Below are positions 1 through 32,536 of a stretch of DNA of 32,536 nucleotides, in pieces; the first letter of the stretch is position 1; each line of letters starts with the position of its first letter. The stretch is taken from assembly GCA_964418495.1 (NCBI GenBank), contig CAYQLQ010000003.1, forward strand, positions 1 through 32,536, given 5' to 3'. A program made the position numbers and the translations under genes. Below the pieces are notes generated by a model. That model did no database searches. It saw only the letters and a list, made by a program, of their open reading frames with translations, and was not told the DNA's origin. Source of the DNA: Candidatus Woesearchaeota archaeon. GTDB lineage: Archaea > Nanobdellota > Nanobdellia > Pacearchaeales > GW2011-AR1.

Positions 1-1
1 T

Positions 2-460
2 TGTGGAGAATGCGTAGGTCGTCAAGGAAGAGTCTGGTGCGTCCAATCCGGAAGTGCTGGAGCGGACTGTAAGGCTTCTTGTGCTCCTTTAGAAATGCCT
101 ATAACGCGTTTAGCGGATTGTGGAACTTGTATTTATCCTGTAGAGGGGAAATGTGAAGGAAGTATTCTCAAAGAGTGTAGTCTTGATAGAACTACATATA
201 TTTATACCAACTGCGTAGCTCTTGGGGGGACTTGTAATTTAGCTAGGACTTCTGTTGGAATTTTTGCTTGTATTAATGAATATGGAAATCCTATTGGAGA
301 TGATAATGTCGCTATAAATGACGGACCTCCAATTGTAGATTTTGATAATAACTGCGTAGTTGATATTCGTGATTTTGAAAAATTAAAAGAGAAATGGGCA
401 GATAAAGATATTAAAGATTTGATTGAGATGGCGATGAATCTCGGAGTGGTTGTTTGCTAA
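2..460 (+). CDS. C-terminal part of a cysteine-rich secreted protein with one dockerin-like Ca-binding loop (5' end outside window)
   Basis: The frame of ORF 95..460 stays open back to nt 2 (CGECVGRQGRVWCVQSGSAGADCKASCAPLE-MPITR), so the ATG at 95 is probably internal. The protein has many Cys. DFDNNCVVDIRD (338..373) fits the D-x-D-x-N-x3-D-x2-D dockerin/EF-hand loop. Confidence 0.55.
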   Translation, partial: CGECVGRQGRVWCVQSGSAGADCKASCAPLEMPITRLADCGTCIYPVEGKCEGSILKECSLDRTTYIYTNCVALGGTCNLARTSVGIFACINEYGNPIGDDNVAINDGPPIVDFDNNCVVDIRDFEKLKEKWADKDIKDLIEMAMNLGVVVC

Positions 461-1113
461 TGGAAAAGAAAATTTTAATTGGTGTTGTGATTGGGTTAAT
501 TGTGATAGCAGGTGTTGTCGGGGTTCTTCTTAATAAAAATGTTTTGTTCTCGCCGATGATTAAAATGAGTATTGAGCCGTCGACTGTTCGCGTTGGGGTT
601 GGAGAGAGATTTGACACGAGTGTTATGATTTCAGAGGTTTATAATTTTACAGGATTTCAATTTGATGTGACATATAATAAAAAAGCTCTTGAGTTAATTT
701 CAGTAAGTGTTGGGGATTTCTTTTCTTATGATGAAAGCGAAAGCGCGAATCCTTATTTATTTATTGAGGGAGTTAGGGAAGCAGGCACGCAAAAAATGAT
801 TGCAGGAGCCAGGACTTCTAAAGGGAAAAACCTTGACGGAAAAGGGGAATTGGTTAAATTGAGATTCAAGGCAATCGGAGAAGGGGATTCTGATTTAAAA
901 TTAGAAAGTATTTTTCTTGTTGATTCTGAGAATTCTTATTTGAACGCGGAGAAAACTTCGGCGGAAATTTTTGTAAAAGGTGAAGGCAAAAGTGCGTTTT
1001 CTGGGAACTATATTTTCATCGGATTGGTGGCTTTGGTTGTAATTTTGATAATAATTCTTCTGATTATTTTCTTTGTGAAAGAAATTAATAATTCTAACGA
1101 AGAAATGAGATAA
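460..1113 (+). CDS. Membrane-anchored cohesin-domain protein
   Basis: The track start at 454 is TTG; the ATG at 460 overlaps the upstream stop (TAATG). It has an N-terminal TM helix and a C-terminal TM anchor. Cohesin-like signature: VRVGVGERFDTSVMISEVYNFTGFQFDVTYNKKALELISVSVGDFF ... GELVKLRFKAIGEGDSDLKL. Confidence 0.65.
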   Translation: MEKKILIGVVIGLIVIAGVVGVLLNKNVLFSPMIKMSIEPSTVRVGVGERFDTSVMISEVYNFTGFQFDVTYNKKALELISVSVGDFFSYDESESANPYLFIEGVREAGTQKMIAGARTSKGKNLDGKGELVKLRFKAIGEGDSDLKLESIFLVDSENSYLNAEKTSAEIFVKGEGKSAFSGNYIFIGLVALVVILIIILLIIFFVKEINNSNEEMR

Positions 1114-1146
1114 TTTCTTTTCACCGTCGATAAAACCGCAGAAAGC

Positions 1147-1156
1147 TTTATAAATA
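1147..1156 (+). promoter_or_regulatory. Archaeal TATA box upstream of gyrB
   Basis: TTTATAAATA lies 41 nt before the ATG at 1197, with a GGAGC Shine-Dalgarno-like element between them. Confidence 0.5.
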
Positions 1157-1196
1157 AAGGATATTTTCGTATTGAATAATTGGAGCTTCTATTAAA

Positions 1197-3092
1197 ATGA
1201 CATCAAAAAAAGATTACGGGGCGGGTTCGATAACTGTCCTTGAAGGGCTGGAAGGTGTGCGGAAACGGCCGGCAATGTATATTGGTTCTACTGGGAAGGA
1301 GGGTTTGCATCATCTTGTTTATGAAGTTGTTGACAATTCGGTGGACGAGGCGTTGGCGGGTTTTTGCAAAGAGATTAATGTTTCAATAAATAAGAATGGG
1401 TCGGTTACAGTGGTTGACGACGGGCGGGGAATTCCGGTTGATATTCACGAGAAGTATAAAGTTCCGGCGGTGCAGGTTGCGTTGACAAAACTTCACGCGG
1501 GCGGAAAGTTCGACAAAAAATCGTATATGATTTCTGGAGGTTTGCACGGTGTTGGTGTTTCGTGCGTTAATGCGTTGTCTAAAAAATTAATTGTTGAAAT
1601 TCGGAGGGAGGGGAAAATTTATTCGCAGGAATATTCGCGCGGCGACGCGAAGACGAAACTGGTTGTTACAGGAAAATACGATTCTGGGGCTGATGATTTG
1701 AGCGGAACGACAATTACCTTCTGGCCGGACGAGGAAATTTTTTCTGCGACTACATTTGATTACAAGGTTCTTGAAACGCGATTTCGGGAAATTGCTTTTC
1801 TTAATGCGGGTTTGAAAATAAAACTTTTTGACGAGGCGACGAATAAACGCGAAGAATTTTTCGCGGCAGGAGGTTTGATGGAGTTTGTGAAATGGCTGAA
1901 CAAGTCGCGGGAAGTTTTGCACAAGCCGATTTATTTTAAGAGGGAAGTCGACCACACAATGATTGAAATTGCGATTCAGTATAATACGAGTTATCAGGAA
2001 AATATTTTTGGGTTCGTGAATACGATTAATACTGTTGAGGGCGGGACGCATGTGTCGGGTTTTAAGACGGCGTTGACGAGGGTGTTGAATGATTACGCGA
2101 AGAAGACGAATATGTTGAAGAATGATAATTTGATGGGCGATGATGTGCGAGAGGGAATTACAGCGATTGTTAGCATTAAGATTGCAGAGCCGCAGTTTGA
2201 AGGACAGACGAAGACGAAGTTGGGGAATTCGGAAGTTAAAGGTTTTGTTGATTCGATTGTGTCGTCGGCACTTTCGGAATTTTTTGAAGAGAATCCGTCG
2301 GTGGCGAAGAGAATTGTTTCGAAGGCGCTTGATTCTGCGAAGGCGCGGATTGCGGCGAAAAAGGCAAAGGAATTGGTTCGAAGAAAGAGCGCGTTTTCGC
2401 TTGGGGGTTTGCCGGGGAAACTTGCTGATTGTTCGCGGAAAAAATCCGACGAGACAGAACTTTATATTGTTGAGGGAATGAGTGCGGGTGGGAGCGCGAA
2501 GAACGCGCGGAATAAAGAGACGCAGGCAATTCTTCCGTTGAAAGGGAAAATCCTGAATGTTGAGAAAGCGAATCCGTCGAAGGCGCTTTCGAGCGAGGAG
2601 ATTGCGAATATTATTACTGTGGTAGGAACTGGCATCGGAGAGCAATTTGATATTACAAAATTGCGATATAATAAAATTATAATTATGAGCGACGCGGATG
2701 TTGACGGCGAGCACATTAAAACACTTTTGCTGACTTTCTTTTTCCGGTTTATGCCTCAGCTTATTGAAAACGGAAATGTTTATGCTGCGATGCCGCCGTT
2801 GTATCGGGTTAGAAAAAAGAAAGACCATTATGTTTACAGCGATGAGGAATTGAAAAGAATCACAGAAAAGCTCGGGAAAGTTCAGGTGACGCGGTTCAAG
2901 GGTTTGGGTGAAATGGGCTCGGCGCAATTGTGGAGCACGACGATGAATCCGAACACGCGGAAAATAAAAAAGATTTTCATCGAGGACGCGGTTGAAGCTG
3001 ACCAAGTTTTTTCAATGCTCATGGGCGACGATGTTCAGGCACGAAAACAATTCATACAAGAAAATGCGCACGACGCGAGGTTGGATGTTTAA
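1197..3092 (+). CDS. gyrB: DNA gyrase subunit B
   Basis: 631 aa. GHKL ATPase motifs (HHLVYEVVDNSVDEA, DDGRGIPV, GGLHGVG) and Toprim motifs (LYIVEGMSAGGSA, IMSDADVDGEHI). Confidence 0.97.
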   Translation: MTSKKDYGAGSITVLEGLEGVRKRPAMYIGSTGKEGLHHLVYEVVDNSVDEALAGFCKEINVSINKNGSVTVVDDGRGIPVDIHEKYKVPAVQVALTKLHAGGKFDKKSYMISGGLHGVGVSCVNALSKKLIVEIRREGKIYSQEYSRGDAKTKLVVTGKYDSGADDLSGTTITFWPDEEIFSATTFDYKVLETRFREIAFLNAGLKIKLFDEATNKREEFFAAGGLMEFVKWLNKSREVLHKPIYFKREVDHTMIEIAIQYNTSYQENIFGFVNTINTVEGGTHVSGFKTALTRVLNDYAKKTNMLKNDNLMGDDVREGITAIVSIKIAEPQFEGQTKTKLGNSEVKGFVDSIVSSALSEFFEENPSVAKRIVSKALDSAKARIAAKKAKELVRRKSAFSLGGLPGKLADCSRKKSDETELYIVEGMSAGGSAKNARNKETQAILPLKGKILNVEKANPSKALSSEEIANIITVVGTGIGEQFDITKLRYNKIIIMSDADVDGEHIKTLLLTFFFRFMPQLIENGNVYAAMPPLYRVRKKKDHYVYSDEELKRITEKLGKVQVTRFKGLGEMGSAQLWSTTMNPNTRKIKKIFIEDAVEADQVFSMLMGDDVQARKQFIQENAHDARLDV

Positions 3093-3093
3093 A

Positions 3094-3741
3094 ATGGATG
3101 AAAAGTTTTTTGACGAATTGAAAGAGAGGATTCAACCTTTTTTTGAGGGAGTTAATTCTTGTCATGATTTTTCTCATACAGAGAGAGTAAGAAATCTCGC
3201 TTTACAGATTGGAGAAAAAGAAGGAGCAGATTTAGAGATAATAAATGTGGCGGCTTTATTACATGATATTGCTCGAAAAGAACAAGATGAATCGAATGGA
3301 AAAATTTGCCATGCTATAAGGGGGGCGGAATTGGCGAAGAAGGTTTTAGAGGAATTGGAATATGACCCAGATAAAATTCAGCAGATTATTCATTGCATCG
3401 CGACCCATAGATTTAGGGACGAGAACAATAGGCCAGAGTCTATTGAAGCTAAGGTATTATTCGATGCAGATAAGTTAGATGCTATTGGGGGAATTGGAAT
3501 TCTAAGAGCAGCATCTTTTTCAGGACATATTGGAGCTAAAGTTCATAATGAAAAGGTCCATGCAAATAATGCAAAGGATTACTCTAAAGACGATACTGCT
3601 TTTCGAGAATTCTTAGTCAAGCTAAGTAAGATAAAAGATAAAATCCTTACATCATCTGGGAAACAAATCGCAGAAGAAAGAAATTGTTTTATGGAAAATT
3701 TTTTTAATCAGGTAAATAAAGAAGTAATGGGAGAGTTATAA
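3094..3741 (+). CDS. HD-domain metal-dependent phosphohydrolase
   Basis: HDFSHTERV ... AALLHDIAR ... LFDADKLD. The track start at 2992 overlaps gyrB. The ATG at 3094 sits in the TAAAATG junction that recurs at the next two gene boundaries (alternative ATG at 3085). Confidence 0.8.
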   Translation: MDEKFFDELKERIQPFFEGVNSCHDFSHTERVRNLALQIGEKEGADLEIINVAALLHDIARKEQDESNGKICHAIRGAELAKKVLEELEYDPDKIQQIIHCIATHRFRDENNRPESIEAKVLFDADKLDAIGGIGILRAASFSGHIGAKVHNEKVHANNAKDYSKDDTAFREFLVKLSKIKDKILTSSGKQIAEERNCFMENFFNQVNKEVMGEL

Positions 3742-3742
3742 A

Positions 3743-4054
3743 ATGCCAAAAATATCAAAAATAGCGACGCCAGATTGGATTAAGGAAGGTTATGATTCGC
3801 CTCAGGAGTATGCGAAAGCGACAGGGAAAAAGACAGAGAAAAAGATTGAGAAGAAGTTTAAGATTCGCGAGTGCCCGAAGTGTGGGAGTGACGAGGTGGG
3901 GTTGGTGCTGTCAAACAGCGACGCTGAAGAAGGTGGAGGGCGGGAGTGGGAGTGCCGGAAGTGCGGATGGAAAGGAAGTGATATTATCAAAAAAGAATTA
4001 ACCGAAGACGAGTTGATGGAATATTTAGATAAAAAAGGAGAGGAAGTCGCGTAA
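3743..4054 (+). CDS. Small zinc-ribbon protein
   Basis: CPKCGS ... CRKCGW four-Cys ribbon with a Lys/Glu-rich N-terminus. Junctions on both sides are tightly coupled (TAAAATG). Confidence 0.6.
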
Positions 4055-4055
4055 A

Positions 4056-6509
4056 ATGACCGAAGAAATAAACGAAATAAAAAAAGAAGAGAAGGGAGTG
4101 TTGAATACAGAAGTTACAGGCGAGATGAAGAAATCGTATTTGGACTATGCGATGAGTGTTATTGTTTCGCGGGCGATTCCGGCGATTGAGGACGGGATGA
4201 AACCGGTTCAGCGACGGATTTTGCATGCGATGAATCTTCTTGGATTGAGGCCGGGATTTCAGACGAAGAAGGCGGCGAGAATTGTCGGTGATGTGATTGG
4301 TAAATTTCATCCGCACGGCGACGTTGCGGTTTACGACGCGCTGGTTCGATTAGCGCAGGATTTTTCTTTAAGATATCCTCTTGTTTTCGGACAGGGTAAT
4401 TTTGGTTCTATCGACGGAGATCCTGCTGCTGCGATGCGTTACACCGAGGCACGGCTTACTCCTATTGCGATGGAATTGCTTTCTGATATTGATAAAGAAA
4501 CTGTGAATTTTCTTCCTAATTACGACGGTTCGTTGAAAGAGCCGGAACTTCTTCCGGGGAAACTTCCTGCGCTTGTGATTAACGGGGCGTCGGGAATTGC
4601 GGTCGGAATGGCTACGAATATTCCCCCTCATAATGTTACAGAAATTTGCGACGCGATTCTTGCTTACATAAAAAAGAAAGATATCACAATTGACGAGCTT
4701 TGCGAAATTGTGACTGGGCCGGATTTCCCGACAGGCGGAAGTGTTTCAGGCGACATGGTTGATTTGTATAAAACTGGAAGAGGGCGGTTGGTTATGCGCG
4801 GAAAAATCGGGACTGAGATTGTTAGGAAAAAAGAAGTTCTGGTGATTTCGGAAATTCCGTATATGCTTAACAAGTCGTCGCTGATTACGCAGATTGCGGA
4901 GTTGGTTCGCGATAAAAAACTGAAAGATATTTCTGAACTGCGGGACGAATCGTCGAAGGGAAAGATTCGGATTGTGATTGAATTGCGGAAAGACGCGGAC
5001 GCGAAGTTTGTGATGAATCGGCTGTTTAAGTTTACGCGGTTACAGGATTCTTTTAATGTGAATTTTCTTGCACTTGTTGGCGGGCGACCGAGAGTTTTGA
5101 ATCTTCACGATGTTATGAAAAATTATGTTGAGTATCGGAAGAAAATTATTACGAATCGTTCGAAGTTTGAATTGAAAAAAGCGCAGGAGCGACTGGAGAT
5201 TGTCGAGGGAATGTTGATTGCGTTGAAGAGTATTGATAAAATTATTTCTATGATTAAAAAAGCGAAGGGAACGACTGAGGCGTTGGAAGTTTTGGTGAAG
5301 GATTTTGGGTTGACGCGGAAACAGGCGCAGGCAGTTCTTGAGACGAAGTTGCAACAGTTGACTTCGTTGGAGCAGGACAAATTGAAAAAAGAGAACGCGG
5401 ATTTGACGAGCGTGATTTCTGATTTGCAGAAAATTCTTGGAAGCGTCGACGAGGTTTTGAAAATTATTTCTAAGGAAGTTAGTGAGTTGAAGAAAAATTA
5501 CGGCGATGCGCGGAAGACGAACGTTCTGAAAAATATTCGGGAATTGAAAGAGAAAGATTTGGTGCAGAAGAAAGATGTTGTTGTGACTATTACAGATAAG
5601 AGTTATTGTAAGCGGATGGATGTGCAGAGTTACAAGGAGCAGAATCGTGGCGGGCGGGGAATGGTTGGAAGTGGGTTGGCGACGGGTGATTTTGTGAAGC
5701 AGTTGATTACGTGCTCGACGCACGACTATCTGATGTTTTTCACGTCGAGGGGAAGGGTGCTTTGGTTGAAGGCGTATGATATTCCGGCGGCGGAAAGATA
5801 CAGCAAGGGGAAGGCGATTGTGAATATGTTGAGTTTGAAAGACGAGACTGTTACGAATGTTATTTCAGTTACGAATTTTGAAGATGATTTATTTATGACG
5901 ACGAGGAAGGGAGTTGTTAAGAAGATTGCGTTGAAGCATTTTTCAAAACCGCGGGCGTCGGGATTGCGGGCGATAAATCTTCCGCTGGATAATTCAGATG
6001 TTTTGATTGGCGTCGAGATTGTTCAGAAAGGACAGGAAGTTTTGATTGCGACTAAGAGAGGGTTGGCGATTCGGTTTAATAGCGGGGATGTTCGGACGAT
6101 GGGGCGGGCGAGTTACGGAGTTACAGGAATAAAACTTAACAAGGGCGACGATGTTGTTTCGCTTGAAGTTTTGCGGACGAAGGAGATTCTGACGATTACG
6201 AAGAATGGGTATGGAAAGCGGACAGATGTGAATGATTATCGGAAGACAGCACGGGCGGGAAAGGGTGTTATTAATTTGAAGATTTCAGAGAAGACGGGGG
6301 AGGTTGTGACGACAGCGTCGGTGAATGAGACTGATACTGTGATTGCGACGACAGCGAAGGGGATTGTTATAAGAACTTCTTTGAAGGACATTCGTGTTAT
6401 GGGGCGCGCGGCGCAGGGTGTTCGGATTGTAAAACTTCAGACAGGTGATTCTGTTACAGATTTAGTTAAGGTTCCTGAGCACGAAGAAGTTAATGTTGAG
6501 AGTGAGTGA
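4056..6509 (+). CDS. gyrA: DNA gyrase subunit A
   Basis: 817 aa. GKFHPHGD, active-site Tyr motif [10 protein letters not shown], and C-terminal repeated beta-pinwheel blades. Confidence 0.97.
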
Positions 6510-6548
6510 TTATTCTGGGGTTCACATAGAAATGTTTAAATACTCTAT

Positions 6549-6564
6549 TGTATAAGTTTATACA
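6549..6564. promoter_or_regulatory. Imperfect palindrome TGTATAA-gt-TTATACA just upstream of a two-gene cassette (candidate operator)
   Basis: 7-bp arms with a 2-nt spacer, ending 6 nt before the ATG at 6571. A TTTAAATAC TATA-like element lies at about 6535. Confidence 0.35.
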
Positions 6565-6570
6565 ACTAAG

Positions 6571-6837
6571 ATGGAAGAGAAATTAAATGTTTTGCATTAC
6601 CCAAAATTAGATTCAATTTTGAGGGTAGAGAAAGCGATTCAAGACAGCGAAGACTATCTAACAAGAATGGAGCTTTGGAATAATCTCCCCAAAAAAATGC
6701 AATATCAGACATTCAAATTAATCTTACAGTATTTGGAGATGTCAAATAAAATAATGTTTCAGGACGACAAGATAGTTTGGATATTTCCTAATAACGAAAA
6801 GCTGAACAAACTGATTCGAGGGGCAGTTAAGGTATGA
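6571..6837 (+). CDS. Small hypothetical protein, possible wHTH antitoxin-like partner
   Basis: 88 aa. Its end overlaps the next ORF by 4 nt (ATGA). The function is inferred from context only. Confidence 0.45.
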   Translation: MEEKLNVLHYPKLDSILRVEKAIQDSEDYLTRMELWNNLPKKMQYQTFKLILQYLEMSNKIMFQDDKIVWIFPNNEKLNKLIRGAVKV

Positions 6838-7184
6838 AGGAGACAATTCCTCAATTAAGTCAGGAATTATTTAAAATAAAAATAGGGATAGAAGAAGAGT
6901 TAAGCAATGGAAATAAAACAAATGAGGATTTGTATGATTTAATTCTAAAAACAATTGATTTTCTCAAAAATGAAAGAACTGGAGAACCGATTTCTAAAAA
7001 ATTACCGATTTACAAGTATTTTGAAAAAGAGTACGGAATAACAAATCTTTTCTTAATAAAAATTTCCAAAGAAGCGAGGGCATTTTATACGAATGTTGCG
7101 GAGGGAGAATATAAAATTTTACAAATTATTTTAGAAGTTCATAAGACGCATAAAGAATATGAGAAAAAGGGTGGGTATAATTGA
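6834..7184 (+). CDS. RelE/ParE-fold-like protein (putative type II toxin)
   Basis: The C-terminal NLFLIKISKEARAFYTNV...YKILQIILEVHKTHKEY resembles the RelE/ParE pattern (L-x-x-R/K-I/L-x3-R-x-I/F-Y ... I-L-x-V-x-x-H/R-x-x-Y). Confidence 0.4.
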   Translation: MKETIPQLSQELFKIKIGIEEELSNGNKTNEDLYDLILKTIDFLKNERTGEPISKKLPIYKYFEKEYGITNLFLIKISKEARAFYTNVAEGEYKILQIILEVHKTHKEYEKKGGYN

Positions 7185-7191
7185 GTTAAAA

Positions 7192-7204
7192 CCGCCTTCG
7201 GCGG
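7192..7204. terminator. GC hairpin between convergent genes
   Basis: CCGCC-TTC-GGCGG lies between the stop at 7184 (+) and the stop at 7218 (-). Confidence 0.35.
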
Positions 7205-7217
7205 ATTGATTGAGGGA

Positions 7218-7544
7218 TTAAGGGGATATTATTTTTTGTGTTATCTCTTTCCATTTCCTATTCGAGAATTTTGTAAATTTAAATTTTTTGATTTTTTTAT
7301 TGGAAAGTAAAATTTTGAGGATTATTTGTTTCTTCTGTTCTGGCACGTTTGGAGAGATAGAATTAAATTTAAATCTTTTTTGATCGGACGTAGATTTTAC
7401 TTCGATCTTAACGCCTTCACTATTTATTAAGTCCCATTTTTCATGAGGTTCTTTATTCTTTTGAAAATCTTTTTTCCATCTGTGCTTAATTCTTTTGGAA
7501 TTAAGTAATCTTATTGCTATTTTTTCTGGATCTACTTTGAGCAT
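7218..7544 (-). CDS. Small PD-(D/E)XK-like protein, hypothetical
   Basis: WDLINSEGVKIEVKST matches the D-x(n)-E-V-K nuclease core seen in Hjc/YraN-type proteins. 108 aa and very basic. Confidence 0.35.
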   Translation of the reverse strand: MLKVDPEKIAIRLLNSKRIKHRWKKDFQKNKEPHEKWDLINSEGVKIEVKSTSDQKRFKFNSISPNVPEQKKQIILKILLSNKKIKKFKFTKFSNRKWKEITQKIISP

Positions 7545-7553
7545 TTAAACTTT

Positions 7554-7787
7554 TTATTTTAATGTTGGGATATTCACAGTACAAGATGGCATGTTGTTCT
7601 CGTAGCAATTATTAAGAGTATTGTATGCATATTGCCATTGTGTATGTAGTTCTTTAATATTGGTTTCACATTTATCAAATGTTTGAATTTCTGTAAAATT
7701 GTTGAGTATATTAACTACCCACATTATAAAGAAAACTATTGCAAGAATAATGGCAATCCTTTTAACCCAATCTTTTCTTTTTGTCAT
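7554..7787 (-). CDS. Small membrane protein with Cys-containing ectodomain
   Basis: One N-terminal TM helix (IAIILAIVFFIMWVVNIL) followed by 3 Cys. Confidence 0.45.
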   Translation of the reverse strand: MTKRKDWVKRIAIILAIVFFIMWVVNILNNFTEIQTFDKCETNIKELHTQWQYAYNTLNNCYENNMPSCTVNIPTLK

Positions 7788-7847
7788 GATTCTTCTAAAG
7801 ATATATTCTTTAAAAAGTTATCTTTTAAGATTTGAATAAAATTAATA

Positions 7848-8624
7848 TTAATGCCTTTTCTTAAATTCCTCGCACATATAATTATATTCGCACCAGTTGC
7901 AGAGTGCTGATGTGCAGGCGGGGAATTCGGTGGTGTTTTCGATTTTTTTGATTAGTTTTATTGTTTCTTTTTTGAGTTGCGCGAGTTGTTCGTTGGTTCG
8001 GCTCGAGCAGATTTTGGCGTCGTGGGCGAGGTAGTGCCAGATGAGGCAGACTTTTTTGTCGTTGCCGAAAATTTCTTTTATTGCGATTGAGTAGAGCGCG
8101 AGTTGGCGGTCGGCTTCTATTTTTTCTTTTGTTGGAAGAGAGTTGGAGGTTTTGTAATCGTGGATTTCATATTCTCCGGTTTCTGGATTATATGCGAGCC
8201 GGTCGATGAAACCTTGGATTTTGTGCTCGCCTTTTTCGTCGAGGTTTATTAGGATTTGTTTTTCTGTTTCAAGTGTGTTGTCTTCGAACGGCGAGTGGCG
8301 GTTGCAGTAGTCGACGAGGAATTTGATTCCTTTGTTAAAATAATCTTTAGGTGTTGTGTTGTTCCGGACGATTTTTATTTCAGGGAAAAATTCCTGTTCC
8401 CACGCAGCGATGTAAGCGGTTAAAACTTCGTCTGTTGAGGGAATTTTTCCTGCTTTGGAGTTGAGATTATTGTAGAGCCATTCGAGAGCAGAATGAACGC
8501 AGTTTCCGAGGAGCGCTTCGATGGTCGTGTCTATTTCAGGAATTATTTTATCAATGTATTTGAGTTTGAATTTGAATGGACATTGTTCGAAAGTCGATAA
8601 TCGCGAGTGTGAGTAGGTTCCCAT
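7848..8624 (-). CDS. Cas4-like PD-(D/E)XK nuclease with Fe-S cysteine set (stand-alone)
   Basis: N-terminal CPFKFKLKYI, then GFIDRL, EIHDYKTS (D-x-K), QLALY (Q-x3-Y) and a C-terminal C-x2-C-x5-C (CNWCEYNYMC). A TATA box (TTTTATAAAG, minus strand) lies about 24 nt upstream of the ATG. Confidence 0.8.
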   Translation of the reverse strand: MGTYSHSRLSTFEQCPFKFKLKYIDKIIPEIDTTIEALLGNCVHSALEWLYNNLNSKAGKIPSTDEVLTAYIAAWEQEFFPEIKIVRNNTTPKDYFNKGIKFLVDYCNRHSPFEDNTLETEKQILINLDEKGEHKIQGFIDRLAYNPETGEYEIHDYKTSNSLPTKEKIEADRQLALYSIAIKEIFGNDKKVCLIWHYLAHDAKICSSRTNEQLAQLKKETIKLIKKIENTTEFPACTSALCNWCEYNYMCEEFKKRH

Positions 8625-8672
8625 AGGGGTTCATAGAAAGAGGCTTTATAAAATTTTGATACTACGGGTAGG

Positions 8673-9524
8673 TTATTTTTTGTCCCAAATAATTTCTGTG
8701 TGTTGATATGCGAAGTGGATGTCTTTGGCGTTTTTGATTTGCTTGAAGATCTCTTGGGTGATTTCGCTTGAGACTTTTTGGCGAACTTTTGCTGGCGCGA
8801 AGTATCTGATGTGGATATTTATTCCGTTTTGCTGGAAGTAGGTTCGGATGTAGGGTTCGTTGTTTGTGATTGCGTCGTAATCTTTTGTTAAGCTTTTGGC
8901 TGCTTTTTTGCAGATTTCCATTGCTTTGTCGAGGTTGCTTTTGTAAGTTATCGCGACGACGACTTCGTCGAGAATGTAGTCATCTTGCAGAGTGTAGTTT
9001 ATTATGTTTTGCTCGAAGAGGATTGAGTTCGGGACCATGATTATTCTTCCTGAGTTTTCTTCGCTCGTCGCTATTCCGCCGATTTCTTTTAGATACACGT
9101 GAGTTAAAGTTATGTCAGAGACGTCACCGCGAACACCGCCGATAATTATTCTGTCGCCGATTTCAAACGGACGTTTTGTTACGACCATAATCCATCCTGC
9201 GATTCCTGTGATTGGTTTTTGCAAAGCCCAACCGAGGGCGGCGGAAAGTAGACCAACTGTAAGTCCGAGACTACTCCATGAACCAGAGTAGGAAAATATT
9301 GCAATGATTATTACGAGGACGTAGAAAAGGTATTTTATTATTCGCGAGAAAATTTCGACGTTGGAAATTTGTTTTTTTGTTCGTGCTCTTTTGAGGAGGA
9401 TTCTTCGAAGCCAGTTTATCGCGAGGGTGAAAATTACAAAAATAAAAACCACGAGGATTACTGTTCGCAAAGCTGGGACGTAGTTTTTTAATCCTGCAAG
9501 GAGTGTAAGAATTTTTTCGAACAT
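8673..9524 (-). CDS. Small-conductance mechanosensitive channel (MscS family)
   Basis: Three TM helices followed by ITGIAGWIMVVTKRPFEIGDRIIIGGVRGDVSDITLTHVYL, the typical MscS beta-domain. Confidence 0.85.
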   Translation of the reverse strand: MFEKILTLLAGLKNYVPALRTVILVVFIFVIFTLAINWLRRILLKRARTKKQISNVEIFSRIIKYLFYVLVIIIAIFSYSGSWSSLGLTVGLLSAALGWALQKPITGIAGWIMVVTKRPFEIGDRIIIGGVRGDVSDITLTHVYLKEIGGIATSEENSGRIIMVPNSILFEQNIINYTLQDDYILDEVVVAITYKSNLDKAMEICKKAAKSLTKDYDAITNNEPYIRTYFQQNGINIHIRYFAPAKVRQKVSSEITQEIFKQIKNAKDIHFAYQHTEIIWDKK

Positions 9525-9536
9525 ATTAGAAAAGGA

Positions 9537-9827
9537 TTAAGAGTGTTTAAAAATTCTTGCTTTTTTTTCTGCGAATCTTGAGACAATCACAATTCCGATA
9601 ACCGCGACGAGCGTGATTGTTGCCGCGCTGATGAGTTTCCCCTGAACTGGGCTAAGTGCTGTGATTTTATTTACATACTCTGTGATGACGTCGCGCCACG
9701 CGAGTGCGATTAAAAAACCGAACGCTGCGGTAATTGCAGTCACGACAGCTTTTCGCATTTCTTGTCGAAGTTTCAACGCTGACGCTTTTGTTCTTTCACT
9801 TAAATTTGATTTTTCCTCTTTTTTCAT
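9537..9827 (-). CDS. Small two-TM membrane protein (DUF5654-like)
   Basis: AVVTAITAAFGFLIALAWRDVI plus a second TM helix. Confidence 0.5.
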   Translation of the reverse strand: MKKEEKSNLSERTKASALKLRQEMRKAVVTAITAAFGFLIALAWRDVITEYVNKITALSPVQGKLISAATITLVAVIGIVIVSRFAEKKARIFKHS

Positions 9828-9834
9828 TTTTTAT

Positions 9835-11034
9835 TTAAATAATTTCGCCCCAACCGATTAGTCGCCAGTGTTGTGCGATGTTTCTTGCGATTCCGACGTT
9901 GGCTCCCGGGAGCGCGACGATTGGAATGTTAAGAGATAGTTCTACTTCGTCGCCGGAGATTTTTTCGATTGTTCCGACGGTGATTGTTGTGTTTACGCTT
10001 AGCATCAGCATTTCTTTTCCTTTTAGCGGCGCGACTGCATCGTGAGTTTCGGTTCCAAGAACTTCTTTGAATAATTTTGTTTTTAGTTTTAGAGACTCTG
10101 TTATTTCTGGTAGGTTTCCTTTTATTGAAAGAAGACATCCTGTGAGCGAGTCGGCTTTTGTCAGCGTCGGGTCGAGTTCGGTTTCAATAGATATGCTCGC
10201 GCCGGGATGAATTTCGTTGACTTGTTCTTTTCCGCGATGAAGCGCTACGATTTTTGTTGTTAATGTTTGGTAAGTTTGTTGATTGTTTTTCTTTATATTT
10301 AATCCGGGCTTGATTTCTATTTCGTCGCCGATTTTTAGTTTTCCGGATTTCAAAATTCCGCCGAGGATTCCGCCGTGTAGGGAGTTTATCTCTGTTCCAG
10401 GACGATTGACGTCGAAACTTCGTGCGATTAGGAAACAGGGTTTTGCGTTTTCGTCTTTTTTTGGAATCTCGAGTTTGGAAAGTTCTTCGACGATTTTGTT
10501 TATATTGATTCCCTGTTGCGCTGAAATTGGAATTATCGGCGCGTTTTCAGCGAGTGTTCCTTTGAGGAATTTTTTAATTTCTTCGGCGTTTTTTTTCGCT
10601 TGTTCTTTTGTTACTAAATCTATTTTGTTTTGGACTACGATTATATTTTTTATTCCTTTTGCCTGAAGCGCCATGAAGTGTTCGCGTGTTTGTGGTTTGA
10701 TTCCTTCATTCGCCGCGACGAGAAGAATTGCAGCGTCGATAATTGCGGCACCTGAAAGCATTGTCGCCATTAGCATCTCGTGCCCCGGCGCGTCGATAAA
10801 ACTTATGTAGCGGATTGGTTCGCATTTTGCGTTCTTGTCTTTTGAATTTGTTATTTCATTTCCGCATTTGTAAATTGTCATGTCGGCGTAGCCGAGTTTG
10901 ATGGTGATTCCTCGTTTGAGTTCTTCAGAATGCGTGTCTGTGAATTTTCCAGTCAGCCGGCTGAGAAGCGTGGTTTTTCCGTGGTCGATGTGCCCGACAA
11001 CTCCGACGTTAAGTTCTGGTATTTGTTTTGTCAT
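9835..11034 (-). CDS. eif2g: Translation initiation factor aIF-2 gamma subunit
   Basis: GHIDHGKTTL, DAPGHE, NKID. 399 aa, with the archaeal gene neighbourhood of S6e and aIF5B. Confidence 0.95.
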   Translation of the reverse strand: MTKQIPELNVGVVGHIDHGKTTLLSRLTGKFTDTHSEELKRGITIKLGYADMTIYKCGNEITNSKDKNAKCEPIRYISFIDAPGHEMLMATMLSGAAIIDAAILLVAANEGIKPQTREHFMALQAKGIKNIIVVQNKIDLVTKEQAKKNAEEIKKFLKGTLAENAPIIPISAQQGININKIVEELSKLEIPKKDENAKPCFLIARSFDVNRPGTEINSLHGGILGGILKSGKLKIGDEIEIKPGLNIKKNNQQTYQTLTTKIVALHRGKEQVNEIHPGASISIETELDPTLTKADSLTGCLLSIKGNLPEITESLKLKTKLFKEVLGTETHDAVAPLKGKEMLMLSVNTTITVGTIEKISGDEVELSLNIPIVALPGANVGIARNIAQHWRLIGWGEII

Positions 11035-11084
11035 ATAAATTATAGAATCAAGGGGATTAAAAGCGTTTTGGTTTACTCGGATTA

Positions 11085-11531
11085 TTATTTCTTTTCTTCG
11101 GGTTCAGCAGGTTTTTCTTTTGGTTGGTTTTGCTCTGGGAAAATTTCTGCGAGTTTTTTCGCGCCGTCTTTTAGAACTTTCAGATTGATTTGAATAATCG
11201 CAGGCGAGATAACTTTTCCCCGAACTGTTTTTCTTAATCGCAATCCTGCGGGTTTTCGGTTGATTTTTTTAAGTCCTTTTGGACGCATGTGCATTGCTTT
11301 TCCATAAGGCAGGAGAATTTTTTTAAGCGCGATTCCGTCGACGTTTTCCATTGCTGTGAAGCCAGCTTTGTCTGATGCTCCGGCGATTTCAAATTCGTAG
11401 CCGTCGAGTTCTGGCGCGACGATTTTTCCGGCGATTTTGTCGTGGAGTTCTCTACCAATAATTTCCTCTGCTTCTGCTTCCAGCTTGTAGGTTTTTCCGT
11501 CTTTGGTTGATAGATTAAATTTGAAAGGCAT
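11085..11531 (-). CDS. rps6e: 30S ribosomal protein S6e
   Basis: MPFKFNLSTKDGKTYKLE ... GFTAMENVDG ... RLRKTVRG. The C-terminus has a Lys/Glu/Pro-rich tail. Confidence 0.9.
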   Translation of the reverse strand: MPFKFNLSTKDGKTYKLEAEAEEIIGRELHDKIAGKIVAPELDGYEFEIAGASDKAGFTAMENVDGIALKKILLPYGKAMHMRPKGLKKINRKPAGLRLRKTVRGKVISPAIIQINLKVLKDGAKKLAEIFPEQNQPKEKPAEPEEKK

Positions 11532-11570
11532 AGTATTTTATGCGAAAATTGGTTTTTAAAGATTTGGTTC

Positions 11571-13331
11571 TCAAATACCCCATTCGTCTTTATCTTTGCG
11601 TTTGATTTCTGCGATTTCTTGGAGAGTTTTTATTTCAGATTGTGAAAGAAGGTCTTTGTTTTTTTTGAATGTTTTGAACTGACTTTCGCCGAGGTCGGAA
11701 TAGAGGAATTGTTTGTCAGCGAGTTGGCGTTCGAAATTTACGCCGGGAATTGACAGTGCGACTTCGGTTCCTTCTTTTGCTTCGTCGACGGATTTTTTAT
11801 CTGCTTGAATATTTTTTGTTCTTCCGACTTTTATTCCGTTGTTGTCAATGAGGTTTAGTCCGGAGGTTAATTTTCCTCCTTCGATTTTTACTCCGAATAT
11901 TGCGGGGTTTGAATTTCGGAAAACATATTGCGGGAGGATTTTCAGTTTGCAAATTGTCGTTAGTTGCATCAGCCTGTGCTTTTCGATTTCTTTTGCTTTT
12001 TCAGTTCTGAATTTCTCAAGGTTTTCTATTAGTTTGTAAATCACTTCGTCGGTGAGGATTTTTATTTTTTCTGAGGTGTTTAATTCTTTTGCGTCCTCCT
12101 CAAGTTCGACATTGAATCCGACGACAATTGCGTCGAGCTCGTTCATTTCGAGATTTGCTTTTGCAGAAATTATGTCGGTTTTGCTGATGTTTCCGATTCC
12201 GGCTTTTACAACAGGGACGTTTGCCTGTCTCAAAAGGACGAGCAGAGCCTCGAGACTTCCGAGCGAATCGGCTTTTGTGATGATTCCTTTTTTGTCGGTT
12301 TGGATATTTTCAGTTACTTCTTTTTTGAATATCTGTTCTATTTCTTCTTCATTGTTTTTGTAAATTACGAACGGCATTCCGGAAAGGATTTCGTTTTTTT
12401 CTGTGAGTTGCATTCGGAGTCCTGTCGACGCTGTGACTTTTTCTTTTGCTTTGAATTTTGCGCAGAGCGGGAGGATTTCTTCGAGGATTCTTATTTTTGT
12501 GATAATTGGTTTTCCGTCGAAAGATGCGATTGCGAGTTCGTCGGTTTTTGCGAGTTCGCCGTCGTAGAGAATCGCCTCGGCGTAATTATTGGACTTGTCT
12601 TTTTTCACTTCGAGGATTACGCCTTTTGCGTCTTTGCCGAGTTTGAGTTTTTCAGATAAATATTTTTGGCTCAAACCGCAGAGCATCATTATGAGTTCGG
12701 GGATTCCTTGTTTTGTTTTTGCGGAAGTTGGGATTAACGCGATTGATTTTGTGAAGTCGTCGATGTTCCAGTAGAGGTCGGCGTTGAAACCGAAGCTGTT
12801 TAGGGAGCCGGTGAGTGTCATATATCGTTCGTCGAATATTTGTTTTATTGAGTTTGGTTGGGATTCGATTGATTCTTTTAGGGAAATTTTTTCTGTATTG
12901 TTTGGGGATCTCCACCCTGAGATGTTGTCGATTTTGTTCAGCGCGATTAGGAAAGGTGTTTTGTTTAGTTTTAGGATTTTTATTACTTCGGCGGTTTGTG
13001 GTTTGATGCCTTCGTTTATGTCGATGACGAGAACTGCTAAATCAGCGAGGGAGCCACCGCGTTTTCGTAGGTTTGTGAAGGCGGCGTGACCGGGCGTGTC
13101 AATTAGAAGAAAGCCGGGAATGTTGAGGTTTATTCCGGAACTTTCAATCAGAGGACAGGCTTTTTTGAGTTGTTCAATTGGATAAAGCGTGAAAGAAATT
13201 TTCTGCGTGATACCTCCGGCTTCTTTTTCCTGGACACAGCTACTTCGAAGACAATCGAGTATGCTCGTCTTTCCGTGGTCCACGTGCCCGCAAACCGTCA
13301 CGATTGGCTGGCGGATTAATTTTTCTGTCAT
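11571..13331 (-). CDS. infB: Translation initiation factor aIF5B (IF-2 homologue)
   Basis: VCGHVDHGKTSILD, DTPGHAAF, NKID. 586 aa. A TATA box (CTTTAAAAAT) lies about 22 nt upstream. Confidence 0.95.
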   Translation of the reverse strand: MTEKLIRQPIVTVCGHVDHGKTSILDCLRSSCVQEKEAGGITQKISFTLYPIEQLKKACPLIESSGINLNIPGFLLIDTPGHAAFTNLRKRGGSLADLAVLVIDINEGIKPQTAEVIKILKLNKTPFLIALNKIDNISGWRSPNNTEKISLKESIESQPNSIKQIFDERYMTLTGSLNSFGFNADLYWNIDDFTKSIALIPTSAKTKQGIPELIMMLCGLSQKYLSEKLKLGKDAKGVILEVKKDKSNNYAEAILYDGELAKTDELAIASFDGKPIITKIRILEEILPLCAKFKAKEKVTASTGLRMQLTEKNEILSGMPFVIYKNNEEEIEQIFKKEVTENIQTDKKGIITKADSLGSLEALLVLLRQANVPVVKAGIGNISKTDIISAKANLEMNELDAIVVGFNVELEEDAKELNTSEKIKILTDEVIYKLIENLEKFRTEKAKEIEKHRLMQLTTICKLKILPQYVFRNSNPAIFGVKIEGGKLTSGLNLIDNNGIKVGRTKNIQADKKSVDEAKEGTEVALSIPGVNFERQLADKQFLYSDLGESQFKTFKKNKDLLSQSEIKTLQEIAEIKRKDKDEWGI

Positions 13332-13406
13332 TACATTTAGAGAACTAAGGGATTTTTAAAGATTGGGAATGAGAAGATTTTTATAGTTCCTTTTTGATTT
13401 GGGCTG

Positions 13407-13727
13407 ATGAGAGAAATAATTAAAATAAGTGGACATTGTCCAGAGATGGTTCGAGGAGGGCGTTTCCCTTTAGAAGAAATTTTAAGTGTTCTACATCTAA
13501 GGTTGTTAAAGGGCAAACCAGAACCAGATACTTCTTGTGGGATAGTCAAGGGAATAAGACATGCGTTTTGGAGGAGGGATAAATATTCTTTAGAAACAAC
13601 TGGAGAAAATGTTGACCTTCAGTTTCTGAGTCGAGAAGGGGGAATTGTTTATCTTCAACTTCCTTCAGGATATGGGTTTGGAAGGGAGCTTATGGAATCT
13701 GAACCTTGTGCGTCTGTGGAAGATTAA
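13407..13727 (+). CDS. Hypothetical protein (orphan)
   Basis: 106-aa ORF. GATTTTTATAG TATA-like element lies about 23 nt upstream (leaderless spacing). No recognisable motifs. Confidence 0.4.
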   Translation: MREIIKISGHCPEMVRGGRFPLEEILSVLHLRLLKGKPEPDTSCGIVKGIRHAFWRRDKYSLETTGENVDLQFLSREGGIVYLQLPSGYGFGRELMESEPCASVED

Positions 13728-13735
13728 ATATTTTT

Positions 13736-14083
13736 TCAGTTCCATTGATATGCTTCGACGATTTTCGTGAGTGTTGTGACAGCATCAGTGAGTTGAGATT
13801 CGCGTTCGTTGTGTTTTTCTGCTTCGGGAACAATTATTAGGTGATATTTTTGTGTGATGTCTGCTGGGTCTGGATCTTTAATTTTGAAGTCTACTTTGGC
13901 AAGTTGAAATTTTTGTTGGAGGTAGGTTAAGAATTTTCTGGCGTCGCGCGGGCGGGTTGCTGGAAGTTCAAATTGAATTCCTGCGTTGTCTTCGTGAAGA
14001 ACGCACCTTGAACCTGTCGTTCGAAATAAATTCGTTTCGAAGAATAAATCTTTCAGAGCAGAAACTCTGTCGTTAAGTTCCAT
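13736..14083 (-). CDS. Hypothetical protein
   Basis: 115-aa ORF with no recognisable motifs. Confidence 0.45.
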   Translation of the reverse strand: MELNDRVSALKDLFFETNLFRTTGSRCVLHEDNAGIQFELPATRPRDARKFLTYLQQKFQLAKVDFKIKDPDPADITQKYHLIIVPEAEKHNERESQLTDAVTTLTKIVEAYQWN

Positions 14084-14124
14084 GGAATAATTAAGTTTTT
14101 AATCTATATATCTTTTATGGTTCT

Positions 14125-14409
14125 ATGAAATTGTTGAAAGATTTGGAAAAGAATTATGATTTGGAGCTGGCGCGCGTGGAAAGGGAAATCCGAAAGCAGA
14201 AGGCGCGGTTTGTTTTGTTGCAGTTTCCCGACGGGTTGAAACCTTATGCAACTGCGGTTGTGGATTTTCTTGAGAAAAAACTGAAAGGCGTGAAGTTTGC
14301 GATTTGGCTTGGCGATTGTTTCGGCGCATGTGACACTCCTGTTGGAATTGAGAAACTGAATTTTGATTTGGTTGTGCAGTTCGGACACAACGAGATGATG
14401 CCTATTTGA
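14125..14409 (+). pseudogene. dph2: N-terminal fragment of diphthamide synthase Dph2 (about the first 90 of about 330 residues)
   Basis: KARFVLLQFPDGLKPYA ... DCFGACDTPVGIEKLNFDLVVQFGHNEM matches the Dph2 N-terminal domain through the GH motif. The ORF then stops and overlaps the 3' end of an opposite-strand gene. Confidence 0.65.
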
Positions 14410-14848
14410 AAAGTTTTTCTATTTCCTGATTGATTCTTTTTCTTTGGTAGATGTCAGAGAGTTTGTAAATTACGAGATAGCAGATTGCGGAAATTGTGGT
14501 TGCGAGAATGAAATTGCCGACGAGGAAACTTCGTGTGTAGAAGAAAAGATTTCCGAGAACTGTGAAGTCGACGGTTTGAGTTGTTTTAAGAACTAGGTTT
14601 CCGAGTTTGAAACTGAGAAGGTAGAGCGGCGCGAGGGCGAAAATGTTCCAGACTGCGAACGACGCGAGCATTGAGATTTTGCTTGCGCTTTTTATGACAA
14701 GAAGAACGAGCAGTCCGATGAAAACTCCCAAGCCGAAAGTCGGGAGGATTGCGATGAGAGTTCCGAGGGAAAAACCGAGCGCGATTGAGTGAGGCGAGGT
14801 TTTTAATTTTAAAATTTCTTCAAAATGTTTTAGTATTTGCTTTAGCAT
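14402..14848 (-). CDS. DUF2062-like membrane protein
   Basis: LKTSPHSIALGFSLGTLIAILPTFGLGVFIG followed by further TM helices. Confidence 0.6.
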   Translation of the reverse strand: MLKQILKHFEEILKLKTSPHSIALGFSLGTLIAILPTFGLGVFIGLLVLLVIKSASKISMLASFAVWNIFALAPLYLLSFKLGNLVLKTTQTVDFTVLGNLFFYTRSFLVGNFILATTISAICYLVIYKLSDIYQRKRINQEIEKLFK

Positions 14849-14915
14849 TTCTTTTTGAGAAAAGTAACATTTAAATATTCTTTTGTCGTCGGAATAATGT
14901 AAAGGAGGTGATAAA

Positions 14916-15299
14916 ATGACGCCGATAGAAATTATAGCATTAATTCTTGCTGTAGTTGTTGCTGTGAAACTTTTGGTTATAATGATTAAGCCGAAAGCGT
15001 GGATGAATGTTGTGGAGGTGGTTTATAGAAAGCCGACTTTGCTGATGGTGGTTTCGTTGATTCTTGCTGCGGTTGTTCTCTATTATCTGGATTTTGCAGG
15101 AATAACAATTGTGCAGATTTTTGCAGTGATGGTTTTCTTTGCTCTACTTGCTGCGATGACAGCTTCTGCGTATGCGAAGGAAATTATTGTGCTTGCGAGA
15201 AAAATGCTAAAGGACAAAAGTGTTTTGAAAAAAGCGTGGCTTGCGTTGGTGGTTTGGATTGTGCTGGTAGTCTGGGTGCTTTACACTTTGTTCGCTTAG
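14916..15299 (+). CDS. Four-TM membrane protein, hypothetical
   Basis: A strong GGAGGTG Shine-Dalgarno (14904..14910) lies 5 nt before the ATG. The protein is hydrophobic throughout. Confidence 0.6.
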   Translation: MTPIEIIALILAVVVAVKLLVIMIKPKAWMNVVEVVYRKPTLLMVVSLILAAVVLYYLDFAGITIVQIFAVMVFFALLAAMTASAYAKEIIVLARKMLKDKSVLKKAWLALVVWIVLVVWVLYTLFA

Positions 15300-15369
15300 A
15301 ATAATTTATTTTTATTTTATTATTTATTATCTTCATAATCTTTATATAGTTGGGGGGTTAGGTTAGGGG

Positions 15370-15771
15370 ATGGGCGATTATGAAGTGCGGAGGGCAGTTA
15401 CTGAGGTGAGAAATCGTCTTGCGAAATATTTTGGTTCTGAAGAGGAAGCGGAAGAAGCGTCGGGAGAATTGGAAAAGATTTGCGCGAGGGATGGCTGTAT
15501 AAAGCCTGTTCCGAAGGGAAAGAAAAAATATTGTTCTTCTGAATGTGCGAAGTATATGAATCGTCGGTGGGCGGCGGCGCGTTCTCGGGAAAGATACCTT
15601 GCTGCGGCAGCGTCGGTAAGACGTGCTAAAACTGGTTTGAGAGCATGCTTGAGTTGTGCTAGAAGTTTTTTATCTGAAGGTCCTTGGAATAGAATTTGTC
15701 CCCAATGTGCAGAGAGAAACGATCTGATTTCTTCAAGAGCAGAGGAATCCACAAAAGATTATTCTCCATGA
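15370..15771 (+). CDS. Cys-rich zinc-finger protein (DUF2116-like C-x4-C ... YCS-x2-C plus C-x2-C ... C-x2-C)
   Basis: CARDGCIKPVPKGKKKYCSSEC and CLSCARSF...NRICPQC. The segment is visibly more G+C-rich than its flanks. Confidence 0.55.
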   Translation: MGDYEVRRAVTEVRNRLAKYFGSEEEAEEASGELEKICARDGCIKPVPKGKKKYCSSECAKYMNRRWAAARSRERYLAAAASVRRAKTGLRACLSCARSFLSEGPWNRICPQCAERNDLISSRAEESTKDYSP

Positions 15772-16476
15772 TTACAACCAACCTGCTAAGAGGGCGAGAC
15801 CGACGAGGAATAGAAGTGCGCCGGCGATGAGGTGAAGCCATCGGATGTTTCTGTCTTTCCAACCTGAGACATCTTGGACGCGGGAGAATCCTAAGTAAAC
15901 AATTAGAACAATCGCGAGCATGGGAATTATGAAAATTAAATTGTAGTAAAGGAGCCACGGTAGGGCGGCAAGTGTGCCGAGTTCGGCGAGAATTCCTGAC
16001 GCGATTATGTAAGGTCCGATTGTGCATGGAAGAAGGAAAAGCGTGACGAGGAAACCGATTATGAATGCGCCGGTAGGGGAAGTTATTTTTTGAATTATTC
16101 TTTTTACTCTTGGACGAAGGAAGAGAGGCATTTCTGTTGCGAGTCCGCCTTTTTGGTAGGAGAAGAAATCTTTGACGTTCAATCCGCCGAGAATCATCGC
16201 GAGAATCGCGAGTCCTTTGTAAACTATTCCGGAGTTTGTTCGTAGGAATTCAGCGAAGGTTCGGAAGAATTGAATTATTATAATTCCGTAGAAAAGATAG
16301 CCGACGTAAATTGACGTTGTGAATGCGAGTCCGGCGTAGAGAACTTTTTTTCTTTTGTCTGGGTTTTGAATTAGAATTGCGACGAGCACCATTGTTAGGA
16401 CGGCGATGGCGCAGGGGTTTACTGAATCTGCGAGCGCGAGGGCGGTGATTCTTGTTAGATTAATTATGTCTGTCAT
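15772..16476 (-). CDS. CcdA/DsbD-family thiol:disulfide electron-transfer membrane protein
   Basis: ALADSVNPCAIAVL and LLPCTIGPY, the two conserved membrane-embedded Cys motifs. Six or more TM helices. Confidence 0.8.
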   Translation of the reverse strand: MTDIINLTRITALALADSVNPCAIAVLTMVLVAILIQNPDKRKKVLYAGLAFTTSIYVGYLFYGIIIIQFFRTFAEFLRTNSGIVYKGLAILAMILGGLNVKDFFSYQKGGLATEMPLFLRPRVKRIIQKITSPTGAFIIGFLVTLFLLPCTIGPYIIASGILAELGTLAALPWLLYYNLIFIIPMLAIVLIVYLGFSRVQDVSGWKDRNIRWLHLIAGALLFLVGLALLAGWL

Positions 16477-16481
16477 TTTTA

Positions 16482-16817
16482 TTATGGGCAGTTGGTAAGT
16501 TCTTTTAGTTTTTCAATTGATTGAACTCCGATATATTCTTGATTATTGATAATCCATGTTGGGGTATATGTTATTTCTGCGCATTTTTCTCTTTCAAAAA
16601 AGCAATCGACGATTGTTAGATACTGAGTTGTTTCGCCGAAAAGATTTTCTTGAATTTCGCAGGCGTGGCATCCGAGCTGGACATACAGAATCGAGTTCTC
16701 GCCGATGCATTGCGCGGTTTTTTTCGAAATCGCCGGTTCAGGATTTCGGAGAACAATTATTGCGGGAACAATCACAGCGAGGATAATTCCAACTGTCCAC
16801 CAACTTTTTTTATTCAT
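16482..16817 (-). CDS. Membrane-anchored thioredoxin-fold protein (VKOR-associated Trx-like type)
   Basis: N-terminal TM helix, CHAC active site followed by EIQENLFG, VDC, and a cis-Pro motif YTPTWIIN. It closely parallels the Trx-like domain of bacterial VKOR fusions. Confidence 0.7.
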   Translation of the reverse strand: MNKKSWWTVGIILAVIVPAIIVLRNPEPAISKKTAQCIGENSILYVQLGCHACEIQENLFGETTQYLTIVDCFFEREKCAEITYTPTWIINNQEYIGVQSIEKLKELTNCP

Positions 16818-16875
16818 AAATTATTTTAGTAAAATGTATTTTTAAAGGTTTTGGGGGAACTGATTTCTTGGAGAA

Positions 16876-17184
16876 TTAATAATCAGGCAAATCTTCTTTT
16901 GGTTTTTCTTTGTCTGCGGGCGCGTCTAATTTTTCTTGTCCTGCGTCAGCTTCTGCGCCTTCAGGTTCTGCAGCCATTTCGTTTTCGTCGACAGAGTTTA
17001 TCATTTCTTTGAATTTTGGAAAATCTGTTGAGAGAATTCTTACTCCTGCTTTTGTGAAGCCGGTGTATCTTTCGGATGTTACGAATTCCCGGATTGTCAA
17101 ACCGCGCCGTCCGCCGAAGTCGTCCACGCGAATCATAATTTCAGACGTGTCGTTCTTTGGGATTTTTCCGATTTCTTTTTCCAT
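16876..17184 (-). CDS. PC4/YdbC-like ssDNA-binding protein with acidic tail
   Basis: IMIRVDDFGGRRGLTIREFVTSERYTGFTKAGVRI, followed by a Glu/Asp/Ala-rich C-terminus. Confidence 0.6.
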   Translation of the reverse strand: MEKEIGKIPKNDTSEIMIRVDDFGGRRGLTIREFVTSERYTGFTKAGVRILSTDFPKFKEMINSVDENEMAAEPEGAEADAGQEKLDAPADKEKPKEDLPDY

Positions 17185-17275
17185 AAAAGTTCTTAGAGAA
17201 AAGAGTATTTAAGTTTTATTGTTTATTATAGTCAATCTCAACAATCCTTAAATATGCGGATTGCGTGGTTTTTGT

Positions 17276-17431
17276 ATGGAAGAAATTGATAAGCGCGAGT
17301 GTCCGAAGTGCCACGGGCGGGGAATTGTGAAAGAGCTCGACGGGACAGCGCATGTTTGCTGGGAATGTTTGAAAGCCGGGCGTTTGGATGTTCATTCAAA
17401 GAATTTATCTGATAGTGGAATTAGCGGGTGA
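17276..17431 (+). CDS. 51-aa zinc-ribbon protein (absent from the ORF track)
   Basis: ATG at 17276, TGA at 17429..17431. MEEIDKRECPKCHGRGIVKELDGTAHVCWECLKAGRLDVHSKNLSDSGISG has a DnaJ-like CxxCxGxG plus a second CxxC. Confidence 0.5.
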   Translation: MEEIDKRECPKCHGRGIVKELDGTAHVCWECLKAGRLDVHSKNLSDSGISG

Positions 17432-17522
17432 GAATTTTTCCAGAAAAATACTTAGGGGATTTATGGCTTTTCTTTTGATGTCCTTCCAGTCTCATTTGAA
17501 CTCCATGGGGGAATAATTCATA

Positions 17523-17828
17523 TTATATTCTCTGGGTAATCCCTTTGGGATTAATTGTACTTACGTTTCGGGTAATATCTCTTGTTTTATATCCCTCTGT
17601 CGAGAAATCTTCTGGGAGGGGTAACAATCGATTGCTCATACGCGTCCTTAATTTATGTAGCGCTTGGGAATATAAGGCTAAATCTTCGTCATCGCTAGGA
17701 GGGGTTTGTCCCCTTAGTAAATTAAAATCTGCAACTAATCTTGAGAGAGAAGGGGAATAACTGGGTCTTAAAATCTTTTCTGGAAGGCTTGTTTTTCTGC
17801 AACTTCTTCCTGATTCATAATCGGACAT
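17523..17828 (-). CDS. Hypothetical protein (orphan)
   Basis: 101-aa ORF. ATTTATAAAT TATA box on the minus strand lies about 20 nt upstream of the ATG. Confidence 0.4.
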   Translation of the reverse strand: MSDYESGRSCRKTSLPEKILRPSYSPSLSRLVADFNLLRGQTPPSDDEDLALYSQALHKLRTRMSNRLLPLPEDFSTEGYKTRDITRNVSTINPKGITQRI

Positions 17829-17916
17829 AAGTCAAACAAAATATTTTTATTTATAAATATTTAGGGGGTGGGATATAACTATAGTGTTTTTGTTACTATT
17901 GGTATTTTTAGGATAT

Positions 17917-18558
17917 TTATTTTGAACGAGCGGCTAAGATTGGGTCTACGTGAGTTCTTATTCTTCGTTGCGTTTCTTCGATTCCATTTTCAATGTAAGG
18001 GAGAAGAGGGAAACCTTCTTGTCTGGCGATTGTTCTGTATGCATCATTTACTTTCTCGTGGTATTCTTTTCCTTTTGCAGCGAATCTGCTCGGGTCGGTT
18101 TCTCGCGCAAGTCCTATTTCAACTGGAACGTCGAGGATAAGTGTTAGGTCGGGGGTTATTCCTAATGTAGCAATGGAGTTTAAATTTCTTATTAGTTTTA
18201 ATCTTTCTGTTAATTCTAAATCCGCGTCTCCGGCGTAGCCTTGGTAAACTAAAGTTGAAATCCCCGAACGGTCGGCGATTATTATTTTTCCTTCTTCAAG
18301 TGCGGGTGCGACAACTTTTCTGAAAGCGTCTCTTCGCGCGGCTTCAAAAAGAAATAATTCTGTTACAGAGTCTAGGGAGTTTTTTGGGTTTCTAAGAATT
18401 TCTGCAATGAAATTTCCTTCTATGGTTATTCCGGGTTCATGGAGGTAGATGCAGTCCCGACCTTCGCTGATTAAATTATCCACGAGGATTTTTGCTTGGG
18501 TGGATTTTCCGCAACCTTCGCCGCCTTCGAGAAGAATATAAATTCCTTGGGGGTTCAT
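17917..18558 (-). CDS. tmk: Thymidylate kinase
   Basis: P-loop EGGEGCGKST and DRSGISTLVYQG. The ATG at 18556..18558 overlaps the thyA stop in a TAATG junction (alternative start at 18573). Confidence 0.9.
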   Translation of the reverse strand: MNPQGIYILLEGGEGCGKSTQAKILVDNLISEGRDCIYLHEPGITIEGNFIAEILRNPKNSLDSVTELFLFEAARRDAFRKVVAPALEEGKIIIADRSGISTLVYQGYAGDADLELTERLKLIRNLNSIATLGITPDLTLILDVPVEIGLARETDPSRFAAKGKEYHEKVNDAYRTIARQEGFPLLPYIENGIEETQRRIRTHVDPILAARSK

Positions 18559-19478
18559 TATTTCTTTTCCCATTTCCTCGCAAAATCAGGGTCTTCAATT
18601 AATTTCCTTCTTGTTTCTTGGAACATCGTTTGGATTGTTTCGTCGTCGCTGTTCCATGCCCTTTTCGTGTAATCTGGGCCTTCCCTCATTTTTTTTAACT
18701 CGGGAGCAAATTCTCTAAAGTAGCTTCCATAAATATGGAAAGAGTCTGAAATATCTGTGTACCCTCCCACGCGGACAGGTTCTCCCAATCTTTCGGATAA
18801 TCTTCCTGCAACATCTCTTTGTAAATCAGTTAGGGCAAACGCGTTCATGAACCATGCTTTGTAACCGTCGCGACTTCGCCAGTGAGTATTTAAGTTGAGG
18901 ACAGCTGTTCCGTCTTCGTCGCGCAGTCCACGGAACCATAATCTTTGAAGGCACGGAGGGTCATCTGTTTGAGGGTCTGCTGAAGGTATCCATGTAATTG
19001 CTTGTGCCCGCCGGGAGTATAGTGCTTCGGATAATTTGTCAACAATATATTCTAATTGGTCTATCGGAGGAAATCTCGGTGCGTTGGGGTCATCTAAATT
19101 TGTTGTTGCTGCGTAGGCAGAGACTCTTTCGTGATAAGTGTAAGTCCATTTAGTTGGGTCTGCGGGGTCTACCCAATGGTCGTGGATTCCGTCGACAACT
19201 TCCTGTCGATAGACTTCTAATTCTTCAGGACCTCCGGGGATATTCTTATGTATTCTTGGTTCTGCAAAAGGATTGTTTACTGAAATAATCATTGTCGCAT
19301 CTCTACTCGGAGGGTCAATAAAATTTCCTTTATTATCTTTACTGTCGTATTCAGTTCTTACCTTAGCACCACGATTCCATGTTTCAAGAATTGCTGTTTC
19401 CCATGCGTGCGGAAGATTGTCGCCGGCAACATGAATAACGGGAATAATTCCGGTGTTAAGATTTAGTTCCTCTTCCAT
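18558..19478 (-). CDS. thyA: Thymidylate synthase, archaeal ThyA-like
   Basis: NLPHAWETAI, YTYHERV, SRRAQAITWIP, and PPCLQ carrying the catalytic Cys. A related pyrimidine hydroxymethylase cannot be excluded from sequence alone. Confidence 0.8.
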   Translation of the reverse strand: MEEELNLNTGIIPVIHVAGDNLPHAWETAILETWNRGAKVRTEYDSKDNKGNFIDPPSRDATMIISVNNPFAEPRIHKNIPGGPEELEVYRQEVVDGIHDHWVDPADPTKWTYTYHERVSAYAATTNLDDPNAPRFPPIDQLEYIVDKLSEALYSRRAQAITWIPSADPQTDDPPCLQRLWFRGLRDEDGTAVLNLNTHWRSRDGYKAWFMNAFALTDLQRDVAGRLSERLGEPVRVGGYTDISDSFHIYGSYFREFAPELKKMREGPDYTKRAWNSDDETIQTMFQETRRKLIEDPDFARKWEKK

Positions 19479-19569
19479 TCATTCTTTTAGGAAAATCTGT
19501 TTTTAAATTAATCTTCTTAGAGAAGTATATTATCTAAACTATATTTTGTAAAGTATCTATTGCAGAATA

Positions 19570-19878
19570 CTAATCTTTCATTTCGATTTTGATGTTGACT
19601 GATTTTGGAATTTGGAGTTTCATGATGTGGTGCAGGACTTTTTCGTTTGCAGGCAGGTCGATGATTCGTTTGTGGATTCGCATTTCGAACCGGTCGAAGG
19701 TTGCTGTGCCGTCGCCGCACGGAGATTTTCTAGTCGTGACTTTGAGTTTTTTCGTCGGCAATGGAATCGGACCGCCGATAGTGATTCCAGAACGCTTCGC
19801 TAAATCTTTTATAGACCCGCAAATATTATTGAGCATTTCTATGTCGGTGCTGTTTAGTTTTACTCTTACTTTAGGCAT
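19570..19878 (-). CDS. rps10: 30S ribosomal protein S10 (uS10)
   Basis: VRVKLNSTD...LPTKKLKVTTRKSPCGDGTATFDRFEMRIHKRIIDL. Confidence 0.93.
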   Translation of the reverse strand: MPKVRVKLNSTDIEMLNNICGSIKDLAKRSGITIGGPIPLPTKKLKVTTRKSPCGDGTATFDRFEMRIHKRIIDLPANEKVLHHIMKLQIPKSVNIKIEMKD

Positions 19879-19956
19879 GGGAAAATATGTTGAAGTTGGT
19901 TTTTAAAGGTTATGCTGATTGCGATAGAAATAAAAACTTCGGTTCTATTTGTCGGT

Positions 19957-20091
19957 ATGAAAATCAACTGGAAAAAAACTTTTTGTGATTGCTGTGGTTT
20001 TGTTATTTGTAGGAACAATCGTCGCGGTTGTGCTGGTGAACATAGACAAACTGGCGATTTTGGGAAAGACTCCTTGATGGGAAATTCATAA
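19957..20091 (+). CDS. Possible small ORF interrupted by an A7 tract; the shifted frame encodes a single-pass membrane peptide
   Basis: ATG at 19957 lies about 21 nt after an AAATAAAAAC TATA-like element. See the finding for frame analysis. Confidence 0.25.
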   Translation: MKINWKKTFCDCCGFVICRNNRRGCAGEHRQTGDFGKDSLMGNS

Positions 20092-20130
20092 CCTTTTTAT
20101 ATAGGAAAAAACTTATTGTGTCGAGGTGAA

Positions 20131-21840
20131 ATGGAACAAATTTTTATACAACTCGCGATTATTTTGCTGACGGCGTTTGTGCTTTCGTATATTGCGCGGG
20201 CGTTTAAGCAGCCGATTATAATTGGTTATATTATTGCGGGGATGATTATCGGGCCGTTTGTCCTTGGGGCGGGCGCGTCGATGGAAACGATTCATGTTTT
20301 TTCCAAACTCGGAATTGCGTTTTTGCTTTTTATTGTTGGGCTTCATCTTAATCCGAAAATTATTAAAGAAATAGGAATGTCGTCGCTGTTTGTTGGATTG
20401 ATTCAGATTGCACTGACGTTCGCAGGCGGTTTTGCGATTGCGTTTTATCTTTTCGGGCTGGGCGCGGTTGAAGCGTCTTATGTCGGAATTGCGCTCGCGT
20501 TTAGCAGTACAATTATTATTATGAAACTTCTTTCAGACAATCAGCAACTGGATTCTCTTTATGGAAAAATTTCAATTGGGATTTTGATTATTCAGGACTT
20601 GGTTGCTGTCGCGGTTTTGATGTTTATTTCGGCGACGTCGTCGGGCGCGAGTTTCGGTTCGTTCGCGATTCGCGGTTTGCTGAGCGGAGCCGGACTTTTA
20701 GTAATTCTTTTTTTGGTTGGATTTTTTGTTCTTCCAAAAGCGACGCGGCACATTGCAAAATCGCAGGAACTTCTTTTCCTTTTTTCAATTTGCTGGTGCT
20801 TTCTTATTGCGGCGGCGTTTACTTATTTTGGTTTTTCAATTGAAATCGGGGCTTTGCTTGCGGGAGTCGCACTTTCAGTTTCGCCTTACAGCATCGAGAT
20901 AAGTTCGAAGATTCGTCCGCTCCGAGATTTCTTTTTGATAATATTTTTTATTATTCTTGGTTTGAATGTTCAGCTTTCGAGCATCGGTTCGATAATTGTG
21001 AACGCTTTGATTTTGTCGTTATTTGTTTTGATTTTCAAGCCGTTGATTTTAATGACGCTGTTGGCGATGTTTGGATATACTAAGAGAACGAACTTTTTGG
21101 TTGGGACGACGCTGGCACAGATTTCAGAATTTTCGCTGATTGTTCTGACGTTGGGGCTTGCGATTGGACACGTGAGTTCTGAACTTTTGTCGACGCTGAC
21201 GCTGACGGGGATTATTACGATTACTCTTTCTACTTATTTTATTATGTATTCAAGTTGGATTTATCACAAACTTGGAAAAGTGCTTTCGGTTTTTGAGCGG
21301 CGGGGAATTCGGAAGGAGCGGAGAATTTCGAAAAGTTATGACGCGATTTTATTTGGATACAATCGGATTGGGTTTAATATTTTGAATTCGTTGAAGAAAA
21401 TAAGGAAGAGTTATCTTGTGGTGGATTTTAATCCGGACACGATTGCGGCGTTGACGAAGTTGCGGGTGCCTTGTCTTTACGGGGATACTTACGACCCGGA
21501 TTTGCTGGAAGAATTGCCGTTGGATAAAATGGAGTTGGCGGTTTCGACGATTCCGGATTTTGAGACGAATGTTCTTTTGATTGAAATGATTCGGGCGGTG
21601 AATAAGAACGCGGTGATTATTGTGCGGGCGCATCAGATTAGCGAAGCGTTGGAACTTTACGCGAAGGGCGCGAGTTATGTTTTGACGCCGCATTTTTTGG
21701 GCGGGGAATATGTCGCGAGAATGATTCGCGACGAAAAGGGGGATGCGAGTGGCTATCGAGAAGAAAAAGAAAAGCATATTAAGATGCTAAGAAAAATGGA
21801 AGAAAGCGGACACGAGCATCCGAGAGTTGAGAGAGATTGA
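20131..21840 (+). CDS. Kef-type cation:proton antiporter (CPA2) with C-terminal RCK/TrkA-N domain
   Basis: MEQIFIQLAIILL...QPIIIGYIIAGMIIGP, 12-13 TM helices, then AILFGYNRIGFNI Rossmann-like RCK. The ATG at 20131 is preceded by AGGTGA; the track start at 20116 is less likely. Confidence 0.88.
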   Translation: MEQIFIQLAIILLTAFVLSYIARAFKQPIIIGYIIAGMIIGPFVLGAGASMETIHVFSKLGIAFLLFIVGLHLNPKIIKEIGMSSLFVGLIQIALTFAGGFAIAFYLFGLGAVEASYVGIALAFSSTIIIMKLLSDNQQLDSLYGKISIGILIIQDLVAVAVLMFISATSSGASFGSFAIRGLLSGAGLLVILFLVGFFVLPKATRHIAKSQELLFLFSICWCFLIAAAFTYFGFSIEIGALLAGVALSVSPYSIEISSKIRPLRDFFLIIFFIILGLNVQLSSIGSIIVNALILSLFVLIFKPLILMTLLAMFGYTKRTNFLVGTTLAQISEFSLIVLTLGLAIGHVSSELLSTLTLTGIITITLSTYFIMYSSWIYHKLGKVLSVFERRGIRKERRISKSYDAILFGYNRIGFNILNSLKKIRKSYLVVDFNPDTIAALTKLRVPCLYGDTYDPDLLEELPLDKMELAVSTIPDFETNVLLIEMIRAVNKNAVIIVRAHQISEALELYAKGASYVLTPHFLGGEYVARMIRDEKGDASGYREEKEKHIKMLRKMEESGHEHPRVERD

Positions 21841-21885
21841 TTGTTTTTGGGAAGATTTTTAAATGAATTGCTTCCTTCATAGAGG

Positions 21886-22455
21886 ATGAGATTGGATGAA
21901 TATTTGAAAGCAATTGAAGAATGTCCAGATGAAATCCTTGAAGTTATAGATGAAGGGCATAAACAGAAGGTGCATAGACTTACATGGGAATTAGGGGTTT
22001 ATGATAATTGGCCAATATTTTTACAAGCTGATTTTGCTACGGTTTTAGGATATCTGCAAAGTTCTGATTATAGGAGAGGTGAAACTTTCAAAGAAAGTTC
22101 TGGGGTAAACATTCAGTTTTTTTATAATCCCGGAACTGTAGAATTACAGGTGATGGATTTTGTTCCACTTAGCTTGGGAACTAGTGATCTTACTGAGGAA
22201 GAAAAAAGTCATTCCCAAAGGCAAGAAAGAGATTATAATACTGGATTGATTTTACACCCATATCAAGATAAAATGATTGAAGGGGTTGATTGGCAAAGAG
22301 CAATAGCATTAGTTGTTAAAGATATTGGAACTTTTGCACAAAAAGAACATCTTGGGCTTTGTTTTCCAAGGTCTATGGGATGGTCTAATCTAAATGACTA
22401 TTCAAGAATTGTTTATTTTGATCCTCAAGAATCTTCTGTTCCTACAGAAAATTAA
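21886..22455 (+). CDS. Hypothetical protein
   Basis: 189-aa ORF. TTTTTAAAT element lies about 22 nt upstream. No recognisable motifs. Confidence 0.5.
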   Translation: MRLDEYLKAIEECPDEILEVIDEGHKQKVHRLTWELGVYDNWPIFLQADFATVLGYLQSSDYRRGETFKESSGVNIQFFYNPGTVELQVMDFVPLSLGTSDLTEEEKSHSQRQERDYNTGLILHPYQDKMIEGVDWQRAIALVVKDIGTFAQKEHLGLCFPRSMGWSNLNDYSRIVYFDPQESSVPTEN

Positions 22456-23118
22456 TCACGTCTCTTTCTCAGCTTCCTCTTCGATTTCGTCCTGAAGTCC
22501 GAAAAGGGAAAATATGAAATCCACGACGCGGAGGAAAATTTCGAGGAGAACTATAAACAGAAGGTATATTGCGATGTTGGAAAGGAATTCTGGGATTTGC
22601 GTGAACTGTGTTATTATTCTCGTTATGTCGAAGAATTTTGGATTGAGGATTGATACGGCGAGGAGCATGAAGGGTAGGATTTTTGCGAGTTCGCGCGAGA
22701 TGTCTTCGTTGTAGTAAGCGCACATTCGGATTGCGGAAATTATTACTGCGGAAATTAAAAGTAGTGTTGATACGTTTAGGTTTTCAGTTAGGAAAATTAG
22801 AAGAATTGTGAAAACTCCGAAGCTGATGAAAATCATTAGCGGGAGAATCAGAATGTATTCGACGAAGTAGAAAACGCCGGCGAGGAGCTTTGTGAAAAAC
22901 GGGTGCTCGGTTTTGTTGTATTGATTTAGGTTGAGTTCGAGAATGTCTTTTTTTGCGAGAATACGGTAGCCTTTCCAAATGACGAGGGCATAAAGGAAAA
23001 CAAGAATCACGAGAATCGCGAGGTTGAAAAAATGTCCGAGAAACGGCGGCACCGACGAAATAAGTTCTGCGTGCAGACTTCCAAGTTCAGACGCAATTGC
23101 ATCAAATACCTCTTTCAT
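22456..23118 (-). CDS. Multi-pass membrane protein, hypothetical
   Basis: 220 aa with 5-6 hydrophobic helices and an acidic C-terminal tail. Confidence 0.55.
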   Translation of the reverse strand: MKEVFDAIASELGSLHAELISSVPPFLGHFFNLAILVILVFLYALVIWKGYRILAKKDILELNLNQYNKTEHPFFTKLLAGVFYFVEYILILPLMIFISFGVFTILLIFLTENLNVSTLLLISAVIISAIRMCAYYNEDISRELAKILPFMLLAVSILNPKFFDITRIITQFTQIPEFLSNIAIYLLFIVLLEIFLRVVDFIFSLFGLQDEIEEEAEKET

Positions 23119-23192
23119 ATTTTAATCATAGAAACGAGATTTATAAAAGTTTGTTTAATAACCTTTAAATATTCTGATTTTGTTATTTTGTT

Positions 23193-24482
23193 ATGATTGA
23201 TATTAATTTGATTAGGGAAAATCCCGACGCGGTGAAGGCGAATATAAAGAAGAAGTTTCAGGACGAGAAGTTGAAGTTGGTTGACGAGGTTGTGAAGTTG
23301 GATGCGGACTGGCGGAAGTTGCGAGTTGAGGAGGATAAATTGCGGAATGAGAGAAATAAGATTTCTGAGGAGATTAACCGCGCGAAGAAAGAGAAGGACG
23401 AGAAGTCGGCGGGAATTTTGATTAAGAACGCGAAGGAAATTCCGGAGAAGATTGCGAAGTTGGAAGAGAAGCGGAAGATTTTGGAAGACGGAATTCGGAA
23501 AATTATGATGCAGATTCCGAACATGATGCACGAGTCAGTGCCTTCGGGGAAAAGTGATAAGGATAATGTTGAGGTTAAGAAAGGTGGGAAAATAAAAAAG
23601 TTTGGTTTTCCTGTGAAGAATCATGTTGAACTTTTAGAAAGCCTCGGGCTTGCGGATTGGAACGCGTCGGCGAAAGTTGCGGGCACAGGGTTTTATTATC
23701 TTAAAGGGAAATTGGCTTTGCTTAATCAGGCGCTGATAAGATTTGCTATTGATTTTATGAAGAAGAAAAATTATGTTTATGTTGAACCGCCGTTAATGTT
23801 AAATGAGAAATCGATTTACGCTTCGATGGACAAGGTTGCGATAGAGCAATCGGTTTATTCGGTAGAGGGCGAGGATTTGAATTTGATTGGAACGTCGGAG
23901 CAGGCGATTCTTGCGATGCACGCTGACGATGTGATTCCTGAAAGCGAACTTCCGAAAAAATATTTTTCTTATTCAATGTGTTTTAGAAAAGAAATTGGGG
24001 CGCACGGAATTAATGAGAAAGGGCTTTGGCGGACGCATCAGTTCAATAAAGTTGAACAGTTTGTTTTTTGCCGTCCGGAAGATTCGGAAAAAATTTACGA
24101 CGAGCTGATGAAAAATTCCGAGGAGATTCTGAAAGCGTTGGAGATTCCGTATCGGGTTTTGGAAATTTGCACAGGTGATTTGGCGGATTGGAAATACCGG
24201 AGCGCGGATTTGGACGTGTGGCGACCGACGACAAAGGAATACGGCGAGGTAATGTCGCTTTCAAATTGTACAGAATATCAGGCGAGAAAACTTAATATCA
24301 AATGTTCTGACAAGCACGGGAAACGCCGGGTTATTCATACGCTGAACGACACTGCTCTGGCGACTTCGCGGATTTTGGTTGCGTTGATTGAAAACAACCA
24401 GCAGAAAGACGGGACAATTAAAGTTCCGAAAGTTCTTTGGAAATACACAGGGTTTAAGGAGATAAAAAAGCAAGATTTATAA
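23193..24482 (+). CDS. serS: Seryl-tRNA synthetase
   Basis: N-terminal coiled-coil arm, then class II motifs (FRKEIGAHG...RTHQFNKVEQF, TLNDTALATSRILVALIEN). Confidence 0.95.
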   Translation: MIDINLIRENPDAVKANIKKKFQDEKLKLVDEVVKLDADWRKLRVEEDKLRNERNKISEEINRAKKEKDEKSAGILIKNAKEIPEKIAKLEEKRKILEDGIRKIMMQIPNMMHESVPSGKSDKDNVEVKKGGKIKKFGFPVKNHVELLESLGLADWNASAKVAGTGFYYLKGKLALLNQALIRFAIDFMKKKNYVYVEPPLMLNEKSIYASMDKVAIEQSVYSVEGEDLNLIGTSEQAILAMHADDVIPESELPKKYFSYSMCFRKEIGAHGINEKGLWRTHQFNKVEQFVFCRPEDSEKIYDELMKNSEEILKALEIPYRVLEICTGDLADWKYRSADLDVWRPTTKEYGEVMSLSNCTEYQARKLNIKCSDKHGKRRVIHTLNDTALATSRILVALIENNQQKDGTIKVPKVLWKYTGFKEIKKQDL

Positions 24483-24483
24483 A
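24466..24483 (+). promoter_or_regulatory. Promoter module AAAAGCAAGATTTATAAA (copy 1)
   Basis: It ends 21 nt before the ATG at 24505 and is identical to the 18-mer at 24933..24950. Confidence 0.55.
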
Positions 24484-24504
24484 TAGGAAAAATTCTGATA
24501 GAGA

Positions 24505-24924
24505 ATGGCTCCAGAATTAGAAATTACATTGGGTGTGGATTCCCTTCAAAGCGAATCTCCTGGAAGAAGGCGCGAAGAGTATTTTGATGTGCTTGACGCA
24601 GGGGTTAGGTTGTGGATTGAAGAGATACCCAAAAAAATGGATTCTCCGGGATGCTTAATCACAGACTTTAGAAAAACAGGAAGCGAATGTTATGCAGTGG
24701 TTGCAAGAGGGGGACTTGTTTTAATGGAGGTTCAATCTGAAGACAGAAGCGACGATCCGGATGTTGGTTTTTTTAAGGTTCGCGAAGTTTCGTTTAAGGG
24801 AACTCACGCTGAAATTTTATATAGGGATTTGAAGGAATTTATGGGGGGATTAGCAAGAACTCCTGAAAGGGCCATACAATATTGGAGCGGACGATATCAA
24901 ACTTTTATAGATCTTTGTGATTAA
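24505..24924 (+). CDS. Hypothetical protein (orphan)
   Basis: 139-aa ORF at leaderless spacing from the promoter module. Confidence 0.5.
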   Translation: MAPELEITLGVDSLQSESPGRRREEYFDVLDAGVRLWIEEIPKKMDSPGCLITDFRKTGSECYAVVARGGLVLMEVQSEDRSDDPDVGFFKVREVSFKGTHAEILYRDLKEFMGGLARTPERAIQYWSGRYQTFIDLCD

Positions 24925-24932
24925 TTTCCAAC

Positions 24933-24950
24933 AAAAGCAAGATTTATAAA
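24933..24950 (+). promoter_or_regulatory. Promoter module AAAAGCAAGATTTATAAA (copy 2)
   Basis: It ends 21 nt before the ATG at 24972, the same spacing as copy 1. Confidence 0.55.
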
Positions 24951-24971
24951 ATCGTTTTACTACTTAGTTAC

Positions 24972-25280
24972 ATGAAAAAGAGGGTGAAGAAAAGCGACCG
25001 CTCAAGCAGGGTCAGCCGGAAGAAAGTTTTTGCGAAATTGAATTCTGTGAAACTGGGGCTTGCGGGAGGAATTATTTTTGCGGTTTGCGTTTTAGCGACG
25101 ACGATTGTTGGAATGTATCTTGGAAAATTCCCGCAGTGGATTGGAATGCTCCTTGATATTTACGGATTTCTCGGTTACACTGTGAACTGGTTTGGCGCGG
25201 TGCTCGGGGCGGTTTACGGATTTGTCGACGGGTTTGTTTTTTTCTGGCTGCTTGGGGTTTTGTATAATTGGCTGAATTAA
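24972..25280 (+). CDS. Small membrane protein with basic N-terminus and Gly/aromatic-rich TM helices
   Basis: 102 aa with 2-3 TM helices (GLAGGIIFAVCVLATTIVGMYLG, FGAVLGAVYGFVDGFVFFWLLGVLY). Confidence 0.55.
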   Translation: MKKRVKKSDRSSRVSRKKVFAKLNSVKLGLAGGIIFAVCVLATTIVGMYLGKFPQWIGMLLDIYGFLGYTVNWFGAVLGAVYGFVDGFVFFWLLGVLYNWLN

Positions 25281-25327
25281 CCGAAAGTGTTATAAACAAT
25301 TATTCTGTCAATAAACTAACATAATCC

Positions 25328-25360
25328 CAGGTGATCCGCAAGGGTTGCCTGATGTTTTTT
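25328..25360 (+). terminator. Hairpin with GCAA tetraloop followed by T6
   Basis: CAGGTGATCC-GCAA-GGGTTGCCTG forms 10 bp including 3 G-U pairs, followed by ATG and TTTTTT. It lies 48 nt after the stop at 25280. Confidence 0.4.
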
Positions 25361-25558
25361 AAAGGGGTATCTACAATTGTATTTATTGATGGGGGTTATC
25401 TTTCTTTTATTTACAGATAAGAAAAGAAAATCCGGGCTTTCATTATCTAATCCTCTTTGGAAGGCTTGTAAGGATAAAATTAAAATAAGAAGAGAATATT
25501 TCTCATAAGATTTATGTAGGGCAAAACTTTAAAAATCATTTTCTAATCTTTGTATTGT

Positions 25559-25571
25559 GCCTACGTGGTCT
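25559..25571 (+). repeat. 13-nt duplicate of the 5' end of tRNA-Asp
   Basis: GCCTACGTGGTCT is identical to 25614..25626. A CTTTAAAAAT TATA-like element lies about 25 nt upstream of this copy. Confidence 0.8.
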
Positions 25572-25613
25572 TTCCTGACGTGAGGATGGAAACGTACTAC
25601 GAAAAGCAAGCAA

Positions 25614-25685
25614 GCCTACGTGGTCTAACGGCTATGACGCGTCCCTGTCGCGGACGCAACCCGAGTTCGACTCTCGGCGTGGGCG
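25614..25685 (+). tRNA. tRNA-Asp (anticodon GUC)
   Basis: Hand-folded cloverleaf. The 7-bp acceptor stem is GCCUACG/CGUGGGC. The anticodon stem CGUCC/GGACG carries loop CU-GUC-GC. The T arm is CCGAG-UUCGACU-CUCGG. The discriminator is G and no CCA is encoded. Confidence 0.9.
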
Positions 25686-25688
25686 TAT
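25674..25688 (+). repeat. att core at the tRNA-Asp 3' end (attL)
   Basis: TCGGCGTGGGCGTAT: 14 nt recur at 29010..29023 and 13 nt at 30605..30617. Confidence 0.75.
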
Positions 25689-25771
25689 GCCCTTTCGGGC
25701 ACATTGAAGAGCGTCAGAAATGTTGTGAATTTGTCCATCTTCTTTTTAAAAAAGGAGGATCTAATTAGAAT

Positions 25772-26926
25772 ATGAAAATAGATCCTTACAAACATAAGGA
25801 GAGATATCTTTCTTGGAAAAATTCGGTTAAAGCCGAAGGTCTTGGAATTTCTAAAGAGAATTCTAAACTTTTTTTTGAATATTTATTTGATATGGAACAA
25901 GGAATAAATGTTGCTAGCGGAAGTAAAAAAGGAGCTAGAAGCTATGTTCGATTGAATAATCTAAAACAAAGAATCCTTTTTTTAATAAAGGTTTTTGAAG
26001 AAAGATATAATCTAAAAGATATTACCAAGGTAGGTGAGAGAGAGTTGCATGATCTTTTTGCGGGGATGAGAAATGGGACTATAAAACGACAAGACGGTAA
26101 GCAGTATAAATCTCCTTCTGACTATGTCAAGATTTTCAAGGCCTTTTGGCACTGGCATCAGAAAGTTAATAGGAAAAAGGGAATCACAATTTACGATATT
26201 ACAATGGATTTAGATATTAGTGGAGAAAAACCTAAATGGGTTTATTTAGACGAAGGACAGATTAAGAAACTGTGTGATAATTCTATTTATGATTATCGTG
26301 TTTTGATAATGTTCTTATTTGATACGGGCATAAGAGCTCCAACCGAATTACTTAATATTAAAGTCTCTGACTTCTATAAAAACTTTAAAGAGTTAAATAT
26401 TCGAGAAGAGATTTCAAAGACCTTCGGTCGGAGAATCAAACTTATGCTTTGTTCTGATTTAATAAGGGAGTATGTTAAATCTAAGAGTCTTAACGCAGAA
26501 GATTATGTCTTTACAAAAACTCCTCCGGTGATGAACAAATATCTTAAGAGACTTTCTGGAAAATTGTTTGGGGAGAAAGAGAGTCAGGGAGGAGAAAAGT
26601 ATTCTAATTTGACACTGTATGATTTCAGGCATTGTAGTTGTTGTTATTGGTTGCCTCGCTATAAATCTGAGTCCGCTTTGAAATTTCGGTTTGGTTGGAA
26701 GAAGTCAGATAAGATTCATTATTACTCAGAAATGTTGGGCATGAGTGATACAATCAGTGAAGAGGATTTACTTCTTGATGTTACTAAGACTGAGATTGAA
26801 AAACAACTATCAAATTCAAGGAATGAAAATGGTATTTTGAAAGAGAGAATGGGAATGATGGAGCAACAAATGAAGAAGATTTTGCAGATGGTTAATGGGG
26901 CTTGTTTTGTTGTTCAGGATAGATGA
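25772..26926 (+). CDS. Tyrosine recombinase / phage-type integrase
   Basis: FDTGIRAPTELLNIKVSDF (box I Arg), LYDFRHCSCCYW (H/R box) and KIHYY (candidate Tyr). AGGAGGA Shine-Dalgarno lies 12 nt upstream. The gene sits directly 3' of a tRNA. Confidence 0.8.
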   Translation: MKIDPYKHKERYLSWKNSVKAEGLGISKENSKLFFEYLFDMEQGINVASGSKKGARSYVRLNNLKQRILFLIKVFEERYNLKDITKVGERELHDLFAGMRNGTIKRQDGKQYKSPSDYVKIFKAFWHWHQKVNRKKGITIYDITMDLDISGEKPKWVYLDEGQIKKLCDNSIYDYRVLIMFLFDTGIRAPTELLNIKVSDFYKNFKELNIREEISKTFGRRIKLMLCSDLIREYVKSKSLNAEDYVFTKTPPVMNKYLKRLSGKLFGEKESQGGEKYSNLTLYDFRHCSCCYWLPRYKSESALKFRFGWKKSDKIHYYSEMLGMSDTISEEDLLLDVTKTEIEKQLSNSRNENGILKERMGMMEQQMKKILQMVNGACFVVQDR

Positions 26927-28021
26927 TTAATCTATTTTTCTTATTACTTGTTTATTGAAATCTGGGGCTTTTAAGTCATTTAATTCAACTTCCCTCTCTT
27001 TTAGTAGTTCTTCATTTGATTTTAAAAATTCTTCTAGAACAATGAGGTAGTTTGACTCCAATTCGTTTTTTTCACTTAACTTTTTCATTGCTAAAAAAAC
27101 ATCTAAGCAAGTTCTGTTAAACAAATCTCCTTTAGAAAACCGCTCTATAGTTTGCATAGACCAATAATCTACGTTTCCCTTAAATAAGAAATAATCAAAA
27201 CAAAAATTAAGAAATGAGTCCATCATATTACTCTCTTCTTCAAAAACATTGTATTTGAAATATTCTAAACCCAACCCCAAATTCACACTTCCGATCATTC
27301 GGGCTATACAAGCATAACATCTGCCACAATTTATCCCCCATCTTCCACTTATGCACGAATGGGTTACTGCAAGAATGGAGTCGTTAGCTAGGTGTTTCAT
27401 CATCTCAGTTTTAGTGAAGTCTTCAAAGGGGGTAATGATTTCTATTTCCCTATCAAGAATTATCTCCCCAATATTTTTAGCATAACTTAGCACATAAGGA
27501 TTGGTGGTGTATGTAATTGTATCCATTGGTGCAAATTTTGGCTGATACATTGTTGATCCACATTCAGAAATTATAATTCTCTTAGATTTACAGAAATATC
27601 CTAATATTGTCGCATAAAGCACATAAAGAAAGCCTCTTAGTTGAGAGTATCCTTTACCCATTGCGGGAGCAATCATTTTGATAACTGCAATCTCTAAAGG
27701 ATTTAATAATTTTTCTGTCAAATCGTTCACTTTTTTTGTGATTTTTCCCAAGTCGCCATGAGAAACATAGAGCCCTAAAATTGAATCATAATTTTCAGCT
27801 GATTTAAGAATACCCATTGTGCTATCTATCCCTCCAGAAAAAAGGCAAATAGTTTCATAAGCTTCAAAACCAAAGTTTAGTCTAGTTTTCTTTCCTATTT
27901 TCTTAACAAATTTGAAACTAATTTTTTCACATAAAACATCTAAAACCAACTTTTCTAAAAAGAAAGTTATATTCTGGATCTTTTCTTCATTTAAATCCAT
28001 AAAATAAGAGATTTCAACCAT
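26927..28021 (-). CDS. QueC-like PP-loop ATPase with extra N- and C-terminal regions
   Basis: PP-loop FSGGIDST. LRGFLYVLYATILGYF...IIISECG. Exact QueC zinc motif C-x8-C-x2-C-x2-C (SCISGRWGINCGRCYAC). It is 364 aa against about 220-230 for canonical QueC (alternative start at 28000). Confidence 0.7.
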   Translation of the reverse strand: MVEISYFMDLNEEKIQNITFFLEKLVLDVLCEKISFKFVKKIGKKTRLNFGFEAYETICLFSGGIDSTMGILKSAENYDSILGLYVSHGDLGKITKKVNDLTEKLLNPLEIAVIKMIAPAMGKGYSQLRGFLYVLYATILGYFCKSKRIIISECGSTMYQPKFAPMDTITYTTNPYVLSYAKNIGEIILDREIEIITPFEDFTKTEMMKHLANDSILAVTHSCISGRWGINCGRCYACIARMIGSVNLGLGLEYFKYNVFEEESNMMDSFLNFCFDYFLFKGNVDYWSMQTIERFSKGDLFNRTCLDVFLAMKKLSEKNELESNYLIVLEEFLKSNEELLKEREVELNDLKAPDFNKQVIRKID

Positions 28022-28137
28022 TTCACAACGGACATCTTAAGGCGGTCAATTTACTAAAAGAAATTTCGGAGAAAGTTTTAATTTGTCTTGGAAGCCCAAG
28101 ATCTTCCTTAGCTTTTACACTGGAAGAAAGAAAACAA

Positions 28138-28449
28138 ATGGTCTTTGAAAATACACACATAGAACCGATCATAGTACAGGATTTAGATAGCAATCATCCA
28201 CTTTATGAAGATTGGGGAAGATATGTTTTAGATATTACTGGCCAAATATCGCTTCTAGCAACAAGAAATGATACGGTAAGGGGAGATTTTATTAGACATG
28301 GTATTCCCATTTTGTGGCTACCTAGATATGAAAACATTAAAGGGAGTTCAATCAGAGACAAAATTACTACTGGAGATGAGCTCTGGAAAGAATTAGTCTC
28401 GGCAGAAACTTTAAAAATAATTGAAAACTCTAATTTCTATAAAAAATGA
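28138..28449 (+). CDS. NMN adenylyltransferase-like nucleotidyltransferase, C-terminal part; homology continues upstream to 28003 without a start codon
   Basis: GSSIRDKITTGDELWKELVSAETLKIIENS resembles the archaeal NMNAT SxTxxR region. Upstream, in frame, is NKRFQPFHNGHLKAVNLL (the HxGH motif), with no ATG/GTG/TTG between the stop at 28000..28002 and 28138. Confidence 0.6.
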   Translation: MVFENTHIEPIIVQDLDSNHPLYEDWGRYVLDITGQISLLATRNDTVRGDFIRHGIPILWLPRYENIKGSSIRDKITTGDELWKELVSAETLKIIENSNFYKK

Positions 28450-28904
28450 AACAAAAAATTCTAACATTTATTTATAGTAAGAAAAACAACAAATTCCTCG
28501 CACTAAGAAATAACCCCCATCCAGACCATGGAGGAGATTTCTGGTTCGTCGTAACTGGTGGACTTGAGGGAGAAGAAACACATAAAGAAGCAGCCAGAAG
28601 AGAAGTAAAAGAAGAAACGAATTTAGATATGATAGAGATATTAAATTTAAATTGGAGCTCAATCTACGAGTGGAATAATGAATTATGTAGAGAAATAAAT
28701 TTCCTGGGATTTGCAGAAGATCCTGAAGATATAAGATTAGATCAAGAGGAAGTCATCGAACATAAATGGCTCAATTTGGACGAATTTATAAATTTGATTA
28801 ACTGGCAAGACGATAAGGGAATCTTAAAAAAGGTTTTAGAAAAGGCGATAAAAAATAGGCTGCATTTTCAAGAAGACAATATTATTGATTATAGGAGAAA
28901 ATAG
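28446..28904 (+). CDS. Nudix hydrolase
   Basis: Nudix box GGLEGEETHKEAARREVKEETNL. An ATGA overlap links it to the upstream gene. Confidence 0.85.
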   Translation: MKQKILTFIYSKKNNKFLALRNNPHPDHGGDFWFVVTGGLEGEETHKEAARREVKEETNLDMIEILNLNWSSIYEWNNELCREINFLGFAEDPEDIRLDQEEVIEHKWLNLDEFINLINWQDDKGILKKVLEKAIKNRLHFQEDNIIDYRRK

Positions 28905-29009
28905 AAGGTTTAAACTATTCGAGGCTTCTGCACCCGTTAAGTAGTCGCTCCATTTTAAAAAGCTTAAAGATTTTAAAGAATTAAGAGCGTTACGGGTATT
29001 AGTGTCCTT

Positions 29010-29023
29010 ACGGCGTGGGCGTA
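29010..29023 (+). repeat. att core copy 2 (attR of unit 1 / attL of unit 2)
   Basis: CGGCGTGGGCGTAT is identical to 25675..25688. Confidence 0.7.
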
Positions 29024-29177
29024 TTTTTTATCGACGGTAAAAATTCTTAGGAAATTTGGGAGTCGAAAAGCCCACTAATTTGGACAAAAAGTTCCACGCT
29101 CTGACCGAAATCTGGATAAAATGTTTAAAAGGGGGGACACGAAATTTTATAAATCCCTCTCTATTGTTATTTATATA

Positions 29178-30380
29178 ATGAGCAAAAAAATACTTTTAAT
29201 TTCCCTATTAATTATCTTGTTATTTGGAAGTATTATTACTTATGCTGTCGTAAATAAAGTTGTTTTCTATAGGGAAAAACAAGAGCCTTCAGATAATTTA
29301 GCTGATTACTATATCCAAAAAGCAAGACTAAATAGTAATTTTGGATTTTATCAAGAAGCTATAGAAAATTATGAGTTCGCTGAAAATCAAGAAGGATTTG
29401 AATCTTATTCTAAAATTGTACAACAAGAAAAAACTAATGTTAATCTAAGTTTGCAAAACAATGTTTCAGCTAAATTAGATGATTTAAAAGTTTATTATGA
29501 AGACATGGGAGATATAGAATTTAGCATAGGAAACTATGAGGAAGCTATAACAAATTATCAAGAAGCATTAAACTATGTTAAATTTGAGGAGGATAAAAAC
29601 AGAATTAATCTTAGAATATCAAAAAGTTATGACTTAGAAGAAAATTATGAAAAAAGTGCAGAAAATTATATATTGATGATAAATAATGCAGAAGAAGCTT
29701 GGTTAAGATATCGGCTTGCTAGAGAATTTTGGGAAGTTGTGCAGGAAGATAATAAAGTTAATGAGAATTTAGAAAAATTTGAAAAACAATTAGCTGAAAA
29801 TCAAGAAGATAAAACTGCTATGAATCTCCTTTTGTTTTATTATAATGTTATGGATTTTAATGAAAACCAAGCAACTAGTTTATGTAACCAACTTTTGGTC
29901 TATGATCCTGAAGATAAAGTCTTATTATATACTTTAGCAGAGATTTATAATAAAGGAGGAAAATATGACAAAGCTAAAGATGTTTATTTAAAATTAATCC
30001 AAATTGATCCTGAAGATAGCGAGAACTATTATTCTCATTTAGTTGATAATTATTATTTGTCAGGAAACTATGAAGAGGCTATAACATGGCAGAAAGATTT
30101 GATTTCAAACCTAGGAGAAAAAGAAAATTATTATTTTAAGTTAGCTGCAATATATAAAGAATCTGGAAATTATCCCATGGCAGAAGAAACATTTGAAAAT
30201 ATGTACTCTCTTGCATTAACTTCTTATAAAAAATATCAGGCTAAACAAAATATTGCAGAAATGTATGTTGAAATTGGAGATAAAGAGAAGGCAATAAAGA
30301 TATATCAAGATTTAGCTGAAAATTCTGAATCACAGGAATTAAGAGCGATTGCTTCTTCAAGAATAAGAGAAATTGATTAA
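29178..30380 (+). CDS. Membrane-anchored TPR-repeat protein
   Basis: The ATG at 29178 lies 24 nt after TTTATAAA (29146..29153), so the track start at 29121 is unlikely. It has an N-terminal TM helix and repeated xGNYEEAIxxYxxAL TPR units. Confidence 0.75.
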   Translation: MSKKILLISLLIILLFGSIITYAVVNKVVFYREKQEPSDNLADYYIQKARLNSNFGFYQEAIENYEFAENQEGFESYSKIVQQEKTNVNLSLQNNVSAKLDDLKVYYEDMGDIEFSIGNYEEAITNYQEALNYVKFEEDKNRINLRISKSYDLEENYEKSAENYILMINNAEEAWLRYRLAREFWEVVQEDNKVNENLEKFEKQLAENQEDKTAMNLLLFYYNVMDFNENQATSLCNQLLVYDPEDKVLLYTLAEIYNKGGKYDKAKDVYLKLIQIDPEDSENYYSHLVDNYYLSGNYEEAITWQKDLISNLGEKENYYFKLAAIYKESGNYPMAEETFENMYSLALTSYKKYQAKQNIAEMYVEIGDKEKAIKIYQDLAENSESQELRAIASSRIREID

Positions 30381-30402
30381 CTTCTATTCTCGAGAATAAA
30401 GC

Positions 30403-30412
30403 ATTTATAAAT
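30403..30412 (+). promoter_or_regulatory. TATA box ATTTATAAAT with ATGGAAA 26 nt downstream
   Basis: Same promoter style as elsewhere in the window. A 42-codon ORF (30439..30567) follows. Confidence 0.35.
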
Positions 30413-30500
30413 CTGTTAAAAGATAGGTTTAAACAATTATGGAAACAAGCAAAAAAATAATTTATAGATACGGGATTTTCTGTCACCCATTTGTAGTCGA

Positions 30501-30513
30501 CAAGATTTATAAA
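30501..30513 (+). promoter_or_regulatory. Promoter CAAGATTTATAAA directed across att core copy 3
   Basis: It matches the 24471/24938 promoter core. The ATG at 30539 lies 25 nt downstream. Confidence 0.45.
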
Positions 30514-30604
30514 TCATTTCCATCACAAGACAACAACGATGGAAAAAACAATAAAATTAAAGAATAAGGCGATTCCCATTGATTGTGCCACGATGGGTTA
30601 TTGT

Positions 30605-30617
30605 TCGGCGTGGGCGT
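30605..30617 (+). repeat. att core copy 3
   Basis: TCGGCGTGGGCGT is identical to 25674..25686. Confidence 0.65.
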
Positions 30618-30800
30618 TGAAGGAAACCAAGATTTCCTCTCACACTCCTTCCTTCCTGTTCAGATGTGCAATTTCTAACCGCTCGAGCCCACACTCGCTT
30701 TCGGTTTGTGATGCGAGGCTTGTGTAAACTCTCGACCTCCAGTGAAATCGCGTGCGGAAAGTGGGTGTTTTTTCTATGTTTTATAACCAAAAACCTTAAA

Positions 30801-30829
30801 TATGGTAAAAATACCATAATACTATGGTA
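30801..30829. promoter_or_regulatory. Candidate operator: TATGGTA-aaaa-TACCATA palindrome plus a third TATGGTA half-site over the start codon
   Basis: The perfect 7-bp inverted arms are at 30801..30818. The direct copy at 30823..30829 contains the ATG at 30824. Confidence 0.5.
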
Positions 30830-31441
30830 AAACACAAGAAAGATAAATCCGCACTAAAACCCAAGGAAAAGCTGATAAAAAATCTAATTGAAGATAAAGA
30901 GCCACGCTCAATTTTATCTCTTTCAAGTTCAGCAGTTGTAGATTACAAAAACACATATAATTTAGTTAATCAACTTCAGGCAAGCGGAGCAATAGTGAAA
31001 GAAGTTACAGGCAATACTAATTTTATAAAATTGAACCTTTCTCCAAATCAGGAAATTTATTCTGTTGAAAACAAAAGAACCAAAGAGTTTTTATCTAAAA
31101 ATCCAAAACTAAAATTAATTCAGGAGGATATTGAAGAAATCGGATATCCTTTTACAATTGTTCTGATATTCGGCTCCTATGTAAAAAAAACCAATATTTC
31201 CTCCTCAGATATGGATCTCTGCATAATTTCTGATAATAAAGAAAAAACAAAAAAGTTGATTCAATTATTAAACCGAAGTTCTTTAAAACTTGAAATTCAA
31301 GAATTCACAACCGATGAATTTATCTCTATGATAGAAAAAACACAAAATAACCTTGGGCACGAAATAGTTAAAAACAATATTCTTCTTTACGGAATAGAAA
31401 ACTATTACAATCTTATTTCAAAATGGATGAAAAAAGAATAA
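30824..31441 (+). CDS. wHTH plus minimal nucleotidyltransferase (MNT-type antitoxin)
   Basis: IVLIFGSYVKKTNISSSDMDLCIIS is the GS-x(n)-D-x-D Pol-beta NTase motif. The N-terminal approximately 90 aa look like a wHTH. The gene overlaps the HEPN gene by 19 nt. Confidence 0.8.
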   Translation: MVKHKKDKSALKPKEKLIKNLIEDKEPRSILSLSSSAVVDYKNTYNLVNQLQASGAIVKEVTGNTNFIKLNLSPNQEIYSVENKRTKEFLSKNPKLKLIQEDIEEIGYPFTIVLIFGSYVKKTNISSSDMDLCIISDNKEKTKKLIQLLNRSSLKLEIQEFTTDEFISMIEKTQNNLGHEIVKNNILLYGIENYYNLISKWMKKE

Positions 31442-31776
31442 AACAGGCAGAAAGTAATTTTAGAAATTATCTGAACGATGGCAAAATAAAAAAGACCAAG
31501 AAAGTTGACAAGATTATTTATGAAACCTATTTGAGAAATGCCAAAGAAAGATTGAATGTAGCGAATCAACTATTTGAAAACAAAACGTCCTCTCTATGGG
31601 TCGTTGTATCAAGTTATTATTCTATGTTTTACATAGCATGTGCATATCTCTATAAATTGGGTTACAAACCTGGAAGCGAGATTGTTCATCAAGTTGTGAA
31701 TATTAGTTCTATAAATTCTTTTGCTCTGCTCAATGAAGTCCTGGCCTTGTTTTCTTTTATTTCTTCTGTGGTTTGA
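31423..31776 (+). CDS. HEPN-domain protein gene, 3' half displaced by an inversion (as written it is truncated after residue 94 plus a 23-aa tail)
   Basis: The N-terminal half reads ...SSYYSMFYIACAYLYKLGYKPGSEIVHQVVNI. The remainder is found on the opposite strand at 31928..31705. Confidence 0.7.
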   Translation: MDEKRIKQAESNFRNYLNDGKIKKTKKVDKIIYETYLRNAKERLNVANQLFENKTSSLWVVVSSYYSMFYIACAYLYKLGYKPGSEIVHQVVNISSINSFALLNEVLALFSFISSVV

Positions 31777-31928
31777 TACTGAAAGCTTGCTCTTTTTGCT
31801 TTTTCTCTTTCATAATCTTCTAAATAATTATCAACAATTATTAATGCTTTTTCTTTTTCTTCATTGTAGTTTTCTAAAAGATGATTTTTGATTTTATTTC
31901 TTCCCTGAACAATTAAAGACTCAAGGGA
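31705..31928 (-). other. Inverted 224-bp segment encoding the HEPN C-terminal half
   Basis: Flanked by AATATT at 31699..31704 and 31929..31934. The minus-strand reading is SLESLIVQGRNKIKNHLLENYNEEKEKALIIVDNYLEDYEREKAKRASFQYQTTEEIKENKARTSLSRAKEFIEL, which contains no Met. Confidence 0.7.
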
Positions 31929-32066
31929 AATATTACAAAATGAAACTAACTGAATCTGAACTTGAAGAACACGCTGGGAGCGAGTGTTCGGGGTGTTGGC
32001 GGGTGTTAGGACGTGGACGTTTGGGGATATAGAAAGAATTAAAATACTAAGATTTCTTAAGATAAT

Positions 32067-32536
32067 ATGGCAACCTATTCGCATTCGCGAGTCTCGACTT
32101 ATGAAAATTGTCCTTATCAATATAAATTAAGATATATAGACAGGGTTCAGGTTGATGTTCCGACGACGATTGAGGCGTTTATGGGGGATATGGTGCATCA
32201 GACATTGGAGCACTTGTATAAATTAAAGGCGTTTAAGAAACGGGTAGCGCTGAATGTTTTGGTTAAATTTTATAGGGATTTGTGGGAGAAGAGTTATTCT
32301 GCGGATATTCTGATTGTTAAGGCTGAGAAGGAGAATGTAACTGCGAATAATTATAAGAAAATGGGGGAGAACTTTATTACTCATTATTATGAACGGATGA
32401 AACCTTTTGACCAGTTGACTATTTTGGGATTGGAGACGCAGGATAGAATGACTCTGCCTGATGGGAATCAATGGCATGTCCGGATAGATAAACTTGCTTG
32501 CGATGATGAAGGGAATTATTATGTTTGTGATTACAA
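32067..32536 (+). CDS. Second Cas4-like PD-(D/E)XK nuclease, 3'-truncated by the window end (absent from the ORF track)
   Basis: ATG at 32067, open to the window end. MATYSHSRVSTYENCPYQYKLRYIDRV...TTIEAFMGDMVHQTLEHLY ... VRIDKLACDDEGNYYVCDY parallels the protein of 7848..8624. Confidence 0.8.
   Translation, partial: MATYSHSRVSTYENCPYQYKLRYIDRVQVDVPTTIEAFMGDMVHQTLEHLYKLKAFKKRVALNVLVKFYRDLWEKSYSADILIVKAEKENVTANNYKKMGENFITHYYERMKPFDQLTILGLETQDRMTLPDGNQWHVRIDKLACDDEGNYYVCDY

Follow-up and report, generated by a model that had tools for sequence, protein, structure and literature searches.

The question raised by this locus is whether three short repeats of the end of a tRNA-Asp gene, the first of them beside a tyrosine integrase gene, delimit integrated mobile DNA, and how many insertions they record. 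The window (the whole stretch of 32,536 nt that was analysed) has archaeal host genes (aIF2-gamma, aIF5B), and the host is a Pacearchaeota-like DPANN archaeon. We think it likely that 25687-30604 is mobile DNA inserted at the 3' end of tRNA-Asp by the recombinase encoded at 25772-26926, and that at least two events contributed. The features are listed in the table.

Features of the tRNA-Asp locus, in positions of the window.
Feature	Position	Strand	Basis or remark
Additional exact copy of the 13-nt tRNA-Asp 5' end, GCCTACGTGGTCT	25559..25571	+	k-mer scan
tRNA-Asp (GTC), intact, putative integration target	25614..25685	+	ARAGORN; Rfam tRNA 54.4 bits
attL core (copy 1), last 12 nt of the tRNA plus 1-3 nt	25674..25688	+	
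Integrase-side arm (P')	25687..25771	+	profile of 17 other loci
Tyrosine recombinase (integrase), 384 aa	25772..26926	+	PF00589 26.3 bits; phrog_1 2e-13
QueC-like PP-loop protein, 364 aa, cargo	26927..28021	-	PF06508 1.3e-11
NMNAT-like ORF without start codon	28003..28449	+	NF002243 3e-16
Nudix hydrolase, 152 aa, cargo	28446..28904	+	PF00293 1.7e-15
Middle core (copy 2), CGGCGTGGGCGTAT, without canonical arms	29011..29024	+	best read as a decayed junction
Inverted att-like relic: degenerate tRNA-Asp 3' end TCGGTCAGAGCGT, then P'-type arm ACTTTTTGTCCAAATTAGTGGGC	29034..29112	-	
TPR-repeat protein, N-terminal hydrophobic segment	29121..30380	+	many TPR Pfam families
Far-end arm (P)	30497..30604	+	profile from L001, L005, L010, L100
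attR core (copy 3), TCGGCGTGGGCGT, partner of attL	30605..30617	+	
G+C-rich patch, 158 nt, 48.7% G+C, directly right of attR, T-run at its end	30618..30775	.	
Further low-G+C DNA, 32%	30824..32536	.	continues to window end

The tRNA-Asp 3' end TCGGCGTGGGCGT is exact at 25674-25686 and at 30605-30617, as the initial annotation had it, and CGGCGTGGGCGTAT is exact at 25675-25688 and again at 29011-29024, one nucleotide to the right of the 29010-29023 first given. Copy 1 thus matches copy 2 over 14 nt and copy 3 over 13 nt, and all three copies lie on the + strand in direct orientation, also as described. With up to two mismatches the 14-mer pattern has a chance expectation of 0.02, and three matches occurred in 0 of 100 dinucleotide shuffles. 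A count of the repeated words had been proposed, and on both strands of the 32.5-kb window there is no further copy with 0 or 1 mismatch. An independent assembly (L104) is 99.8% identical over 28469-31453 with copies 2 and 3 unchanged, the tRNA/int junction is matched at 100% in L088, and the k141 contig L093 ends precisely at 25686. The G+C content falls from 41% to 33% and then 28% from the tRNA onward, and rises to 49% in the 158-nt patch beyond copy 3. The extra copy of GCCTACGTGGTCT, 55 nt upstream of the tRNA gene, is preceded by a tRNA-type promoter, and 25524-25571 matches the L070 tRNA-Asp promoter and 5' end at ~75% identity; it is uncertain whether this copy is part of the island.

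The outer two copies are embedded in longer conserved arms. The P' arm contains, in order, a hairpin right after the tRNA, GGGCACATTGAAGAGCGTCA (25697-25716, one half of a bipartite inverted repeat), a TATA-like box, GGAGG and the int start; it aligns with L001, L002 and L005, and its profile, made from 17 other loci with the window excluded, matches 25672-25774 (E=8e-14). The P profile, also made with the window excluded, matches 30497-30617 (E=2e-13), and the arm is 77% identical over 121 nt to L001 17713-17824 (blastn). Its inverted-repeat half GATTCCCATTGATTGTGCCA (30571-30590) terminates 15 nt before CGG, and this GTGCCA-15 nt-core spacing recurs in L001, L005 and four times in L010. With a P' arm at the tRNA copy and a P arm at copy 3, 25674-30617 is therefore a matched attL/attR pair enclosing 4.9 kb of low-G+C DNA, and its distal boundary bears the tRNA-end repeat together with element-specific arms. 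The P arm includes a BRE/TATA-like promoter module (30498-30513) oriented toward the core, which we discounted as an element-specific motif because ordinary host genes have this BRE/TATA consensus in front of them as well; the element specificity of the arm is confined to the sequence past this module. A small ORF reading from this promoter across the core was also rejected, since the frame is lost between the window, L001 and L100, and the conservation of the arm is thus at the DNA level.

The integrase gene is a single intact ORF of 384 codons whose ATG is 86 nt past the tRNA end, within the 90 nt noted at the outset. Its PF00589 match (E=7e-6) is slightly under the 27.1 cut-off, and in PHROGs it also matches the phrog_216 integrases (1e-9). 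Among 25 homologues R188, K216/K223, R286-H287, W309 and Y317/Y318 are invariant, with catalytic roles assigned by position only, and the H-x-x-R motif has Tyr (Y283) in place of the first His. There are 2,411 relatives, many with a precomputed PF00589 match, and the conservation is unusual, at 60-81% identity over thousands of copies; genomes carry several copies each, 246 matches are spread across GTDB species genomes, and the named homologues are from Pacearchaeota, Nanoarchaeota and Woesearchaeota. A same-strand tRNA gene lies at most 600 nt upstream of 53 of 88 full-length copies, mostly at 77-110 nt (~85 nt), and 26 of these 53 tRNAs are tRNA-Asp. Over ~700 kb of such tRNA-int loci, the terminal 12 nt of the tRNA recur five times downstream, never upstream and never on the other strand. 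The archaeal recombinase review PMC8371274 mentions no DPANN, Nanoarchaeota or Pacearchaeota integrases, and the family is apparently undescribed, with an apparently classical mechanism.

Cargo varies from locus to locus in this family. A VirB4/TraC-like ATPase is present in 31 of ~80 loci, together with TrbC and TrbL homologues, and many of the relatives look like conjugative elements. The 4.9 kb in the window has the genes that the initial annotation listed, namely a Phage_integrase, QueC, an NMNAT-like ORF, NUDIX and then TPR. The QueC-like protein matches QatC weakly (58.8 bits against a cut-off of 280). The NMNAT-like ORF is probably 5'-truncated: its NF002243 alignment starts at profile position 8, and RFQPFHNGH begins 3 codons past a stop. 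The likelier start of the TPR protein is at 29181. No conjugation genes (VirB4-type ATPase, coupling protein/relaxase, mating-pore proteins) are found in 25687-30604, but relatives have TrbC/TrbL/TraC/VirB4, so the window element would be a reduced derivative and not an ICE. The Nudix protein gives the only PHROGs match to a structural gene, and that match is marginal and partial. We also considered a provirus or plasmid origin and rejected it, as IMG/VR, the GenBank phages (INPHARED) and the PLSDB plasmids contain no integrase relatives.

The middle copy differs from the outer two. It lacks the GATTCyCA...GTGCCA half-site at 15-nt spacing and a P' arm to its right, and neither arm profile reaches past the core. 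The patchy similarity (TAT-nnn-yTn-TCG) originally seen to the right of copies 1 and 2 does not hold up, the profile finding only the core at 29011; what lies to the right of copy 2 instead is the inverted att-like relic of the minus strand. The nhmmer match of this relic has E=0.1. Its local alignment to the L029 arm scores 33, compared with 16+/-2.3 for shuffles (0/500 as high), and the comparison with the L076 tRNA end plus arm gives 1/500 shuffles. Copy 2 is best read as a decayed junction left by a second integration and not as a working boundary. As blastn with its flanks (28905-29125) yields no homologue in ~100 loci, this junction reading rests on the exact 14-mer and the weak inverted relic.

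The initial annotation had instead proposed two units delimited by the three repeats, and here the outer pair is canonical and stands, while copy 2, with a core alone, is not supported as a working unit boundary. An autonomous 3.3-kb element (25687-29010) with copy 2 as its attR nevertheless has some merit, although we regard it as unlikely: the core match at 29011 is perfect over 14 nt, one more than at copy 3, the two parts differ in G+C (32.8% on the left, 28.0% in the TPR part on the right), and core identity alone might suffice if arms are dispensable. It would imply a product ...GGGCGTAT|TTTTTATCG. The second half of this proposal, an integrase-less element (29025-30604) that the neighbouring integrase could mobilise in trans, much like a CIME or a satellite, is in our judgement similarly doubtful; core-bounded units without integrase do occur in the relatives L100 and L102, but copy 2 has neither the half-site at the 15-nt spacing nor the right P' arm, and recombination of attL with copy 2, or of copy 2 with copy 3, would leave sites each short of an arm.

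To the right of copy 3 the G+C-rich patch is possibly the original host flank. Its similarity to the L074 repeat flank is weak (score 24; shuffles 16+/-2.3, maximum 27), and a non-coding RNA was considered there and rejected, with no Rfam match and fold z-scores of -1.5 and -1.4. The genes in 30824-32536 encode an MntA-like nucleotidyltransferase with a disrupted HEPN gene (a toxin-antitoxin pair) and a PD-(D/E)XK exonuclease; the exonuclease gene extends beyond the window edge and adjoins the same integrase family in three other loci. This segment is probably more mobile DNA, so that the variable region would extend beyond the window. Given the low G+C to its right, copy 3 may not mark the outer edge of the island, and the array is probably incomplete at 30617.

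Comparison with relatives places the repeats in a variable setting. The upstream synteny of a Na/H exchanger, a 220-aa gene, SerRS and tRNA-Asp is kept in four genomes, which have no downstream genes in common. The SerRS relatives are at most 77% identical, and in three of the seven contexts inspected (L001, L100 and L102) the tRNA-Asp synteny is kept, each time with repeats. The closest relative, L001, whose int is 81% identical, has the order int, 7.9 kb, a P arm-core-P' arm site with the first 70 int codons, and two degenerate sites; its second P arm-core-P' arm/int remnant is 98.4% identical to the first copy. L100 and L102 lack int and have three and one extra cores, respectively, and the units between the L100 cores contain a 79-aa ORF and a VapB/RelE-like pair. 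In L010 four ~100-nt units with complete inverted-repeat att sites follow each other with no DNA between. An empty tRNA-Asp site, which the initial annotation had suggested looking for in related genomes, was found neither among the four syntenic genomes nor in a JGI scan. No circular junction of attP type turned up either, nor did a restored attB, and IMG/VR lacks the attP pattern. Scanning JGI with the 30-mer of the tRNA 3' end retrieved only this strain and one different organism, in which an identical tRNA-Asp is followed by a different integrase. Exact-protein look-ups with the ORF left of the tRNA and with the nucleotidyltransferase retrieved only short contigs with the window arrangement, plus L089, a near-identical strain variant. 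Its sequence departs from that of the window ~110-170 nt before the tRNA gene, which is absent at this place, and this is not accounted for by a simple insertion at the 3' end of the tRNA. As no attB/attP junction or empty site was found, the element may be fixed in the genome.

The main reading of the initial annotation, an array of att repeats left by insertion at the tRNA-Asp gene, survives, with canonical arms at the outer pair. On the comparative evidence it is supported by the tRNA-linked family, the arms, the arrays in relatives, the variable cargo and the drop in G+C. We propose that the circular element would have an attP of ~77 nt consisting of a 20-nt bipartite inverted-repeat half (GATTCyCA...TGTGCCA), 15 nt, the 12-13-nt core (T)CGGCGTGGGCGT, which is identical to the tRNA end, a spacer of ~10 nt, and kGGCACA...GAGnnTCA as the mirror half. 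Strand exchange inside the core would place the element behind the tRNA, with the element's own core rebuilding the tRNA (attL, beside int) and the displaced host copy moving to the far end (attR, 30605-30617). At least two insertions would have accumulated at tRNA-Asp, and the core at 29011 would mark their worn junction, with the newer part to its left (int, QueC-like, truncated NMNAT and Nudix) and, to its right, an older part (TPR) from which the integrase has been lost. Because both canonical arms are present only at the outer pair, anything excisable would be the whole 4.9 kb, and attL x copy 3 would be expected to give a 4.9-kb circle and ...GGCGTGGGCGT|TGAAGG. What the data show is the repeats, the homology of the arms, the tRNA link of the family and the arrays of the relatives; the crossover position, the order of events and any present-day mobility are inferences.

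Integration into tRNA genes by tyrosine integrases is familiar from the P4-type islands and ICEs of bacteria, and Williams in 2002 reportedly set out a 3'-end sublocation class of tRNA integration. The locus shares with these islands an int gene beside an intact tRNA, a far repeat of the tRNA 3' end, a rebuilt tRNA, variable cargo and atypical G+C, but it differs in its DPANN host, the sub-threshold Pfam match, the lack of phage or PLSDB relatives, and a short identity block of 12-14 nt combined with a long bipartite inverted repeat at fixed spacing. In SSV-type elements attP is inside int and integration splits the gene in two, whereas here int is unsplit and the core is 86 nt upstream of it. 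Tandem accretion and cis-mobilisable elements (CIMEs) are known beside ICEs of the ICESt1/ICESt3 type; there, as here, an att array bounds an integrase-bearing element and integrase-less neighbours, and the composite could excise via its outer sites, but in the window the inner site lacks arms, and neither the hosts nor the integrase families are related to each other. Among archaea, integrases whose gene is left whole by integration include the pNOB8 type, the SNJ2 type and those of Thermococcales/Methanococcales plasmids (PMC8371274; SNJ2 PMC5861418), and tandem integration at one locus and integrase loss after integration are both noted in PMC8371274. The window enzyme resembles these integrases as an archaeal tyrosine recombinase with an unsplit gene that targets the 3' part of a tRNA, but its nearest solved structure, archaeal XerA (5hxy), matches at only E=3e-5.

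Integrons, archaeal ones included (PMC9668308), offer a further comparison, as they too combine short, often single-gene units with a tyrosine recombinase and imperfect inverted-repeat sites. We think it very improbable that the locus is an integron-like platform, in which a resident tRNA-linked recombinase shuffles integrase-less cassettes that end in the tRNA-end core, even though integrase-less units of 0.35-1.6 kb with one or two genes do lie between cores (TPR here, and L100), L010 has its four tandem ~100-nt att units, and the integrase is 60-81% identical over thousands of copies. The integrase here is within the first unit and not outside the array, it has no IntI signature and no NCBIfam match at E<=0.01 with integron integrase models included, and an Rfam search of 25300-31000 finds only the tRNA and hence no attC-type site, the core being a tRNA 3' end. 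Moreover, the full-size relatives carry conjugation genes and behave as self-contained, conjugative-element-like units, and the L001 int remnant fits tandem whole-element insertion followed by deletion. That there was no integration at all, and that the repeats are a common genomic word or tRNA fragments from local duplication, is scarcely credible, for although the cores span just 13-14 nt and a fragment of the tRNA 5' end does occur upstream at 25559-25571, none of the 100 shuffles produced three copies, the copies are only downstream and in direct orientation both here and in related loci, and copy 3 bears a 108-nt arm homologous to element ends elsewhere.

Insertion of tRNA-targeting mobile DNA in two or more events remains our preferred reading; its mechanism is a textbook one, here in an apparently undescribed family of integrases. 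A more speculative idea, which we consider improbable, is that tRNA genes and this conserved multi-copy recombinase form a standing hotspot for gene capture in Pacearchaeota-type DPANN archaea. If so, the tRNA-end core would be the place where short units without an integrase are inserted, stacked and shuffled, ranging from ~100-nt 'empty' att units (L010) to single-gene and toxin-antitoxin units (L100), in an integron-like system using a tRNA 3' end instead of attI/attC, and the TPR unit and the bare core (29011) would have arisen as cassette-like products, not by simple decay. Gene acquisition is little understood in DPANN archaea, which are host-dependent and have very small genomes. This locus points to a large family of integrases targeting tRNA 3' ends, often with conjugation-type genes, and the att anatomy of a 12-13-nt core and a bipartite inverted repeat at fixed spacing offers a direct means of mapping DPANN islands and of testing the integrase in vitro.

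The only tRNA in the window (ARAGORN, Rfam) is a tRNA-Asp(GTC), and its 3' end recurs twice to the right, bounding two units, the first of which opens with an integrase gene (int). The initial annotation recognized these repeats and their direct orientation correctly, although it placed the middle copy 1 nt too low. The three repeat matches occurred in none of 100 dinucleotide-preserving shuffles (0.02 matches expected), and neither strand of the window holds further core copies with zero or one mismatch. The identity block comprises the last T-stem bases, the acceptor strand, the discriminator and 1-2 nt beyond, as it also does at a tRNA-Gln locus (L050) and a tRNA-Gly locus (L074). Assembled independently from other samples, L088 carries the tRNA/int junction at 100% and L104 the middle and right copies at 99.8% identity with the cores unchanged. 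The first 13 nt of tRNA-Asp are also duplicated to its left, in the stretch 25524-25613, with a tRNA-type promoter ahead of the copy; this duplication is absent from the syntenic loci L001, L100 and L102 and may be the scar of an older event on the 5' side.

Coordinates, strand and composition of the tRNA-Asp region and other features of the window
Feature	Coordinates	Strand	G+C	Remark
Sequence left of tRNA-Asp			41-42%	
Low-GC stretch	6501-8000		~30%	four small ORFs
Copy of tRNA-Asp first 13 nt (GCCTACGTGGTCT)	25559-25571			exact; 55 nt 5' of gene
tRNA-Asp(GTC)	25614-25685	+		
14-nt repeat CGGCGTGGGCGTAT	25675-25688 and 29011-29024	+		exact
13-nt repeat TCGGCGTGGGCGT	25674-25686 and 30605-30617	+		exact
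P' arm profile match	25672-25774			E=8e-14
Unit 1	25687-29010		32.8%	
int	25772-26926			
NMNAT-like ORF	28003-28449			
Unit 2	29025-30604		28.0%	
Relic of tRNA end and arm	29034-29112	-		nhmmer E=0.1
P arm profile match	30497-30617			E=2e-13
Patch directly after right copy	30618-30775		48.7%	158 nt
End of patch to window end			32%	
Broken HEPN (HepT-like) toxin gene	31423-32120			
PD-(D/E)XK exonuclease gene	32061-32536			extends off window

We think it likely that the left and right copies (25674-25686 and 30605-30617) form a matched attL/attR pair left by site-specific integration of the classical tRNA-targeting kind, with tandem accretion, and that the copy at 29011 is an internal junction that has decayed. 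The flank on the integrase side (the P' arm, 86 nt from the core to the start of int) is conserved across loci, and the profile that matches the window was built from 17 loci with the window excluded. The flank left of the right copy (the P arm) shares 77% identity across 121 nt with the sequence preceding the second core of L001, the closest relative, and is matched by a profile of the L001, L005, L010 and L100 arms. Mirror-image bipartite half-sites, taken directly from the alignments, are present in both arms: the left half-site, GATTCyCA-N4-5-TGTGCCA, ends exactly 15 nt before CGG, and the right, kGGCACA-N4-5-GAGnnTCA, starts ~10 nt past the core. Complete arm-core-arm (attP-like) junctions are found in L001, L005, and four times in L010. 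The P arm carries a BRE/TATA-like module directed toward the core, and circularisation would set this promoter upstream of int; because the BRE/TATA consensus is that of an ordinary host promoter too, only the remainder of the arm is element-specific. Loss of the whole 4.9 kb is predicted to yield an attB of GAGTTCGACTCTCGGCGTGGGCGT joined to TGAAGGAAACCAAG and a circle with the attP junction GTGCCACGATGGGTTATTGTTCGGCGTGGGCGT joined to ATGCCCTTTCGGGCACATTG; loss of unit 1 only would join CTCTCGGCGTGGGCGTAT to TTTTTATCGACGG, and of unit 2 only GTGTCCTTACGGCGTGGGCGT to TGAAGGAAACC.

The middle copy has an exact 14-nt core, neither arm profile reaches past it, and its flanks have no homologues in the other loci compared. 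Similarity just right of the left and middle copies, noted in the initial annotation, proved not to be significant. A nearby minus-strand segment resembles a variant tRNA-Asp 3' end (TCGGTCAGAGCGT, as in L076) with a P'-type arm after it (ACTTTTTGTCCAA..., as in L029 and L072), and the local alignments beat 500/500 and 499/500 shuffles. We read the middle copy as the worn junction of a separate integration event, not as a working boundary.

Synteny upstream (Na/H exchanger, a 220-aa gene, SerRS, tRNA-Asp) is common to four genomes, which have no downstream genes in common. As the initial proposal of an integrated array supposes, the repeat word is not common and the gene order is not shared by relatives. 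In L001, int is followed by 7.9 kb, a P arm-core-P' arm with the first 70 int codons, and two more degenerate sites; this second copy is 98.4% identical to the first, as expected from tandem insertion and then deletion. The integrase is absent from L102 (11644-16555), where one extra core lies 4.8 kb away, and from L100 (10095-11290), where three extra tRNA-Asp 3'-end cores, the first with a canonical P arm, bound very small units containing a 79-aa ORF and a VapB/RelE-like toxin-antitoxin pair. At L010 (54-575), four tandem ~100-nt units come after tRNA-Asp, each a complete arm-core-arm att site (core triplets CAC, TGC, TTC and TGT), and the integrase lies only beyond them. These integrase-less mini-units in L100 and L010 prompted an integron-like reading of the array, which we disfavour. 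Across the tRNA-linked loci, 12-nt tRNA-end repeats number five downstream, with none upstream or inverted.

No clean empty site was found in the four syntenic genomes or a JGI scan, nor were attB or attP junctions in the JGI scan or an attP pattern in IMG/VR. One k141 contig ends exactly at 25686. In a strain variant (L089), the left flank matches at ~99% until similarity is lost 110-170 nt before the tRNA (L089 1340-1866 versus window 25443-25505); L089 lacks tRNA-Asp at the corresponding place, and its tail has TTTATCCCCAAKGTTAA in common with the tRNA-Asp 3' flank of L100. Both are hints of population heterogeneity, neither decisive, and L089 does not fit the simple model.

Unit 1 encodes a 384-aa tyrosine recombinase scoring just under the PF00589 threshold, with matches to PHROG integrase families and XerA as the nearest solved structure (3e-5), together with a QueC-like protein (weak likeness to QatC) and a Nudix hydrolase. 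The NMNAT-like ORF keeps an RFQPFHNGH motif three codons past a stop, has no start codon, overlaps the divergent start of the QueC-like gene, and is probably a 5'-truncated pseudogene; its pairing with Nudix resembles bifunctional NadM-Nudix. Unit 2 codes solely for a membrane-anchored TPR protein. The patch after the right copy has a long hairpin and a T-run, no Rfam match or significant fold, and weak similarity to the repeat flank at L074. In contigs from three other samples (L106-L108), 30316-31701 runs on into the reverse complement of 31923-31748, which yields an intact HEPN protein of 173 aa; the window has this 176-nt piece in inverted orientation within a minus-strand ORF and differs from those contigs past it. 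Homologues of the exonuclease (~66-76% DNA identity) adjoin the integrase family in L007, L054 and L057, suggesting common cargo and mobile DNA continuing to the right, and the mobile region probably extends past the window. The low-GC stretch at the left may be a separate islet.

The upstream genes (aIF2-gamma, aIF5B, gyrase A and SerRS among them) and the named integrase homologues, from Pacearchaeota, Nanoarchaeota and Woesearchaeota MAGs, indicate a DPANN host. Database relatives of the integrase number 2,411, and the best 120 share 61-81% identity with it, nearly all at a length of 380-390 aa; GTDB species genomes give 246 matches, with at most three copies per contig. A same-strand tRNA, called by intron-aware detection, lies within 600 nt upstream of 53 of the 88 full-length copies in fetched loci, mostly at 77-110 nt; 26 of the 53 are tRNA-Asp, the others Glu, Gly, Gln, Ser, Leu, Arg, Tyr and more. 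In a second class of ~20 loci (L042, L047, L054 and L067, for example), the int ATG directly follows a GTCAC-N6-8-GTGAC inverted repeat and BRE/TATA module, and neither a tRNA nor a core is present. In another organism (L097, 9975-10396), an identical tRNA-Asp sequence has an unrelated integrase-like gene immediately behind it, so this tRNA end seems to be a target for more than one integrase family.

Searches of IMG/VR, GenBank phages and PLSDB plasmids returned no relatives of the family; a 2021 review of archaeal tyrosine recombinases (PMC8371274) mentions no DPANN integrase, and the literature searched yielded no description of the family. Systems of this type are well known; in the sources searched, neither the family nor its DPANN hosts nor its att anatomy appears to have been described. 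The genes behind the integrase vary between loci, and among ~80 loci a VirB4/TraC-like ATPase is present in 31, an N6/N4 DNA methyltransferase in 24 and a TrbL/VirB6-like membrane protein in 18, by which the full-size relatives resemble integrative conjugative elements. The element in the window lacks all of these genes and represents a small derivative.
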